From Nibricoccus sp. (GTDB lineage Bacteria; Verrucomicrobiota; Verrucomicrobiia; Opitutales; Opitutaceae): a stretch of DNA of 64,000 nucleotides. Positions 1 through 64,000 of this stretch are shown here, one piece after another. The DNA lies in the NCBI GenBank assembly GCA_047602425.1, contig JASGHG010000001.1:3392001-3456000 (forward strand), written 5' to 3'. The position numbers and the translations under genes were made by a program. Positions within the stretch are counted from its first letter, which is position 1. Each line of letters opens with the position of its first letter. The notes beneath the pieces are model-generated. The model did not search any database. It was not told the DNA's origin and saw only the letters and a list, made by a program, of their open reading frames with translations.

Positions 1-2
1 CC

Positions 3-170
3 TACGAGACGGATGCCGGCGTGATTTTATATCGCGGTTACTACCACCGTTATTGGTGCGATCCGTTTTATTATCCCTATTACGCTAGTTATGGTAACCG
101 CCGGGATCGCGAATACCTGAAGGTGGTCTTCACCGAAGGCCGCGTTTCGTTGATCGAAAAACAAACCTGA
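3..170 (+). CDS. 3' end of a hypothetical protein (Tyr-rich; possibly a small lipoprotein), truncated by the window edge
   Basis: Open frame reading YETDAGVILYRGYYHRYWCDPFYYPYYASYGNRRDREYLKVVFTEGRVSLIEKQT, ending at TGA 168-170. Confidence 0.6.
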   Translation, partial: YETDAGVILYRGYYHRYWCDPFYYPYYASYGNRRDREYLKVVFTEGRVSLIEKQT

Positions 171-376
171 TGCCGCCCGTCCGGTCTCCTTTCAGAGAGC
201 TTGATTGCAAGGTTTGCAGTTGACGCCAACGCGAGTCGTCCCAAAGGGCCGTGCCCCGTCCGCAATTCAATGGCTTAGGCTTTGAAAATGGTTCGGTCGG
301 AGGCACGGCATGCCGGAAAAAGTTAAAACATCGACCGGCCCATCTATCAGTTAGATGGTTTTAAGTTTAAAGGCAC

Positions 377-408
377 AAAAAAGGCTGCGACGTGGATCGC
401 AGCCTTTT
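377..408. terminator. Bidirectional rho-independent terminator
   Basis: AAAAGGCTGCGA-cgtgga-TCGCAGCCTTTT perfect hairpin with A/T tracts, lying between convergent genes. Confidence 0.85.
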
Positions 409-428
409 GAATTTTAAATCGAAGCGTC

Positions 429-3206
429 TTATTCGGCGCTGATCTTGAACGGAATCGTCACGCGGGAACGTGCGGGCTTGCCGCGAACGGCGCCGGGTTT
501 GAAGCGCCACTTGGTCGCAGCAGCCAGGCAGGCTTTGCCGAAGGCAGGGCTCGAAGCCTGTTCGACTTTGAGGTCGGTCGGGATGCCGTCCTTGCCAACC
601 ACGAGCGAGATGAGCGCTGAGCCGCCTTCGGCGCGCTGACTCGTCGAGAGATCGGGATCAGCTTGTGCGATCGGAGTCGGACGCTCGTCGAGTTCGCTCA
701 ACTTCATCACGCGATCCGAATCCTGCATGAGGCCGTTGAGCGTAAGGGTCTTTCCGCTCTCAACTTTACCAGTTAGCGTAACTGGGTCGCAGCCGCGGTA
801 GGTGAGGGTAAAGCTCACGTTGCCGGGCGGGATGCCGTTGATCGTATGAGGCGTGGTGCCGATTTTGACTTGGTTGTCGCGGAGAATTTCAGCGCCTTGC
901 GGGTTGCTGTTGATGACGACCGTGCCACCGGAGAACTCGCCATTCACGCGGCTCGAACCGTTGCGTTCGACCGTGACGGTTGTGGTGTAGGCTGGCCAAT
1001 TTGGACGGCTGATTGTCACCTGATAGGATCCGACGGGCAGACCGGTGAGGGACGCAGGTGTCTGACCTGTACGCACGTCACTCGGATTGAAGAACAGCGT
1101 GCCGGCAGGTTTAACCTCGTAAGCGAGGTTGCTCGGATCGCTGCTCAGTTCGATGGCACCCACCTGACGTTTCAGGACAACGGTGCCGAGATCGGTCGTT
1201 TCCTTGTCTTTGATCTCGAAGGTACGGGTTTCGCTATCGTAACCCGGCATCGAAATGGTCGCGGTGTAGGGCCCGAGGCGCATGTCCTTGATGGTAAGGG
1301 GCGCGGTCTTGGTGCCGTAAATATCCACATTAACGGAGGCGCCAGCGGGGTCGGTGGCAACCACGAGAATACCGCGGCCGTAAATGAACTTGTTGCGCTC
1401 CTCGTCCTGACGTTTGCGCAATTCCTCAAGTTCACGCGCACGTTTGATCTCGGCTTCTTTTTCAGCCAGTTCGCGTGCTTTGCGTTCTTCGTCAGCCTTG
1501 CGTTGTTGTTCGGCGAGCTCGCGTTCCTTGGCCTTGATTTTGGCCTCGGTTTCAACGCGGATGCGCTCACGCTCCTTGGCTTCGGCCTCGGCCTTGCTCT
1601 TGCCGCTGATCATGAAGAACGCAGCGACGCCGATGACGGCGGCCACGCCGATCACGATCGGAATCAGCATATTGCTCTTCTTGGGCGGGAAAGGGGCCGC
1701 GGTGGCGGGCTTGGAGCCGCCGCTGACGACCGGAGCCGGGGAGGGTTTGGCGGCAGGAGCTGGTTTGGCCGGCTCGGGCTTCGGAGAGGGCTTCGCTGCG
1801 GGGGCCGGCGCAGCGGGCTTGGCTGCGGCGGCGGGTTTGGCGGGCTCAGCTGGTTTGGCTTGGGCGGGCGGGGTGCCAGCCGGTTTGGCCGGCGGCGTGG
1901 CGGGCTTGGCCGGCTCCGCCGGTTTGGCGGGCGGAGTAATGACAACCGCGGGTTTCGCCGGCGCAGGGGGCGTGGCGGGCTTGGCGGGGGGCGTTGCGGC
2001 CTTGGGCGGGTCTTGAATGATGGCCGGGATCACCGCGGGCTTGGCGGGTTCGGCTGGTTTTGCGGGGGCGGCGGGCTTGGCCGGCTCCGGAAGGATGGCC
2101 GGGATCACCGCGGGAGGCGGCGTCGCGGGTTTGGCCGGGGTCGGCTCGATCAAGATCGCCGGGATGATCGGAGCTGCGGCGACCGGAGTATTGGTAAGAA
2201 TGGGATTCCACGGGCGGACACCGCCCGGTTGGGCGAATTCGTGGGTGGCAACAGCATTGAGCACACCGAGCCACGAGGGAGAAATGTCAGCCGCGCTGAG
2301 GCCCGCGCCGAACGCGAGGCCGCGACCGCTGGCCCATGCGGAGATATCAGGCGCGAATGGCGCGAGGCCGGTGCTTTTCGCGAGAGCTTGATTGATCCAG
2401 GCCTGGCGGGCGAGAAGGCCGGCGCAAACAAACTGGGCGGGATTGCCAAGGCCGGGGAGCGCGCCTTTGATGGCGGTGGCAAGTGGTTCGACGATGGCGG
2501 TGGAGGTTTCGCTGAAATCGTACGAATCGTTAAACATCAGACGGCCGGCGGAGCCCTTGAACTTCAGGCCGAGGGCGGTCTGGGTGGAACCAGCGAGTGT
2601 ATCCAAGCCGACCGGTACGGTGGCCAGTGCGGTCACGCCCTGGCTCGATATCGCGATCAGGGTCGAATTGTTTTCCGAAACCTCGACGAGGAGGACGGTG
2701 TTCGTTTTCGCCGCGGTGGAGATGGCGCCTGCCAGGGTGAGCGGTGCGGATTGGCAGCGAACGAGTTCAAAGGTCCAACCGCGGAGCTTGCCGAGGGATT
2801 CTTCCGTGTTGGTGGAAGGCGAGGCGTCGAGCGCCCAGCGTGCACCGCCTTGGGGAACGAGTCCAGTGCCGGCGCCGAACCAAGCCCAATTGGCGGGCAT
2901 GTTTTCCGCGCCCAGTGTGGTCCGGAGAAAGTTTTCGACCGCGTCGGGAGTGGCGACGCTCTTGCCTTGGGCGGCATCGGCCAGAAGGGTGCTGCGAGCT
3001 TTAAGGCGGAGCAGGGCGGTGGCTTTGGACCCGCCGCCGGCAGGGCGCAGCTCGTTGATCACGGCATCGGTTGCCGCCGAATCGCCAAGCCATACTTCCT
3101 TGATGGCCTCGATGGTGCGGGGCTTGGGGCCAAGAGTGGCTCGGGCAATTACCAAATTATATTCACCCAGTTCGACGAAGAATCCGATAGAGTCTGAAGC
3201 GCTCAT
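429..3206 (-). CDS. TonB-family fusion protein: degenerate PilM/FtsA (actin-like) N-domain, Pro/Ala-rich linker, TM helix, coiled coil, PEGA domains, TonB C-terminal domain
   Basis: C-terminus has a TonB_C pattern (ISLVVGKDG...AAATKWRFKPG...VTIPF). PEGA-type starts: VATDPAGASV, LSSDPSN, INSNPQGAEI. TM segment LIPIVIGVAAVIGVAAFFMI and PAKPA repeats. N-terminal FFVELGEY and LLVEVSENNSTL motifs resemble PilM. Confidence 0.8.
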   Translation of the reverse strand: MSASDSIGFFVELGEYNLVIARATLGPKPRTIEAIKEVWLGDSAATDAVINELRPAGGGSKATALLRLKARSTLLADAAQGKSVATPDAVENFLRTTLGAENMPANWAWFGAGTGLVPQGGARWALDASPSTNTEESLGKLRGWTFELVRCQSAPLTLAGAISTAAKTNTVLLVEVSENNSTLIAISSQGVTALATVPVGLDTLAGSTQTALGLKFKGSAGRLMFNDSYDFSETSTAIVEPLATAIKGALPGLGNPAQFVCAGLLARQAWINQALAKSTGLAPFAPDISAWASGRGLAFGAGLSAADISPSWLGVLNAVATHEFAQPGGVRPWNPILTNTPVAAAPIIPAILIEPTPAKPATPPPAVIPAILPEPAKPAAPAKPAEPAKPAVIPAIIQDPPKAATPPAKPATPPAPAKPAVVITPPAKPAEPAKPATPPAKPAGTPPAQAKPAEPAKPAAAAKPAAPAPAAKPSPKPEPAKPAPAAKPSPAPVVSGGSKPATAAPFPPKKSNMLIPIVIGVAAVIGVAAFFMISGKSKAEAEAKERERIRVETEAKIKAKERELAEQQRKADEERKARELAEKEAEIKRARELEELRKRQDEERNKFIYGRGILVVATDPAGASVNVDIYGTKTAPLTIKDMRLGPYTATISMPGYDSETRTFEIKDKETTDLGTVVLKRQVGAIELSSDPSNLAYEVKPAGTLFFNPSDVRTGQTPASLTGLPVGSYQVTISRPNWPAYTTTVTVERNGSSRVNGEFSGGTVVINSNPQGAEILRDNQVKIGTTPHTINGIPPGNVSFTLTYRGCDPVTLTGKVESGKTLTLNGLMQDSDRVMKLSELDERPTPIAQADPDLSTSQRAEGGSALISLVVGKDGIPTDLKVEQASSPAFGKACLAAATKWRFKPGAVRGKPARSRVTIPFKISAE

Positions 3207-3415
3207 TATGTTGAAGATACGTAGAAAGCTTTTTAGAAAAGAGGCCCGCCTGAGGCGTAATCTCTAAATAACTGCTGTAAAGGTAAAAGTCTTTGTGTCG
3301 TTGTTATTTTTTGAGTATAGGCTTGAAAGTCTGGTGAGGTAAAATCACCAGATTTACGAGAGATTGACGTTGTCTAGATTTCCCCTTCCGACAGAATGTA
3401 TTAACTGAAAGACCA

Positions 3416-6400
3416 GTGAGCGCCAAAATCCTGCTAGTTCAACACAGCGACATGCTTCGCCAAGCCAGATCTTTGATCTTTGGCGGGGCCTTTTTCCATG
3501 CATTGTCATTGCGAGAGGCATCACAGGTGAACGATTACTTGGCGCGTGAGACGGTGGACGTGATTTTGGCGGATTGTCGGGGGGCGGATGCAAATGGTTT
3601 GGATTTTGTTGAGGCATTACGCAAGGCTCAACCGCGTGCAAAAGTGATTCTTGTGGCCGATGGTTTGGATTTGCCCACGGTGGTTCGTGGCATCCGTCTG
3701 GGAGTTAAGGATGTGTTCCAACCACCGCTCGACATCGAGGCGATGACCAAGCGCATCACGGACTTTATCGCCAAAGGCGACGGCGCGGGCGAAGCGTTGC
3801 GCAACGCCGACTGGAGTTCACTCGAAGATTTCTTCCAAGGTGGCAGCGGCACTCCTGCCGCCGAGGTTGCAGCCAAGACTCCGCCGCCCAAAAAAGATCG
3901 CGCGAAACCGTCGTCTATTGAGAGCGACGCGGTGCGGGAAGAACTGGCCAAGGAACGCGCCACTCTTTCGACGGAACGCGCCCGCATTGCCGAGGAAGCC
4001 AAAAAGGTCGAGCAACGTGTTGCCGCGCTTGAAGCCGAGCGCGCCACCGTGGCGGCCAACATGGCCAAGCTCGCCGACATTCAAAAAGCCGAGGCAAAAC
4101 TCAAGCAGCGTGAAGACGCACTGGTTTCTGCTCAAGAACGTCTCCTGATGGATCAGGAGAAACTTGATGCCGAACAAGCGATGGTGAAACAAAATGCGGC
4201 GAAGAAAAAAGCCGACGACAGCGCCGCCGAAGCCGCCGAACGCAAGCGTTTGGAAGAGGAAAAAGAACGCCTTGCCGAGGAAAGCGCCGCTCTTGAGGCC
4301 GCCCGCAAGGAAATCGCCGGAGCCGAGAAAAAACTCGAAGAACTTCGCATCCTCCAAAAACAGCAGGACGCCGCGGCCAAGGCGCTCAAACAGGAGCGCG
4401 ACGCGCTCGCTGCCGAACAAGAGCAACTGGCCCAAGAACAGGCGAATCTGGCCGCAGCCCTCAAGGAGCTCGACCAAAAGCGCAAGGCTGGAGAAACCCG
4501 CCAAAAGGAAATTGAGAAGGAGCAGCAGCGTCTCTCTGACATGGAGGCCTCGCTCATGGCCGATCAGGCCGCGCAGAAGAAATCCGAGCAACGCATCGCC
4601 GCCGAACGCGCCGAACTTCAAACCCAACTAGATGCTGTAGCTAAACGCGAAGCCGGAATCCGCGAAAAAGAAAGCCAGGCCAAAGCCTCGGTCGACAAGG
4701 CCAAGGCCGATGCCGATGCTCTCGTGGCCAAGGTTCGCGCCGAAGTTGCCGCCGAACGCGCGGCGCTCGCCGATTCTGAAACCGCTGTGGTGGCCGAGCG
4801 GGCCAAGCTCAAGAAAGCCGAGCAGAAGCTCGCCGTCGAAAGCACCGAGGTTGAACAACAAGCCGCCCTGCTCGCCGACCGCGAAGCGGCCTTGGCTGCT
4901 CAAGAACAGCAGATCAAGGCCAAGATGAGCAAGGCCGAGTCCGAGGCCGCCGCCCTCGTGGCCAAAGCCAAGGCCGATGCCAACAAAGAGCAGGCCCGCC
5001 TCGCCGATGCCGAAGCGGCGATCGAAACCGAAAAGGTCGCTCTCAAACAGGCGCAGCAAAAACTTTCGACCGACCAAGATTCCTTTAAGAAAAACGCCGC
5101 CACCTTTGCCGAGCGCGAAACAGCTCTCGCCACTCGTGAAAAGACGCTTCGCGACGAACAGGCCAAGGCGAAGGTCGAATTTGAAGCGGCACAGGCAGAA
5201 GCCGCCGCCATTCTTAAGAAAGCCAAGGCCGACGCCGAACAGGAGCAGCGCAAAATCGCCGAAGGCGAAGCCGCCCTCGTCGCCGCCAAGGCCGCGCTCA
5301 AGAAATCCGAACAGCAGGTTGTCACCCAGCGCACTGAACTCGAGGAAATGGAAGCCTCGCTTTCGGAACGTGAAGTCCTGATCAAACAGCAAGAGACAAA
5401 AGCCAAGACCGCCGTCGACAAGGCACAGGCCGAGGCCGACGCACTGCTCAAGAAAGCCAAGGCCGACGCCGAAAAGGAACAGCTCAAGCTGGCTGAACTC
5501 GAGGAATCCATTCTCACCGAGAAAAACGCGCTCAAGCAAAACGAGCAGCGCCTCGCTGCGGAACAAGCCGCGCTCAAGAAAAAGGCCGACGAATTTGCCG
5601 CCCGCGAAACCGCGCTCCGCGAACAAGAGGCCAAGGCTAAAAGTGCGCTCGAAAAAGCGAACACCGAGGCATCTTCGATCATCGCCAAGGCGAAAGCCGA
5701 GGCCGACAAGGAGCAGCAGGCGCTCGCCGAGATGGAAGCGTCGCTCTCCGCCGAGAAGGAAACGCTCAAGAAAGCCGAACAGCATTACGCCAAGGAGCGC
5801 ATCGAAATTCAGACGCAGATGGATCAGCTCGGCGAACGCGAAGCCCTATTGATTGCCCGCGAGTCGAAACTCAAGCAGCAGGAGACGCAACTCGCCACGG
5901 CGCTCGACAAAGCCAAGGCCGAGGCCGACACCATTATCAAGAAAGCGAAAGCCGAAGCTGAAAAAGAACAGGCCAAGCTTGCAGAACTGGAAACGTCGAT
6001 CGCGACCGAGCGCGCCACGCTTAAGAAGAACGAACAGAAACTTCTCACGGAGCGCGCCGAGCTTGAAGAACATTTGGCCACGCTCGAAGTTGAGAAGAAG
6101 AAGCTCGCGACCGATCAGGCTGCGATGAAGAGGCTGGCCGACGAAGCTCGCGCCAAAGTCGAAGCCGAACTCAAAGCCGGCAAGGACGCTATTGCCAAGG
6201 AAAAGTCCGAGTTCGCCAAACAGCGTGTCATCGTCGAGGAAGAACTCGAAACAGCCCGCTTGTCGGTTTCGCAGACCGAGAAAAAACTCAAAGCCGATCA
6301 GGAAAAAATCGCCGCCACCGAGGCAAAGATCAAAGCCATGGAGGCCAAGGTCAAAGCCGAGCAGGAGGAAGTCGAACGCATTGGCGCGGAAGTCGAAGCC

Positions 6401-6691
6401 TCACAAGCCAAACTCAAGGCCGATCTCGCCAAGGTCGAAGCTGCCAACAAGAACTTTGCCAAGAAGGAAGCCGAACTCGCCGACATCGAGTCGAAGCTCC
6501 AACTCGAAGAAGGCCGCTTGAAAAAGGAAGCCGCGAAATTCGCCCAGGAACGCAGCCTGTGGGAAGCCGAAGTGGGTTCCTTCCAAGACGAGAAAAAGAA
6601 GTTCGTCGATGCCACGGCGCAGTTCGAAAAACGCCGCAAGCAGGTTCTCGAACAGGCCAAGGCCCTCTTGGAACGCGACGCCGCGGGTTGA
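3416..6691 (+). CDS. Pseudo-receiver (REC) domain protein with a very long repetitive coiled coil
   Basis: GTG start. N-terminal REC fold (KILLV...DVILAD...GLDFVEALRK...GVKDVFQPP) followed by about 900 aa of E/K/A-rich heptad sequence. Confidence 0.85.
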   Translation: MSAKILLVQHSDMLRQARSLIFGGAFFHALSLREASQVNDYLARETVDVILADCRGADANGLDFVEALRKAQPRAKVILVADGLDLPTVVRGIRLGVKDVFQPPLDIEAMTKRITDFIAKGDGAGEALRNADWSSLEDFFQGGSGTPAAEVAAKTPPPKKDRAKPSSIESDAVREELAKERATLSTERARIAEEAKKVEQRVAALEAERATVAANMAKLADIQKAEAKLKQREDALVSAQERLLMDQEKLDAEQAMVKQNAAKKKADDSAAEAAERKRLEEEKERLAEESAALEAARKEIAGAEKKLEELRILQKQQDAAAKALKQERDALAAEQEQLAQEQANLAAALKELDQKRKAGETRQKEIEKEQQRLSDMEASLMADQAAQKKSEQRIAAERAELQTQLDAVAKREAGIREKESQAKASVDKAKADADALVAKVRAEVAAERAALADSETAVVAERAKLKKAEQKLAVESTEVEQQAALLADREAALAAQEQQIKAKMSKAESEAAALVAKAKADANKEQARLADAEAAIETEKVALKQAQQKLSTDQDSFKKNAATFAERETALATREKTLRDEQAKAKVEFEAAQAEAAAILKKAKADAEQEQRKIAEGEAALVAAKAALKKSEQQVVTQRTELEEMEASLSEREVLIKQQETKAKTAVDKAQAEADALLKKAKADAEKEQLKLAELEESILTEKNALKQNEQRLAAEQAALKKKADEFAARETALREQEAKAKSALEKANTEASSIIAKAKAEADKEQQALAEMEASLSAEKETLKKAEQHYAKERIEIQTQMDQLGEREALLIARESKLKQQETQLATALDKAKAEADTIIKKAKAEAEKEQAKLAELETSIATERATLKKNEQKLLTERAELEEHLATLEVEKKKLATDQAAMKRLADEARAKVEAELKAGKDAIAKEKSEFAKQRVIVEEELETARLSVSQTEKKLKADQEKIAATEAKIKAMEAKVKAEQEEVERIGAEVEASQAKLKADLAKVEAANKNFAKKEAELADIESKLQLEEGRLKKEAAKFAQERSLWEAEVGSFQDEKKKFVDATAQFEKRRKQVLEQAKALLERDAAG

Positions 6692-6861
6692 GTTCTTCTT
6701 GGCGCACACAAGTGGTTTAGGCTGGCGCCGCTGCGCCGGCTCTAAAAGCGCATGTGGTCCAATGCGGTTCGGTTCGGTCGGTTGGGCGCAGGAAAAACAC
6801 ACGTGTCTGATTTTGCTCTCGCGCAAAATCCTCCGTGGGTGTTGAACGGAGATCCCCACAC

Positions 6862-8718
6862 ATGAGCTCCATCAACCGATTCCTCCTCCAAAACAACCTC
6901 CGCATCTCCACCAATCCCTGTGTTAGTCCCGACTTCTGCCTCGATTGGCCTGCGCTCAGCGCGAAGTTGGTCAGCGGCGCGACGGTGAAGGTCTGGCCGA
7001 AGAGCCAGTTTACCACCGCGGCCGGCAAGTGGACGTTGCTCGAAGATCCTTTCAACGGCGATTGTGCCTGGAAACTGGTTCCTAAAACCGGCACCGGCCT
7101 CAAGGTTCTCGCGGAAGGCGTGAAAATCAAAGGAGGCGCGGTTTTCCCTGCGACTTTCTCGAACCTGCTTGTATTGAAAAACCTGGTACAAAAAGCCGAC
7201 CCGGAATCGACGATCTTCGCGACGGCCGGCCAGAAGCTCGGCCAGAGCACGCTCGGCATCGGCGCACGCATGACCACGCTGCACTGGCCCGCGGTCGAAT
7301 GGGCAATGAGCACGCTCGGCATTGGTGTTACCGCCAACCAGAATTCCATTCCGCGCGAACTCGTTTACGACGTGAACTCGATGCTCGACGGCAAACTCGA
7401 CACGGTGCCATTTCCGTTTATCGGCACCAATGTTCCGGAAGGCCATCAGGGGCAGAGCGTCGAGGGCATGAGCCACGGTTGCGTGTTGTCGAAACTGAAA
7501 ACAGGCTTCCACAAGCGCGGCATTGCTTGGAGCTTCAACGCCGACCACCAGCCGATCGGCGGCAAATTCGACGTGCGTGAAGACCAACTTGTCACCGGCT
7601 GTGTGCTCGCGAGCTATATCACTTTCGATCTTTCGCCTGAACTTGCGCAGACCAAAGTGCCGGACGATGCCGCCGGTTGGGTCAAGGCGAACGTGCCCAC
7701 CGACCTTGTCGAAAAGGTTAAGGCGCGCGTCGCTTCTGTCGGCCTTACGGTCAATGAAACCGATCTGGCGAAGCTGCTCGCGTACGTCTGGCCCGCGGTG
7801 AAAAAGATGAAGGTGCGCGACGAAAAATATGCCGCGGCTCGCGCGAAACTTTTCACCACGAAAGTTGGCCGCACGTACCTGCGTGAACTTTCAATCGACG
7901 AACTGCCCGGCCTCACCACGCCGGAAACGACTGCCACCATGCTTTCGCTCTGCGAAGCGCTGGACATGAAGATCAACTTTGTCGCTCCAGCATTTGGCTT
8001 CCAGAAAAACATGCCTTATCCGGACAATGTCGCGCTGAAGGCGCTCATCGAGAAGCAGTGGGACGTCTGCAAAAAGTTCGGTTCCAGCATCGGTTTTCAC
8101 TCGGGCTCCGGCAAATCGGCGGAGAACTATCAAGTCATGGGTCAGGTCACCGGCAGCAACCTGGAGATCAAGACCAGCGGCCGTTATACCTATGAACTGG
8201 GTCGGGCTCTGTTTGCCTCGACCAGCGCTGCGGACCAGATGCTCTGGAGCGATTGGTACAAATTTACCGTTGAACTCGCCCTCAAGGGCGTTTTCAGCGC
8301 CGATGCCACTGAGCAGAAGATGGCACGGATCTTCGTGGTCGACGCCCTCAGCAAATCCGGCAAGCCCACCGAGGTATTCGCCAGCGAAGCGACCGCTCGC
8401 GCGGCGATCGAGGCATTGAAGCCGAGTCCGGAGCATATGTTCTGGTTCGAGTACAACTTTCTCTTCATCCTCGCCGGCGGCGGCAAAGCAGAGAAGAGCG
8501 CGCTGGGCGATCATTCGCCAGCTGGTTACCAGCAGCGCGCGCGGTTCTACTCGATCAGCGATGAAGGCCGTCTGAATTTCCTGAAGAATATCGCGAGCTA
8601 CATCGTTTTCCTGGCGGAGAACACCGCGCTGGCTTCCAAGAAAGTCTGCGCCGACGCCAAGAAAAAACTCGCCAGCTACAAAACGCTCGAAGCGATGCTG
8701 GACGGCGTGGCCAAGTAA
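6862..8718 (+). CDS. uxaE: Divergent tagaturonate/fructuronate epimerase (UxaE)-like protein
   Basis: Ordered motifs TLGIGAR, NQNSIPRE, FNADH, ITFDLS, ELSIDE, FHSGSGK and EIKTSG match the UxaE pattern. ATG at 6862 is in frame with the ORF. Confidence 0.65.
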   Translation: MSSINRFLLQNNLRISTNPCVSPDFCLDWPALSAKLVSGATVKVWPKSQFTTAAGKWTLLEDPFNGDCAWKLVPKTGTGLKVLAEGVKIKGGAVFPATFSNLLVLKNLVQKADPESTIFATAGQKLGQSTLGIGARMTTLHWPAVEWAMSTLGIGVTANQNSIPRELVYDVNSMLDGKLDTVPFPFIGTNVPEGHQGQSVEGMSHGCVLSKLKTGFHKRGIAWSFNADHQPIGGKFDVREDQLVTGCVLASYITFDLSPELAQTKVPDDAAGWVKANVPTDLVEKVKARVASVGLTVNETDLAKLLAYVWPAVKKMKVRDEKYAAARAKLFTTKVGRTYLRELSIDELPGLTTPETTATMLSLCEALDMKINFVAPAFGFQKNMPYPDNVALKALIEKQWDVCKKFGSSIGFHSGSGKSAENYQVMGQVTGSNLEIKTSGRYTYELGRALFASTSAADQMLWSDWYKFTVELALKGVFSADATEQKMARIFVVDALSKSGKPTEVFASEATARAAIEALKPSPEHMFWFEYNFLFILAGGGKAEKSALGDHSPAGYQQRARFYSISDEGRLNFLKNIASYIVFLAENTALASKKVCADAKKKLASYKTLEAMLDGVAK

Positions 8719-8740
8719 GCGCAACCACCGTTTCCACCAC

Positions 8741-8772
8741 AAAGGCCGGACGATTTGTCCGGCCTTTTTTTT
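8741..8772 (+). terminator. Rho-independent terminator
   Basis: AAAGGCCGGAC-gattt-GTCCGGCC followed by TTTTTTTT, just after the uxaE-like stop. Confidence 0.9.
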
Positions 8773-9058
8773 ATGCGCGCACTATGGAGTGCCAGCTTGA
8801 GTTCAAGCGGAACGAATTGGGTGCTTGATATTGAGACGGACGACGGGTGCCAACCTGTTGAAGCCGGATTTTTTGAGGCTGACCTCACCGCCGTACTTAG
8901 GCGGTTGTGGCTTTTAAGTTTTTGAATTCACTGAGTATCGCTGGAAATGTCGGTTTTTATAACGTTTGCCTGCGCTTACTTAGGCCATGCTGACGGGATG
9001 CGATGTCGGGCGGGGTTATATTCATAGAGGCATAGATAAATTTAACCCAACTTCCCCA

Positions 9059-9796
9059 ATGAAAACGCTCCATGGCTTTGCCCTGTTGTTGGCGGGACTC
9101 TTGGTGAGCCCGGCCCTTTCGCCAGCGGTTTTTGCCGCCGAGGCTTCGGATAAGAGACTAGCAGTGATACAGACCACCGAACCATTCGTGCGCACCAGGA
9201 TTGCCCAAGTCCTGCCCGCCCACGCGCAAGTTCGTTTGTTGATCAACGTGGACGCGACCGGAAAGCTCGTCGACTGGTTGTTGCTCGATTATTCCGAATC
9301 GATTTTTGCCGACGCCGTTGTGGACGCGGTGAAGCAGTGGAGATTCGATCCGGCGACTTACAAGGGCACGCCCATCGGCACGCGGACAACGCTGGTCTTC
9401 AATTTTGAAACAAATGGGCAGGTCGTATCGATGACTTGCCTGGATATGATCGATGCCTACATGAAAAACTTTACAAAGGACCAGATGGTGAAATGCGTGG
9501 TTCCGGGCAAGGAACTGGACTCCGCACCAAAGCCATTGGTTATGGTTTCGCCGCTGGCGATTCCGGCCGAACTAGCGGCCGGCGCCTCGGGTGTCACGGT
9601 CGATTTTTATATCGACGAAACCGGACGTCCCCGGATGCCCGCGGTGGATGTGAAGGAAAACGATCCGATGGCCCTGGCGTCGCTCGCCGCGATCGAGCAC
9701 TGGCGGTTCACGCCGCCGACGAGCAAAGGCCGCCCGGTCACTGTTAGAGCAACTCAGTGGTTCGATTTCAGCAAGACGACGGTTGCGGCAAAATAG
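9059..9796 (+). CDS. Exported protein with two TonB C-terminal domains
   Basis: Signal peptide MKTLHGFALLLAGLLVSPA. Two TonB_C motifs: DAVKQWRFDPA and AAIEHWRFTPP...VRATQWFDF. Confidence 0.8.
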   Translation: MKTLHGFALLLAGLLVSPALSPAVFAAEASDKRLAVIQTTEPFVRTRIAQVLPAHAQVRLLINVDATGKLVDWLLLDYSESIFADAVVDAVKQWRFDPATYKGTPIGTRTTLVFNFETNGQVVSMTCLDMIDAYMKNFTKDQMVKCVVPGKELDSAPKPLVMVSPLAIPAELAAGASGVTVDFYIDETGRPRMPAVDVKENDPMALASLAAIEHWRFTPPTSKGRPVTVRATQWFDFSKTTVAAK

Positions 9797-9799
9797 CGC

Positions 9800-11218
<1,419 letters not shown>

Positions 11219-11231
11219 GGACGATGTGATC

Positions 11232-11306
11232 GAGTTGAAGTTGGAAGGTTAAGTTGAAGTGGGAAAGGCGCGGGAGGTCGTGCGCTTCAACTTGTCACTT
11301 AAACTC
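11232..11306. repeat. Degenerate inverted repeat built from AAGTTGAAG units
   Basis: Left GAGTTGAAGT...AAGTTGAAG and right CTTCAACTT...ACTTAAACTC, in the sucB-lpdA spacer. Confidence 0.55.
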
Positions 11307-11315
11307 TCCTGAGCA

Positions 11316-12569
11316 TCAGATGCTCAGGAGCAGGCGAGCGGGGTCTTCGATGGCTTGCTTCACTTTTACGAGGAAAGTGACGGCTTCGCGGCCGTCGACT
11401 AGGCGGTGATCATAACTAAGCGCCAGATACATCATCGGGCGGATCACGACCTGGCCGTTGATGGCGACAGGACGATCATTGATGGCGTGGAGGCCGAGGA
11501 TGGCGCTTTGCGGGGCGTTGATGATCGGCGTGGACAGCATGGAGCCGAAGATGCCGCCGTTGGTGATGGTGAAGACGCCGCCTTCGAGATCGGCGAGGGT
11601 GATTTTGCCATCGCGGGCGCGCTTGGCGGCGTCAGCGATGGATTTTTCAATATCGGCCATCCCGAGTGCATCACAGCCGCGAATGACGGGGACCATGAGA
11701 CCCTTCTCCGTGGAAACAGCGACACCGATGTCGTAATAATGGTTCTGGACGATGGTTTCGCCGTCGATTTGGGCGTTGATGGCCGGAACTTCCTTGAGGG
11801 CGTTGACAACGGCCTTGGTGAAAAACGACATGAAGCCGAGCTTGAGGCCGTTTTTCTTCACGAAGTCGTCCTGGTATTTTGCGCGCAGGGCCATGACGGC
11901 GGACATGTCGACCTCGTTGAAAGTCGTGAGCATGGCGGCTTCGTGCTGGGCTGAAACCAGGCGCTCTGCAATGCGCTGACGGAGCGGGGAGAGTTTTTTG
12001 CGGGTTTGCTTTTCGGAGGACGGGACGGAGGCGGCTGGCGAGACGGACGTGGGCACGGAAGGTTTTTCAGCAGGAGTGACTGGCGTGGCAGGGATTGGAG
12101 ATTTGGGATTCGAAATTTCAGAAGCGGCTGCCGTGGCCTCCGAAGCCTTGGCGGTGGAGGCCGAGAGCATGTCTTCCTTGGTGACGCGGCCGCCTTTGCC
12201 GGTGCCGGCTAGTTTGGCTGGATCAATTCCTGTTTCCTCGGCGAGCCGGCGCACGGCGGGGGAACGGGGCAATTTGAGTTCCGCGGACTGGGCCTGCGTG
12301 ACCATGGGCGGAGCCGAATGCGAATCGACGCCGGTCGTATCGATCATGGCGACGAGCTGACCGATTTTGACGTCGGCCCCTTCGGCGATTTTCACGGAAA
12401 TCCGACCACCGGCCTCGGCCGTGGCCTCTGAGGTGATTTTGTCGGTTTCGAGTTCGAAGAGAGGCTGGTCTTTTTTGACGTAGGCGCCGTCTTTCACGTG
12501 CCATTTTGCCAAAACGCCGGAGGTGATCGATTCGCCCATGGGCGGGATTTTAACTTCGAGCAAAGCCAT
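11316..12569 (-). CDS. sucB: 2-oxoglutarate dehydrogenase E2, dihydrolipoamide succinyltransferase
   Basis: Lipoyl domain ETDK, E3-binding SPAVRRLA...GTGKGGR, catalytic SYDHRLVDG. Likely start MALLEVK at 12569. Confidence 0.97.
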
Positions 12570-12582
12570 AGGAATTGGGGTT

Positions 12583-15345
12583 TTAGAGATTAAAGGCGTC
12601 TTGGAGGAGGGCCGCACGCTCAATCTTATGGACGGCGAGGGCGCCGACGGCGGGCGAGGCACCTGCGTCGCGGCCGGCGTATGTCGCTTTGCGGCCGAAA
12701 ATTTCTTCGATTTGCGGAGCGATGTACGACCAAGCGCCCATGTTTTGCGGCTCTTCCTGGCACCAGACGAGATGGTTGGCGCGTCCGTACTTGTCGATTA
12801 GCGCAGAGAGACGGTTGCGGTGAAGCGGGTAAAGTTGCTCGATGCGGATGATCGCGGTGTCGTTGACCTTGTTCTTTTCGCGATACTCGACGAGATCATA
12901 GTAAACCTTGCCGGAGCAAAGGATGATGCGGCTCGGTTTGGCGGGAGCGAGTGGATCGTCCAGGATTTCCTGGAAGGAGCCGGACGTGAATTCGCCCAAC
13001 TTCGAGACGGCGGCGGGATGGCGCAGCAGCGACTTGGGCGACATGATGATCAGCGGCTTCTTGAAATCGCGGTGCATCTGGCGGCGAAGCGCATGGAAGA
13101 TTTGGGCCGGCGTGGTGAGGTTGGCGACCTGGATGTTGTTCTCGGCGCAGGCTTGCAGGAAGCGTTCAAGGCGAGCCGAGGAGTGCTCGGGGCCCTGTCC
13201 TTCATAACCATGAGGAAGAAGTAAAACGATGCCGCTGTTGCGCTGCCATTTTGACTCTGAGGAAACGATGAACTGATCAATGACGACCTGGGCTCCATTG
13301 GCGAAGTCGCCGAACTGGGCCTCCCAGATGCAGAGCATGCGCGGGTAATCGAGCGAATAGCCATAGTCGAAGCCAAGCACGGCGGCCTCGGAGAGAAGCG
13401 AATTATAAACGCAGAAACGCTCCTGCTTCTCGGCGAGGTGCATGAGCGGCACGTATTTTTCGCGCGTTTCGTGATCGTAAAGCACCGCGTGGCGATGGCT
13501 GAAGGTTCCGCGTTCGCAGTCCTGTCCGGAAAGGCGGACGGGAATTCCCTCAAGAAGCAGCGTGCCGAACGCGAGGGACTCGCCAAGGCCCCAGTCGATC
13601 GAGCCCCCGTCCTTGATCGCTTGCGCACGGGTTTCGAGAAGGCGCTTGATCTTGGGGTTGGTTTTGAAATGGGCGGGGACGTTGGTCATGCCGCGCACGC
13701 ATTGTTCGATGAGGGCTTGCGGCACGCCGGTTTGGACGGCGGTGTGTTGGTAGACGGGTTGAAAAATCGCGGTGGACCCGCGGAATTTCTCGGTGGGATC
13801 GTGCTTGGCTTTTTCCGCCTCGGCGGCCTTCGCCTTGGTGAACGAGGCTTCCATCGCGGAGGTGTATTCGGCCTTGATCGCGTCGGAATCGGCCTGCGTG
13901 ATCGAACCTTCGGCGACGAGCTTCTCGGTGTAGAGGGTCGAAAGCAGCGGATGGGTCGCGATTTTCCGGTAGAGAGTGGGTTGGGTGAAGGCTGGTTCGT
14001 CGGTCTCGTTGTGGCCGTGGCGGCGGAAGCAGTACATGTCGATCACGACGTCGCGCTGAAACTTCATGCGGAAGTCGAGCGCGAGCTGGGTCACAAGACA
14101 GACGGCCTCGGCGTCGTCACCATTCACATGGAAAACGGGCGCCTCGATCATTTTCGCCACATCGGTGCAGTAGCGGGTCGATCGGGCGTCTCCGGGCAGT
14201 GTGGTAAAGCCGATCTGGTTGTTGATGACAAAATGGATCGTGCCGCCGGTGCGATAGCCCTGAAGCTGGGAAAAATTGAGCGTTTCTGCGACGACGCCCT
14301 GGCCGGCAAACGCGGCGTCGCCGTGTATCAGGAAAGGCAATACCTTGCGGCGTTCGGCGGTGTCGCCGCGGATGCGTTGGCGGGCGCGGGCTTTGCCCTC
14401 GACGACGGGATTGACGATCTCAAGGTGTGATGGGTTGGCAGCGAGACGGACTTCGACCTTCTTGCCTGCGGCGGTATCGAGAATGGCTTCGTAACCAAGA
14501 TGGTATTTCACGTCGCCATCGCCGCCGACGGCGTGGGGAATGTAGTTTTCCGAAAATTGTTCGAAGAGAACATCGAAAGGCTTGCGAAGAATGTTGGTCA
14601 GCACGCTGAGACGGCCGCGATGGGCCATGCCCATGACGATTTCCTCCACGCCGGCCTGCGGGCTGCTTTCGATCAAGGTATCGAGCGCGGCGATCATCGT
14701 TTCGCCGCCTTCGAGCGAGAAACGTTTTTGTCCAACGTATTTCGTGTGAAGAAATTTTTCGAAAAGCTCGGCCTTATGAAGACGGCGAAGAATGCGGAGC
14801 TTTTGAGTTTTATTGAATTGGGGACGCAGGCGGGTCGGTTCGATGCGTTCCTGAAGCCAGCGGCGCACTTCGGTGTCCTGGATGTAGACGTATTCCACGC
14901 CAATATGGCCGCAGTAGGTTTCGCGCAGGCTGTCGACCAAGTCGCGCAATTTCATCAGGCCGCCATTGAGATAGTGGCCGACGTCGAAACGATCGTCGAG
15001 ATCGGCTTCGCTCAGCTTGAACTCGCTGAGTTGCAGTCTCGGCGATGGCGGTGGCGGAGTGCTGAGCGGATCAAGGTGAGCTTGGTGATGGCCGATGGAT
15101 CGGTAATGGTAGATTAGGCTGTGAACTTGGGATTGCTTGAGGCTTTGCGGAAGCGAGGTGGCGGGAGTTTCCGAGGTAATGGGGCCGGAAACGCCATTGA
15201 TCAGGTTGCCGCTGGTGCCGAGGGTGAAGCCTTGAAAAAAAGCGCGCCACGTGGCGTCGACGGATTCGGGATTCTCAAGCCAGGCGCGATAAGAGGATTC
15301 GAGAATGTCGGCGTTGGCACGCGTGGGGAGCGTCATGGAATTCAT
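12583..15345 (-). CDS. sucA: 2-oxoglutarate dehydrogenase E1
   Basis: [33 protein letters not shown] and GPEHSSAR motifs. Confidence 0.97.
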
Positions 15346-15539
15346 CGGAAGGAAAGATTTGGAAAGTGGTGGAACTAGGAGGCTCCCGCATTAACGAGCT
15401 TTATACGGGGAGTGAAAAAAAGTGAACTCCACCTGACAAATGGTTCAAGTCGATTACCCATTGTATAGCCGTCCTGCGCCTACTTTGCAGGAAAGTTAAG
15501 ACACTGATGGTAAACCGATAATTACAGGTAATAACCCGC

Positions 15540-15788
15540 ATGGAAACTGAGATCAAAGCATCGCTAATCAATCTAATGGGTGGCATTAAAGCCGCTGATG
15601 GAAAAGTCATCGTTGCGGCGACATCGCGGCTGGATGAGCTGGTAGCGCTGAGCCGAAGCAGACTGCATCCGCAACTCGTTCACTTTCTAGAACGGCGGAG
15701 CTACGACAAGGCCTTGCAGTTTCTCTCCGGCGTCAGCGATATCCCGGCTGGAATTTGTGGCGGAGGCAAAGTAAAGACGGGGCCATAA
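15540..15788 (+). CDS. Small hypothetical helical protein
   Basis: 82-aa ORF with an ATG start; its stop abuts the start of the SUI1 gene (TAA ATG). Confidence 0.7.
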   Translation: METEIKASLINLMGGIKAADGKVIVAATSRLDELVALSRSRLHPQLVHFLERRSYDKALQFLSGVSDIPAGICGGGKVKTGP

Positions 15789-16193
15789 ATGAGCTCCTCG
15801 AACAAGATTCCGACCGATGGCGGACAAAGTCTCGGGCAAAATTCCTTCGCCGCGCTGGACGGATTGTCGCTGCCTTCTAATGGAGCTGCGCCCCAGCAGC
15901 CTGCGGTCAATTTAACTCAAAAGGCGGCGCCGGAGGCTCCGGCCAAGAATCGCGGACGGGTCGACATCTTGCGCGAAAAAGCCGGACGCGGCGGAAAAAC
16001 GGTCACCGTGGCCACGGGTTTTGTCGGTATCGGCTTGCCGGAAAAAGAAGCCCTCGCGAAAAAAATGCAGAAAGCGGCTGGTTCGGGTGGAACCGTGAAA
16101 GACGGCCGCATTGAAATCCAAGGCGACAAGCGCGAAGTGGTCGCGCGTATTTTGACCGAGGCCGGTTTCCGGCCGGTCATGGCCGGCGGATGA
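15789..16193 (+). CDS. yciH: Translation initiation factor SUI1/YciH family
   Basis: REKAGRGGKTVTV and GSGGTVKDGRIEIQGD motifs. Confidence 0.92.
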   Translation: MSSSNKIPTDGGQSLGQNSFAALDGLSLPSNGAAPQQPAVNLTQKAAPEAPAKNRGRVDILREKAGRGGKTVTVATGFVGIGLPEKEALAKKMQKAAGSGGTVKDGRIEIQGDKREVVARILTEAGFRPVMAGG

Positions 16194-16277
16194 AGAAACT
16201 TTAATTTCCTGAATCTCGCAGAAAAAACGGAGCGCGCGGAGGGTGCGCAGATCTGCGGACAATCCCCGCTATCCCGC

Positions 16278-17126
16278 CTACCGCGAACTACTTTCTGTGT
16301 ATCCGCCGCTCCACTTCAATTTGGCGCGCATGACGGAGAAATGGGAATAATCGAGACGCTGCACCAGCGGAAGTTCCTGCTTTGCCACGGCGATTTCGAT
16401 GGGCGAACCTTCGCAGGTCACAAGGTTGCGCTGACCGTCCATGGCCACCAGCAGGCGGGAGGGCTCGCTGCGATTGACGACCCGGAGCTTCACATCGCCT
16501 CGGAAAATGATGGAGCGATTGCTCAGCGTGTGCGGACAAATCGGCGTCATCGCGATCACGCCCGCGTTGGGATGAATGAGGGGGCCGCCGGCGGAGAGAT
16601 TGTAGGCGGTCGAACCCGTTGGCGTGGAAAAAATCAGACCGTCGCAAACGTACTCGGTGACGAGCTCGTCATCGGCGAAAACCTCCAAGCGCACGAGGCG
16701 CGAGGTGCGCTCGTCCTTGATGAGGACATCGTTAAGCGCAACGTCGTGCTGGTGGCCCTCGCAGGAGGAGCAGCTAAGCAGTGAACGTTTTGCGAGGCGA
16801 AATTCGCCGGCGAGCAGCGATGGAAACTGTGCGCGCACTTCATCGGCGGAAAATGTCGTGAGGAAGCCCAGGCTGCCGCGGTTCACGCCGATGATCGGCA
16901 CTTGTGCGCGGGCGGACTCGCACACGACACCGAGCAAGGTGCCGTCGCCACCGATCACGCAGCAGGCATCGCAGCCTTTAAGAAAACCCGTGGCTACAGG
17001 GAATTGTTCGGTATGGACTATGCGGATACCGCTGGCCTTGGCCATGTCCATCAAAGCCTGGGCAAGTTCGCTGGCGCCGCTTTTTTGGGCGTTTACAACA
17101 AACGCGAGGCTGCGGATGGGTGTCAT
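16278..17126 (-). CDS. nadK: NAD(+) kinase
   Basis: GGDGT, GSLGFL, LND and STPTGSTAYNLSAGGP motifs. Confidence 0.95.
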   Translation of the reverse strand: MTPIRSLAFVVNAQKSGASELAQALMDMAKASGIRIVHTEQFPVATGFLKGCDACCVIGGDGTLLGVVCESARAQVPIIGVNRGSLGFLTTFSADEVRAQFPSLLAGEFRLAKRSLLSCSSCEGHQHDVALNDVLIKDERTSRLVRLEVFADDELVTEYVCDGLIFSTPTGSTAYNLSAGGPLIHPNAGVIAMTPICPHTLSNRSIIFRGDVKLRVVNRSEPSRLLVAMDGQRNLVTCEGSPIEIAVAKQELPLVQRLDYSHFSVMRAKLKWSGGYTESSSR

Positions 17127-17162
17127 TGGGTGCGGGAGAGTTTGACGGTGTGGTCGCTGTAT

Positions 17163-17193
17163 ACTCCGTGTCGGAGCTTTGTATCTCTGTGCC
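17163..17193. repeat. Solitary degenerate arm of the CACAGAG palindromic repeat family
   Basis: ACTCCGTGTCGGAGCTTTGTATCTCTGTG closely matches ACTCTGTGTCGGAGCTCTGTGTCCTCTGTG near 62785-62815. Confidence 0.7.
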
Positions 17194-17229
17194 TTAACGG
17201 ATTGGAGGGTGCATGACCCGGCGCTGGAT

Positions 17230-17979
17230 TCAAGTTTTTCGCAGTCCGATCAGGAATTCGCGATTGCCGTCAGTTCCCGTGATGGGGGAGTCCATTGAAC
17301 CGATGAGTGCGGAGCCACCCAGCTCGCCGAGTGCAAAGGCAGTGATGTCGGCGAGCACGGCGTTTTGCACAGCGACATCGCGAATGACGCCGCGGCCTTT
17401 GTCGACCTCGGCTTTGCCGGCTTCGAATTGTGGCTTAACGAGTGCGATCAAGGTTCCGCCGTTCCGCACGAACGGCCATACGGCGGGTAGCACGGCCTTG
17501 AGCGAAATGAACGAAAGATCCATGACCACGACGTCGAACTCGTCGCGAGGCAGAAAACCGGGTTTGAGATGGCGGGCGTTGACCTGTTCGAAATTGGTGA
17601 CGCGAGGATCGGCTCGGAGCTTGGCGTGCAGTTGCGCACGGCCCACGTCGACACAGGTCGCGGTTGCGGCACCGGCTTGTAACGCACAGTCGGTAAAACC
17701 TCCGGTGGAGGCGCCGACGTCCAGCAAGTGCGCACCGCGCAGATCGAGCGGAAATTTTTCCAGGAAGCCCGCAAGTTTTTCGCCGCCGCGGCTCACGAAA
17801 CGGGGCGGTTGTTCGACAACGAGCTCAACATCGTGAGGATATTCTTTGCCCGGTTTGTCGAGACGTTCGGTGCCGCGCAAAACGCGTCCCGACATAATCA
17901 AACCCTTGGCCTGCGAACGCGTTTCCGCCAGGCCTCGGGCGACGAGCAATTCATCCAAGCGTTGTTTGGCGGCGGGCAT
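17230..17979 (-). CDS. tlyA: TlyA family rRNA 2'-O-methyltransferase
   Basis: S4 domain [40 protein letters not shown] and GNREF motifs. Confidence 0.95.
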
Positions 17980-18115
17980 TTAAACAGGACAGGAAACGCA
18001 GTTTGGCCGGGGCGTCGATGCGATAAGCGGCGGCTTATGAATTGAAACCGCACAACAAGGGCGCGCGCTTTCCGGCTTCCCTGTGCTCCGTGGATTGCCC
18101 TACGGTAGCGTTTCC

Positions 18116-19828
18116 ATGTCTCAAGCTCCTGACGCGCCTTACGATCCTTACGACCAGCCGCCAACGTTTATCGACAAACATCGTGATTGGATTTGGGCGG
18201 CGGGCGTGTTTATCGCGACAATTTTGCTAACCGTTTTGGCGTATCCGCCCAATTTTCCGGAATTCGGCTACGCCTTTGCCGTGCCGGCGATTTTTTGGGC
18301 GTACATGAAGCCCGACTTCAAACTCTATGCGGGCACCATGGCTGCCGCGCAAATGATCGCATGGACGGTCATGTTGGGCTGGTTGCATCATGTGACCTGG
18401 TTCGGTCTTTTGCTTCTCGGGCCGTTTGTCGGCTTGTGGGTGGGAGTCTGGTATCTGGCGGCTTGGTGGACGATGTCGCGGATGGTTGGCCGGCCCACGA
18501 TAAACCGCCTCGTGATCATGCTTGGCCTGGCGGCGTTGTGGGTCGTACTGGAGTGGACGCGCAACTGGTTTCTCACCGGTTTTCCCTGGATGCCGCTTGC
18601 GGCGACGCAGTGGAAAATGGTGAGCATGTTGCAAATTGCCGCCTATACGGGTTCGGGAGGTATATCATTCGTGATCATGGTGGTGAACATCGCGTTTGCC
18701 GCTTATGCGCATCGGCTTTTTCGCGAAGGCGCACGCGGCTTCAACAAGCGCAGCCAGGAATTCTTTTTCGCGCTGTTCCTTGTACTGGCGTGTTTTTGCC
18801 TCTTTCTCGTGGTTGTAACGAATCGCAAGCATTTCACGCAGCCGCTCGCGCGCATTGCATTTGTGCAACCGTATATTCCGCAGGCCGTGAAATGGGATGA
18901 AGCGAAGGCTCCGCAGATCATGCAGACAATCGAGGAGTTGACGTTGCGGGCGGGGGCGACGAACCCCGATCTCATTCTGTGGCCCGAAGCCGTGACGCCA
19001 TACGCGGTGAAAGGCATGCCCGCGATGCAGAAGTGGACGGAAAATTTGGTCGTCCGCGCACGTGTGCCGGTGCTGATGGGTTCGGTTGAAGTCGCAAATC
19101 CCAACACTCCGCAGGAAATCTGGCGCAATGGCGCTTTTGTGATCGATCCTGAAAACGGACTTCTCCCAACCAGTTATGCGAAACGACATCTCGTGCCCTT
19201 TGGCGAATATGTGCCGTTACGCCCGCTTTTTGGCTGGTTGAAGAAATTCACTGAGGTGAGCGACGGAGATTTTACTCCAGGCAACAGCTCGGCGACAATG
19301 CTGGTTAAATCAGCCGGCGGAGCGTTCACGATCGGGTCGCTGGTTTGCTACGAGGATATTTTCCCAAACTTAGCCCGGCAAAGCGTGCTCGATGGCGCCG
19401 ATGTACTTGCAGTCGTGACTAACAACGCTTGGTACGGCGAAGGCGGCGCCGCTTATCAACACGCGGCGCATTCGGTCCTGCGCGCCGTGGAACTTCGTCG
19501 GCCGGTGCTTCGGTGTGGCAACGGTGGCTGGAGCGGCTGGATCGACGAGTATGGCAACATCTGCGCCGAACTGAAACGTCTTCCTGACGGCGTCATCACG
19601 ACGAAGGTGAAACATGACCCGGCCGACAAGGAGCTTGACGCTGGTTCGGTCTATTTCCGTGGCACGGCCACGGTCAACGTCAGCTACGACAATCGTTTTC
19701 GTGGCACGCAAAGCTTTTACGCAGAGCATGGCGACTGGTTCGTTTCCTTCTGCGCGGGATTGGCCTGTTTCGCCTATTACGTCGCCTTGGTCTCCAAAGT
19801 GGCGAAGAAACCGGCCGGAGAAGAATAA
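18116..19828 (+). CDS. lnt: Apolipoprotein N-acyltransferase
   Basis: TGFPW, WPE, KRHLVPFGEY, VCYED, TNNAWY, QH and RAVE motifs plus multiple TM segments. Confidence 0.95.
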   Translation: MSQAPDAPYDPYDQPPTFIDKHRDWIWAAGVFIATILLTVLAYPPNFPEFGYAFAVPAIFWAYMKPDFKLYAGTMAAAQMIAWTVMLGWLHHVTWFGLLLLGPFVGLWVGVWYLAAWWTMSRMVGRPTINRLVIMLGLAALWVVLEWTRNWFLTGFPWMPLAATQWKMVSMLQIAAYTGSGGISFVIMVVNIAFAAYAHRLFREGARGFNKRSQEFFFALFLVLACFCLFLVVVTNRKHFTQPLARIAFVQPYIPQAVKWDEAKAPQIMQTIEELTLRAGATNPDLILWPEAVTPYAVKGMPAMQKWTENLVVRARVPVLMGSVEVANPNTPQEIWRNGAFVIDPENGLLPTSYAKRHLVPFGEYVPLRPLFGWLKKFTEVSDGDFTPGNSSATMLVKSAGGAFTIGSLVCYEDIFPNLARQSVLDGADVLAVVTNNAWYGEGGAAYQHAAHSVLRAVELRRPVLRCGNGGWSGWIDEYGNICAELKRLPDGVITTKVKHDPADKELDAGSVYFRGTATVNVSYDNRFRGTQSFYAEHGDWFVSFCAGLACFAYYVALVSKVAKKPAGEE

Positions 19829-19983
19829 TGCGAAGCGCTTTGCCCGTTTAAGGCGATTGCGCGAGTTGCTCTCCCAAAGACAGAGTAGCCTAAGAGGTTA
19901 CTTTGCATGTGGCCGTTCACTGTAGGATAAATCGTTTTTTCCGTGCGCGCAGAAAGAAGGTGGTTTGAATCGGGATACTTATT

Positions 19984-21315
19984 ATGTCGCGTGTTTTTCC
20001 CGAGGCCAGAGCAACGTTGACGCTCGCCGTGCCGATTATCCTCGGCCAGGTGAGCCAGATGCTCATGGGCACGGTCGACAGTCTCATGATCGGGCAGGTG
20101 GGCAAAGTTCCATTGGCGGCCTCGGCTTTTGCGGGAAGCGTGTTTGGCTTTTTCTACGTGAGCAGTCTCGGGCTGTGCTTTCCGGTCGCCGTCCTGGTTT
20201 CTCGCGCGCACGGCGCAGTCCAGCCGAAAGAATGCGGTGAGTGGCTGCGACATGGCCTAGCGGTGGCAACAGGTTGTGGTTTGGCCACCGCGCTGCTGAT
20301 GGAATTCTTGGGCACGCAACTGCACCGCTTCGGGCAGCCCGTGGAGGTGGTCGAGGCGGCACAGCCGTTTTTTTCATTAATTGCAGCCTCGTTGATACCG
20401 GCCTTGATGTTTCAAGCATTTCGTCAGTTTTCCGAATCACTCGGACGGCCGTGGCTCCCGATGGGCATTATGCTCGGTGGTGTGTTGCTGAATGTCGTGC
20501 TGAACTGGATACTGATCTACGGCAATCTGGGAGCGCCAGCGCTGGGTTTGACGGGAGCTGGAATATCAACACTCGTGGCGCGCTGGGGCGATTTGCTTCT
20601 GTTGTGGTTTTTCCTGCGTCGGGATCAAACGATGCGCCCGAATTGGCCCGTGCATTGGTGGCGGCGACTGGAAGGGCAACGGCTGCGCGAGCATCTCAGC
20701 ATCGGTGTACCGGCCTCGGGACAGCTGGTGTTCGAAGCAGGTGCCTTCACCATGGCGGCTTGGATGATGGGCCGGCTGGGAACCGTGGCTTTGGCTGCGC
20801 ACCAAATCGCGCTGAGCTGTGCCGCCACGACCTTCATGTTTCCGCTGGGGTTAGCCATGGCGTCGGGCATGCGCGTGAGCCAAGTGATCGGTGCGGGCAA
20901 GCGCGAGTTGGTTCGTCCGATTGGTTGTGGTTCCTATGCGATGGGTTGCCTGGCCATGGGGACGTTTGCGCTGGTATTCTGGCTGGGTGGAACGTGGATC
21001 GCGCAACGGTTTGTCGATGATCGCACAGTGGTGGCACTGGCAGCGCGATTGCTCGCGGTGGCTGCGCTATTCCAGCTTTTCGACGGTGGTCAGGTGGTGG
21101 GTGCGAGCCTATTGCGCGGACTGGCCGATATGAAAGTACCGACAGCGATTACCTTTGTTGCCTACTGGTGCGTAATGCTGCCAATGGGCTATTGGTGCGG
21201 CGTGCGAGCGGGTAACCCGCTGGGCGTCTGGTTGGCGCTGATCTTTGGTTTAGGCGTTGCAGCGGTACTGCTGGCCTGGCGGTTTTGGTCAAAGACGCGT
21301 GTATCCCGGGGCTAG
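19984..21315 (+). CDS. MATE family efflux transporter (NorM-like)
   Basis: LAVPIILGQ, VDSLMIG, GAPALGLTGAG and FQLFDG motifs; about 12 TM segments. Confidence 0.92.
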   Translation: MSRVFPEARATLTLAVPIILGQVSQMLMGTVDSLMIGQVGKVPLAASAFAGSVFGFFYVSSLGLCFPVAVLVSRAHGAVQPKECGEWLRHGLAVATGCGLATALLMEFLGTQLHRFGQPVEVVEAAQPFFSLIAASLIPALMFQAFRQFSESLGRPWLPMGIMLGGVLLNVVLNWILIYGNLGAPALGLTGAGISTLVARWGDLLLLWFFLRRDQTMRPNWPVHWWRRLEGQRLREHLSIGVPASGQLVFEAGAFTMAAWMMGRLGTVALAAHQIALSCAATTFMFPLGLAMASGMRVSQVIGAGKRELVRPIGCGSYAMGCLAMGTFALVFWLGGTWIAQRFVDDRTVVALAARLLAVAALFQLFDGGQVVGASLLRGLADMKVPTAITFVAYWCVMLPMGYWCGVRAGNPLGVWLALIFGLGVAAVLLAWRFWSKTRVSRG

Positions 21316-21402
21316 GGGCATACATTGAGCCGCTGATCGCGTGCCCAGTGTTTTTGTCAATTTTGTGCGGTTTTTCTACGGTCGGACGTCTATTGTCGTG
21401 TG

Positions 21403-22989
21403 ATGAGCCCAAACGACCGCGATTTACTTCTGCGATTTGCGCGAAACGGCGATCAAGACGCCTTTGGTGTGTTAGTGCGGCAGTATATTGGGCTCGTTTA
21501 TCATTCCGCGCTCCGCAGCGTTGGCGATGCGCATGCGGCGGAAGACATCGCTCAACAGGTTTTCACCCTGCTTGCGCGGAAGGCCGCCAAGGTTTGCAGC
21601 CACGAAACGCTTATTGGCTGGTTGCACACGACGACGCGATTGGAGGCTCATCAATTTCTACGTCGCGAGCGGCGGCGCGCTGCTCGCGAAAAGGAGGCGT
21701 TAATGCACGATGATCTTCCCAGTCCAAATCCAGTGCAAGATTGGGAAAGATTACGGCCGGTGATCGACGTAGCGTTGGATCAACTGCGCGCTACGGATCG
21801 CGACGCCGTGCTGATGCGCTTTTTCAACAACCAGTCGTTTGCTGCCATCGGCGAACAGCTCGGTATGACGGAAAATGCCGCGCGCATGCGGGTTGACCGC
21901 GCGCTGGACAAATTGAACGGGATATTGAGTTCCAGAAAAATTACCACGGTCTCGCTTGCAGCAGCTCTGGCGACAGAAGCAGTCGCAGCAAGCACACCAC
22001 CTGCCTTGGCGGCTCAGGTGAGCGCGCAGGCTCTGACTGGCGCTATGCTGGGTGCGGGCAGCGGTATCACAGCAACCATCTTTACCATGACAACCTCATC
22101 AAAAATCATTGTGGTCGCGAGCTGTATTCTGGTGGCGATTGGAGCCGGTTCGGCATTTTACGAAAGACGTCAACTGGCGGAGTCGCGTGCTCAGTTCACT
22201 GCCATCAAGCATCAGATCGAGTTGGCGCATGCAGACGAAAAGGTGGACAAAGTTCGTATTGCCTCACTCGAAAAAGAACTGGCGAATGCGAAGCTTGCGC
22301 AAAACGGCGTAATTAAACCGCCCTCGATGCCGGTGCCACGTGCGCAGTTGTGGTATAGCAATCCAGAGTACGCGCGGCTGTCGCTAGAACAATTTCGCGC
22401 CTCGTTGTCCGGCAAATATGGCCCGTTGTATCGGGCAATGCATCTTTCCAGTGACCAAATTGCAGCATTCGAAGCGATTCAGGTGGAATGTCAGCAGGGT
22501 GTGATCGATATCTGGGCGGCGGCAGAATCGCAGGGAATTGCTTCGGGGAGTGACAACTCGGCGAGCACTTCTGTGGCGCGGATGACCTCGGCTCCGGTGA
22601 CTCTTCGTGATGAAAAACTGAAGGCGTTACTAGGTGACGACAACATGAAGCAATATGTTGATTACGATGGCCTGAAAGGGCGTCCCGCGGTGACTTTTGT
22701 TCCGATGCTGGCGGGTGATTTATACACAGCTGGAACGCCCCTTGCGGTAAATCAAGGCGATCAACTTCGACAAACCATTGTGAACCACACCAAGGTTACG
22801 AAAGAGCCGATGGCGAGCGATGGAGGAACCCCTATTTATAGGATCGTATCACAGACTGACTGGAATGCTGTGGCTGAAGATGCCGGTGCATTCCTATCTG
22901 AAGAGCAACTAGCTGTTTTGAAAAAAAGAACGGCGGTTGAAGCCGCCGATGCGCAGTTGAAACAAATGAATCGTGCATCCGCCAAATGA
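21403..22989 (+). CDS. ECF sigma-70 factor with a long C-terminal extension (TM helix plus extracytoplasmic domain)
   Basis: Region 2 AEDIAQQVF...LIGWL; region 4 IGEQLGMTENAARMRVDRAL; TM segment KIIVVASCILVAIGAG followed by about 270 aa. Confidence 0.9.
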   Translation: MSPNDRDLLLRFARNGDQDAFGVLVRQYIGLVYHSALRSVGDAHAAEDIAQQVFTLLARKAAKVCSHETLIGWLHTTTRLEAHQFLRRERRRAAREKEALMHDDLPSPNPVQDWERLRPVIDVALDQLRATDRDAVLMRFFNNQSFAAIGEQLGMTENAARMRVDRALDKLNGILSSRKITTVSLAAALATEAVAASTPPALAAQVSAQALTGAMLGAGSGITATIFTMTTSSKIIVVASCILVAIGAGSAFYERRQLAESRAQFTAIKHQIELAHADEKVDKVRIASLEKELANAKLAQNGVIKPPSMPVPRAQLWYSNPEYARLSLEQFRASLSGKYGPLYRAMHLSSDQIAAFEAIQVECQQGVIDIWAAAESQGIASGSDNSASTSVARMTSAPVTLRDEKLKALLGDDNMKQYVDYDGLKGRPAVTFVPMLAGDLYTAGTPLAVNQGDQLRQTIVNHTKVTKEPMASDGGTPIYRIVSQTDWNAVAEDAGAFLSEEQLAVLKKRTAVEAADAQLKQMNRASAK

Positions 22990-23049
22990 GTTTGTCGGTA
23001 GGCGCGGATTGGATTGTTTCCGGTTTCAGTGAAAGGTCTGTGAAGAGAA

Positions 23050-23085
23050 AACAAAATGCCCGCACCGAGGTGCGGGCTTGGTTTT
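23050..23085. terminator. Bidirectional terminator
   Basis: GCCCGCACC-GA-GGTGCGGGC hairpin (23058-23077) flanked by A-rich and T-rich tracts, between convergent genes. Confidence 0.8.
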
Positions 23086-23106
23086 GAAGAGTAAACCAGA
23101 AAATGG

Positions 23107-25497
23107 TTAGCCGAGGGTGGCGACGATTTTGCTGCCGTCTTTTAGCTTTTCGAGCGGAATGAAGTTTCCGTCGATCGACTTGCCGTCGACGGTGAGGGAC
23201 TTCACGCCTTTGCAGATATTGGATGGGTTCTTGACTTCGATCTTCAGGGTTTTGCCACGGAAGACGCGGGTCATTTTGAAACCGGGCCAGGCCTTGGGAA
23301 TGCACGGGTCGATGCGCAGGCCGTCGACTTCCGGGCGGACGCCGAGGATCCATTGCAGCGCAGTATGGTGGCTCCACGAGGCGGTGCCGGAGAGCCACGG
23401 AACACGGGATTTGCCGGCGTTGCGGTTGCAGGTCGCGTAGGTCGTCTGGCAGTGGACGTACGGCTCGATCTCGCGGACTTCCGCGCGGGTGTTGTACGCC
23501 GACGGCATGAAGGCGCGGTAGTATTCGTAGGCCTGGTCGCCGTTGCCGAGCAGACATTCGGCGATGACGGCCCAGCTTTGCGTGTGGCAGAAGATGCCGG
23601 CGTTTTCCTTGATGCCGTGGTTGTAGATTACACCGCCCATGATGGTCGGGGGCGTGTTGGTGAACGGCGGCGCACTGAGCATGATGCCGTAGGGCGTGGC
23701 GAGGTCGCGCTTGAGGGCGTCCATCGCGCTGCGGCCCTGCGTGGGCGCGGCGGCGCCGGACATGACGGCGAAGACCTGCGTATTGATGTAGACCTTTCCT
23801 TCGGTTTCGGTTTTCGAACCGTAGCGATGGCCGTCGGGCCCGATCGCCCAGAGGAACCATTCGCCGTCCCAGGCGGCCTTCTGGATATTGGCTTCGAGCT
23901 TGGTCTGCTCGGCGCGGGCCGAAGTGGCCTCGGCAGGGAGGCCGAGTTTTTCGGCGATCTCGGCGTATTTGAAAAGACCATACCGGAGCTGGAAGGCGAC
24001 CATGACGGACTCGCCGTTGTAGCCCATCTTCACGCAGTCGTTCCAGTCGGCGTGGAGGCCGCAGGGCAAACCGTTGGCACCGGAACGTTCGAGATTGAAC
24101 TCGAGGGCGCGGCGCATGTGTCCGAAGACCGTGGCTTCGCCTTGGTCGGCGTAGGGGAGAACCTTTTTGTAGAAATCGAAGTCCCCGGTTTCCGCCACGT
24201 AGTCAGGGATCGAATTGAAGAACCACTGGCAATCGTCCGAACGATACTCTTCGCGCTTGGGCGGCTGCATCTTGCCTGGCGTGTGGTTAAACGGCTGCAC
24301 GACGGGCATGGCGCCGCCGTTGGAAACCTGACCGGTGAGCATGAGCTCGAGGCGGCCGCGAATGCCGTCCTTGAGATGCGGCATGGCGCCGAGGAAATCC
24401 TGCACGGTGTCGCGGTAGCCGAGGCCGTCGCGTTCGCCGTTGTAGATCATCGAGGCGTGGCGCGACCAGGCGTAGGTGATGAGAGCGTTGTAGCCGCCCC
24501 AGACATTGGCCATGGAGTCGAACTCGGCGTCGGGTGTCTCCACCTTCACGCCGGCGAGCAGGCCGTGCCAGTGGGCCTTGAGCTTGGTGAATTCCTCTTC
24601 GCAGCGGGCGGAGTTGCCGAACTCGGCGATCGTGGCAAAGCCGTGTGTATCCGGCTGGCCCATACCGAGCATGACGATGAGCTCGCGGGTTTCGCCGGGA
24701 GCGAGTTCGAGGTCAGCCTTGAACGTGCCGCAACCGTTTTCGCCCTCGGCGAGGAAGTTGGAGCACTTGCCGTCAATCACGCCCTGCGGATTGGCGTAGG
24801 TGTTGTAGACGGAGCCGAAGAAGTTCTCGCGGACCGTCTCATAGCCAGCGATCGGCGCGCCGGTGAGTGTCATCCACGTGCGGCCCGCGGAGCCGAGGAA
24901 ATTGTTTGGATCAAACTTGTAGTACGGGTGCATCGCCATGCCGAGCACGCCGTTGTTCATCTCGGCCTTGATGATGAACTGAGAATACTGGAGATTCGTC
25001 AGGTCGTTGGGCATGTTCCAACAGCTGGCGAACTCGCAGTAGGTGAAGACGGAGATCTTGCGCGGCTTCTTGGACTTGTTGGTGACCTTCAGGCGCCAGT
25101 ATTCGAACGTCTGGCCGAGTGGGACGAAGTAGGTGCTCTCGGTCTCGATCGCGGCGTAGCGCGATTCGATGACGGTGTAGGCGGTGCCGTGACGGCAGGT
25201 GCTCTTGTACTTGGAGAGTGGTTTGCCAACGGGCTGCCAGGAGGAGGACCAGTAGTCGCCATCCTCGTTGTCACGGAGGTAGAAATAGCGTCCGGGCTGG
25301 TCCATTGGCACGGAGTTGGAGCGCGAGCGGAGGAAGCGGCCGTTGAGGGCGCTCTTGTAGAAGCTGTAGCCGCCGGCGCTGTTGGTGATGATGGCGCCGT
25401 ACTCGGTTGAGCCGAGGTAATTACTCCAAGGACGCGGAGTGTCGGGACGCGTGATGACGTATTCCTTGGCTTTGTCGTCGAAATGGCCGAATTGCAT
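23107..25497 (-). CDS. GH94 glycoside phosphorylase (chitobiose/cellodextrin phosphorylase-like; substrate uncertain)
   Basis: GHFDD...PWSNYLG, GLGYRDTVQD, SDD, ADWND, KENAGIFCH and WLSGT motifs. Confidence 0.9.
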   Translation of the reverse strand: MQFGHFDDKAKEYVITRPDTPRPWSNYLGSTEYGAIITNSAGGYSFYKSALNGRFLRSRSNSVPMDQPGRYFYLRDNEDGDYWSSSWQPVGKPLSKYKSTCRHGTAYTVIESRYAAIETESTYFVPLGQTFEYWRLKVTNKSKKPRKISVFTYCEFASCWNMPNDLTNLQYSQFIIKAEMNNGVLGMAMHPYYKFDPNNFLGSAGRTWMTLTGAPIAGYETVRENFFGSVYNTYANPQGVIDGKCSNFLAEGENGCGTFKADLELAPGETRELIVMLGMGQPDTHGFATIAEFGNSARCEEEFTKLKAHWHGLLAGVKVETPDAEFDSMANVWGGYNALITYAWSRHASMIYNGERDGLGYRDTVQDFLGAMPHLKDGIRGRLELMLTGQVSNGGAMPVVQPFNHTPGKMQPPKREEYRSDDCQWFFNSIPDYVAETGDFDFYKKVLPYADQGEATVFGHMRRALEFNLERSGANGLPCGLHADWNDCVKMGYNGESVMVAFQLRYGLFKYAEIAEKLGLPAEATSARAEQTKLEANIQKAAWDGEWFLWAIGPDGHRYGSKTETEGKVYINTQVFAVMSGAAAPTQGRSAMDALKRDLATPYGIMLSAPPFTNTPPTIMGGVIYNHGIKENAGIFCHTQSWAVIAECLLGNGDQAYEYYRAFMPSAYNTRAEVREIEPYVHCQTTYATCNRNAGKSRVPWLSGTASWSHHTALQWILGVRPEVDGLRIDPCIPKAWPGFKMTRVFRGKTLKIEVKNPSNICKGVKSLTVDGKSIDGNFIPLEKLKDGSKIVATLG

Positions 25498-25543
25498 GGT
25501 CGGTAGGGAAAAGTTAGGGTTTTAAAAAGGACGAGACCGCAAG

Positions 25544-25587
25544 GTGAGCCGCGGTAAACGCGGCGCGCCCGGCGGTCGCGCCCTACC
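25544..25587 (-). repeat. GTAG-type REP-like element
   Basis: Minus strand reads GGTAGGGCGCGACCGCCGGGCGCGCCGCGTTTACCGCGGC: GTAG tetranucleotide followed by a GC-rich imperfect hairpin. Confidence 0.7.
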
Positions 25588-25598
25588 TGTGAATGTGT

Positions 25599-28046
25599 TT
25601 AGCCGAGGGCGACTTCGACTTTGACGTTGGTCGTGCCGGCGGCGGGCGTGGGGATGAGGTTGCCCTCTACCTTCACACCGTCGACGACGAGCGACTTCAC
25701 GCCTTTGCTCTTACCCTTCGGGTTTTTGATCTCGATCTGGTAAGTGACGCCACGGAACTTTCGAGTCACGCTGTAGCTCTTCCATTTCTTCGAGATGCAC
25801 GGATCGATGCGCAGGCCATCGAAGTCGGGACGCACGCCGAGGATGTATTGGCTGGCGACGACGAACGACCAGGCGCCGGTGCCGGTGAGCCAGGAGTTTT
25901 TGCCTTCGCCCTGCTTAGGTGCGAACTGCGAGGACGTCATCTGGGCGTAGACGTAGGGCTCGGAGCGATACACGTCGTGGTCGGGTTTGGCGGCGGGGCA
26001 GATGCTAAGGTAGTACTCAAGGGCCTTGTCGCCTTCGCCGAACATCGTCCAACCGATGTGAATCCAGGTGTTGTTGTGCGAGAACACGCCGGCGTTTTCC
26101 TTATAACCAGGAGGATAGGAGGAAACTTCGCCGAGTTCGAGGTGGTACTCGGAGTACGGCGGATATTGGAGCGCGCAGCCCTTGTCGGACGTGTAGAGAT
26201 ATTTATCGACTGCCTTGAGCGCTTTCAGGGCGCGGCCGTTGTCCTGACCGGCGCCGCCGAGCACGCACCACGCCTGGCTCTCGATGAAGATCTTGCCTTC
26301 CTTGCAGGACTTGGAGCCGACGGGGTTGCTGAAGTTGTCGAACGCGCGGGTGTACCAGTCGCCGTCCCAAGCTTGGCTCTCGACGATGGCTAGCATTTCG
26401 GCGTGGTAGCCGTCGATGCGGGCGGCTTCGTTTTCCTGTTTCAGGAAGCGGTAGCAGGCGGCGAGGTCCTTGCAGGCGTAGAGGAAGAGGCCGGCGATCA
26501 TAACCGACTCGGCGACGTCGCCCTTGGCCTTGTTGGCGGTGTTCTGGAAGGACTCGTTGGGCTGGTCGGAGAAGCAGTTGAGGTTAAGACAGTCGTTCCA
26601 GTCGGCGCGGCCGATGAGCGGCAGATTGTGCGGGCCCTTGTTGCGGCGCGTGTAGGCGATGGAAATTTCCAGGTGGTCGCGCAGCGTGTGCTTCGAGCCG
26701 GGGATGTCGGCGCAGCCGATCTGCTCGTCGAGGATCGTGGCGTCGCCGGTCTCGCGGATGTACGAGCAGGTCGAGAGGATCAGCCAGAGCGGGTCATCGT
26801 TGAAGCCGGAGCCGGCGTCGGCGTTGCCCTTCTTGGTGAGCGGCTGGTATTGGTGATAGCAAGTGCCGTCGGAAAGCTGTGTGGCGGCGATGTCGAGGAT
26901 GCGCTGGCGAGCGCGGTCGGGAAGGAGGTGGACGAAACCGAGCACGTCCTGGTTGGAGTCGCGGAAGCCCATGCCGCGGCCGATGCCGGTTTCGTAGCCG
27001 GAGGCGGAGCGGGAGAGGTTGAACGTGGCCATGACCTGCGCCTGATTCCAGGTGTTGACCATGCGGGCGAGGGGCTCGCTGGGGACGTTGGAACTTTGGT
27101 AGATGGAGAGCAGTTCGTTCCAGCGCTGCTTGACGGACGCGAACGCGGCGTCGACGGCGGCGAGGTCGGAGAACTTGGCGAGGATTTCGCGGCCCTTCGT
27201 CTTGTTCATCACGAACGGGGCGTCGAACTTGGGTAGATCGCCCTGGTCAATGTAGGCGAGGACGAAGGCGAACGTCTCCTCCTGACCGGGCTTGAGCGAG
27301 AGATTGATCTGGTGGGCGCCGCAGGGATTCCAGCCGTAGGCGCGAGAGTTGGTGCACTTGCCGGCGAGGACGGCCTTCGGGTCGCCGAGGCTGTTGTGCA
27401 CGCCGACGAAGGCGTCGCGTGAGGTGTCGTAGCCGTCGATTTTGCGCGTGCAGCCGAAGAGGGCGTAGTGGTTGCGACGCTCGCGGTACTCGGTCTTGTG
27501 GTAGATTGCGCTGCCCTCGATCTCGACTTCGCCGATCGAGTAGGTGCGCTGGTAGTTCGTCATGTCGTTAAGCGCCTCGAAGGAGCAGAATTCGACGAAC
27601 GAAAAGAGACTGAGCTTCTGGGGTTTCTTGGTCTTGTTACGAACCGAAACTTTCCAAACCTCCACATTTTGCTGCGGCGGGACGAACATCAGTTGTTCGA
27701 CCTCGATGCCGTCCTTGCGGCCGGTGATGCGGGAGTAGCCGAGGCCGTGGCGGCACTCGAACTTGTCGAGCTTGGTGCGGGTGGGCTTCCAGCCGGGGTT
27801 CCAGATCGACTTACCCTGCTTCACATAGAGGAAGCGGCCGTCGCTATCCATCGGGTTGTTGTTGTAGCGATAACGCGTGAGACGACGGAGCTTGGCGTCC
27901 TTCCAGAAAGTGTAACCGCCTGCGGTCTGCGTGACCATGCCGAAGAACTCGTCCTGGCCGAGGTAATTGAGCCACGGCAAGGGAGTGTCGGGGCGAGTAA
28001 TGACAAATTCGCGGTTGGCGTCGTCGAAGTGACCGTAGTTGGACAT
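25599..28046 (-). CDS. GH94 cellobiose phosphorylase-like protein
   Basis: RRLTRYRYNN, TEYRERRNH, SRSAS-ETGIGRGMGFRDSNQD, DWNDCLNLNCFS, YPPGYKENA and WLTGT motifs. Start MSNYGHFDD at 28046. Confidence 0.92.
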   Translation of the reverse strand: MSNYGHFDDANREFVITRPDTPLPWLNYLGQDEFFGMVTQTAGGYTFWKDAKLRRLTRYRYNNNPMDSDGRFLYVKQGKSIWNPGWKPTRTKLDKFECRHGLGYSRITGRKDGIEVEQLMFVPPQQNVEVWKVSVRNKTKKPQKLSLFSFVEFCSFEALNDMTNYQRTYSIGEVEIEGSAIYHKTEYRERRNHYALFGCTRKIDGYDTSRDAFVGVHNSLGDPKAVLAGKCTNSRAYGWNPCGAHQINLSLKPGQEETFAFVLAYIDQGDLPKFDAPFVMNKTKGREILAKFSDLAAVDAAFASVKQRWNELLSIYQSSNVPSEPLARMVNTWNQAQVMATFNLSRSASGYETGIGRGMGFRDSNQDVLGFVHLLPDRARQRILDIAATQLSDGTCYHQYQPLTKKGNADAGSGFNDDPLWLILSTCSYIRETGDATILDEQIGCADIPGSKHTLRDHLEISIAYTRRNKGPHNLPLIGRADWNDCLNLNCFSDQPNESFQNTANKAKGDVAESVMIAGLFLYACKDLAACYRFLKQENEAARIDGYHAEMLAIVESQAWDGDWYTRAFDNFSNPVGSKSCKEGKIFIESQAWCVLGGAGQDNGRALKALKAVDKYLYTSDKGCALQYPPYSEYHLELGEVSSYPPGYKENAGVFSHNNTWIHIGWTMFGEGDKALEYYLSICPAAKPDHDVYRSEPYVYAQMTSSQFAPKQGEGKNSWLTGTGAWSFVVASQYILGVRPDFDGLRIDPCISKKWKSYSVTRKFRGVTYQIEIKNPKGKSKGVKSLVVDGVKVEGNLIPTPAAGTTNVKVEVALG

Positions 28047-28104
28047 AGGAGGTGGTTGTGAAGAGGGAAAAATTCTGGAAAGAGGAAGAAAAGAAATCGG
28101 CGAA

Positions 28105-29016
28105 TTAGCGGGCGGGCGGGGTGGCCTCGATGTAAATCGTGCTGGAGCAGTGACCGGTCGCATCGCCCGTGAGCGTGGGAGTCAGTTGTTCGAGTTCGGC
28201 GAGATCGTGAGATTTATTTCCAACCCAGACCTGGCTGAGATAGCCGTGGTCGGGAGCGTCATTTGTGGCGACGGTCGAGGGTCCGGGAATGACGGAAAGT
28301 TTCCAGCCCCGGGGTCGATCGATGGATAGCGTCTGCGGATCAAACCCGAGTTTTACCTGCTGGATTTCGCTGCGAATCGTGGCGGTGTCGCCATTGATCG
28401 CGATGGACGGATGTGGCAACTGGATTGGTTTTTCGGGATCGACCATCCGGGCGACGACGAGTCCGGCGGGAACTTCGGCTGTTTTCTTCAGGTGCGTCGT
28501 GATCACGAAAGGCGTATTGACGGCGACAACGTGCAAACCGAAATACGCTTTGCCATTGTCCTTCCAGCGCACCGTGCAACGAAGACGCTTGCCATCCCAG
28601 GCATATTCGCGGGTCAGCGCGGGATAGTCTTTATTGACGTGGGCATGGTGAAGGGTGAGCACGCCCTCTTTGGCGGTGGCGACTTGGATGGAGGCATATT
28701 CCCACTCGGTCGGGGGCGGCCAGACCCAGCGATGTTGCGGTCCGAGCCAGAAACGGTGGCCGCCCTGATTGGGCCACGGATTGTTTGGCGACGGGCGGAG
28801 AAGCGGGAGCGGGGCGTTTATGAGGTTAAGCGAACCATCCTCCGCACCCAAATAGATCAGCCGGGAGCGGGCCTCGGTAACGATGGCGCGGACGCCCTGC
28901 TGGGTGGAGGTCCAGGCGGCTTCGCCGTGCCAGTCGGATTTTTCCCAAGTCGCAGTGGTCGCTAGGGACGCGAGAGACGTCATGATAAAAAGGAAAAATG
29001 GAGCGACACCTTTCAA
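28105..29016 (-). CDS. Exported hypothetical protein (DUF4380/mutarotase-like beta-sandwich; tentative)
   Basis: Signal-peptide-like N-terminus; GGHRFWLGPQ...WPPP and ELEQL motifs; co-oriented upstream of the GH94 pair. Confidence 0.6.
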   Translation of the reverse strand: MKGVAPFFLFIMTSLASLATTATWEKSDWHGEAAWTSTQQGVRAIVTEARSRLIYLGAEDGSLNLINAPLPLLRPSPNNPWPNQGGHRFWLGPQHRWVWPPPTEWEYASIQVATAKEGVLTLHHAHVNKDYPALTREYAWDGKRLRCTVRWKDNGKAYFGLHVVAVNTPFVITTHLKKTAEVPAGLVVARMVDPEKPIQLPHPSIAINGDTATIRSEIQQVKLGFDPQTLSIDRPRGWKLSVIPGPSTVATNDAPDHGYLSQVWVGNKSHDLAELEQLTPTLTGDATGHCSSTIYIEATPPAR

Positions 29017-29492
29017 AGCGGGGCGTTGGGGTTGAAGTTGGGCGAAGCTGCGGGCAGGTGATCGGAAATGGAGGAAGGCTGGAACAGGTAAGCTTGGTGA
29101 AGGCGCGGACGGCTGGAGGGGGCTTTTTCAGGCGAACGATTTAAGGCTAAATCTAAAGTCTCACGGGAGGGCAAGAAAGTTTCGCTGTTATTTCTTCTTC
29201 TCGCGGTCGTGGTACGGCTGGCGTGGTTATGATGGCCGAAGTCGATTCGTGGGGATTTGCGGGCGAAGGAGATGTTCATAAAGCGGGTGGGTCAGCGATG
29301 TTGGCGCGGGTCTGGCCGCAGAAGATTGCGGATGAAAACGCCGGTTTGTCGCACACCGCGAGGGGACGCGACCCCGCCGCTAGTATGACGTTAGAGGAAA
29401 AGAGACCGCGATTTGGGCGCGGGGTGGAGCGCCCGGCAGCTCCTCAGTCGAGAACGGCGATGCGGGTTCTCTCGGTTATGTTAGCAACCGCA

Positions 29493-29720
29493 TTATCTGG
29501 CGGACCCGAGACCGCTCCAAAAATATACGATCCAGTTGTGCCAGAATCGATGTTCCGACGCATTGCGCGCCTGCTCTGCGCCGTCGGTTCTTTGACTTTC
29601 GACGCGCTCGATTGCGGTCGCAGAAACTGCAGCGTTGGCCGTGGATTTCTTTGGCGTGGTCGAACAGCCGACTCCGCAGAGCACGCAGAGCAAAATAGAT
29701 ATCTGCACGGTTTGGCGCAT
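29493..29720 (-). CDS. Small putative lipoprotein
   Basis: MRQTVQISILLCVLCGVGC with a lipobox-like VGC; a hairpin plus T-tract lies downstream (about 29397-29422). Confidence 0.55.
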   Translation of the reverse strand: MRQTVQISILLCVLCGVGCSTTPKKSTANAAVSATAIERVESQRTDGAEQARNASEHRFWHNWIVYFWSGLGSAR

Positions 29721-29805
29721 TCTTTTACGTCATCTGGAGCATACCGGATGTTCCCCGTCAACTCACGGTAACGTCGGTGGTGAGCACCGAACAGGGTGAA
29801 AGGTG

Positions 29806-30525
29806 TTATTTTTCCGCCGCTGGCGGCACGGGCATGCGAGAGAAGACGAGCGTCGCGGCCAGTTCGGTGGCTTCACTGAGATGAACGCGGCTGGTGTCGA
29901 TCACCAAGTCGTACGCGTTGGGATCGGCAATGTTGGCGTTAAAATGAGTCCGTACGTAGCGTTCGCGGGCGAGATCGCGCTTGGCGTTATAGCCAGTGGC
30001 CTCGGTTTCATCCATTTGTTGCAAGCGCGCGATATGCTTTGCGCGGTGTGGGACGGGGCCAACGAGGCGCACATGCACGCCGTGAGAGATTCCGGCGGTG
30101 GCGAAATTTGCTCCACGACCGACGAAGATCGCGAAGCCGCCGCGGGCGAGGCGACGCATGAGCTCGTTGGCTTTTTGCACGAGGTCCCAGAGATTCGGAT
30201 GCAGGCCGACGAGCTCGCCGACGGCCGCGGAAATTTCGGGAATTTTGTCCTCGGGGAGAAAACGCGCGAGGCGGGGTGAAAGTTGGTGCGATTGCAACAT
30301 CTCCTCGATGAGATTGCCGGTGTAGACGGTCCATTGAGGCGCGTCGGGAAGATGAGCATTGAGGCGGAGCGCGAGAGCACGGGCGAGAGTGGATCCGCCG
30401 GCGCCGGATTCGCGCGAGATGGTGACGAAGGGACCTTCGGCTCTGCTGGCCCAAGGGACGCCGGTGTTGCCTATATGTGCATGCAAATAGGCGCCGGCCG
30501 TTTCCAAACCGGGGTGCGTTTTCAT
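29806..30525 (-). CDS. Cytidylate kinase-like family protein
   Basis: VTISRESGAGG P-loop variant, IFVGRGANF, HVRLVGP and YDLVIDT motifs. Confidence 0.9.
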   Translation of the reverse strand: MKTHPGLETAGAYLHAHIGNTGVPWASRAEGPFVTISRESGAGGSTLARALALRLNAHLPDAPQWTVYTGNLIEEMLQSHQLSPRLARFLPEDKIPEISAAVGELVGLHPNLWDLVQKANELMRRLARGGFAIFVGRGANFATAGISHGVHVRLVGPVPHRAKHIARLQQMDETEATGYNAKRDLARERYVRTHFNANIADPNAYDLVIDTSRVHLSEATELAATLVFSRMPVPPAAEK

Positions 30526-30771
30526 GGGGATGGCGGGTTGAGCCCGAGCATAGGAACCGCTGCGCCGGGAGCAATGCTGCGTTTGCGGACGACAGCGTCA
30601 GTAGGGCCGCTGTTGGGTATAAATCACATCACGGACACGAGATCTATCCGGCGGGCGAAAAACCGGCAGATCGTTGAAAATTTCGTGTATCTGTCCGATG
30701 GACATTCTGTAACGAATCCGCAATTCTCCGGTCCTTATCACCGGTAGTTTCCCGATAAGGATCCACCTATC

Positions 30772-32826
30772 TTGTCCGATCACCCGCCCATACTCGCCAA
30801 AGACACCAACGCCTCCGTTGCGAAGGCGGAGCCCTGCGGCGTGTTGCTCGAACTGGTCAGCGAAAAATTTTACCGGGATAATCCGTTTCGGCAACTCGGC
30901 CTGGCGGTCCTGGCGAGCGCGCGTGAAGTGACGAAGCGGGTCGACGAATTGAAGCTGGCAGCGGAGTTTGGCATTGCGCAGCCCGACTGGTCCTTTGGTC
31001 CCGAGCAGGCGTTGACCGCCGAACAAATTCGCCTGGCCGCAACCGCACTCAAGGAGCCCACCGAGCGACTGGTTTGGGAATTATTTTGGTTTTGGCCGGA
31101 AAATTTCCCCGAGGACGAAGGTGAAGACCCGGCGTTGGCCCACCTCGCACGGGGAGAGACGGATCATGCGATCGAAATCTGGCAGGGTGCTGCGATGCAT
31201 GGGCAACTCGCCGCGTTGCACAACCTCGCGGTTTATTACCACGTGCAGGCGCTGGAGATGGAGCAACAAGAGTCGCCGCCGGAGGATCAACTGGTTAATC
31301 TTTGGTTCAAGTCGCTGCGTTTCTGGGAAAAAATTGGCGATGATGAAGGGTTGTGGGCGCGGATGCGCTCGCGCGTGAAACGCATGGCCGACGCCCGTGT
31401 GACCGACACCTTCGTCGCTCAGATGCGCACGACATTGGCCGGCGCACTAGCCAAGATATGCGCCTCGCTCGCGCTCACTCACGCGCAAAAAGGCTTGGTC
31501 AACCGTGCGTCTTTGCACGCTGCGCTGGTGACACATATCCATGGTGACAACGCCGGTGCCCGGCACGCGTTGGAAGAATATTGTTCGCCCATTGCGCGTC
31601 GGATCGACGCGCGGACCAATGAGGCGAAAAACCGGCTGGCGACGGCCGCCAGCAGTGCCGCGCTGGACGAGGCTTGGGCGCTGTTGCGTCAGTGCAACGA
31701 AGATCTGCGGCATATCGAACTGCTTTGCGGGCGCACGGCGGATTACTTTGTGGAGGTATCGAATGGTTTGGTGGGCACGGCGCTCGACGCTGTGGTGACC
31801 TATCAGCGCGAGACGCAGGATGATTTTCGCTGCCTGCCGGTGCTTGTGCACCTGCTCGACATGGAAGCGCTGCCCGAATTGAAAAATCGCGTGCAGGAGA
31901 CCTTTCAAACCGTCTACGGCAATGCCCTGATGCGCGAATCGCGTCCGCCGATGGAAACCTCGGATGAAATGGTTGAAGCGTTGGCCACCTCGGATGACCT
32001 GCGGGCTTTTCAATTGATCGTGGACCAATTGGTTCCCGCGGTCGAACAACTGGATCTGGGGCCGGCGGCGCGGCAAATGTACGCGGCTCGCGTGGCGCGT
32101 TTACTCAAGGACCTTGCGCTGGCGGCAGGCATGGAACGTGACGACATCGATCTGGCGCTGCGGGCCTTTGATGTCGCCTTGACGTTGCCGGTGGGCGACA
32201 GCTTGGGCGAAGCGCTGGCGAGTGACCGTGCGCAGCTCCAGCGCGATTTCGAGACGCGCAAAGAGAAGGAGTTGCAGGTTGAAGCCGAAGGTGTGCGGTT
32301 GATCGTGAATCGTTATGGCATTTGCTTAAACGACCAGTGGGTCACGCCCGTCGAGGTCGCGGGTCTGCGTCACGGCATGCTCGCACCGGGTGAGGAAGGT
32401 GGGGAGGGCACCTATGTCATCGCGTGGCGCTCTTACGCGGGACAAGAATTTGAGTTGAACGCCAGCAATTTGCTCCTGCCGTCCTCGTATGTGGAAGAAC
32501 ACTACATGCGGATCCTCGACTCGATTTATCATTTTATCGTGCCTGGATTGGTTAATCGTTTGTCAAACGACATCCGCGAAGGTCGGGAAGTTGTGCTCGG
32601 CGCGACACCCTTGCGTTTGGAAGGCATGTACTTGGCGGGAGGAGGCTCGCGTTTTTGGAAAAAAGACGAACCAGTTTCCTACACGAAGCTGCAAACAGAG
32701 ATTGAAGGCGGCCTTTTGATTGTATCCAGTAAGGAAAACCCCCGGCAGTCTGAAAGTCATGACGTCGCCCTTGTGTGGAACGCCGTGATTTTTAGCTACG
32801 TGCTGGAGGCCCTTACTCGAGAATAG
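30772..32826 (+). CDS. J-domain-like / TPR-like helical protein with a beta-rich C-terminal region
   Basis: N-terminus NPFRQLGL..ASAREV..K...QPD...AATALKEPTER resembles a J domain; TPR-like ALHNLAVYYH. Start uncertain (TTG 30772 or GTG 30841). Confidence 0.7.
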   Translation: MSDHPPILAKDTNASVAKAEPCGVLLELVSEKFYRDNPFRQLGLAVLASAREVTKRVDELKLAAEFGIAQPDWSFGPEQALTAEQIRLAATALKEPTERLVWELFWFWPENFPEDEGEDPALAHLARGETDHAIEIWQGAAMHGQLAALHNLAVYYHVQALEMEQQESPPEDQLVNLWFKSLRFWEKIGDDEGLWARMRSRVKRMADARVTDTFVAQMRTTLAGALAKICASLALTHAQKGLVNRASLHAALVTHIHGDNAGARHALEEYCSPIARRIDARTNEAKNRLATAASSAALDEAWALLRQCNEDLRHIELLCGRTADYFVEVSNGLVGTALDAVVTYQRETQDDFRCLPVLVHLLDMEALPELKNRVQETFQTVYGNALMRESRPPMETSDEMVEALATSDDLRAFQLIVDQLVPAVEQLDLGPAARQMYAARVARLLKDLALAAGMERDDIDLALRAFDVALTLPVGDSLGEALASDRAQLQRDFETRKEKELQVEAEGVRLIVNRYGICLNDQWVTPVEVAGLRHGMLAPGEEGGEGTYVIAWRSYAGQEFELNASNLLLPSSYVEEHYMRILDSIYHFIVPGLVNRLSNDIREGREVVLGATPLRLEGMYLAGGGSRFWKKDEPVSYTKLQTEIEGGLLIVSSKENPRQSESHDVALVWNAVIFSYVLEALTRE

Positions 32827-32828
32827 AC

Positions 32829-33491
32829 ATGCAACATTCCCTGCTGGCCCAGATCTTCGCCCGTGATCCGCGGAAGCTGGCGCGTTTTCCCGACGTGCCG
32901 CTCGATCAGGCTTTAGTGACGTTGCAACACTTGTTGTCCACGCTCGAGGAATTGAGTTCTCTGTCGGTCCCTCCGCCTCCTCCCGTGCTCGCCACGATGG
33001 GCAGCATGCCGCCGGTCGTGCCGGTCGAGGAAACTGCTCCGATTGAGGCACCGGCCCCAGCGCCGGCGCCCATCCCTGAGCCGGCCGCTGTGGCCGCTCC
33101 GGCGCCTGCCGTTTCGAGCGACGCATATCTGGATGAGTTCGGTGGCTCGATGGCGGCACTTGCGACGCAAGTCTGGCGCGCCCGCAACCGCATCATTGAT
33201 CCAGAAACCGGCGAGCCGCGCGAAGAAATGCGCCGCCTGCATCGGCATGTTGAAGGCGCGTTCGAAGCGCTGCGCGAAATGGGCCTTGTGATCAATGACT
33301 GGCTGAAGCAGCCCTACGATTCGGGCCTGCCTGTGAAGGTCCTCACTTTTCAACCCGCATCTGAAGTCCAGCGAGATACTGTGTTGGAAGCCACACGCCC
33401 GACCGTGATTTGGAAAGAACGCCTGCTACAAATGGGCGAAGTCATTGTCGGTATACCCCCAAGCCAAAGCACAGAAGCACCACCGCCATAA
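32829..33491 (+). CDS. GrpE-like nucleotide exchange factor (truncated, Pro-rich N-terminus)
   Basis: LREMGL...QPYDSG...TVLEATRPTVIWKERLLQMGEVIVG aligns by eye to the GrpE head domain. Confidence 0.7.
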   Translation: MQHSLLAQIFARDPRKLARFPDVPLDQALVTLQHLLSTLEELSSLSVPPPPPVLATMGSMPPVVPVEETAPIEAPAPAPAPIPEPAAVAAPAPAVSSDAYLDEFGGSMAALATQVWRARNRIIDPETGEPREEMRRLHRHVEGAFEALREMGLVINDWLKQPYDSGLPVKVLTFQPASEVQRDTVLEATRPTVIWKERLLQMGEVIVGIPPSQSTEAPPP

Positions 33492-36140
33492 ATGAGCCGA
33501 ACGACCATTGATTACGGAATTGATCTGGGAACGACCAATAGTGCCATTGCCGTCATTGCCGGCACCGGCACCGAGATCATCAAGAACAACGTCGACGCCG
33601 ACATCACGCCCTCCGCTGTCTACATAAACCGTTCGGGCAACCTCTGGGTTGGCCAGAATGCCAAGTCGAAGCTGGCCGACGAGCGCGCGGAGGACGACGT
33701 GTTTATCGAATTCAAGCGGCGCATGGGCACGGGCTTTGAGTATGCTTTTCGCGCCAGCGGCCGTCATATGAAGCCGGAGGAACTCTCGGCCGAGGTGCTC
33801 AAATCGCTTCGCAGTGACGTCACGCAAAAAAAAGGCGAACACATTTCCGCCGCCGTGCTCACCGTCCCCGCCGCCTTCGAACTTCACCAATGTGAAGCGA
33901 CCAAGCGCGCGGCCGAACTCGCGGGTTTTCGCCAGGCATGTCTCGTGCAGGAACCGGTCGCCGCTGCGCTCGCCTACGGTTACCAGAAGGTCGACGCCAA
34001 GGCCTATTGGCTGGTTTTCGACTTTGGTGGCGGCACATTCGACGCTGCGCTCATCCGCTCCGAGGAAGGCAGCATGGTCGTGGCCAATCACGGTGGCGAC
34101 AACTTCCTCGGCGGCTCCGACATCGACTGGGCCATTGTCGAACAAATTCTCCTTCCTAAAGTCCGCCAGGAATTCAACCTTCCTGATTTCAAGCGCGGCA
34201 ACGCCACGTTTAAACACGATTTCATGCGCCTGAAAGCCGCGGCCGAAACCGCGAAGATCGAGCTTTCGCGCAAGGAAGGCACTTTCCTCGAAGCCACGCT
34301 TCGCCGCGCCGGCAACGAAACCGTCACCTTCGAAACCGAGCTCTCGCGCAACGACGTCATCCGAGCCGCCGAACCTGCTGTCATGAAGGCGGTCAACATC
34401 GGCCTGCGCGTTCTCGCGGAGAAAGGCCTCTCGCCTTCCGCCGTTGAAAAACTGATCTTTGTCGGTGGCCCCACGCTCGCGCCTTACTTCCGTGACATGG
34501 TTAAGGAACGCATGCATATCCCGTGCGACCTGAGCATGGATCCGCTTACAGTCGTGGCACGCGGTGCGGCGATTTTTGCCAGCACGCAAAAAATTCTTGC
34601 CGCCAAGGACATCAAGCCGACCGCCCCGGCTTCTACCACCGCAACTGCTCCCACCGGCAAAACCGCGGCTCCTGTTCCGGGCGCTCCGGCGGGCCAAGTC
34701 CAACCCGGCCAGGCTGCTTCTGCGAACGCACCCGTCGGCGCGACTCCATCCTCCGCTTCCTCGGCGCCGATCCCAGTCGTGCCCGCGCCTTACTCCCTTG
34801 AGCTCATCTACAAGCCGGTCGGCTCCGACCCTGAGCCCATTGTCGGCGGCCGCACCACGGCTCCCGCCGGAGCGCCGCTCGCTGGCTGTACCATTGAGTT
34901 CGTCAACCAGGCCACCAAGTGGCGCAGCGGCAAGATCACGCTCAAGGAAAACGGCGCCTTCCAGTTCAATGCCCGCGCCGAGAAAGGCATCGAGAACATC
35001 TTCCTCATCGAGTATCGCGACCCGAAGGGTACGCTCTGTCCGACCGAGCCGAAACAATTCAAATACACCATGGGCGTGGTGGTCGAAGAACAACCGATCA
35101 TCAACAACCTCGGCGTCGCCATGGCCGACAACAAGGTCGGCGTTCACTTCACTAAAGGGCAGGGACTTCCCGCCAAACACACTCGCACGTACCGTACTTC
35201 GCTTGGACTGCGCCGGGGAGAAACCGGTACCGTCGTTCGCATTCCCATCGTTGAGGGCAACCGCGAGCTCGCCGACCGCAACGTTCTGATCGGCACTGTT
35301 GACATCACGCCCGACAAGATCGACCGCGATCTTCCCGCTGGCAGCGAGGTTGAAGTCAGCCTGCATATGGATACTTCGCGACTTCTCACCGTTGTCGCAT
35401 ACGTGCCACTGCTCGATGAAGAATTTCCGACCAAAATCGAACTCGGCGGCAAAGTTCGTCAGCCCGACCTCAACGTGCTTCGTCAGGAATGGAACCGCGA
35501 ACTTGCCCGCCTCGGCGACCTCAAGGCCGGCATCGAACAGGCCCGCGATGTCGAATCGATGGAGGTGCTCCATGCGCTCGAAGCTTCGCCGCTCGTGAAG
35601 AAACTGCTCGAGCGTTTTGCCTCCGAAGGTTCGGACTTCGATGCGTTGCTCCAGTCCGATCGCGATATCCTTGAGTTCAAGGTTACCCTCGATGCCATTG
35701 CCGCCCGTGTGGCCTGGCCGACCGCCGTCAAGGAAGCCGAAATCTGGCTCTCGGACCTCGACAAACTCGTGGCGAAGCAAGGCACTGCTGACGAAAAGAA
35801 ACGCGCCCGCCTGCTGCGCGAGCAGATCGAGTCCATCATCGCCGGGAAAAATCAAGATCGCCTTAAGAAAAAGATGGAGGAAATCTCCGACGTTTACTCA
35901 TCCATTCTCTATCGCCAGGACGCGTTCTGGGTCGATTACTTCGAAACCCTTTCAAAAGGATTGAACCAAATGCGCGATCCCGCCGCGGCCGAGAAAATCA
36001 TTGCCGAAGGCCGTGGCCACGCCGCCGCCTCCAATCTGCCGGATTTGAAGAATGTTGTTTATCAATTGCAGGATTTGCTCCCGAAGAAGGTCGTGGAGCA
36101 GGCCCGTCGCGGCTATGGCTCCGGGCTTCTGACTTCCTGA
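33492..36140 (+). CDS. Non-canonical Hsp70 family chaperone with an inserted domain
   Basis: GIDLGTTNS, TPSAV, TVPAAF, EPVAAALAYG, DFGGGTFD, GDNFLGG, AETAKIELS, VGG and VARGAA motifs; SBD-like C-terminal half. Confidence 0.95.
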   Translation: MSRTTIDYGIDLGTTNSAIAVIAGTGTEIIKNNVDADITPSAVYINRSGNLWVGQNAKSKLADERAEDDVFIEFKRRMGTGFEYAFRASGRHMKPEELSAEVLKSLRSDVTQKKGEHISAAVLTVPAAFELHQCEATKRAAELAGFRQACLVQEPVAAALAYGYQKVDAKAYWLVFDFGGGTFDAALIRSEEGSMVVANHGGDNFLGGSDIDWAIVEQILLPKVRQEFNLPDFKRGNATFKHDFMRLKAAAETAKIELSRKEGTFLEATLRRAGNETVTFETELSRNDVIRAAEPAVMKAVNIGLRVLAEKGLSPSAVEKLIFVGGPTLAPYFRDMVKERMHIPCDLSMDPLTVVARGAAIFASTQKILAAKDIKPTAPASTTATAPTGKTAAPVPGAPAGQVQPGQAASANAPVGATPSSASSAPIPVVPAPYSLELIYKPVGSDPEPIVGGRTTAPAGAPLAGCTIEFVNQATKWRSGKITLKENGAFQFNARAEKGIENIFLIEYRDPKGTLCPTEPKQFKYTMGVVVEEQPIINNLGVAMADNKVGVHFTKGQGLPAKHTRTYRTSLGLRRGETGTVVRIPIVEGNRELADRNVLIGTVDITPDKIDRDLPAGSEVEVSLHMDTSRLLTVVAYVPLLDEEFPTKIELGGKVRQPDLNVLRQEWNRELARLGDLKAGIEQARDVESMEVLHALEASPLVKKLLERFASEGSDFDALLQSDRDILEFKVTLDAIAARVAWPTAVKEAEIWLSDLDKLVAKQGTADEKKRARLLREQIESIIAGKNQDRLKKKMEEISDVYSSILYRQDAFWVDYFETLSKGLNQMRDPAAAEKIIAEGRGHAAASNLPDLKNVVYQLQDLLPKKVVEQARRGYGSGLLTS

Positions 36141-36144
36141 TTTT

Positions 36145-36660
36145 ATGGCCGCCCCCACCGGAGAATCGATCGCCACCTGCCTTCGCCTCGGCAAATCGCT
36201 TGGCCTGGCGCGGCAAGGTCGTCTGCGCGAAGCGCAGCAGTTGCTCGCGGCCGAAGGCACGCTGCCCGAAAGCTCGCTTGAATTGCATGCCCTCGCGTCG
36301 CTGGCTACCGGCGACGGCGATTATGCCCGCGCCCAGCGCCTCTGGCGCCTGCTCCTCCAGCGCGAACCCGGCCACGCCGAAGCCAAGCGCATGATCGACG
36401 CGATCGAACTCTGGATAACGCGTCCCTCGTGGATGAATTACCTGCCGATCTTTGGCATTCTGGCCAGCGTGGTACTTGTGCTCGGGACGGTTGCCTGGAT
36501 GATGACCGACACGGCGCAACCAGCCACCCCCGCCAAACAGCCCGCGCCACGGCCGGCGCAAGTGGCTCCGGCCTACACGCCATCGGCTCCGCCCCCGACG
36601 GTTAATTTTTCATCACCGCCGCGTAAAACCGAACAACCAGGCCGCAATCGGACTCGGTGA
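36145..36660 (+). CDS. TPR-containing single-pass membrane protein
   Basis: TPR-like GRLREAQQLL...GDYARAQRLWRLLLQREPGHAEA; TM segment LPIFGILASVVLVLGTVAWMM; Pro-rich tail. Confidence 0.75.
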   Translation: MAAPTGESIATCLRLGKSLGLARQGRLREAQQLLAAEGTLPESSLELHALASLATGDGDYARAQRLWRLLLQREPGHAEAKRMIDAIELWITRPSWMNYLPIFGILASVVLVLGTVAWMMTDTAQPATPAKQPAPRPAQVAPAYTPSAPPPTVNFSSPPRKTEQPGRNRTR

Positions 36661-36711
36661 GCGCCATCCCCTCTCAATTGCGTTTTTCGGGTTTTTTCGG
36701 ACATTTTTGGC

Positions 36712-37071
36712 ATGGAAGATCCCGCCAAGTTCCAAGCCGCTGCCTTTGAAAAGATGGCGCTTGGTTCGTCACAGCGGCATGTATTTCTCTGTGTCGGGCC
36801 TGATTGTTGCAGCACGGAGCAAGGGCTGGCCACCTGGGACGTATTGAAAAAGAAAATCGCCGAGGCAGGTGTGCCAGTGATGCGGACCAAGGCGGCCTGT
36901 TTGCGCATCTGCCGTGGCGGACCGTGGATGGTGGTTTATCCCGACGGTGTCTGGTACGGCGGCGTCACGCCCGAGCGTTGTGACCGCATTGTACGCGAAC
37001 ATTTGCAACAAGGCCGCGTCATCGACGAATGGGTGGCCGCCCGACGTCCGCTGCCCGATCAAATGAGCTAG
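36712..37071 (+). CDS. Thioredoxin-like [2Fe-2S] ferredoxin
   Basis: HVFLC...CC...CLRICRGGPWMVVYPDGVWY motif. Confidence 0.9.
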   Translation: MEDPAKFQAAAFEKMALGSSQRHVFLCVGPDCCSTEQGLATWDVLKKKIAEAGVPVMRTKAACLRICRGGPWMVVYPDGVWYGGVTPERCDRIVREHLQQGRVIDEWVAARRPLPDQMS

Positions 37072-37127
37072 AGGGCAATGCGTTTTGAAAAACGGGCGAT
37101 GGCGGTCGATCTCAACGTCGACCCGTT

Positions 37128-37538
37128 CTAGGAGAAGGTCGATCTGGTTTCCGAATTGGAGATGGCCGGTTGATCGGGTTTGGCAATGATCGACGCAAGC
37201 GTCGCGAGCAATTGCGACGCGGCAAAGGGCTTGGCGAGGAATGTTACGTCGTGAACGCCGCGATCCGCGCAACAATTGGCGACGCGGCGGCCGTAACCGG
37301 AAACGAGCAGGGCCGGAATGCCGGGGCGTTTGCTGCGCATAAATTCGATGATGTCGCAGCCGTCGGAATTGCGCAGTTTGAAGTCGGTGACGACCGCGGT
37401 GAAATCGAAATCCTTCAGTAAAATGGTTTCGGTGAGGTCGTGGGTCAGCACCACGTCGTAGCCACCAACTTGGAGCATTTCCTTAACAACAGGACCGACC
37501 AGCACGTCGTCTTCGACGAGCAAAATTCTGGTTTTCAT
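37128..37538 (-). CDS. Stand-alone response regulator receiver protein
   Basis: ILLVEDD, VVTD, SGY and FLAKPF: all catalytic REC residues present. Confidence 0.9.
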   Translation of the reverse strand: MKTRILLVEDDVLVGPVVKEMLQVGGYDVVLTHDLTETILLKDFDFTAVVTDFKLRNSDGCDIIEFMRSKRPGIPALLVSGYGRRVANCCADRGVHDVTFLAKPFAASQLLATLASIIAKPDQPAISNSETRSTFS

Positions 37539-37793
37539 GACGGATTTCGACGGACGGCATCGGCTGGTTGGACAGCCGCTAAGTTAGAGAAGGTGGATGG
37601 TTCGTTAGCGGGGTATTGGCTGGATGGAAAAGAGTGAGCGCGGAGGCTCACGCTGCGAAATGGAGCTGGGACGGAACCAAGCAATACGTTTTTCCGCTGA
37701 TTAGCAATCACATACGCATTTCCCTAGATCCGCCTATTGAAGCTATTTTGCGATTTGCCGGCTAGAACGTGGTTTTGCCGGCTGAAAAGCGGG

Positions 37794-40247
37794 TCAGTTG
37801 CGGGCTTGAGACAGGCATTTTGCGAGGAGGCGGGCAAGGGTGGCAAGATCGAGGGGTTTGCCGATCAAGTGCCGGACATTGAGACTGAGCGCCCGGTGGC
37901 GATCCTCTTCGCTGATGTAGCCGCTCATCAGGATAAAAGGTATGTTCGCGGCGACTTTATCGGCGACCTCAAGGCCGGTCAGCCCGGGCATGGTAAGATC
38001 GCAGAGGACGGCGTGATGTCCATTGGGATCTTGTTGAAGGGCGAGAACGGCTGCCTGCGAATCGAGAAAAGGGGTGGGTTTGTAGCCGATTTTTTCCAAG
38101 AGCCGGCAGGTCGCATGGGTGACGGAAGCCTCGTCGTCGATGACCATGATGCGCTGACCGGCGCCCAATGCCACGGCGGAAGGAAGTATTGTCGGAGGAG
38201 TGGGTTGTTGGCAGGCGGGGAGGTAAAGGTGGAAGACGGAACCCTGCCCCGGCTTGCTGTAGACGGTGATGTCGCCGCCGTGATTTTGGAGGATGCCATG
38301 GACGACGGAAAGGCCGAGGCCTGTGCCCTCGCCGACGGGTTTAGTGGTAAAGAAAGGTTCGAAGATGCGCTGCATAACCTCGGGGGACATGCCGCAACCG
38401 TTGTCGCGCACGGAGAGGTGCACATAATGCCCGGGCTTCAGGCGGCCGGTTACGGCCGAGGTGTCGTCGAATTGGAGCTGTTCCTCAACGATTTCGATAC
38501 AACCATCCTTGCCGCGTACGGCGTGGACGGCGTTGGTGCAAAGGTTGAGCAGCACTTGGTGAAGTTGAGTGGGATCGGCCTCGACTTCGTGCGATGGGGC
38601 GGGAGGTGTATAAAGGAAGACGATGCTTTTTGGGGCAGTGCTGCCGACGAGACTGATGGTTTCTTCGATGATGCTTCGGACCGAGACAATTTCCCGGCGC
38701 GATTCGCTTTTGCGCGAGAAAGTTAGGATCTGGCGCACAAGTTTGCGGGCGCGATCGGAACTGGTCAGGATATCGCGGAGCGGAACGTGGACCGGATGGG
38801 TCTCGGGGGTGTCGAGGAGGGCGAGTTCGGCGTTGCCCAGGATGGAGGCAAGGATGTTGTTGAAGTCATGAGCAATGCCGCCGGCGAGCGTGCCGATTGC
38901 CTCTAGTTTTTGGTTTTGGCGAAGCTGCTCCTCATGTCTTTTCAGCCGGGCCTCGGCGAGGCGGGCGTCGGTGATGTTGGCGAGGACAACGAGCGGGCGC
39001 TGGCCGATGAAGCCAACGGAAACGCGCAGCCAGCAAGGAGCGGTTTCCGAGGGGCACTCATGTTCGAAGGGCGCGGGAGAGTTTTGGGCGAGCGCGGTGG
39101 CAATGCGCGTGCAAAGGGCCGGGCCATCGGGCAGCAGTTGCGAAAGTTTTTTTCCAATCCCGGAAGGTGGGTCGATTTTGAACAGTTTGTGAGCGGCAGG
39201 GTTGGCTTGCTCGACGATAAAATCGTTTTTGATTTCGGCGGGGGTTCGTTGGAGCACCAGAATGGCGTCGAGGGTGGACTCGAAAACGCTGCGATACCGT
39301 TCCTCGCCTGCTTTAAGCTGGTCGGTCTGGATGCTGATCTGGCGATAGAGTTTGCGTTGCCGAACAAACGCCCAGAGGGCGACCAACAGGGCGACGGCGA
39401 GGCCAACGGTGACGGCGATCATGACGTCCGTGCTGGTGTAACCGCCAAGATGACCGAACCATTTACGGAAGATTTTTTCGTACGCGCCGCCTCGCTGTTG
39501 CAGGATGAGGATGGCTTCGTCGATCTGGCGGAGCACTTCGGCGTGTTCCTTGCGGACGGCGAAACAATAATCGACCTCGTAAATCGGTTCGCCGACGGGG
39601 CGGACGTTCTTGAGACCGAGGTGATAGGCGGTGGCCAATCCGCTGAGACGACCGACGAGAGTGGCATCGCCATCGCCTGCATTCAACCGGCGGAGGGATT
39701 CCTCAACCGAATCGACATGGACAATGGAATCGGCGAGACCAGCGGCGCGGAGGACTTGTTCGCCTTTGCTGCCGCGGTGCACAAGCACGCGAAGGCCTTT
39801 GAGGGCGGCCAGATTTTTCGGGGTTGGGCCGGCTTTCCGGGTAAAAATCGCCCCGCTCATTCGAAGGTAGGGTTGGGAAAAGACAGCGAAATTTTCGCGT
39901 TCCGCCGAACGGGCGTAGGACTGGAGAAGATCGAGTTGGCCGGACTCGAAGGCGCCGTTGATTTCGCGCGTGCCTCCCGTTCTCCGTTCAAGCTTTAGTT
40001 CGGTCACCTTTTCAATCTCGCCGAGCAGGTCGACCACGAAACCTTCGATCTGGCCGTCGCTCGCCGCATACGAGAACGGATAATTGTCGTTGAGCACGCC
40101 GACCCGGTAGGATGCGTCTGTTTCGTTTGTGCCTGCCGCCACGGCAAACAGCGAGCCCAACAACCAACCGCAAGCGATAAAAAGCGCTTGCAACCGAAAG
40201 TTTCCGGCCGGAGATGGATTCCGTCCGATGGCGCGACGCTGGATCAT
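37794..40247 (-). CDS. Hybrid sensor histidine kinase (amino-acid SBP family 3 sensor, PAS, HisKA, HATPase, REC)
   Basis: NYPFSY...GFVVDL sensor; [25 protein letters not shown]...GTGLGL; C-terminal REC. Confidence 0.92.
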   Translation of the reverse strand: MIQRRAIGRNPSPAGNFRLQALFIACGWLLGSLFAVAAGTNETDASYRVGVLNDNYPFSYAASDGQIEGFVVDLLGEIEKVTELKLERRTGGTREINGAFESGQLDLLQSYARSAERENFAVFSQPYLRMSGAIFTRKAGPTPKNLAALKGLRVLVHRGSKGEQVLRAAGLADSIVHVDSVEESLRRLNAGDGDATLVGRLSGLATAYHLGLKNVRPVGEPIYEVDYCFAVRKEHAEVLRQIDEAILILQQRGGAYEKIFRKWFGHLGGYTSTDVMIAVTVGLAVALLVALWAFVRQRKLYRQISIQTDQLKAGEERYRSVFESTLDAILVLQRTPAEIKNDFIVEQANPAAHKLFKIDPPSGIGKKLSQLLPDGPALCTRIATALAQNSPAPFEHECPSETAPCWLRVSVGFIGQRPLVVLANITDARLAEARLKRHEEQLRQNQKLEAIGTLAGGIAHDFNNILASILGNAELALLDTPETHPVHVPLRDILTSSDRARKLVRQILTFSRKSESRREIVSVRSIIEETISLVGSTAPKSIVFLYTPPAPSHEVEADPTQLHQVLLNLCTNAVHAVRGKDGCIEIVEEQLQFDDTSAVTGRLKPGHYVHLSVRDNGCGMSPEVMQRIFEPFFTTKPVGEGTGLGLSVVHGILQNHGGDITVYSKPGQGSVFHLYLPACQQPTPPTILPSAVALGAGQRIMVIDDEASVTHATCRLLEKIGYKPTPFLDSQAAVLALQQDPNGHHAVLCDLTMPGLTGLEVADKVAANIPFILMSGYISEEDRHRALSLNVRHLIGKPLDLATLARLLAKCLSQARN

Positions 40248-40349
40248 GTTTTTACGAGGCCATGATCCCTGAAGGCGGAAAGATTGCAAGCGGCCCCCGG
40301 ACGGGGATCCCGGGGTGTTTACCCGGGACGATTCGGTTTCTGAACCGCC

Positions 40350-42578
40350 TTATGACTTGGCGGGAGCAGGTGCGGCGGGTGGCGGTGTGGCAGGTGGTTG
40401 CGCAGCCGGCGGCGGCGGGTCATTGCGCTCTTCCCAGAAATAGCGGGCTTTGCCGGCTGCGTCCTTGTGCTGGTTGGCGTCGTGGCGGATCCAGAAGGCA
40501 CCGGCAGCAATGGCGAGAAGTACGAGAAGGAAGATGGTCTCACGACGGCGTTTTTTGGCTTCTTTATCCTCGTACGGATCGTCGAGCGAACGTTTGGATC
40601 CGGGCGGTAGTTTGGCAATGTCGGTCAGGGCGGTGCCGAAAGGAATATTAATTTTCACGCGCCCGTTGATGGCCCAGCCGTTGGCGTCGAGGATGGGGCC
40701 GAGGGTGCGCTGGCGGAGCTTCAGCCAGGCTATGATCATCGACGGCATCGAGATCAGGAACATGACGGCAAGAAAGACGAGCGGCACCTGCCAGCCTGGC
40801 ATGCCTTTGAAAAAGCCGAGGAAATAACCAAAGGCGGTGGTTAACGCACCGAAGGCGACACCCAGGGCGGCGACGGCGCCGACGTCGATTTTTTTGGCGG
40901 GGTCAGCCGGTTTAGCCCGGTCGAGGTTGGTGGTTTTTTCCGCGGCGGTGGCAAGTTTGCTGTGAGAGGCGGCCTCGGCGGCGGCGGCACGTTTCGCGAT
41001 CTGCTCCTCAATCATGCGCAGGAACTTCTTGTACGGCGACCAGAAGGCCTGGCGAATGCTAATCGGGTTGTCGACGATGCTGGTAATCACGGCGTCCCAA
41101 TCGCGACCTTGCCGGTCGTAGAAAATGCCATGGCGGCCGGCAAAGAGATAGTCGGAATCGCCTTGGGTGAAACACGCCGCAATCGTCATGGGTGAGCTTC
41201 CCGGACGGGAACACGCGCAGTAGGCGATGTAGGTTTTGCTCATGGCCGCGAGCGCATTGGGCGCGTCGACCCGGATGCACAACTCGGTGGAGCGGCTGTC
41301 GAGATAGAGCGTGCCTGCCTGGAAAACGGCGAGTTTGTCGGGCGAATACAGATCGCCGAAATTCACGAAATTGTGCAGCAATGCGCGCAAATCGCGGTGA
41401 TAACGCACGAGCCGGTCGACGTCGCTGATGGCCTGAAATTCGGGCGCGATGGCTTTGTCCTTGGCGATGAGTTCGTCGAGAAGGGCGCGGCCCTTGCCCT
41501 CGGCAATGGCCTTGAGACGTTCATGCCCGAGTTTTTCGCAGGCCGTCGCTGGTTTATCGGCGGTGGATTTCTCGTAGGCGGCGAAACGCGCGCAAAGTTG
41601 GAGCCAGTCAGTTTCAGTCAGAGATGTTTTGGAGGCGCCAAGCACGGGAGCCACGGCGTCCTGTTGAAGCGCGGAAAGGCGGGCGGCCCAGGCCGGATTA
41701 ATGCCTTCGGTGAGCGGTAGCGGCTTCCCAGCTGCGATGGTGGCGAGGGGAAAATTGCTCACTTCGTCTGCGGTGATCTTCATGTCCTTCGCGGCGATCT
41801 CCAGATAGTCGTTTTCGGAACGATTGAGGGCTGCGATGGATCGCGGATCGAAGGCGGCCAGGCGGCAGCGGGCAAAATAATCATCGACCTTGGCGCGTAC
41901 GGCCTTGAGGACCTCGAAAGCCACCGCCGTATTGTCGCCGAGGAAAGTGACCTCGGGCGAGGTGCCGCGATCCACCCAGGCGAGATATGTGGCAAGTTCC
42001 TTGAAGAACGTGTCGATTTTTTCCGCAGTTACACCTGCGGAGCCGGTTTGATCGGCCACGCCGCCAACGCAGGCGACAATGTCGGCGATGAGGGCTTTGA
42101 CCTCGTCGCTGTCGGTGGCCTCGGGCGGAATCACGCCATCGCCGTTTATGGGGTTGGCGGACAGAATGCGTTTGGTGTCGCTGCTATCGTCAATCGAAAT
42201 AGTGGTGGCGTTTGGTTTGCCAAGGCTGTGCAAAGTCTGCCGTGCGGAGGCGAGCAGAATTTTGCCCTCGGGCGTCTGGTCGTTGATTGCGGCCAGCGGA
42301 AGAGTCTCGGAGCCTTTGAGGAGATCGCCCATGTCTTTGAGCCGAAGGGAAGTCCATTTGATGGCACGGAGTAGTTCGGGTACGCGAATACGGCCATCTT
42401 TGTCGTCGTCGATGAGGGCTAGCGTTTTTTCATCGAGTTCCAAGCCCTTCACCGGACAACTGAGGGCGACCCAAAGTTTCTGGTCGAGATTTTCGAGATT
42501 GAGAATGTCGGCTCCTGTTTCGAGCGCGACTTGATCGAGGCCGCCGGTGCGAAAAAATTTCCAGTGATGTTGTGCCAT
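40350..42578 (-). CDS. Hypothetical membrane protein with an EF-hand-like loop
   Basis: 742-aa ORF. DDDKDGRIRVPE loop, NGDGVI, and 2-3 C-terminal TM helices. Confidence 0.8.
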   Translation of the reverse strand: MAQHHWKFFRTGGLDQVALETGADILNLENLDQKLWVALSCPVKGLELDEKTLALIDDDKDGRIRVPELLRAIKWTSLRLKDMGDLLKGSETLPLAAINDQTPEGKILLASARQTLHSLGKPNATTISIDDSSDTKRILSANPINGDGVIPPEATDSDEVKALIADIVACVGGVADQTGSAGVTAEKIDTFFKELATYLAWVDRGTSPEVTFLGDNTAVAFEVLKAVRAKVDDYFARCRLAAFDPRSIAALNRSENDYLEIAAKDMKITADEVSNFPLATIAAGKPLPLTEGINPAWAARLSALQQDAVAPVLGASKTSLTETDWLQLCARFAAYEKSTADKPATACEKLGHERLKAIAEGKGRALLDELIAKDKAIAPEFQAISDVDRLVRYHRDLRALLHNFVNFGDLYSPDKLAVFQAGTLYLDSRSTELCIRVDAPNALAAMSKTYIAYCACSRPGSSPMTIAACFTQGDSDYLFAGRHGIFYDRQGRDWDAVITSIVDNPISIRQAFWSPYKKFLRMIEEQIAKRAAAAEAASHSKLATAAEKTTNLDRAKPADPAKKIDVGAVAALGVAFGALTTAFGYFLGFFKGMPGWQVPLVFLAVMFLISMPSMIIAWLKLRQRTLGPILDANGWAINGRVKINIPFGTALTDIAKLPPGSKRSLDDPYEDKEAKKRRRETIFLLVLLAIAAGAFWIRHDANQHKDAAGKARYFWEERNDPPPPAAQPPATPPPAAPAPAKS

Positions 42579-42876
42579 AACAGTATGAGTTGACGGTTAA
42601 GCGATGGTTGGTGGTTCGCCGCAGGAATTGGTTCCAGAAATAAAGCATAGGCGTGGGATTGCAATGCCCGGGAATGGAAACTTGGGGGGGCGGATTCTGC
42701 CGTTTGTTTGCAGTTCTTGCATGTCGGCTGGTTTTCCTGCACAGCTGTTCGTCCCCTTCGAAAAACCGCACCATGCTTTGCAAAAGCATTTTTAATCTCA
42801 CGCCGTTCGAATCATCCGACCGCATTCGACGTGCCACTGCGCCGGCGGGTAATGCTAACCTCCTCATCGACCTTGC

Positions 42877-43704
42877 GTGAAAATCGACGCTCATCATCAC
42901 TTTTGGCGCTACACTTCCGAAGAGTACGGTTGGATCGACGATTCCATGCGCGTCATTCGCCGCGACTTTTTGCCGGCGGATCTGGCCGCGACTCTTAAGC
43001 CGGAGCGCATCGACGGCGTTGTATCCGTGCAGGCACGACAAACGATGGAGGAAACCCGCTGGTTGCTCTCGCTCGCAAAGGAGACTGCTTTTATCAAAGG
43101 CGTGGTCGGCTGGGTGCCGCTGGCGGAAAAATCAGTTGGAGGTCTGCTCGATGAACTGAAGGTCGATCCGAAATTGAAAGGTGTGCGCCACGTGGTGCAG
43201 GGCGAGCCGGACCCGAAGTTTTTGGAAGGGACCGCTTTTAATGCTGGCTTGCGTGAGGTGACGGCGCGCGGATTGGTCTACGATCTTTTGATTTTTGCGA
43301 GGCAATTGCCGGCGGCGATCGCGTTTGTCGATCGTCACCCGGACCAGATTTTCGTGCTCGATCACATCGCCAAGCCCGTTGTGCAAGGCCTGCCTGATCC
43401 CACTTGGGCGCGCAACCTCCGCGAGCTTGCGCGCCGCGAGAACGTTTTCTGCAAATTTTCCGGCGTGGTCACCGAAGTGCCGGGGTGGCAATGGACGCCT
43501 GAGTTGCTCCGCCCTTATTTCGACGTGGTCGCCGAAGCTTTTGGGCCCGCGCGTTTGATGTTTGGCTCGGACTGGCCGGTATGTCTCGTTGCGAGCGAAT
43601 ACGCGCGGTGGATCGATTTCGTCGAGAAATGCGCCGCGCCGCTTTCGGCAGGGGAACGCGCGCGTTTGCTCGGCGGCACCGCGACGGAAGCATACAAACT
43701 TTGA
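42877..43704 (+). CDS. Amidohydrolase-family sugar lactonase (L-fucono/L-galactono-1,5-lactonase-like)
   Basis: [29 protein letters not shown] and FGSDWPVC motifs; GTG start. Confidence 0.88.
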
Positions 43705-43808
43705 ACGGGCATTTAGGCTGTTACCGAGTCTTGCCGGATGCGTCTCAGTCGTCAGAATGACCGGCTCAACCCGTTTGCAGCCGCCGATCCTTTACCAAAC
43801 CATTTACC

Positions 43809-44762
43809 ATGCACTATCGCAGACTTGGCCAAACCAATCTAAAGGTTTCTGTTCTCAGTTTCGGCGCGTCGTCGCTCGGCGATGCTTTTCGCAAGACCGA
43901 CGAGGGTGAAGCGATCCGCACCGTGCATGTGGCGCTGGATCACGGCATCAATTTCGTGGACGTTTCTCCTTACTACGGAGTGACCAAGGCCGAGACCGTT
44001 CTCGGCAAGGCGCTGAAAACGGTGGCGCGCGACCGCTACATTCTGGCGACCAAGGTAGGGCAGTACGCGGACGGTGTATTCGATTTTTCAGCGGAGCGCG
44101 TTACGCGCAGTCTTGACGAAAGTTGCGCACGCCTCGGCACCGACTATGTCGACCTGTTGCACTGTCACGACATCGAGTTTGCCGATTTGAACCAGATCGT
44201 GAATGAAACGCTTCCGGCGCTCGTGAAGCTCCGTGAAAAAGGTCGCATTGGCCATATCGGCATCACGGGTTTGCCGCTCAAAATATTTCCAAGCGTCATC
44301 GACCGGGTACCCAAGGGAATCGTCGAAGCGATTCTTTCGTTCTGCCATTACGAGTTGAACGACAACTCGCTCGCCTCGCTGCTGCCGTACTGCGCGGAAC
44401 GCGGCATCGGCGTGATAAATGCCTCGCCGACCGGCATGGGACTGCTCACTGCACGCGGAGTGCCCTCGTGGCATCCGGCGCCGGCGGCAATGGTCGCGGG
44501 CGCGCGCAAGGCGGTGGAGTATTGTCAGTCGGTCGGCGCCGACATCGTGAAGCTCGCGGTGCAATATTGTGTGGCCGATCCGCGCATTGCCACGACACTG
44601 GTTGGCAGTGCTAATCCATCTAATATCGCCAAAAATGTCGCTTGGGCGATGGAGCCGATCGATTTCGAATTAATGGCAAAGGTCCTCGAAATCCTGCGTC
44701 CGATCCACAATCATAACTTCACCCGTGGGCGTCCGGAAAACCGCGATCCGATTGTGGGGTAA
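43809..44762 (+). CDS. Aldo/keto reductase, L-galactose dehydrogenase-like
   Basis: GASSLG, DVSPYYG, FDFSAERV, LHCHDIEF, GITGLPL, SFCHY, SPTGMGLLT and WHPA motifs characteristic of L-GalDH. Confidence 0.88.
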   Translation: MHYRRLGQTNLKVSVLSFGASSLGDAFRKTDEGEAIRTVHVALDHGINFVDVSPYYGVTKAETVLGKALKTVARDRYILATKVGQYADGVFDFSAERVTRSLDESCARLGTDYVDLLHCHDIEFADLNQIVNETLPALVKLREKGRIGHIGITGLPLKIFPSVIDRVPKGIVEAILSFCHYELNDNSLASLLPYCAERGIGVINASPTGMGLLTARGVPSWHPAPAAMVAGARKAVEYCQSVGADIVKLAVQYCVADPRIATTLVGSANPSNIAKNVAWAMEPIDFELMAKVLEILRPIHNHNFTRGRPENRDPIVG

Positions 44763-44774
44763 AAAAACTTTTAT

Positions 44775-44854
44775 TAACCACGGATTTCACGGATCGGCAC
44801 GGATAGAGGCGGGTACTTGAAAATATCCGTGTTCATCCGTGAAATCCGTGGTTA
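44775..44854. repeat. Palindromic repeat built from CACGGAT units
   Basis: TAACCACGGATTTCACGGATCGGCACGGATA ... TATCCGTGTTCATCCGTGAAATCCGTGGTTA; 31-nt arms matching at 28 of 31 positions. Confidence 0.9.
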
Positions 44855-44873
44855 GCTCTGTCTAATTTCCAAA

Positions 44874-45890
44874 ATGCTCCAGATCGTCCTTCAAGAACCC
44901 GGAAAGTTTAATGCGGTCGATGCCGCCGAACCGAAACGCCAGCCCGGCGAAGCGCTTGTGCGTGTGCATCGCGTCGGTGTTTGCGGGACCGACCTGCACG
45001 CGTTCGCCGGCAAGCAACCCTTTTTCAGCTACCCGCGCATTTGCGGTCACGAACTCGGGGTGGAGGTGATCGATCCGGGCGACGAGCCGAACGGGCTGAA
45101 AATTGGCGATCGCTGCTCGGTTGAGCCTTATATCAACTGTGGCAAATGCATCGCCTGCCGCCGCGGCAAACCGAATTGTTGTGCCAATATCAAGGTTTTG
45201 GGTGTGCACGCGGACGGCGGCATGCGACCGCTTTTTGCGCTGCCTTCGCGTAAATTACATCCGGCGACCAAGCTTAGTTACGACCAACTCGCGCTAGTGG
45301 AAACGCTCGGCATCGGCGCGCACGCCGTGGAGCGCGGCCAACCTGAAGCGGACGAATTTGCTTTGGTGATAGGTGCGGGTCCGATCGGTTTGAGCGTGAT
45401 CCAATTCGCGCTGGCGGCGGGCGTGCGTCTGGCGGTGATGGACACGGCCGAACCGCGCCTTGCATTTTGTCGCGAAAAACTCGGGGTGAAGCACACCGTC
45501 AATCCCGCGAATGGCGATGTGAAAGCGCAACTACTCGAAATCGGCAACGGGGATATGCCGACGATGGTGTGGGACGCGACCGGCAATCCGGCCTCGATGG
45601 CAGCCTCTTTTGAGCTCCCAACGAGCGGTGGCAAACTAGTCTTCGTCGGCCTTTTCCAGGGCGATCTGACCTTCAACGATCCTTCTTTCCACCGCCGCGA
45701 ATTGACTGTGATGGGCAGCCGCAACTCGTGTCCGGCGACCTTCCGCTCGATCATCAACATGATTGAAGCTGGCAAGATCGACACCACGCCGTGGATCACG
45801 CACCGCTTCGAATTGAAGGACGTGCCGAACCGTTTTCCAGAAGTAGCCAAAGACAAGACGCTGCTGAAGGCGATGATCTCGGTGGATTGA
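44874..45890 (+). CDS. Zn-dependent dehydrogenase, L-galactonate 5-dehydrogenase (LgoD/YjjN)-like
   Basis: CGTDLH, QPFFSYPRICGHE, CGKCIAC...NCC, GAGPIG, FHRRELTVMGSRN and ITHR motifs. Confidence 0.85.
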   Translation: MLQIVLQEPGKFNAVDAAEPKRQPGEALVRVHRVGVCGTDLHAFAGKQPFFSYPRICGHELGVEVIDPGDEPNGLKIGDRCSVEPYINCGKCIACRRGKPNCCANIKVLGVHADGGMRPLFALPSRKLHPATKLSYDQLALVETLGIGAHAVERGQPEADEFALVIGAGPIGLSVIQFALAAGVRLAVMDTAEPRLAFCREKLGVKHTVNPANGDVKAQLLEIGNGDMPTMVWDATGNPASMAASFELPTSGGKLVFVGLFQGDLTFNDPSFHRRELTVMGSRNSCPATFRSIINMIEAGKIDTTPWITHRFELKDVPNRFPEVAKDKTLLKAMISVD

Positions 45891-45898
45891 CGCCGATT

Positions 45899-46804
45899 TT
45901 AGCCGGCCTTCCAGCCGAAAGTCTCGTAACGGTGTTCGAGTTTTCCTCCGCGCAGGCTGAGGACGGTGAAGCCCTCGGGAAAACCCCAGCGCGGGCCTTT
46001 CCACCAGTCGCCGCAGACGGCGCCGCTGGTGATAAACTCGCAACCCTTGTACGAAACGACTTCGTTGACGTGAGTATGACCTTGGAGAACCGCAATCACG
46101 TGGTAAGGCTCGATGACTTTTAGAACCTCCGCGGCGTTGGCCACGGTGAAATAGGATTTTGTCGCCGGCTTCGCGCTCGGTGGTCGATAGCAAGTGTATC
46201 CGGTAACGAGAGGAATGTGCGTCGTGATGATCACGGGCAGGGAGGGACCGACGCGGGCGAGGTCGGCGGCGAGCCAGATGAGTTGTTCGGCGGAAACGCG
46301 GCCTTCCCAGTCGTGATCGTCGGTTAGGAAGACCGTATCCAGCATCACAAAATGATAACCGCCTTGATCGAAAGAGCCGTAAGTCGCGCCGAAGCGATCC
46401 TCGTAGATTTTCTTTCCACCGCTGCCAGCTAAGTTGAAAACATCGTGATTTCCGATCGTGCGGTGCAATGGCGCGTCGAGCAGGTGTTCCGTTTTTGAAT
46501 ACAGGTCGTAAAGCGAGTTTGCGCGTTCGGCCGAAACTTTGTTGGCGTCGAAAACCAGATCTCCACCGCACAAAGCGAAAGCGGGTTTCAAAGCCGCAAT
46601 CTGGCGGAAACATTTCTCGCTGCCTTCCACGCCATGAAGTTCAGGTTGCAGGTGAATGTCGGTGAAGAAGACAAATTCCAGGTTGCCAGGGGCGGTTGTC
46701 GTTGGTTCGGGTTCGGCGTGAACCGCAAGTTTCGAGGCGCACGCACCAAGAGCGGCCAGACTGGAAATTTTCAGGAAGTCACGACGGCCGGGAAGAGTTT
46801 GCAT
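45899..46804 (-). CDS. Tat-exported calcineurin-like metallophosphoesterase
   Basis: RRDFLK twin-arginine signal; DIH, GGD, GNHD and GHTH motifs. Confidence 0.9.
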   Translation of the reverse strand: MQTLPGRRDFLKISSLAALGACASKLAVHAEPEPTTTAPGNLEFVFFTDIHLQPELHGVEGSEKCFRQIAALKPAFALCGGDLVFDANKVSAERANSLYDLYSKTEHLLDAPLHRTIGNHDVFNLAGSGGKKIYEDRFGATYGSFDQGGYHFVMLDTVFLTDDHDWEGRVSAEQLIWLAADLARVGPSLPVIITTHIPLVTGYTCYRPPSAKPATKSYFTVANAAEVLKVIEPYHVIAVLQGHTHVNEVVSYKGCEFITSGAVCGDWWKGPRWGFPEGFTVLSLRGGKLEHRYETFGWKAG

Positions 46805-46907
46805 AGCGTAGCGTTAGAGGAATCGCGGTCGGGAAGAAATACGAAAGCGGGTCGGAAAGTTAAATCGCGGTATCGACGGAGCCTCATTTAAGGCCTAGCT
46901 TTTTTGC

Positions 46908-47558
46908 GTGACTGCTCCAGCGACCTATTCAAACAGCGAAGAAATCGCCAATACGATCACGCATGGCATCGGAGCACTGCTGAGTGCGGCGGCGTTGGCG
47001 TTGCTCGTGACGTTTGCCGCGCTGTATGGCGACGCGTGGAGTGTCACGAGCGGGGCGATTTATGGCGTGACGCTGATTTTGGCCTACACCGCGTCGACGG
47101 TGTATCACACTTTGCGTTCGGAGCGGGCGAAACGAATTTGCCGCAAGTACGATCATGCGGGAATTTTTCTGCTGATCGCCGGCACGTATACGCCGTTTCT
47201 ACTCGTGAGCTTGCGCGGACCCTGGGGCTGGAGCTTGTTTGGCGTTGTCTGGGGTCTGTGTGTGGCGGGGATGGTGATGAAGTTTTTTCTCGCCGGTCGT
47301 TTTCGCGTGATGTCGACCTTGATCTACATTTTCACGGGCTGGCTAGTGGTGATTGCATTTAAGCCACTGCTGGCGGCGCTGCCAATCGGTGGTATCTGGC
47401 TGTTGGTTGCGGGCGGGCTTTGTTACACGGGCGGTACGGTATTTTACCTTTGGAAATCGCTAAAATATCACCACGCGATCTGGCACCTGTTTGTGCTGGC
47501 GGGCAGCATCTGCCACTTTTTCTCCGTGCTGAACTACGTGATGCCGGTGGCGACGTGA
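46908..47558 (+). CDS. Hemolysin III / PAQR family membrane protein
   Basis: EEIANTITH, STVYH, DHAGIFLLIAGTYTP and HAIWHLFV motifs. Confidence 0.93.
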   Translation: MTAPATYSNSEEIANTITHGIGALLSAAALALLVTFAALYGDAWSVTSGAIYGVTLILAYTASTVYHTLRSERAKRICRKYDHAGIFLLIAGTYTPFLLVSLRGPWGWSLFGVVWGLCVAGMVMKFFLAGRFRVMSTLIYIFTGWLVVIAFKPLLAALPIGGIWLLVAGGLCYTGGTVFYLWKSLKYHHAIWHLFVLAGSICHFFSVLNYVMPVAT

Positions 47559-47630
47559 CGGGGCAGATCGCCAAATCGCTGGATTTCGCTCAACGAATTT
47601 TCGCGTTCATGCGAATGTCAGCGCGGTACT

Positions 47631-47782
47631 TAGAGCACACACAACAAAACTGTAGCCGTAAATCGGTGTTACAAACCGAGCTGTCTTCGTAGGGGCGCAG
47701 TCTTGCTGCGTCCTTTCTGAGGCGAAGCCAAAACGGGCTACAGCCGGAGTTGTGCGGCTATGACATTTTTAAAAATGCTCTA
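47631..47782. mobile_element. MITE-like element with TAGAGC ends and an internal GTAG-REP hairpin (copy 1)
   Basis: TAGAGCA...TGCTCTA outer IR; CTGTAGCCGT / ACGGGCTACAG inner IR; GTAGGGGCGCAGTCTTGCTGCGTCC core. Confidence 0.6.
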
Positions 47783-48202
47783 GTTTCTCATTGTGAAGAA
47801 GAACGGCTGTTCAATCTTGCACGCAACAGGTCGACCGTTTTTCTGGCCCGGTTTCCAACGCCATTTTTTGAGGGCCTCGATCGAGGCGACGGCAAAGGAA
47901 GGGTGTGACGCTTCAATCACACGAATTTGGGTTATGATTCCTTCTTCGGTCACGATGGCCCCAAGTACGACCTTCCCTTCAATGCCGGCTTTTTTCAAAG
48001 CGAAGGCATACATGGGTTGCACGCGATTGCTTGGTATTGGTTGAGCGTCCAGGTCCTTGAGATTGTAAGCATCCCCTTGAAAAGACGGTGCAGTATCGGC
48101 TGTTTGGGGTTGGATTGAGGATTGGCTGGAAGGGGCTGAGCACCCGTTGAGAAGAATGAATGCAAAAACGATTGCCAGGGACAATTTGCGGAGAACTTTC
48201 AT
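47780..48202 (-). CDS. TonB C-terminal domain lipoprotein
   Basis: Lipobox LNGC; AGIEGKVVL...EALKKWRWKPG motif. Likely start MKVLRK at 48202. Confidence 0.85.
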   Translation of the reverse strand: MKVLRKLSLAIVFAFILLNGCSAPSSQSSIQPQTADTAPSFQGDAYNLKDLDAQPIPSNRVQPMYAFALKKAGIEGKVVLGAIVTEEGIITQIRVIEASHPSFAVASIEALKKWRWKPGQKNGRPVACKIEQPFFFTMRN

Positions 48203-48226
48203 TGAATCGGGGCTATGTGTAGGCAC

Positions 48227-50236
48227 TCACCAACCGTAGCTGCGTTTGATTTTCAACGTCTCGTAGAGGCTGGTGTCGATTTCGCGGAGGAAGCGGCTGG
48301 GTTCTAGCAGCATGCCGCCAGGGCCGGCGCGGGTGGCGACTCTTGGGTAGCAGAGGTAGAGTTCGTTACGGGCGCGGGTCACGGCGACGTAGAAAAGGCG
48401 GCGTTCTTCCTCGACGTCGCCGGCTTCGATGCTGCGGCGCCCGGGGAATTGTCCATCGGCGAGGCCAATCAAAAAGACGACGTCGTACTCCAGGCCTTTT
48501 GCCTGATGGACGGTGGTTAGTTTTACGGCTTCGGCGTCGGGGTCGACCTGGCGGTCGCTGGTTTCGCCATTGAGGAGCACGATCTGCGCGAGGAGATCCT
48601 GCATGTTGTCGTAGCGCTGGGCGAAGCCGACCATGGCTTTCAATTCGTCGAGCCGGTCGACGTAGTCGGCGAAGGCGCCGCGCAGGTAATCGCCATACCA
48701 ACCGTCTATCGCTATTTCGACGGCCTTGGCGGGCTTGTCGTTGCGCATGTAGTCGGCGACTTCGGCAAGCGAAGCACAGAAGGAGTCCCAGTCGTTCTTC
48801 GCGTCCTTCGGAACTTTTGATTTCACGTCGTCGGTCGCGAGGGCGTCGATGAAATCTTTTTTCATCAAACGCGCGTGATCGAGGGCGGCTTCGTAGATTT
48901 TGACCGCGCCCTTGTCGCCGATTTTAGGCAGGAGGATGGCGATGCGGCCCCACGAGGAAGCGCTGGACGGATTGTAGACGAACGTGATGAGTGCAACGAG
49001 GTCGCGGACGTGCTGGCGTTCGAAAAATTTCACGCCGCTGGTGATCGTGTAGGGAATGCCGTGCTTGGAGAGCGCGAGCTGGGTTTCGAGCGCGAGGAAG
49101 TGCGAGCGGTAAAGGATGGCGATTTCGTTGGGCGAAACGCCTTCGTCCTCGGTGAGCGAGCGGATGCGTTTGATGATGAACTCGGCCTGCTCGCGATCGT
49201 CCATCGCCTGCAGGACGTACGGCTTGTTCGAGTGGCCGCGGGCGGCGCGGAGCTCCTTGTCGAAATGGCGGCCCTTGGGCTGGGCATTCAGCACGCCGTT
49301 GGCCAGATTTAGGATCTGGGGAGTAGATCGGTAATTGGTCTCGATGCGATGGATGACGGTGCCCGGGTGGCGGTCCGGGAAGCTCATAATGTTCTCGAAG
49401 TTGGCGCCGCGCCACGAGTAGATGCACTGAGCGTCGTCGCCGACGGCCATGATGCGGTGATGGCTGCCGAGGCGGTCGACGATCTGGGCCTGAATGGTGT
49501 TGGTGTCCTGATACTCGTCGACGAGCACGTGGCGAAAACGGTGGGCGAAGTAGGTGGCGACCTCGGGCACCTTGGTGAGGAGATCGAGGAAAAGTTCGAG
49601 AAGGTCGTCGTAGTCGACGACATTTTGCTCCCGCTTGGCCTTGGCATAGGCGGCGGCGAAGGGCGAGAAAACGTGTTTTATCTCTTTGTACTGGGTAAAG
49701 TTTTTATCGACAGTATCGACGAGACTTTCCTGGGTGTTGCGCGCGAGGGAAATGACGCTGAAAAGCGGGCCGGGGCGGGGGTTGGTTTTGTCCTTGAAGA
49801 ACAGCTTGTCCTCCTTATCGACGACCTGTTTGAGCAACGATTCGGATTCGTCGGCGTCGAGGATGGTGAAATTGCGCGGGAGGTTGAGCGACTCGCCATA
49901 GATGCGAAGCGCACGGTGACCGATGGAGTGAAACGTGCCGCCCCAGAAACGTGCAGGCTCGATGCCGGTGAGGTCCTGCACGCGGTGGAGCATTTCCTTC
50001 GCGGCTTTGTTGGTGAAAGTGAGAAGCAGGATTTCGGAAGGCTTCACACCCTGCGAGAGCAGGTAAGCGACGCGATAAGTAAGCGTGCGGGTTTTGCCGG
50101 AGCCGGCGCCGGCGAGGACGAGAAGCGGACCGGGCTCGGCGGTGACGGCGGCGAATTGCTCATCGTTGAGCTGCGCGCGAAAATCGATCGGCGGGATGGC
50201 GTCGCGAACGGGAGCGTTGTCAATTTCGAAATCCAT
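48227..50236 (-). CDS. uvrD: UvrD/PcrA/Rep family ATP-dependent DNA helicase
   Basis: AGAGSGKT, TFTNKAA, DEYQD, VGDDAQ, NYRS, TVHQAKGLE and EERRLFYVAVTRA motifs. Confidence 0.9.
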   Translation of the reverse strand: MDFEIDNAPVRDAIPPIDFRAQLNDEQFAAVTAEPGPLLVLAGAGSGKTRTLTYRVAYLLSQGVKPSEILLLTFTNKAAKEMLHRVQDLTGIEPARFWGGTFHSIGHRALRIYGESLNLPRNFTILDADESESLLKQVVDKEDKLFFKDKTNPRPGPLFSVISLARNTQESLVDTVDKNFTQYKEIKHVFSPFAAAYAKAKREQNVVDYDDLLELFLDLLTKVPEVATYFAHRFRHVLVDEYQDTNTIQAQIVDRLGSHHRIMAVGDDAQCIYSWRGANFENIMSFPDRHPGTVIHRIETNYRSTPQILNLANGVLNAQPKGRHFDKELRAARGHSNKPYVLQAMDDREQAEFIIKRIRSLTEDEGVSPNEIAILYRSHFLALETQLALSKHGIPYTITSGVKFFERQHVRDLVALITFVYNPSSASSWGRIAILLPKIGDKGAVKIYEAALDHARLMKKDFIDALATDDVKSKVPKDAKNDWDSFCASLAEVADYMRNDKPAKAVEIAIDGWYGDYLRGAFADYVDRLDELKAMVGFAQRYDNMQDLLAQIVLLNGETSDRQVDPDAEAVKLTTVHQAKGLEYDVVFLIGLADGQFPGRRSIEAGDVEEERRLFYVAVTRARNELYLCYPRVATRAGPGGMLLEPSRFLREIDTSLYETLKIKRSYGW

Positions 50237-50280
50237 GAAGGCGGATTGGAAGCCTCACGGATTGGGGCGGCGGGGCAAAG

Positions 50281-50465
50281 CAGAATTTTCGGAGGAGTTA
50301 CACAGAGGGCACGAGAGGAGGCACGGAGGTCACTGAGGTTTTCGGAATAGAAGAGAGAGGGATGGGTCGAAATTTTACCCGCACTCTTTTCTACTCTTGC
50401 CTGTCTCCATGTATTTCTCCTTGGCCTTTGTGCCTCCTCTCGTGTTCTCTGTGTAACAAATTCTG
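50281..50465. repeat. Long palindromic repeat built from CACAGAG/CACGGAG units
   Basis: GTTACACAGAGGGCACGAGAGGAGGCAC (50297) is inverted at GTGCCTCCTCTCGTGTTCTCTGTGTAAC (ends 50457). Outer CAGAATTT/AAATTCTG pair and an inner hairpin are also present. Confidence 0.88.
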
Positions 50466-50474
50466 GAAGCGATT

Positions 50475-51356
50475 TTATTTCTCCACGACTAGGGCGAGGA
50501 CGGGAATGGTCAGGGAGCGATAGATTTCGGCGGCGGTTTCGAAAGGGATTGTGCCATGATAGTCGGAGGGAGAAAGGTCGGGAAAATAAAGGCGGGCGGC
50601 GAGGTCGCCGGCTTGACTGGGTTTTATCGTGATCGTGTACGTCTGTGTTCGGAGCTTGGAGTCGGAAATTGAAGGCGCCGGTGATTCTTTTGTTGGCGTA
50701 ATCGTGATGAGCGAGTCGGTTTTGGGCGCGATGTGGGGATCGCACTGGCTGGTGAGCGTGGGCAACGCGGCTGCGCCGACGAGGCGAGGGTCGTAGGTGA
50801 GAGTGATTTTGCGGGATTGGGTTTCGCCGGCTTTGACGGCGCCGAAATCGAGACTGGACGGGCTCACGGTGAGGCCGTGTTCGAGTTCGCAGCTCAAGCG
50901 GAGAGTGAAGATAGGGGCGTTGAAGCCGTCGGCGTAAAGGTAGACCGATTGCGCGATGTGCCCGGGAACTTGGCGGGCGAGATGAACGGTCATTTTAATT
51001 TTCATTTCCTGACCGGGCTCGAGGAGGAAAACGGGCTGCTCGACGAGCGACGTTTTGCGGCCGGCGATTTCGAGCAGATCAACGTGCGTGCAGTGGCAGG
51101 TGGTCTGCAGCTGTGTGAGAGTTGCGGGGGCGTTGCCTTCGTGGCGGACGGTGAAAACGTGTTCGATCTGCGGTGTATCCAGAAAATTGATGCGTCCAAA
51201 TTCGTAGTCGGCGAGATTTTGCGCGACCATGCGGAGACCGGGCTTGGGTAGGGCAACGAGTTTAGGCGGCGGTTGCAGCGGTGGGGCGGCTGGGAGGAGA
51301 AAAGGCTGAAAGACTGAAAGGCTGAAGAGCTGAAGGAGAAGACGGACGGGGCGCAT
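50475..51356 (-). CDS. DUF1573 (Ig-like) domain exported protein
   Basis: YEFG...HVFTVRHEGNAP...TTCHCT and LEPGQ motifs; second PSSLDFG repeat. Start MRPVRL at 51356. Confidence 0.75.
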   Translation of the reverse strand: MRPVRLLLQLFSLSVFQPFLLPAAPPLQPPPKLVALPKPGLRMVAQNLADYEFGRINFLDTPQIEHVFTVRHEGNAPATLTQLQTTCHCTHVDLLEIAGRKTSLVEQPVFLLEPGQEMKIKMTVHLARQVPGHIAQSVYLYADGFNAPIFTLRLSCELEHGLTVSPSSLDFGAVKAGETQSRKITLTYDPRLVGAAALPTLTSQCDPHIAPKTDSLITITPTKESPAPSISDSKLRTQTYTITIKPSQAGDLAARLYFPDLSPSDYHGTIPFETAAEIYRSLTIPVLALVVEK

Positions 51357-51447
51357 GGCGATAGGCGGAGGCCGGAGCTCGGATCTGGGGCAAGAGAGGC
51401 CGCCCGCGCGCGAGGGCACGGGCGGCTTGGAGGTGATTAAGGGTTCG

Positions 51448-52851
51448 TTACGGAGCGGAGACGTTCCACTTCTGGTGAGAACCGCCATTATAGGTGTAGA
51501 GCCCGAGTTGGACACCGACGGTATTGCTCGCGCTGGGGATTTCGATGACGCCGGCTTCATTGCCACTGGGATTCATCGTGGCGAAGACGTAGGTGCCGTT
51601 GCTCGCGCGATAGATTTTCCAACGCTGGCAGGAGCCGGCCCAGTCGGAATAGAGGTCGATTTTGGTACCGTTGGCATTGGAGCAATTGACCGCTTCGACG
51701 GAGAGACCGCCGAGGGAGCAGGTGAGTTTATACGATCCCCAACCGACGTGCGTAAACGTCCACTTTTGGCAGGAGAGACCGGCGTAAGTGCCTTGGGCGA
51801 CCGCCTGGCCGGACGCGCCGGTGCAGCCCCAGGCATCCCACGCGAGGCCGTTGCTGGAAGCCGTGACCTTGTAGGTGCCATTGGCGATCCAATTGGGTTG
51901 GAAGTTGGGCCAGCCATCGCTGTTCCAACCGATTTTTGAAATGCCGAGGCGGGGCCAGCCGTTGCTGTAGCTATCAATGTAGTGATATGTAACGTATTCT
52001 GCGCCACCATCGCTGAGATAGCCGAAGTGTCCCGGTCCGATCGCGGGAGCCGAGCCGGCGAGATAGGTACGATTGCCGGTGAAAGGTCCGGTCGGCGAGG
52101 TGGAGCGAGCGACGCTGATGTAGTACGTGCTGCTCGTGCCGCTGCAACAGGTGCCACGATTGTAGAAGAGATAGTAGTAACCATTTTTGTAGATCATCGC
52201 GGCACCCTCGGCGTCGTTGAAATTGGCGATGTTGGTTTTGGTCGAGTTGAGGAATTTGCCGGTGGAAGGATTCAGCTGGGAGACCCAGATACCGGTGAGG
52301 TGCGAGCCCCAAACCATCCAGAAATTGCCGCTGGCATCCTTGCAGATGCCGGGATCGATCGAGCCGTAGGTTGTATTATTATCTGAATACACGACCATGC
52401 CCAGGTCGGTCCAACTGGTGAGATTAGTGCTGGAGGCGACGCCGATGGCGCAGGGTTTCGCGCCGAGCGAGCAGGAATAGTAGCAATAATATTTGCCGCC
52501 CATGTAGACGATGTCAGGAGCCCAGAAGTAGCCGGCGAAGCCCGGAACATACGTCTGAATCCAACTCGGACCGCTGCCACTGCCGAAGACAGTGCTGGCA
52601 TTGGTCCAATTGACTAGATCGGTCGAAGTGCGATGGATGATGCCCTGGCCGTCGGCAAAGACATGGTAGGTGCTGCCGACTTTGATGATGTTCGAGGGAT
52701 CGAACATGCCGTCGGCACCTTCCATCGCGCGGAGGCTGGGTTGAGCGACGCCGAGCGCGAGCGCGACGAGAGCGAGGCAGAGACTTCGCAGAAGATGCGA
52801 AGACGTGAGCTGGCCAGGCGGCAGGAACTGCCGTGGATTCTCTTGTTTCAT
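51448..52851 (-). CDS. GH43 endo-arabinanase-like glycoside hydrolase with a C-terminal ricin-B (CBM13) domain
   Basis: DPS, FWAPD, IDP, EGA, GTCC and GPGH motifs; QxW repeats (CQKW, CQRW, HQKW); signal peptide. Confidence 0.9.
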   Translation of the reverse strand: MKQENPRQFLPPGQLTSSHLLRSLCLALVALALGVAQPSLRAMEGADGMFDPSNIIKVGSTYHVFADGQGIIHRTSTDLVNWTNASTVFGSGSGPSWIQTYVPGFAGYFWAPDIVYMGGKYYCYYSCSLGAKPCAIGVASSTNLTSWTDLGMVVYSDNNTTYGSIDPGICKDASGNFWMVWGSHLTGIWVSQLNPSTGKFLNSTKTNIANFNDAEGAAMIYKNGYYYLFYNRGTCCSGTSSTYYISVARSTSPTGPFTGNRTYLAGSAPAIGPGHFGYLSDGGAEYVTYHYIDSYSNGWPRLGISKIGWNSDGWPNFQPNWIANGTYKVTASSNGLAWDAWGCTGASGQAVAQGTYAGLSCQKWTFTHVGWGSYKLTCSLGGLSVEAVNCSNANGTKIDLYSDWAGSCQRWKIYRASNGTYVFATMNPSGNEAGVIEIPSASNTVGVQLGLYTYNGGSHQKWNVSAP

Positions 52852-52956
52852 GGGGGTATGTTTTGTTTTTTGTGGGACCCGATTCTTGCGAACAGGGCAG
52901 AAAGCAAAGGCTTGGCTAGGCACGAGAAATCGCTCCCAGCGGGGTCATTGGAGGGG

Positions 52957-52971
52957 TAGGGGCCATCCCTA
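52957..52971. promoter_or_regulatory. Possible operator upstream of the GH43 gene
   Basis: TAGGG-GCCAT-CCCTA palindrome about 105 nt upstream of the likely start. Confidence 0.3.
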
Positions 52972-53078
52972 TATGCGCCAGAGCGGGCGAAAACCCGTCA
53001 GCATCTCAAATAAATCCATTTGCTGGCACTGCGGCCACAGGCCGGAAAACGGAAATGCGACGAGGCCGACGCGGATCG

Positions 53079-55418
53079 CTATTTCTTCAACTCCTTCGCA
53101 GGAAGGGGGGAAACCGAGCCAGAGCTCTGGGTGAGGCACCGTTTGACGGTCAGTGCGAGGGTGGCCATTTCAAAAGGCTTGGGTAAAAAGCTGAAGTGCA
53201 GGCGGGACAGTGCCTCGGAATTCTGTAAATCCATGCTGTAGCCGCTCGTGATGAGCACTTTTAATGAGGATTTTTCCGCGAGAAGATTTTTGGCGAGATC
53301 GAGCCCGCTGGTATCGCCGGGCATGACCATGTCGGTGATGAGCAGGTCAATCCTGGCATTTTCGCTCCGCCACTTTTCCATCGCCTCGGCGGGATTGGAC
53401 GCATCGACGACTTGATAGCCCATGGAGCGGAGGCTGAGGGAGAGGGAGCGGCGGACAATTTGTTCGTCCTCCACCAGGAGAACGGTTTCGCGGCCGCTGA
53501 AAAGAGACGGGGTGGAATCTTTCCTGCTGGCAATCGTTTCGGCAGGTGTCGTCGTGGGCACGAAAATGGCAAAGGTGCTTCCCTGGCCAACGACACTTTC
53601 GACATCGATCCAGCCGCCATGCTGTTGGATAATTCCATACGCGGTGGAGAGCCCGAGCCCGCTGCCGCGTCCGATTTCCTTGGTGGTAAAAAATGGTTCG
53701 AAAATACGGGTGAGGATGTGCGGTGGCATGCCGCAGCCGGTGTCCTCGACTTTGAGACAGGCGTAGCGGCCGGGAGCCGCTTCCGGTCGGGCGGCGACGC
53801 CGCCAGGGGCGATTTCAATCTCCGAGGCGGTCAGGCTGAGCCGGCCGCCTTTCGGCATGGCGTCGCGGGCGTTGATGCAAAGGTTCACGACGACCTGTTC
53901 CATCATGCCGGCGTCGGCGTGGATCCAAAGTTGCGGTTGCTGGCTATTGAAGCTGAGTCGGACCTGTTCCCCAATGATACGCTCGATCATCGAGACCATC
54001 CGTGTGAGCACATCGACGAGATTGAACGTGGTGACCTGCAGGAATTGGCGGCGACCGAACATGAGAAGCTGCCGGGTAAGGTTGGCGGCGCGCTGCTCGT
54101 TGTTTTTTAGTTCTGTGAGCGTGTTGTGGACATCCTTTGGCAGGTTGGCGGCGTGCAGGAGCAGGTCGATGTAGAGGAGGTTGCCGGCGATGATGTTGTT
54201 GAAATCGTGGGCAACGCCGCCTGCGAGTTGGCCAATGGCCTCCATTTTTTGGGACTGGCGCAGCTGGTTTTCGAGTTGTCGGCGCTGGGTGATGTCGCGG
54301 GAAACGGCGAGGACGCACGGCTTTCCGTGGAGGGAGATGCGATGGATGCTGGTTTCGACGACGATGCGTTGCCCGCTTTTGGTGAGCTGTTCCATTTCCA
54401 CCATAAGCCGGGTTTTTTCCGGAATATGGGCGAGACTGGTGGCGACTTCAGGCAATTTGTCGGGAGGACAAAGATCGGCCAGCGTGAGTTGCATCAACTC
54501 GTTGCGAGTATAACCCAGGCGCGTGCAACCGACGTCATTGACCTCGATGAAACGGCCGGCGGAGCGATCGGCGTTGAGCGCGCAGACCATGATGGCGTCG
54601 TTGCTGAGATTAAAGAGCTGGCGGAAACGTTCTTCGCTATGCCGGCGCATTTCCAGCATGCGATTGAAGGACGCCGTCAGCGAACCGACCTCATCGGGAG
54701 CCTCGATGGGGAGGGGCGACGTTGTATCTGCCGAGTGTTTGTGGATCTCAGACAGCGCGTGGGTCAGGCGGTCGATCGGACGGAAGATGCGCCTGAGGAC
54801 GAGAATGCCGCCGACGGTGATGAGCGCGGCGCCCAGCAACAGGCCGGTAAGCGCGTAGCGTTGCAAGGCTTCAGCGCGGGCGGCGGCGTTTTTTTGCACA
54901 CGGCTATCGAGCTCGATTTCAAAAACGGTGAGTTCCTCCGCGAGAGCGCGCACGCTGGCGGTGAGAGCGCAGAATTCAGCGATCGCTTTGCGGTGATCGG
55001 CCGGAGTAAACGAACCTTTGGAGGAAAAATCCCGGTCATACGCAGCGAGGATTGCGTCGCCGGTTGGACGGATCTGGGACGCCTTGGCCGCGAGGCGGGC
55101 GAGAATCGTTTTGGCGTCTTCGTTGGCGACCGTGCGGTGGAGTACGTCGATTTGTTGCTGCAACGAAGCGCAACGGTCGGGGAATTTTTTGCGATCCTCG
55201 CTTCCGCCGAGCGTGAGGAAAAGCATCAAATGGCCTTCAGCGCGCTTCGAGAAGTTCACCGCTTCGGTGGAAGCGAGAATGATTTTCTGAAAATGCTGTT
55301 CGTTGTGGGTGAGCGAACGTGCGATCTGTCGCGAAACCTGCCACATGAACAAGCCCACGCCCAAGGCCAATATTGTCAGGCAAAGATAGGTTAGGGTGAT
55401 TTTACGGCGGATGTTCAC
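53079..55418 (-). CDS. Hybrid sensor histidine kinase (4-helix periplasmic sensor, HAMP, PAS, HisKA, HATPase, REC)
   Basis: Two TM segments, HAMP DEVGSL..SFNRM, PAS-PAC RDIT, AHDFNN, NARDAM, GSGLGL, and REC LLVEDE...TD...KPF. Confidence 0.93.
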
Positions 55419-55677
55419 TCCGGGATGGCTGGATGAAAAATTTTAATTTATCAGGAGAAGGGCTTTACCTCTTACATCGACCGCCCTTGCGACGGATTTA
55501 CCACTAGAGACAACTGGTTCGGAAAAGCGATCCCAAGCGCGAAAGGTTTTTACCTCAGGAACTAGGTTCAACTGCCCAGCTGGTTGTTTGTGAGCACACT
55601 GGTGGTTCATCAATTTCCTGTTAAACGGTTCCTCCGTTCACTTGACCTTTAGCGTACGGCCATGCAGTCACGCGGTC

Positions 55678-55920
55678 ATGCAAACTGAAATCGACGAACC
55701 CACTTTTCTGCGCGACCTAGTTAAAGCGTCCCGGCAAAAAATCCATCAAGTGAAATGGATCGACCGCGATGGCACCGAGCGCATTACACGGCTCAGCCTG
55801 CCAGAGCACACCCGCCTAAATGCGATTGCGCGGGAACGCGGTACCTCAATGAGCGAGGTGATGCGCCAGGCCGCACATATTCCGGTGGCTCAAAAAAACA
55901 CAGGTGGACCCCGCGCTTGA
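55678..55920 (+). CDS. Small protein with a ribbon-helix-helix-like C-terminus
   Basis: RITRLS...RLNAIARERGTSMSEVMRQA matches the CopG/RHH pattern. Confidence 0.65.
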   Translation: MQTEIDEPTFLRDLVKASRQKIHQVKWIDRDGTERITRLSLPEHTRLNAIARERGTSMSEVMRQAAHIPVAQKNTGGPRA

Positions 55921-55943
55921 CCGGATAGATGCGGGCGAGGTGG

Positions 55944-55970
55944 AGCGCATTGGCCTCAATGCGCTGGTTT
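55944..55970. terminator. Hairpin between convergent small genes
   Basis: AGCGCATTG-GCCT-CAATGCGCT perfect stem followed by GGTTT. Confidence 0.55.
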
Positions 55971-55993
55971 GGGTACGACGAAGTCTCGGAAAA

Positions 55994-56236
55994 TCAGACC
56001 TTGCCCTTGAGCAATTCCGCGAGCGCGGCTTCGTCGATCTCGCCTTTGACTTCGTGCAATTGATGCAGAATCGACATGCGGTCTTCGGGCCCGCTCGAAG
56101 AAATTTCGAGCATCCAATCTTCGGTTTTCGGGGCTGCGACAATCACTTCGTCGGCCCACGCAATGACCTCGGCCGCTTCGACAAAGCCGCCGGTGATGCC
56201 ACGGATAAAATATTCTGCCTTGGTGCGATGGTTCAT
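55994..56236 (-). CDS. Small acidic helical hypothetical protein
   Basis: 80 aa from ATG 56236; EVIAWAD...WMLEIS motif. Confidence 0.65.
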   Translation of the reverse strand: MNHRTKAEYFIRGITGGFVEAAEVIAWADEVIVAAPKTEDWMLEISSSGPEDRMSILHQLHEVKGEIDEAALAELLKGKV

Positions 56237-56322
56237 TGAACTACTCGGACCAGAAAGCGCTGCGAATGCCAAGCTGGGATAAAATAAAGTAAGGTTCCTG
56301 GTTCGAGGATGGGAGTTGGCGA

Positions 56323-57654
56323 TCAGGGTTTGGCCGCGCTTTCGAAAGCGCCGAGGTCGGGCGCCTTGCCGTTAAACGGCAGGCCGACGTCCACGCCTTG
56401 GTCAATGGCTGGGCTGCCAGTCGCGAGGTGCAAGAGCTTCATCACGGGCAAGTCGCCATTGGCTTGGCGTGGTTGGGTGAGTTCGGCTTCATCGAGCCCG
56501 GCGAAGTCGGCGGCTGCGAAGGTGACCGGAAGATCAAAGCTGTTGTGGCTGGCGTCGCACTGGGCTCTGTCGATGTTGCATAGTTCTATGCGACCGGCGA
56601 AACCGAGGTTGTTTTTCAAACGATGCCCGCGACCGTCGATTTCGGTTTTATTGTCCATCAGCCGGCCTTGCAGATTGAAGTTGCGGCTGTTTTTCCAGGC
56701 GGTGTTGTTGAGGAAGTCGACACCACCGGGATGGTGATTGGAGTAGAAGCCACTCGCCTTGTTGCGCACGGCAAGGCAACCGCGCACCACGTGCCGGGGA
56801 ATGCTGCGGGGCAGGCGCTCGGCGGGCGTACCGCCATAACCGCCGGCCTTGAACCCATTGCCATCGGCAAGACTTTTGAACTCCAGGCTGTAGCCATTGT
56901 AGAAAGCCCAGCAATTTTCGAAAACCACGGCTTCGGCGGTATTGATGCAATCGTAGCCATCGTCACTATTGAACCAAGCGCGACAACCACGGAAAATATT
57001 GTTTTTACTACCCGCTGGAACGTGACAGCCAAACCCGTCGCTGTTGCCACCTTTGCCGCCCTCGGAAGTGTAATCGTAGTTGCGATAGGCGTCGCAGTTC
57101 AGAACCAAATTGTCCGAACCTTTGCCGATCCAGAAGCCGATAGCCTGGCTGTCGTGCGCGCTTAGGCGTTCTAAAAGGTTGTGGTTGCCTTCATTTTGGA
57201 AACAGACGGACTGGGTATGACCCTTGATCGTGACTTGCACGCCTACGACTTCGAGACCCACGATCTGTAACCAAGAGCCCGTGGCATGAAACCCAATGAC
57301 GCGCATGTCCGCGGGTTTGACCTGGCTGAAATCAAAAACGGGCTGTTCTCCGGGGGATGCGGCGATGCGAATGGGGTTTTCCTTCGTGCCGCTTTTATCG
57401 AGCAGGATGACACTGGCCCAGATGCGATCGCGGCGGGCAATCTGCTGTTCGGCCATTTCATAATGGCCGCCGTGGACGAGGACGGTGTCGCCCGGTTTTA
57501 CCTCTTTGTTGGCGCGCTGGATCGAGGCAAAAGGTTTGTCGCTTGAACCTGGATCGGCATCGTTGCCCTGGGGTGCAACGTGGAACGTGGCCGCAATGGC
57601 GGCGGTTGTGCCTGTGATAAGGACGGCTATGCTTCGAGCGAAAGAAAGTCTCAT
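56323..57654 (-). CDS. Polysaccharide lyase family 9 (PelL-like, right-handed beta-helix)
   Basis: NCDAYRN, GNSDGFG, CRAWFNSDDGYD, DGNGFKAGG and APDLGAFE motifs; signal peptide. Confidence 0.9.
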   Translation of the reverse strand: MRLSFARSIAVLITGTTAAIAATFHVAPQGNDADPGSSDKPFASIQRANKEVKPGDTVLVHGGHYEMAEQQIARRDRIWASVILLDKSGTKENPIRIAASPGEQPVFDFSQVKPADMRVIGFHATGSWLQIVGLEVVGVQVTIKGHTQSVCFQNEGNHNLLERLSAHDSQAIGFWIGKGSDNLVLNCDAYRNYDYTSEGGKGGNSDGFGCHVPAGSKNNIFRGCRAWFNSDDGYDCINTAEAVVFENCWAFYNGYSLEFKSLADGNGFKAGGYGGTPAERLPRSIPRHVVRGCLAVRNKASGFYSNHHPGGVDFLNNTAWKNSRNFNLQGRLMDNKTEIDGRGHRLKNNLGFAGRIELCNIDRAQCDASHNSFDLPVTFAAADFAGLDEAELTQPRQANGDLPVMKLLHLATGSPAIDQGVDVGLPFNGKAPDLGAFESAAKP

Positions 57655-57706
57655 GAAAATGGTTAAATCGGCCAAAATAAGACGGAAGAAAGGCCGAATT
57701 TAACAC

Positions 57707-57833
57707 TAGAGCGGTTTGTTTTAAACTGTAGCCGTTGAATCAAACAATTCGATCTTGAATCATGTTCGGTGGGTAGGTGGGCCCCGCTGGCCCGCCGCGT
57801 TGGTTGCGGCGCGCCTTACCTTAAGACGGCTAC
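57707..57833. mobile_element. MITE-like element with a TAGAGC end and an internal GTAG-REP hairpin (copy 2, right end truncated)
   Basis: TAGAGC...AAACTGTAGCCGT at the same 19-nt offset as copy 1; core GGTAGGTGGGCCCCGCTGGCCCGCC; ACGGCTAC inverted end. Confidence 0.6.
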
Positions 57834-58393
57834 GAAATGACGTCCGCGGCGTGCTGGCGGGCATGAGCGGCCCCGAAAATCCGCGCAAAAACCAATGCGA
57901 AACCGGCGAGGGCGACCAAGAGCATGGTCGATGTTCCATCGGGGACCGATGTCGAACCCTTTCGTAGCGTCAAGCGAATCGTCCAGTTCCAATCGTCCAA
58001 CGCGACACCGGAATTCAGCGTGAAAACTCCATCGATCATATCGCCCCCAGCCGTGCCAAAGCTCACCCGGGGAAGTTCATCGTAGGCGACAAATGTCGGC
58101 ACGGCGAACAACGGATTTATGAAGGGCCCGACTGCCGGCATTTCACGGCGGACCAGAGAGTGAATTTCGGCCACATTGGGAAATCCGCTCACGTCCGCGA
58201 CCTGATAGTTAAAACTCCAGAATCCGCTGGGGCTAAAAGACACTGGCGAGATACCGATCGCGCCGACGCCGTCGATTTGGACATCAAAGCTCGTTTGGCT
58301 ATCGGCAAAGTAAGTGATCGTTTCGCCTGAAGCCGGTCGCGAGAGAACGACCGCCGCAATAAAAATGAATATGAATGAAGTGATACTTTTCAT
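57830..58393 (-). CDS. VPDSG-CTERM (PEP-CTERM-like) sorting-signal protein
   Basis: Signal peptide plus C-terminal VPDGTSTMLLVALAGFALVFAR. Confidence 0.8.
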   Translation of the reverse strand: MKSITSFIFIFIAAVVLSRPASGETITYFADSQTSFDVQIDGVGAIGISPVSFSPSGFWSFNYQVADVSGFPNVAEIHSLVRREMPAVGPFINPLFAVPTFVAYDELPRVSFGTAGGDMIDGVFTLNSGVALDDWNWTIRLTLRKGSTSVPDGTSTMLLVALAGFALVFARIFGAAHARQHAADVIS

Positions 58394-58789
58394 CTGCAGA
58401 GTATGTTGAGTTTTTTGATCTATTCCTCCGACCGATCGAACAGCGCCGATCTGGGTTTCAAATCAGCACGTGAAATAACGCCTGAAAAATTTTGGCGTCT
58501 GAAAATCTCCACCCGACGAAAAAGCATAAGGCATACCCCGTCGGCCTGCGGCTGGATCCGGCCACGTAAGACGTTTTTGTTGCGCGGATAGAAAAACCGC
58601 AAATTTGAGGGGCAGTTCGAACTCTGACGACTCTCCCATGGAACGCGTTAAGTATTCCGACAGATTTCATCGTTGGTCTCTTTCTCAAAGCTTGATGGGA
58701 GAACCGCCGGTTCTGGTGTTACCGTGTGGACGATGTCTTTTGACTTCTCCACACAGAAACGCCCCAAACCGGAACCGACTTTTCGGGCC

Positions 58790-60160
58790 ATGCTGGCGAA
58801 GTTGCTGCTGATGATGGTTTATATCGGCTCTGGTGTTTCGGTGCGGGCTGGTGAAAACGATATTCCCTCGCCCGGAAAGCTGATCGAAAAAGTAACCTGT
58901 GTCGCCGACGCCACGCAGAGTTTTGCGCTGTATTTGCCGTCCAACTACGATCCGGCGAAAAAATGGCCGGTGCTTTTTTGTTTCGATCCCGGTGCGCGCG
59001 GTCGCAGGCCGGTCGAATGTTTTCAGGCCGGAGCGGAGAAATTCGGCTACATCGTGGTCGGCTCAAATAATTCGCGCAACGGCCCGTGGCCGGACAACGC
59101 GAAGGCGATCGAGGCGATGCTCCGCGAGACGTTTTCCCGTTGGTCGGTGGACCGCAGCCGGCTTTACGCGGCGGGGCTTTCGGGTGGCGCGCGCGTCGCG
59201 CCCCAGCTTGGCCTCTCGTCATTGGTTCGTGGTGTCGTCGCCTGCAGCGGAGCTTTTCCTCAAAGTCAGACGCCCTCCAAGGTGCCTTGTTTGTTTTTCG
59301 GGACCGCGGGCATCGACGACTTCAACTACTCCGAGTTGCGGAATGTAGACGACGACCTGGACAAGCTCGGCGCGCCGCACCGGATCGTGACGTTTGCCGG
59401 CGGGCACGAATGGCCGCCCGCCGAGACGGCGGTGGAAGCCATCGAGTGGCTGGAAATCCAGTCGATGCGCGTGGGGTTGCGCGAAAAAAATTCTGCGGTC
59501 ATCGAGGCCAGTTGCGCGCGCCGGCTTGCGGGGCTTTCCGCGCTGCCGATTCCGGAGCGCTGGCTCGAAACCAAATCGCTCCTCGCGGATTTCAAGGGCC
59601 TCGTCGATACGACCGAACTGGTGGACGCGGAAGCCAAACTCGCGAAAACCCGGGAGCTGCGCGACTGGCGAAAGGCGGAACGCGCGGCGGACCGTCAGCA
59701 GACGGCCCTGATCGAACAGTGGCAGGAAAGCGTCACGGAGAGCGTCGTCGCCTCGTGGCAGAAACGAGCGGCTGCGCCGGAGGATTCCCCGGACCGCCGT
59801 CTCGCTCGGCGCGTGATCCAAGGGGCTTCGGTCAAGGCGATGGAATCTGCGCGCGAATTTATCCGCAACGAGCAGTACGCCGAGGCCGTTGCCCGACTCG
59901 AAATCGCCACGGTGCTCCAGCCCGACCGGGCCGGCACGTGGTTCGAACTCGCCCGCGCTCGAGCTCTAGACGGCAGCAAAAAGACCGCGCTCGCGGCGTT
60001 GGTACAGGCGGCCAAACGCGGCTACAAAGACGCTGCCCGCGTCGAGCATGAGAAAGCCTTTGCAGCCCTGAAAAACGACGCCGGATTTCAGGACGTGCTG
60101 CGCGCTATCGCCGAAAACCAAGCCGCAGAAAAACTATCTGCCCCAAACCCCAAAACCTGA
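58790..60160 (+). CDS. Exported alpha/beta-hydrolase (esterase-like) with a C-terminal TPR region
   Basis: ALYLPSNYD, GLSGG nucleophile elbow, GHEWPP, and TPR TWFELARARAL. Start uncertain. Confidence 0.8.
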   Translation: MLAKLLLMMVYIGSGVSVRAGENDIPSPGKLIEKVTCVADATQSFALYLPSNYDPAKKWPVLFCFDPGARGRRPVECFQAGAEKFGYIVVGSNNSRNGPWPDNAKAIEAMLRETFSRWSVDRSRLYAAGLSGGARVAPQLGLSSLVRGVVACSGAFPQSQTPSKVPCLFFGTAGIDDFNYSELRNVDDDLDKLGAPHRIVTFAGGHEWPPAETAVEAIEWLEIQSMRVGLREKNSAVIEASCARRLAGLSALPIPERWLETKSLLADFKGLVDTTELVDAEAKLAKTRELRDWRKAERAADRQQTALIEQWQESVTESVVASWQKRAAAPEDSPDRRLARRVIQGASVKAMESAREFIRNEQYAEAVARLEIATVLQPDRAGTWFELARARALDGSKKTALAALVQAAKRGYKDAARVEHEKAFAALKNDAGFQDVLRAIAENQAAEKLSAPNPKT

Positions 60161-60177
60161 CCCTGTTCGGCTCCTTT

Positions 60178-60732
60178 TTAGACATCATTATCAAGAAGCA
60201 TTTTCTTTAAAATCACTTCACCAAGCTTCCACTCATTTTCCCAGTTCTTTGTGGGCGCTTCAAAAATCACCAAAAACAGGGTTCCGGTTTTATCATTCGC
60301 AATCAACAAATGGCAGATCGTCACACTCGTAATTCCCTTGGACGCATCGACATATCGGAATCTCACAGCTTTGAATGGTCCGTGATCGAAAGCCATCTGT
60401 TCATCTAACTTATGTTTCGTTGCAGCTTCCTGCGCAAACGCGACCGCATACGCGGACGGAGGCATTCCGGCCTTCGCTGGAATGTCGCGAACACAATTGA
60501 GTGTGAGCCCAGTCTCAAAACGTCCCTTTTTCTGAATACTCTCTTTCGTAATGAAGAGAGCGGTAGTCGTGCCGCTTTGATCTTCTTTATAGAACCAATC
60601 GTTCGGCCGTAGTATTGCAGCCTTTATCGTCGGCACCTCCTGCCACAGGAAACCGTTCGGTGCCACCGGTAACTCTGTAGCAGCGCAGCACGTCGCGAAG
60701 ACGAAAACGATAACGTAAATGTATTTTTTCAT
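60178..60732 (-). CDS. Exported hypothetical protein, AT-richer than its neighbours
   Basis: MKKYIYVIVFVFATCC signal peptide; 184 aa from ATG 60732. Confidence 0.75.
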   Translation of the reverse strand: MKKYIYVIVFVFATCCAATELPVAPNGFLWQEVPTIKAAILRPNDWFYKEDQSGTTTALFITKESIQKKGRFETGLTLNCVRDIPAKAGMPPSAYAVAFAQEAATKHKLDEQMAFDHGPFKAVRFRYVDASKGITSVTICHLLIANDKTGTLFLVIFEAPTKNWENEWKLGEVILKKMLLDNDV

Positions 60733-60806
60733 CTTTTGCCGAACGTTGTGTAGGCTTTTTCGCAGTTGCAGGATTGAGGCCCGCAATTTCTTGAATGGAT
60801 TTTTGT

Positions 60807-60853
60807 GGTAGGCCGTGAGGTAACGGCGGCTTTTGTAGCCGCCGCCCGTTAGG
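60807..60853. repeat. GTAG-containing REP-like / terminator hairpin downstream of the fumarase gene
   Basis: GGTAGGCCGTGAGGTAACGGCGGCT-tttgt-AGCCGCCG: two GTAG motifs and a GC-rich stem. Confidence 0.45.
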
Positions 60854-60860
60854 AAAACGC

Positions 60861-62507
60861 TTACTTCTTCGTGCCGCTGGCGACGACGGTGTTGGCTTGG
60901 ACGAAGAAGTCGTTGCCTTTGTCGTCGACGAGGATGAAGGCGGGGAAGTCGACGACTTCGATCTTCCAGACAGCTTCCATGCCGAGCTCGGGATATTCGA
61001 GGGTTTCGACTTTCTTGATGTTTTCCTTCGCGAGGATCGCGGCGGGGTCGCCGATCGAGCCGAGGTAGAAACCTTTGTACTTCGCGCAGGCGTCGGTTAC
61101 CTGTTTCGAGCGGTTCCCCTTCGCGATCATCACCATCGAACCGCCCATCGACTGGAAGAGGTCGACGTAGCTGTCCATGCGGCCGGCGGTCGTGGGACCG
61201 AAGCTGCCGGAGGCGTAGCCGACGGGGGTCTTGGCCGGACCGGCGTAGTAAACGGGGTGGTTCTTGATGTAGTCGGGCAGGCCTTTGCCGGAATCGACGC
61301 GTTCCTTCAACTTGGCGTGGGCGATGTCGCGGGCGACAACCATCGGACCGGTGAGCAGCACGCGGGTGGTGACCGGGTGCTTCGAGAGTTCGGCGCGGAT
61401 TTTGTCCATCGGCTGGTTAAGGTCGATGCGGACGGGCTTGTCGTCTTTTAGCGTGCGGAGATGGTTCGGGATGAACTGGCCGGGGTTGGTCTCCATCTTT
61501 TCGACAAAGATGCCGTCCTTGGTGATCTTGGCCTTGATATTGCGGTCGGCGGAACAGGAGACGCCCATGCCGACGGGGCAACTGGCGCCGTGGCGGGGGA
61601 GGCGGATGACGCGGACGTCGAGGGCGAAGTATTTGCCGCCGAACTGGGCGCCGACGCCGCTCTTTTCGGCGATATCGAGAACCATCTTTTCGGCTTCGAG
61701 GTCGCGGAAGGCCTGGCCGAGTTTGTTACCCTTGGTCGGGAGCGCGTCGTAGTATTTGGCGGAGGCGATCTTGACGGTCTTGAGGCAGGCTTCGGCGCTG
61801 GTGCCGCCGATGACGAAGACGAGGTGGTACGGTGGGCAGGCGGCGGTGCCGAGCATCTTCATCTTTTCGGTGAAGAAGGCGGCAAGGCTCTTTGGGTTGA
61901 GCAACGCTTTTGTCTCTTGGAAAAGGTACGTCTTATTGGCCGAGCCGCCGCCCTTGGCGACGAAAAGGAATTCGTATTTCTGGCCCTCGGTGGCGAGGAT
62001 GTCGATTTGGGCGGGGAGATTGGTTCCGGTATTGACCTCCTCATACATGTCGAGGGCGGCGGTCTGGGAATAGCGGAGGTTTTCCTGCGTGTAGACGTCG
62101 TAGACGCCTTTGCTGAGCCATTCCGCGTCGTTGGCGCCGGTCCAGACCTGCTGACCTTTCTTGGCGACGATGGTGGCGGTGCCGGTGTCCTGACAGAAAG
62201 GCAGAATGCCTTCGGCGGAGATTTCGGCGTTCTTGAGCATGGTGAGGGCGACGTATTTGTCGTTCTCGGAGGCCTGCGGGTCGTCGAGGATGCCGGCGAC
62301 CTGTTTCAGGTGCTTCGCGCGGAGGAAAAAGGACGTGTCGTGCAACGCCTGTTGGGCGACGTAGGCGAGGGCGGACGGTTCAATCTTGAGGATCTCTTTG
62401 CCCTCGAAGGTCGTCGTAGAGACGCCTTCTTTCGAGAGAAGGCGATACTCGGTTTCGTCGGTGCCGAGGGGGAATGGGTCTTGGTAGGAGAACGGAGGCG
62501 TGGCCAT
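60861..62507 (-). CDS. fumA: Class I (Fe-S) fumarate hydratase
   Basis: [41 protein letters not shown] and GPTTAGRMD motifs. Confidence 0.95.
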
Positions 62508-62640
62508 AAGTTGGGAAATTTACCGGAATGTGCGGCGTTTGTGGTGCCAGAAAAGCGGAGGCGCGTAAGAATTAGCGGAGGTTGCGGAGGGCTTAAGTTG
62601 GATGCGTGGGGTGCTACGAAGGGGAAAAGGAGGGAAGTAT

Positions 62641-62820
62641 TTTGCCACAGAGGTCACAGAGCTCGGACACAGAGGCAGGAAGAGGTCGGAGGGTAAGAGG
62701 GCACGGTGAGGACGGAGTTTCTAACCACTGATTTTCACTGATAAGCGGCGGAATGGAAATTTTTGTCTTTGGATTTCTCTGTGAACTCTGTGTCGGAGCT
62801 CTGTGTCCTCTGTGGCGAAA
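62641..62820. repeat. Long palindromic repeat built from CACAGAG units, with a nested CACTGAT half-element
   Basis: GCCACAGAGGTCACAGAGCTCGGACACAGAG is inverted at CTCTGTGTCGGAGCTCTGTGTCCTCTGTGGC; internal TAACCACTGATTTTCACTGAT. Confidence 0.88.
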
Positions 62821-62841
62821 AGATCGGAGAAGCTTTATTTC

Positions 62842-63828
62842 TTATAGCAGCTTCATCTTGGGAAGATCCTGCACATCGACGAGGCCTACGGGGCGATGGG
62901 TGGCATCGACGGCGATGAGGTCGTCGATTTTGTAGCGGTCGAACATCCGGAGGGCTTCCACCGCGAGCGCATCCATTGAAACGACTTTGGGAGAACGTGT
63001 CATGAATTTGGATACAGGCTGGAGGAGAAAGTCGGGCGTGCTGATGATGTTACGCCGCAGATCGCCGTCGGTCAGGATGCCGGCGAGTTTGCCGTCTGAA
63101 GCGGTGAGGGCAATGCTTCCGCTCTTGGCGGCGGTCATGCTGAGCAAGGCGTCTTTGACCAAGCTCGTGTCGGGCAATACTGGGAAACGTTCGCCGGTGC
63201 GCATGATGTCGCTGACTTTAAGCAGGAGGACCGTGCCGAGATTGCCGGCGGGGTGCAGACGGGCGAAGTCATCGCGGGTGAAGCCGCGGCTTTCGAGAAG
63301 AACCATTGCAAGCGCGTCGCCGAGCGCGAGGGCCGCAGTGGTGCTGGCGGTTGGCGCAAGGCTCAGCGGGCAAGCTTCCTGCGGGACGCGATAAAGGAGT
63401 TTGTGGTCGGCGTCTTTGGCGAGTTCGGAGTCGGGATTACTGGTGAGCGCGACGATGGGCAGGCCGAACCTTTTCAAAAGCGGAATAAGACGCAGGATTT
63501 CCTGAGTCTGGCCGCTGTTCGACAAAAGGATCGCCAGATCGCCTTCTTCGCAAAGCCCCAGGTCGCCGTGGAGCGCTTGCGTAGCATCGAGAAAACACGA
63601 GGACACGCCAGTGCTATTGAAGGTGCCAACGAGCTTTTGGGCGATGTGGGCGGACTTGCCGACGCCGCTGAAAATGAGTTTGCCCCCGCTGGTGGCGGTT
63701 TCTTCGACCGCGCAGGCGACGGTGACGAAGGATTCGTCGAGAGCTTTGGCGGTGGCATCGAGTGCGTCGGTCTCGACGCGGATACAGGCGCGGGCGCGTT
63801 CGAGGGCGGTTTTTGAGTTGAGGGCCAT
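62842..63828 (-). CDS. kdsD: KpsF/GutQ family arabinose-5-phosphate isomerase (SIS + 2 CBS)
   Basis: GVGKS, HGDLG, SNSG, EACPLSLAPTAST, HPAGNLG and TDGDLRR motifs. Confidence 0.93.
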   Translation of the reverse strand: MALNSKTALERARACIRVETDALDATAKALDESFVTVACAVEETATSGGKLIFSGVGKSAHIAQKLVGTFNSTGVSSCFLDATQALHGDLGLCEEGDLAILLSNSGQTQEILRLIPLLKRFGLPIVALTSNPDSELAKDADHKLLYRVPQEACPLSLAPTASTTAALALGDALAMVLLESRGFTRDDFARLHPAGNLGTVLLLKVSDIMRTGERFPVLPDTSLVKDALLSMTAAKSGSIALTASDGKLAGILTDGDLRRNIISTPDFLLQPVSKFMTRSPKVVSMDALAVEALRMFDRYKIDDLIAVDATHRPVGLVDVQDLPKMKLL

Positions 63829-63901
63829 TTAGGATTGAATCGCGGGGAAGCTTGCTGAAGTTAGAGGTTACCTTTTACCATTCAATTCCTTTTCCGACCT
63901 G

Positions 63902-64000
63902 ATGAGGACCCGTTTGTTTTCCCTTCTAGCTTTGGCTGCACTGATTTTTGTGGCGGGTTGTGAGCGCGCGGACGTCGCGGCTTTCACGGTCGAAGGCGAC
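63902..64000 (+). CDS. 5' end of a lipoprotein, truncated by the window edge
   Basis: MRTRLFSLLALAALIFVAGC with lipobox VAGC. Confidence 0.7.
   Translation, partial: MRTRLFSLLALAALIFVAGCERADVAAFTVEGD

Follow-up and report, generated by a model that had tools for sequence, protein, structure and literature searches.

In a 64 000-nt stretch of a Nibricoccus sp. genome (hereafter the window), we have characterized a 925-aa protein (positions 429–3206, minus strand) in which a PilM-like domain is followed by a linker, a single transmembrane (TM) helix, a charged helix, three PEGA domains and a TonB_C domain. Whatever its periplasmic end, this fusion travels with a gene for a coiled-coil protein that usually begins with a pseudo-receiver, and its N-terminal domain is a duplicate of the PilM encoded in the pilus operons of the Opitutales. 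These findings suggest that the two proteins form a hitherto undescribed anchor between the interior of the cell and its envelope; we found no description of either the fusion or the pair in the open literature (closed journals and supplements lay outside the scope of the search).

Architecture of the fusion protein

The order of elements given in a preliminary description of this DNA (N-terminal domain, linker, TM helix, charged helix, PEGA and TonB_C) was confirmed by Pfam, by hydropathy and by homologs. PEGA and TonB_C were present in 22 of the 23 homologs retrieved with residues 1–340, the remaining one being a fragment, and the fusion of PilM-like domain, PEGA and TonB_C is therefore real. 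The PilM-fold domain (aa 1–324; 2235–3206, minus strand, as for all features of this protein) is followed by a short tail (aa 328–340; 2187–2225) with an invariant tryptophan, W333, and then by a long, flexible cytoplasmic linker rich in Pro, Ala and Lys (aa 341–512; 1671–2186), 33% of which is proline. Across 62 fusions the length of this linker ranges from 63 to 379 aa, with a median of 165. Hydropathy identifies a single TM helix without His (aa 515–533; 1608–1664), beyond which lie a periplasmic helix with a charged sequence (aa 536–608; 1383–1601) and, by Pfam, three PEGA domains (about aa 609–830; 717–1382) and a TonB_C-like domain without the Tyr-Pro motif (aa 836–925; 432–701). The N-terminus is probably cytoplasmic, as previously proposed, this being the simplest topology for a protein with a single TM helix and no N-terminal hydrophobic stretch (62 of 62 fusions).

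The N-terminal domain is a duplicate of operon PilM

Structure comparison bore out the actin-like fold suspected for the N-terminal domain and placed it specifically closest to PilM. Furthermore, the fusion profile aligned with one operon PilM over 327 columns at 20% identity (hhalign probability 99.8, E 4e-30). The 925-aa protein itself gave no match to PF11104 or TIGR01175, and one of 28 rows matched, at E 0.15; the operon PilM copies of the Opitutales likewise fall below the cut-offs. A stand-alone paralog of about 350 aa occurs in most relatives, a single query matching 164 of 201 family genomes. All 18 stand-alone copies that were fetched stand at the head of pilM-N-O-P, in one case with a gap of 1.5 kb behind pilM, and 16 of the retrieved regions include a PilQ/GspD secretin; the operon secretin carries an STN/N0 domain and gave no AMIN match. 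A quick tree built from 63 rows separated these 18 copies from 35 Opitutaceae fusions, each set forming a clade with an SH-aLRT of 99, but did not settle whether all fusions are monophyletic.

The phosphate-loop residues had been described as degenerate. This decay is present in the fusion but is not special to it, as the stand-alone PilM of the Opitutales is also without the motifs. In place of the canonical DxG, DxG and GG(G) nucleotide motifs, the aligned fusion sequences have E-x-[TNG], [DE]-x-G and a single G, and the decay of the ATP motifs is partial, with E12 kept in 61, D/E175 in 55, G177 in 53 and G263 in 60 of 68 rows. Lost from fusions and stand-alone copies, the canonical motifs are kept in a separate, Amuc_1101-like lineage. 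The most conserved patch (aa 209–231; 2514–2582; Q-x2-LGLKF-x3-A-x2-L-x-FN-x2-YDF), which from the topology we take to be subdomain 2B, is common to the fusion and operon PilM except at F216 and N226 (D and S, respectively, in operon PilM), differences that may point to a partner other than that of PilM.

The tail with W333 is absent from stand-alone PilM and is probably a built-in PilN-like peptide. The fusion aligns up to residue 366 of the PilM:PilN1-12 structure 5eou and ends at 353–354 in PilM-only entries, the superposition of the tail on PilN1-12 being judged by alignment range only. Sequence evidence for PilN ancestry is weak: W333 took first rank under a PSSM in just 24 of 67, and the tail scored 12.5 by hhalign against first-operon PilN and 8.3 against second-operon PilN, other Trp-centred windows reaching 9.2. 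Natural PilM-PilN fusions do occur in this family (as one ORF in L168 and L173), and GspL/PulL has been described as a PilM-PilN fusion (PMC10191384).

Many Opitutaceae have a second, more divergent pilMNOP operon after minor-pilin-like genes (L154–L168, L171 and L173), with no adjacent secretin in view. In the window's own genome the operon pilM (G000:C1:1634845-1635883, minus strand, outside the window) is split into two frames near 1635391 (codon ~165); the copy of the nearest relative is intact, and the frameshift is either a real mutation or an assembly error.

The partner gene

The strongest clue, omitted from the elements first listed, is the neighbouring gene (3416–6691, plus strand). 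It lies head-to-head with the fusion across an AT-rich intergenic region of 209 bp (3207–3415), which is similar among close relatives and holds one sigma70-like match, at chance level. Its 1091-aa product consists of a pseudo-receiver, a short Pro/Lys-rich stretch and a heptad coiled coil of about 900 aa, with a hydrophobic period of 3.54 and a 78-aa internal repeat; only five frames of the 5.16-Mb genome pass the coiled-coil-richness filter. The receiver (3416–3835, plus strand) matches Pfam Response_reg at E 6e-10, and its model (pLDDT 86.9, with a strand where helix 1 is expected) gave receivers as top Foldseek matches at a TM-score of about 0.5. Asp53 is kept, the acidic pair is replaced by K/R/Q and there is no Lys before the last Pro; among 30 partner receivers, Asp53 is kept in 26, K/R/Q stands at position 9 in 29, T/S is found in 12 and the Lys is absent. 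Pseudo-receivers have been defined as receiver folds without at least one of DD, D, T and K (PMC12632262) and, judged by these residues, the domain is a pseudo-receiver by that definition. The C-terminal coiled-coil motif (6623–6688, plus strand; F-E-x-[RK]-x2-Q-x2-E-x-[ML]-K-x2-L) is missing in the most distant partners. The partners vary in length between 223 and more than 2000 aa.

The neighbourhood survey was confined to the 80 best among 91 confirmed GTDB loci, four of them without upstream DNA. In 73 of the 76 assessable loci a partner lies directly upstream. It bears a receiver in 62, of which 50 are head-to-head (one, L069, counted by hand) and 12 co-directional, and in 11 it is a receiver-less coiled coil of 223–263 aa with the same C-terminal motif; the other three (L059, L062 and L063) have no partner. 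The 68 partner-bearing rows form 16 clusters at 50% identity and seven at 40%. In a second set picked for distance, leaving out one contig-end locus and the Amuc_1101-like locus, 13 of 18 assessable loci have the partner, including three more families (f7, f14 and f17), and five do not. The pair also persists without a periplasmic domain. Two genomes (G023 and G079; loci L169 and L170) encode a shortened PilM-like domain, aligning only to profile columns ~120–290, then a TM helix and almost nothing thereafter, and these TM-only forms are head-to-head with coiled coils of 1880 and over 2097 aa, the N-termini of which match the receiver profile (probability 91 and 87). In one further genome (G020) the partner is kept, without its C-terminal motif, and no fusion was found. 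The caveat on all these counts is that adjacent genes are co-inherited and that kin are not independent.

Of 251 genomes drawn from the whole phylum, a 68-row profile matched 36, all within the window's order, and the named relatives of the fusion are Opitutaceae and other Opitutia. Among 67 mostly near-complete family genomes, 21 carry the fusion (counted from frame lengths, one being split over two contigs), all 21 with operon pilM and 17 with an adjacent receiver match, and the fusion is found in none of the eight family genomes without any pilM match (p 0.04, ignoring kinship). Operon pilM is also present in all seven fusion genomes from outside the Opitutaceae. As only 21 of the 59 genomes with a match hold the fusion, it is accessory. 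The cultured Opitutaceae bacterium EW11 carries the pair; the accessible part of the report on this strain describes pilus genes and swarming and says nothing on the pair (PMC7251102). In flanks of 9 kb (many of the 80 loci being shorter than this), no locus held homologs of the exbB, exbD, motA, receptor, pilB, pilT, pilC, pilN or pilQ genes of the window's genome.

Several other observations concern these loci. In family f17 (L135 and L136), PilM-like fusions occur as a tandem pair, each with a beta-rich periplasmic end of its own, next to a single receiver/coiled-coil gene. A helical protein of ~315 aa and of no Pfam family is fused to a PilM-like domain without a TM helix in P0054 and P0056 and is encoded beside the pair at L151:14814-15806 and L181:11930-13006; it is a possible third component. 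A UxaE (tagaturonate epimerase)-like gene (window 6835–8718, plus strand; 627 aa) is a neighbour in 14 of 81 loci, mostly from close relatives. Further atypical receiver/coiled-coil paralogs (G000:C1:2939080-2940495, plus strand, and L175–L179) stand without a PilM-like neighbour; they are of about 470–480 aa, a widespread form, or of about 1400–1550 aa, three of five beside clpB-like genes.

The periplasmic end

An S-x3-H motif in the TM helix and a Tyr-Pro motif before the first TonB_C strand are features of energy-transducing TonB, which has a short cytoplasmic tail, whereas 514 aa precede the TM helix of the fusion. A TM His occurs in one of 62 PEGA-TonB_C fusions (for one row the helix fell outside the range searched), whereas reading by eye shows S-x3-H in those TonB/TolA genes of the window's genome that are linked to exbB. 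Similarly, Tyr-Pro is found in the TonB_C of one of 60 parsed fusions; of the genome's other TonB_C domains, 17 of 28 have it. The loss of both signatures, together with the lack of exbBD or receptor genes nearby, sustains the earlier view that this is not a nutrient-uptake TonB. The outer-membrane partner proposed with it is not supported, and TonB_C is replaceable: the ends of 69 long relatives (three further long rows were left out) comprise 39 with PEGA and TonB_C, six with PEGA only, seven that are ConA/LamG-like (three LamG over the cut-off and four weak ConA-like) and 17 without a Pfam match, and in the two TM-only genomes the protein stops just beyond the TM helix.

The genome has 29 TonB_C matches overall. 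A small exported protein in the window (8987–9796, plus strand), one of several such in the genome, consists of two tandem TonB_C domains. The TonB_C domain nearest to that of the 925-aa protein lies in a cluster of genes for ECF-sigma-like/TM/TonB_C proteins (G000:C1:3862102-3868787), each gene being followed by a small TM/coiled-coil gene. In a class of ~700 aa (L141, L142, L145 and L146) a nameless beta-rich C-terminal periplasmic domain of ~200 aa, with Atlas matches to unnamed clusters only, takes the place of PEGA-TonB_C. Small TM and charged-helix proteins (G000:C1:1112366-1113469, minus strand, and 79426-80115, plus strand) resemble the TM/helix segment of the 925-aa protein in make-up; two such proteins are encoded at the end of an exbB-exbD-exbD-tonB-TPR operon.

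A proposed envelope tether and its alternatives

In our judgement it is likely that the two proteins work together as a tether and not as a TonB. Our tentative proposal, to which we give a little under an even chance, is that this envelope tether, encoded by two genes, evolved from the alignment complex of type IV pili and serves pili. The gene would have arisen when pilM became joined to the beginning of pilN; the PilN groove would then be filled in cis, and the domain would presumably be unable to join the normal PilMNOP ring. A stalk of charged helix and three PEGA domains would have replaced the periplasmic part of PilN. At its tip a module that binds passively (TonB_C in this protein, lectin-like domains in others) would hold on to some component of the outer envelope, for which the STN/N0 domain of the secretin PilQ is a possibility; a contact between TonB3 and PilQ N0 has been proposed (PMC5285504). 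On the cytoplasmic side, the PilM-like domain may be a non-enzymatic docking surface binding the long coiled-coil protein, with the pseudo-receiver as a protein-docking input, and the patch shared with PilM could bind a PilM-type partner, either PilM itself or a PilB, PilT or PilC component. The genome encodes four PilB/GspE-like and four PilT-like ATPases. Like FimV/TonB3 and FrzS, the pair might then control the position or the gating of pilus machines, as a landmark or a brake. Against a purpose in pili stand the lack of pil genes near the 80 loci, the accessory distribution of the fusion, the partner kept without a fusion in G020, the receiver/coiled-coil paralogs without a PilM-like neighbour, the loci without a partner (3/76 and 5/18) and the intact fusion in an assembly with a frameshifted operon pilM.

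The first and last of these points favour instead a pilus-independent cytoskeletal anchor, in which the PilM copy, fully co-opted, would only hold a long coiled-coil filament at the inner membrane and envelope; the purpose might be cell shape or polarity, the marking of division sites or the placement of flagella. The persistence of the pair where the periplasmic part and half of the PilM fold are gone (L169 and L170) and the wide range of partner length agree with such an anchor, as does the co-option of PilMNO by flagellar motors (PMC10823254), the window's genome being flagellated. The conserved patch is still common to operon PilM, however, and the fusion is found only in genomes with operon pilM (21/21, and 7/7 outside the Opitutaceae), and we regard this alternative as unlikely.

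Rather doubtful, too, is a modular, envelope-spanning Opitutales anchor whose components are a duplicated junction of pilM and pilN and a giant coiled coil with a pseudo-receiver, converging on the GltJ/AglZ layout of myxobacterial focal adhesions; in it an actin-fold hub would couple a cytoplasmic filament of up to 2000 or more residues to swappable grips (TonB_C, lectin-like or none) and organize polarity or surface movement. A force transducer proper, in which the protein would couple a proton motor of the ExbBD/TolQR type, together with a platform in the cytoplasm, to an outer-membrane adhesion complex in an unrecognized surface motility, is improbable. In Myxococcus xanthus, GltJ and GltG are described as having a cytoplasmic domain, a TM helix and TonB_C, and GltJ as binding AglZ, a receiver/Pro-rich/coiled-coil protein (PMC11135422, PMC11761067); the fusion and its partner match this layout, with an actin fold at the place where the Agl-Glt platform uses MreB. 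Besides flagella, MreB, FtsA and MotA, the window's genome has four ExbB/TolQ-like genes (some of these identities were read by eye). This likeness is, however, one of layout only, compared by the papers' descriptions; motor genes are near none of the 80 loci, the TM helix has no His, the periplasmic end is replaceable or absent, and no Roadblock/MglB match was found in the genome.

We think it more improbable again that the pair signals across the membrane, with a TonB_C or lectin-like domain sensing an envelope ligand and the PilM-like domain relaying to the partner receiver. The occurrence of the closest TonB_C on an ECF-sigma-like/TM protein makes TonB_C a periplasmic module of one-pass regulators in this genome, and Asp53 is kept in most receivers; yet a Pro-rich linker of 63–379 aa separates the PilM-like domain from the TM helix, the receiver, which 11 loci have lost, has neither the acidic pair nor the Lys, and the neighbourhood clusters show no recurring kinase or DNA-binding output gene. 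Finally, an ordinary TonB paralog energizing TonB-dependent receptors, its cytoplasmic domain accessory, is very improbable and largely refuted by the TM His and Tyr-Pro counts, by a gene context with neither exbBD nor receptor genes in 80 loci and by a TonB_C dispensed with in 30 of 69 long relatives, even though the domain exceeds the Pfam and TIGR01352 cut-offs, the database name is TonB family protein and the genome has 20 TonB-dependent receptors.

Relation to known systems

The fusion belongs to none of PilM, TonB, GspL and Glt; its parts are known and its layout has precedents. PilM of the type IVa pilus alignment complex (PDB 2ych, 5eou) is soluble and stands at the head of pilMNOP(Q), as do the stand-alone paralogs (18/18), whereas the fusion is membrane-tethered and outside pil operons, with decayed ATP motifs, a PilN groove probably filled by its own tail and a coiled-coil partner gene. 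Like GspL/PulL of type II secretion, it joins a PilM-like domain to a TM anchor; unlike GspL, it carries PEGA/TonB_C and not a PilN-like periplasmic domain, and secretin and ATPase genes are absent nearby (80 loci). The analogy with GltJ/GltG and AglZ extends to the order of cytoplasmic domain, TM helix, stalk and TonB_C, but the fusion has an actin fold instead of ZnR/GYF or FHA, a PEGA stalk, and no agl/glt-like motor cluster at its loci. By a further analogy, pilus machines are positioned by FimV/HubP, TonB3-PocAB and FrzS, which are either one-pass proteins or coiled coils with a pseudo-receiver: FimV and PocAB-TonB3 are reported to position pili (PMC5285504) and FrzS to be a polar beacon (PMC9811614). 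In contrast to FimV/HubP and TonB3-PocAB, the fusion gives no LysM or TPR match and its loci have no linked ExbBD-like genes, and FrzS is described as without the receiver Asp that the partner keeps. In the Amuc_1101 family (NF045709), which has a member in this family (L144), a verrucomicrobial PilM is likewise joined to a membrane-anchored C-terminal part, but this is a separate lineage with canonical DxG/GGG, and the 925-aa protein gives no NF045709 match.

In summary, neither the 'TonB family' nor the 'response regulator' annotation at this pair holds in its usual sense, and a whole PilM lineage below the Pfam cut-offs heads pilMNOPQ operons across the Opitutales. If the proposed tether is correct, it would be a second co-option of a pilus alignment protein, after that of PilMNO in the flagellar cage of Helicobacter (PMC10823254), here as one envelope-spanning polypeptide with an exchangeable periplasmic grip. 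If the modular anchor were the true reading, there would be polarity or surface-movement machinery in a phylum where none is described. For the Verrucomicrobiota, the cell biology of which has been little studied, the two genes are a concrete candidate for a role in polarity or in the positioning of pili.

Follow-up and report, generated by a model that had tools for sequence, protein, structure and literature searches.

A second Hsp70 operon in Opitutaceae

The Nibricoccus sp. genome contains housekeeping dnaK, grpE and dnaJ genes, and at a separate location four genes encoding a divergent Hsp70 with J-like, GrpE-like and TPR-transmembrane (TPR-TM) partners. The initial annotation of the 64,000 nt stretch analysed here (the window) described four co-oriented genes with gaps of 2, 0 and 4 bp (A/B, B/C and C/D), and all four ORFs were indeed found on the + strand:

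30772..32826, + strand: gene A, 684 aa, TTG start, with HPD-less J-like, alpha-solenoid and PH-like parts
30868..31083, + strand: J-like domain of A, residues ~33–104, from profile matches and alignment
32829..33491, + strand: gene B, 220 aa, GrpE-like
33492..36140, + strand: gene C, 882 aa, Hsp70
34788..35072, + strand: inserted all-beta domain of C, ~95 aa, residues 433–527, between the NBD and the interdomain linker
36145..36660, + strand: gene D, 171 aa, TPR-TM

The A-B-C-D order was kept in 17/20 Opitutaceae loci retrieved, with the other three being one contig that stops within C and two solitary divergent A paralogues. Since this order recurs and dN (0.09–0.50) is far below dS (at least 0.94, near saturation) for all four genes, A–D are not chance ORFs, and the homologues and dN/dS likewise ruled out frameshifted or shadow ORFs. 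The GC content (operon 0.60, genome 0.57) and GC3 (operon 0.65–0.72, dnaK 0.74) were host-like and the operon flanks were syntenic in several Opitutaceae genera, ruling out a recent genomic island. Gene order and a separate canonical dnaK-grpE-dnaJ set had both been named as points to check in the initial annotation, and both were found, so C is not the only DnaK of this genome. A gene for a 2Fe-2S-type ferredoxin-like protein is among the neighbours of the operon in some Opitutaceae.

Both sides of the Hsp70 trigger are altered

C belongs to the Hsp70 superfamily (242.8 bits with Pfam HSP70), and consists of an NBD (residues 5–366, 36–37% identity to that of DnaK), a spacer (375–430), an inserted beta domain (433–527), a VVVEE linker, a beta-sandwich substrate-binding domain (SBD-beta, 538–650), an extended helical region (655–865) and a semi-conserved GYGS tail. 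The equivalents of the catalytic residues D8, K70, E171 and T199 were invariant in 82/82 family Hsp70s, and the K55–E267 salt bridge was kept. The DnaK residues for J-protein contact and allostery were almost completely replaced, with R167 kept in one of the 82 sequences and Q378, D148 and R151 in none; the R151 position was Cys in all 82, and Y145 was likewise replaced. The scores of C were below the cut-offs of both NCBIfam prok_dnaK (241.5 vs 822.55 bits), and hence of canonical DnaK, and the HscA model (207.5 vs 708.55 bits). The Hsp70 phylogeny, another proposed check, placed the family on a branch apart from HscA and HscC, with a long-branch caveat, and model scores, residues and tree together ruled out membership of either group.

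The intact ATPase motifs and extra domain first described for C were both recovered, the latter as a family-wide beta insert of ~95 aa (mean column conservation 0.58), but ~50 aa of C belongs to a Pro/Ala spacer specific to this strain (68 residues vs 14–22 in the other 81 sequences) and separate from the true insert. Family Hsp70s are ~830 aa long, and column conservation of the SBD-beta (0.63) was comparable to that of most of the protein (NBD 0.69). The AlphaFold model of C (pLDDT 89, pTM 0.84) was in the docked state, a prediction that may follow solved Hsp70s.

Gene A encodes a J-like domain (residues ~33–104), an alpha-solenoid (120–499) and a PH-like/DUF6585-like C-terminal domain (501–682), with a predicted structure of pLDDT 87. 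The J-like segment has predicted helices at 38–42, 50–66, 83–94 and 96–104, and 10/11 matches in a PDB profile search were J-domain proteins, at weak E-values (0.06–6). Pfam DnaJ matched 5/85 family J-like domains, the best (E 0.0051) being under the curated cut-off. None of the 85 domains has an HPD motif, and the positions of H33-P34-D35 are occupied by E65-F66-G67 in A, with ELG as family consensus. The helical protein with a J-like N-terminus reported initially is thus supported by weak but specific profile matches, but without HPD, and that account lacked the alpha/beta PH-like domain, which resembled DUF6585 clusters in structure, at a level too low for naming. Whole-protein fold searches, which do not probe the J and PH parts, gave only generic solenoid matches. 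At E≤1e-3, 3117 clusters were related to A. The true start of A is uncertain because many homologues begin ~20 residues downstream and residues 1–22 are predicted to be disordered; in two relatives (L012 and L022) A is split.

Across the family, the core of A is constant and its termini are swapped, tandem paralogues occur, and a crude classification of 70 distant A ORFs gave 28 of the Zn-finger type, 11 TM-coiled-coil, 7 PH-like, 22 other and 2 cut. A is likely to be a client-targeting co-chaperone. Complex prediction, also suggested in the initial annotation, gave the Hsp70/J-like pair a weak score of 0.44 (0.00 for controls), obtained without an interface, and this may stem from a resemblance to J-Hsp70 complexes of known structure.

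GrpE-like and TPR-TM partners

B consists of a short N-terminal helix, conserved in Opitutaceae loci only, a variable Pro/Ala spacer, and a GrpE-like helical pair with beta head (residues ~101–210). The top match in a PDB profile search was GrpE 4ANI (131–211, weak E 0.029), and B matched E. coli GrpE 116–193 at E 0.0004 in a four-sequence test. Pfam GrpE matched 9/18 B members under the cut-off (best E 0.0022), with no match for B of the window. These weak, specific matches agree with the GrpE head that had been proposed, but its Pro-rich stalk is variable and not conserved, and the helix and spacer stand where GrpE has its long N-terminal coiled-coil dimer. A GrpE-like gene was kept at 49/51 distant loci, and B is likely to be a nucleotide exchange factor.

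D was predicted to have TPR-like helices (~10–92), a single hydrophobic segment (~99–120) and a Pro-rich tail, matching its first description as a TPR protein with one TM helix. An OmpA/MotB-like tail was present in 17/41 distant D ORFs and 0/17 from Opitutaceae, and no stand-alone OmpA-like partner was found in the window's genome. The putative membrane anchor is not universal, because D was missing at 11/47 distant loci. The GYGS tail of C was considered as ligand for the TPR of D, and showed no association with it (28/49 loci with D vs 5/10 without).

Relation of the operon to a wider cassette

The initial annotation considered the system self-contained, which does not hold, as the four genes represent a pared-down version of a cassette that occurs in about ten phyla and has the composition Ser/Thr kinase, J-like/solenoid, GrpE-like, Hsp70, TPR-TM (often with an OmpA domain) and Clp AAA+/ClpN. 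The kinase was present at 52/59 distant loci, and sigma-factor genes were located upstream of the cassette at 9 loci. At the Opitutaceae loci no kinase, Clp gene or OmpA domain was found, and no kinase orthologue was found in the window's genome or, with one query, in 26 relatives, where the best matches were large generic kinases (33–36% identity). The kinase-less forms make up one clade (support 100/100) with its own conserved B N-terminal motif. The Opitutaceae form has likely lost these three components, and likely serves as a module for remodelling or holding. Sel1-fused A variants occur in the fuller cassette, and a second Hsp70 gene is occasionally present (L073, L078, L092). P0058, which fuses kinase and A and comes from a short contig, was set aside as an apparent chimera.

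Comparison with known systems

The family resembles DnaK-DnaJ-GrpE, with its ClpB/ClpA-type AAA+ proteins, in the NBD with catalytic residues, linker and SBD-beta of C, in the J-fold-like and GrpE-like partners, and in the Clp AAA+ gene of the fuller cassette. It differs in the beta insert and longer helical C-terminus of C, in the replacement of HPD, R167, Q378, R151 and D148, in the missing long coiled coil of B, and in the additional TPR-TM partner and kinase. HscA-HscB is also a dedicated Hsp70 with private J-protein and narrow client set, but E. coli HscA retains the residues for allostery and J-contact and has neither cleft salt bridges nor a NEF, and no recurrent isc genes were present near the family, in addition to the low HscA score and separate branch. 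Like the family, HscC of E. coli (with DjlB/DjlC) is a specialised, sporadic, membrane-linked Hsp70; its partners are HPD-type J-proteins. HscC is shorter (550–580 aa), keeps R151, R167, D148 and Q378, is reported to be independent of GrpE whereas the family has its own GrpE-like gene, and lies on another branch (again with the long-branch caveat). According to a review, an identical deletion in NBD lobe I is present in HscC, which acts with membrane-anchored J-proteins (PMC8215388).

GTPase-centric GAP1-N2 conflict neighbourhoods carry HSP70, GrpE and DnaJ/TPR fusions, with kinases in a sister theme (Kaur et al. 2020, PMC7159879), and together with HscC these show that the contrast first drawn with known dedicated Hsp70s was overstated. 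In the GAP1-N2 neighbourhoods, which come from actinobacteria and firmicutes, GTPases and FNIII proteins are central (PMC7159879), whereas clustering of 763 neighbours, as opposed to a GAP1 profile, gave no recurrent GTPase or FNIII-repeat family here. Eukaryotic ERAD combines Hsp70, Sel1 repeats, AAA+ extraction and proteolysis, and by analogy the fuller cassette joins an Hsp70, A variants with Sel1 fusions, anchors in the membrane and an AAA+ of the protease-coupled type, albeit with no ubiquitin or channel component.

Proposed working and rival explanations

As both A and C have lost the usual Hsp70-trigger contact residues, the operon likely encodes a private membrane-bound protein-remodelling machine with non-standard switching. 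The solenoid and variable terminal domain of A would recognise a specific client and A would dock on C, which would grip the client with its retained SBD-beta. Hydrolysis by C would be gated via an A-specific contact replacing HPD-R167, which would insulate C from housekeeping DnaJ; B would release ADP, and D would keep the complex membrane-bound. In cassettes of the fuller type, the dedicated kinase would switch the cycle, the OmpA domain of D would tie the complex to peptidoglycan, and unfolding and degradation of the client would fall to the Clp AAA+ protein, which has a ClpP-binding-type loop. We give about an even chance to such a dedicated client-remodelling Hsp70, tethered to the inner membrane in a private cycle of A–D insulated from DnaJ. 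The private chaperone or switch for a specific client initially proposed is partly supported by a second Hsp70 with intact catalysis residues and conserved partners, but its anti-phage or toxin option, including a defence-island location, was not supported by the neighbours.

For an anti-phage or other conflict system, invaders or a breach of the envelope would be sensed by A variants, the Hsp70 would switch at a threshold, and the response would come from the kinase or Clp protease. The patchy occurrence (33/201 family and 11/401 phylum genomes) and the swapped termini and tandem paralogues around a constant A core fit this equally well, host phyla overlap with those where NTP-dependent conflict systems abound (PMC7159879), a sister triad lies on a conjugative Pseudomonas plasmid amid toxin-antitoxin and IS genes, and one D weakly matches a ZorB/MotB model (E 5.7e-8). 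In contrast, PADLOC 2.0.0 models matched none of A, B and D, and C merely over 30 residues (E 0.0024), and of 87 flanking genes 11 matched, with ~4–5 looking like true defence genes, counted without a background set; Opitutaceae loci contributed two HIT proteins and no other match. No recurrent nuclease, TIR or pore-type effector was found among the 763 neighbours at 91 loci, none of 39 pattern matches in viral contigs was confirmed, and a match was found in 1/72,556 plasmids, with none when B was the query. Flanks and GC/GC3 argue against it as well, and the four-gene form of the window has no candidate effector. As neither an effector domain nor a link to defence islands was found, defence is kept as a rival, and appears unlikely.

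In DnaK, loss of R151 breaks allostery, and C may therefore not cycle on substrates at all. It could stay ATP-bound and serve as a switch or scaffold, with a logic like that of Hsp110, for envelope signalling with the kinase and ECF sigma factors, consistent with the replacement of R151, D148, Y145, R167 and Q378, the domain inserted ahead of the linker, the frequent kinase and upstream sigma-factor genes, and the non-canonical roles proposed for DnaK derivatives in PMC13580251. The invariant catalytic residues and conserved SBD-beta argue against this, the retention of the GrpE-like gene implies nucleotide turnover, and the window's genome has no detectable kinase orthologue, leaving a switch or scaffold slightly less probable than a conflict system. 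That the operon is a decaying remnant of the six-gene cassette is highly improbable: three components are missing, A is split in two relatives and solitary divergent A paralogues exist, but dN is far under dS for all four genes, the order is intact across many genera, and the kinase-less clade conserves its own B motif.

Significance of the family

A description of this operon or cassette was not found in the literature searched, and the supplements of PMC7159879 and PMC13580251 may list the family. Replacement of the H or D of HPD abolished Hsp70 stimulation in every system tested, according to the review (PMC8215388), whereas in this family, across about ten phyla, a catalytically complete Hsp70 and a J-like partner persist with HPD and contact residues lost together. 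On a more speculative and rather doubtful reading, it may be a fourth branch of bacterial Hsp70 machines that spans phyla and has the HPD trigger replaced on both sides, the full form being a kinase-gated, peptidoglycan-tethered Hsp70-Clp apparatus which, with swappable sensor domains on its J-like subunit, would extract selected proteins, the cell's own or those delivered by phages, from the envelope and destroy them, as an ERAD-like bacterial surveillance system. With the family, one class of the unexplained 'DnaK derivatives' (PMC13580251) gains a defined set of genes. The family is a natural test of how Hsp70 hydrolysis is triggered and of how parallel Hsp70 systems avoid cross-talk, with the Opitutaceae four-gene form as a minimal version for reconstitution.

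An additional Hsp70 operon in the host genome

The four ORFs claimed in the initial annotation were borne out, with gaps of 2, 0 and 4 bp in the window between the genes for a 684-aa J-like protein (A), a 220-aa GrpE-like protein (B), an 882-aa Hsp70 (C) and a 171-aa protein with a hydrophobic segment (D). The host assembly (one contig, 99.97% complete) also encodes the separate canonical triad for which a check had been proposed, consisting of DnaK at its own site (884 bits) and a grpE-dnaJ pair elsewhere that gave the sole matches there to the GrpE and J models, so that the operon comes on top of a complete housekeeping set. Homologues with names indicate Opitutaceae, Verrucomicrobiota. Gene order was also conserved, as A-B-C-D was intact in 17 of the 20 loci fetched, with one contig stopping within C and two loci consisting of lone divergent A paralogues. 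These genes form a real, conserved Hsp70 subsystem. Protein A was present in 33/201 Opitutaceae genomes, and its J-like segment in 11/401 genomes of the phylum. A decaying remnant is a very improbable reading of the operon, in which five pairwise comparisons for each of the four genes gave dN of 0.09–0.50 and dS of 0.94 or higher, close to saturation, with GC and GC3 similar to the host.

The surroundings of the operon contain the following features:

23107-28163, - strand, a tandem pair of genes for glycoside phosphorylase-like proteins (796 and 854 aa; likeness by eye)
29806-30525, - strand, cytidylate-kinase-like gene (PF13189) pointing away from the operon
36712-37071, + strand, thioredoxin-like 2Fe-2S ferredoxin-like gene, 51 bp 3′ of D
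40350-42578, - strand, 742-aa protein, unmatched in Pfam, that has two hydrophobic stretches predicted close to its C-terminus and is Pro-rich at the end

The ferredoxin-like gene flanks the operon in eight Opitutaceae relatives, co-oriented and at either end, and is possibly a lineage-specific accessory gene; the cytidylate-kinase-like gene, which has a second copy in the host genome, is syntenic in six relatives. With these flanks, the operon is settled in the chromosome of these relatives. The lone A paralogues (L024:6578-8614 and L025, in genomes G099 and G054) lack B, C and D, are accompanied by a full operon elsewhere in the same genomes, and possibly act as extra adaptors in trans.

Putative remodelled partners of the Hsp70

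In the predicted structure of A (pLDDT 87), a small helical unit at the N-terminus is followed by an alpha-solenoid and, at the C-terminus, by an alpha/beta domain with likeness to DUF6585/PH-like clusters below the naming bar of the tool. Its proposed J-like N-terminus was upheld in part: a profile of 85 sequences weakly matched 11 PDB sequences (E 0.06–6), ten of which are J-domain proteins, but the HPD trigger motif was present in 0/85 segments, with ELG at the aligned positions. Across the family the core of A is constant up to about residue 390–490, while the termini are swapped (Zn-finger-plus-TM, TM-coiled-coil, PH-like, Sel1, HEAT, receiver, SH3 and cyclophilin domains); several loci have two A genes, and the window has the soluble, PH-type version.

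For B, described as a GrpE head on a Pro-rich stalk, the head was retained as a weak but specific GrpE match of the C-terminal 110 residues, but the stalk is a short helix and a variable spacer in place of the long coiled coil, the helix occurring in Opitutaceae loci only. D has the single hydrophobic segment expected (~99–120) and a Pro-rich tail, and its TPR-like matches fell below cut-off. The GYGS tail of C was considered as a ligand of D, and co-occurrence of motif and D gave no support.

In a 61-row tree of the nucleotide-binding domain, the C family was set apart from DnaK, HscA and HscC (100/100), although the separate branch of HscC, like the plasmid row, carries a long-branch warning. 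The C family was shown to combine complete catalytic residues with loss, jointly with A, of the trigger residues. A distant sister module on Pseudomonas plasmid NZ_CP070507.1 (L026:8022-13002), amid toxin-antitoxin and IS genes, comprises a TPR-fused A with a DUF6585-like end, a 117-aa mini-GrpE and an 833-aa Hsp70 with similar substitutions at the 145–167 positions.

A predicted complex of C(1-655) with A(22-345) was weakly supported at a score of 0.44 (best of three controls 0.00). Among solved complexes 116 of 157 attained the mark, as did 2 of 215 mismatches, with passing scores of 0.60 or under in 18 of the 157 and in both passing mismatches. Runs agreed in at least 81% of contacts, with partner pLDDT of at least 82; the score may partly reflect resemblance to J-Hsp70 complexes of solved structure.

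A fuller cassette in other phyla

The A profile matched 3117 clusters (50% identity) at E up to 0.001 and 941 at 1e-30, and the best 150 of the 3117 were covered individually. In species genomes 136 stretches were confirmed, of which the best 80 (74 loci) were retained, giving 69 distant loci after removal of four duplicates of other contigs and reassignment of one to the Opitutaceae set. Titles in this genome scan named Verrucomicrobiota, Lentisphaeraceae, Planctomycetota, Chloroflexota, Acidobacteriota, Syntrophaceae/Smithella, Nitrospirota, Bacteroidota, Ignavibacteriales, Actinomycetota, Gammaproteobacteria and Eubacteriales. Counting only loci whose flanks extended far enough, a dedicated Ser/Thr kinase of ~367 aa was present in 52/59, B and C in 48/51, D in 36/47 and a Clp-family gene in 22/43 (including a few Clp fragments that are unrelated). 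This Clp gene encodes either just the N-domain or a complete AAA+ protein with two rings, and all seven full-length proteins have an I/VGF loop, of the type that binds ClpP. An OmpA-like tail was found by profile on 17/41 distant D ORFs, seven of which were its seeds, and Pfam OmpA matched 8 of 13 tested, five above cut-off.

The 19 Opitutaceae loci had B and C (16/16) and D (14/14), with kinase in 0/15, Clp in 0/13 and OmpA in 0/17; searches of the host genome, and of 26 relatives with one query, turned up no orthologue of the kinase. Eight Opitutaceae rows of the tree formed one clade (100/100), nested in a 32-row group (95/97) holding 21 kinase-bearing rows, and the simplest reading is that kinase, Clp and OmpA were lost from the larger cassette in Opitutaceae. 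Cultured Actinomadura and Thermomonospora strains (L072, L098, L100), with the order B-C-D-A, an OmpA-type D and no dedicated kinase, are a second kinase-less lineage, one amenable to genetics.

Other variants were observed. At L054:14749-15888 a ClpN-like domain is fused to an adenylate/guanylate cyclase domain, replacing the AAA+ rings; L073, L078 and L092 have an extra Hsp70 gene within the operon, either divergent or truncated; and at L033, L036, L037, L047 and L049 GYF_2-TM-coiled-coil genes lie upstream of the kinase, often adjoining a sigma-factor gene, their extracytoplasmic ends being similar to the C-termini of some A variants.

Possible functions

The patchy spread of the family and the swappable termini of A would fit a defence role, but we consider it unlikely, since the core proteins had no convincing PADLOC model match and no recurrent effector family was found among 763 neighbour genes. 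Proximity to defence islands, proposed as a check, was not supported either: in a raw count, 87 flanking genes (one each side, 100–600 aa) gave 11 PADLOC matches, mostly housekeeping homologues (HIT, spermidine synthase, IstB, PP2C, phospholipase D), and about 4–5 look defence-like. Hsp70-like domains act as switches in defence fusions, according to PMC12642450 and bioRxiv 10.64898/2026.10.19.760177. That C is a non-cycling switch seems somewhat less probable still than defence.

No description of the family was found in the literature searched, of which supplementary listings could include it, and the subsystem is apparently undescribed so far. The GAP1-N2 neighbourhoods likewise contain Hsp70 and GrpE genes, but in a different context (PMC7159879); the literature covered also included PMC13580251, PMC11019930, PMC8215388 and PMC4595643.

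We propose, at about even probability, that A would target a client and activate C via a private contact, with B exchanging nucleotide on C and D localising the complex, and that in the fuller cassette the kinase would add switching and Clp degradation.
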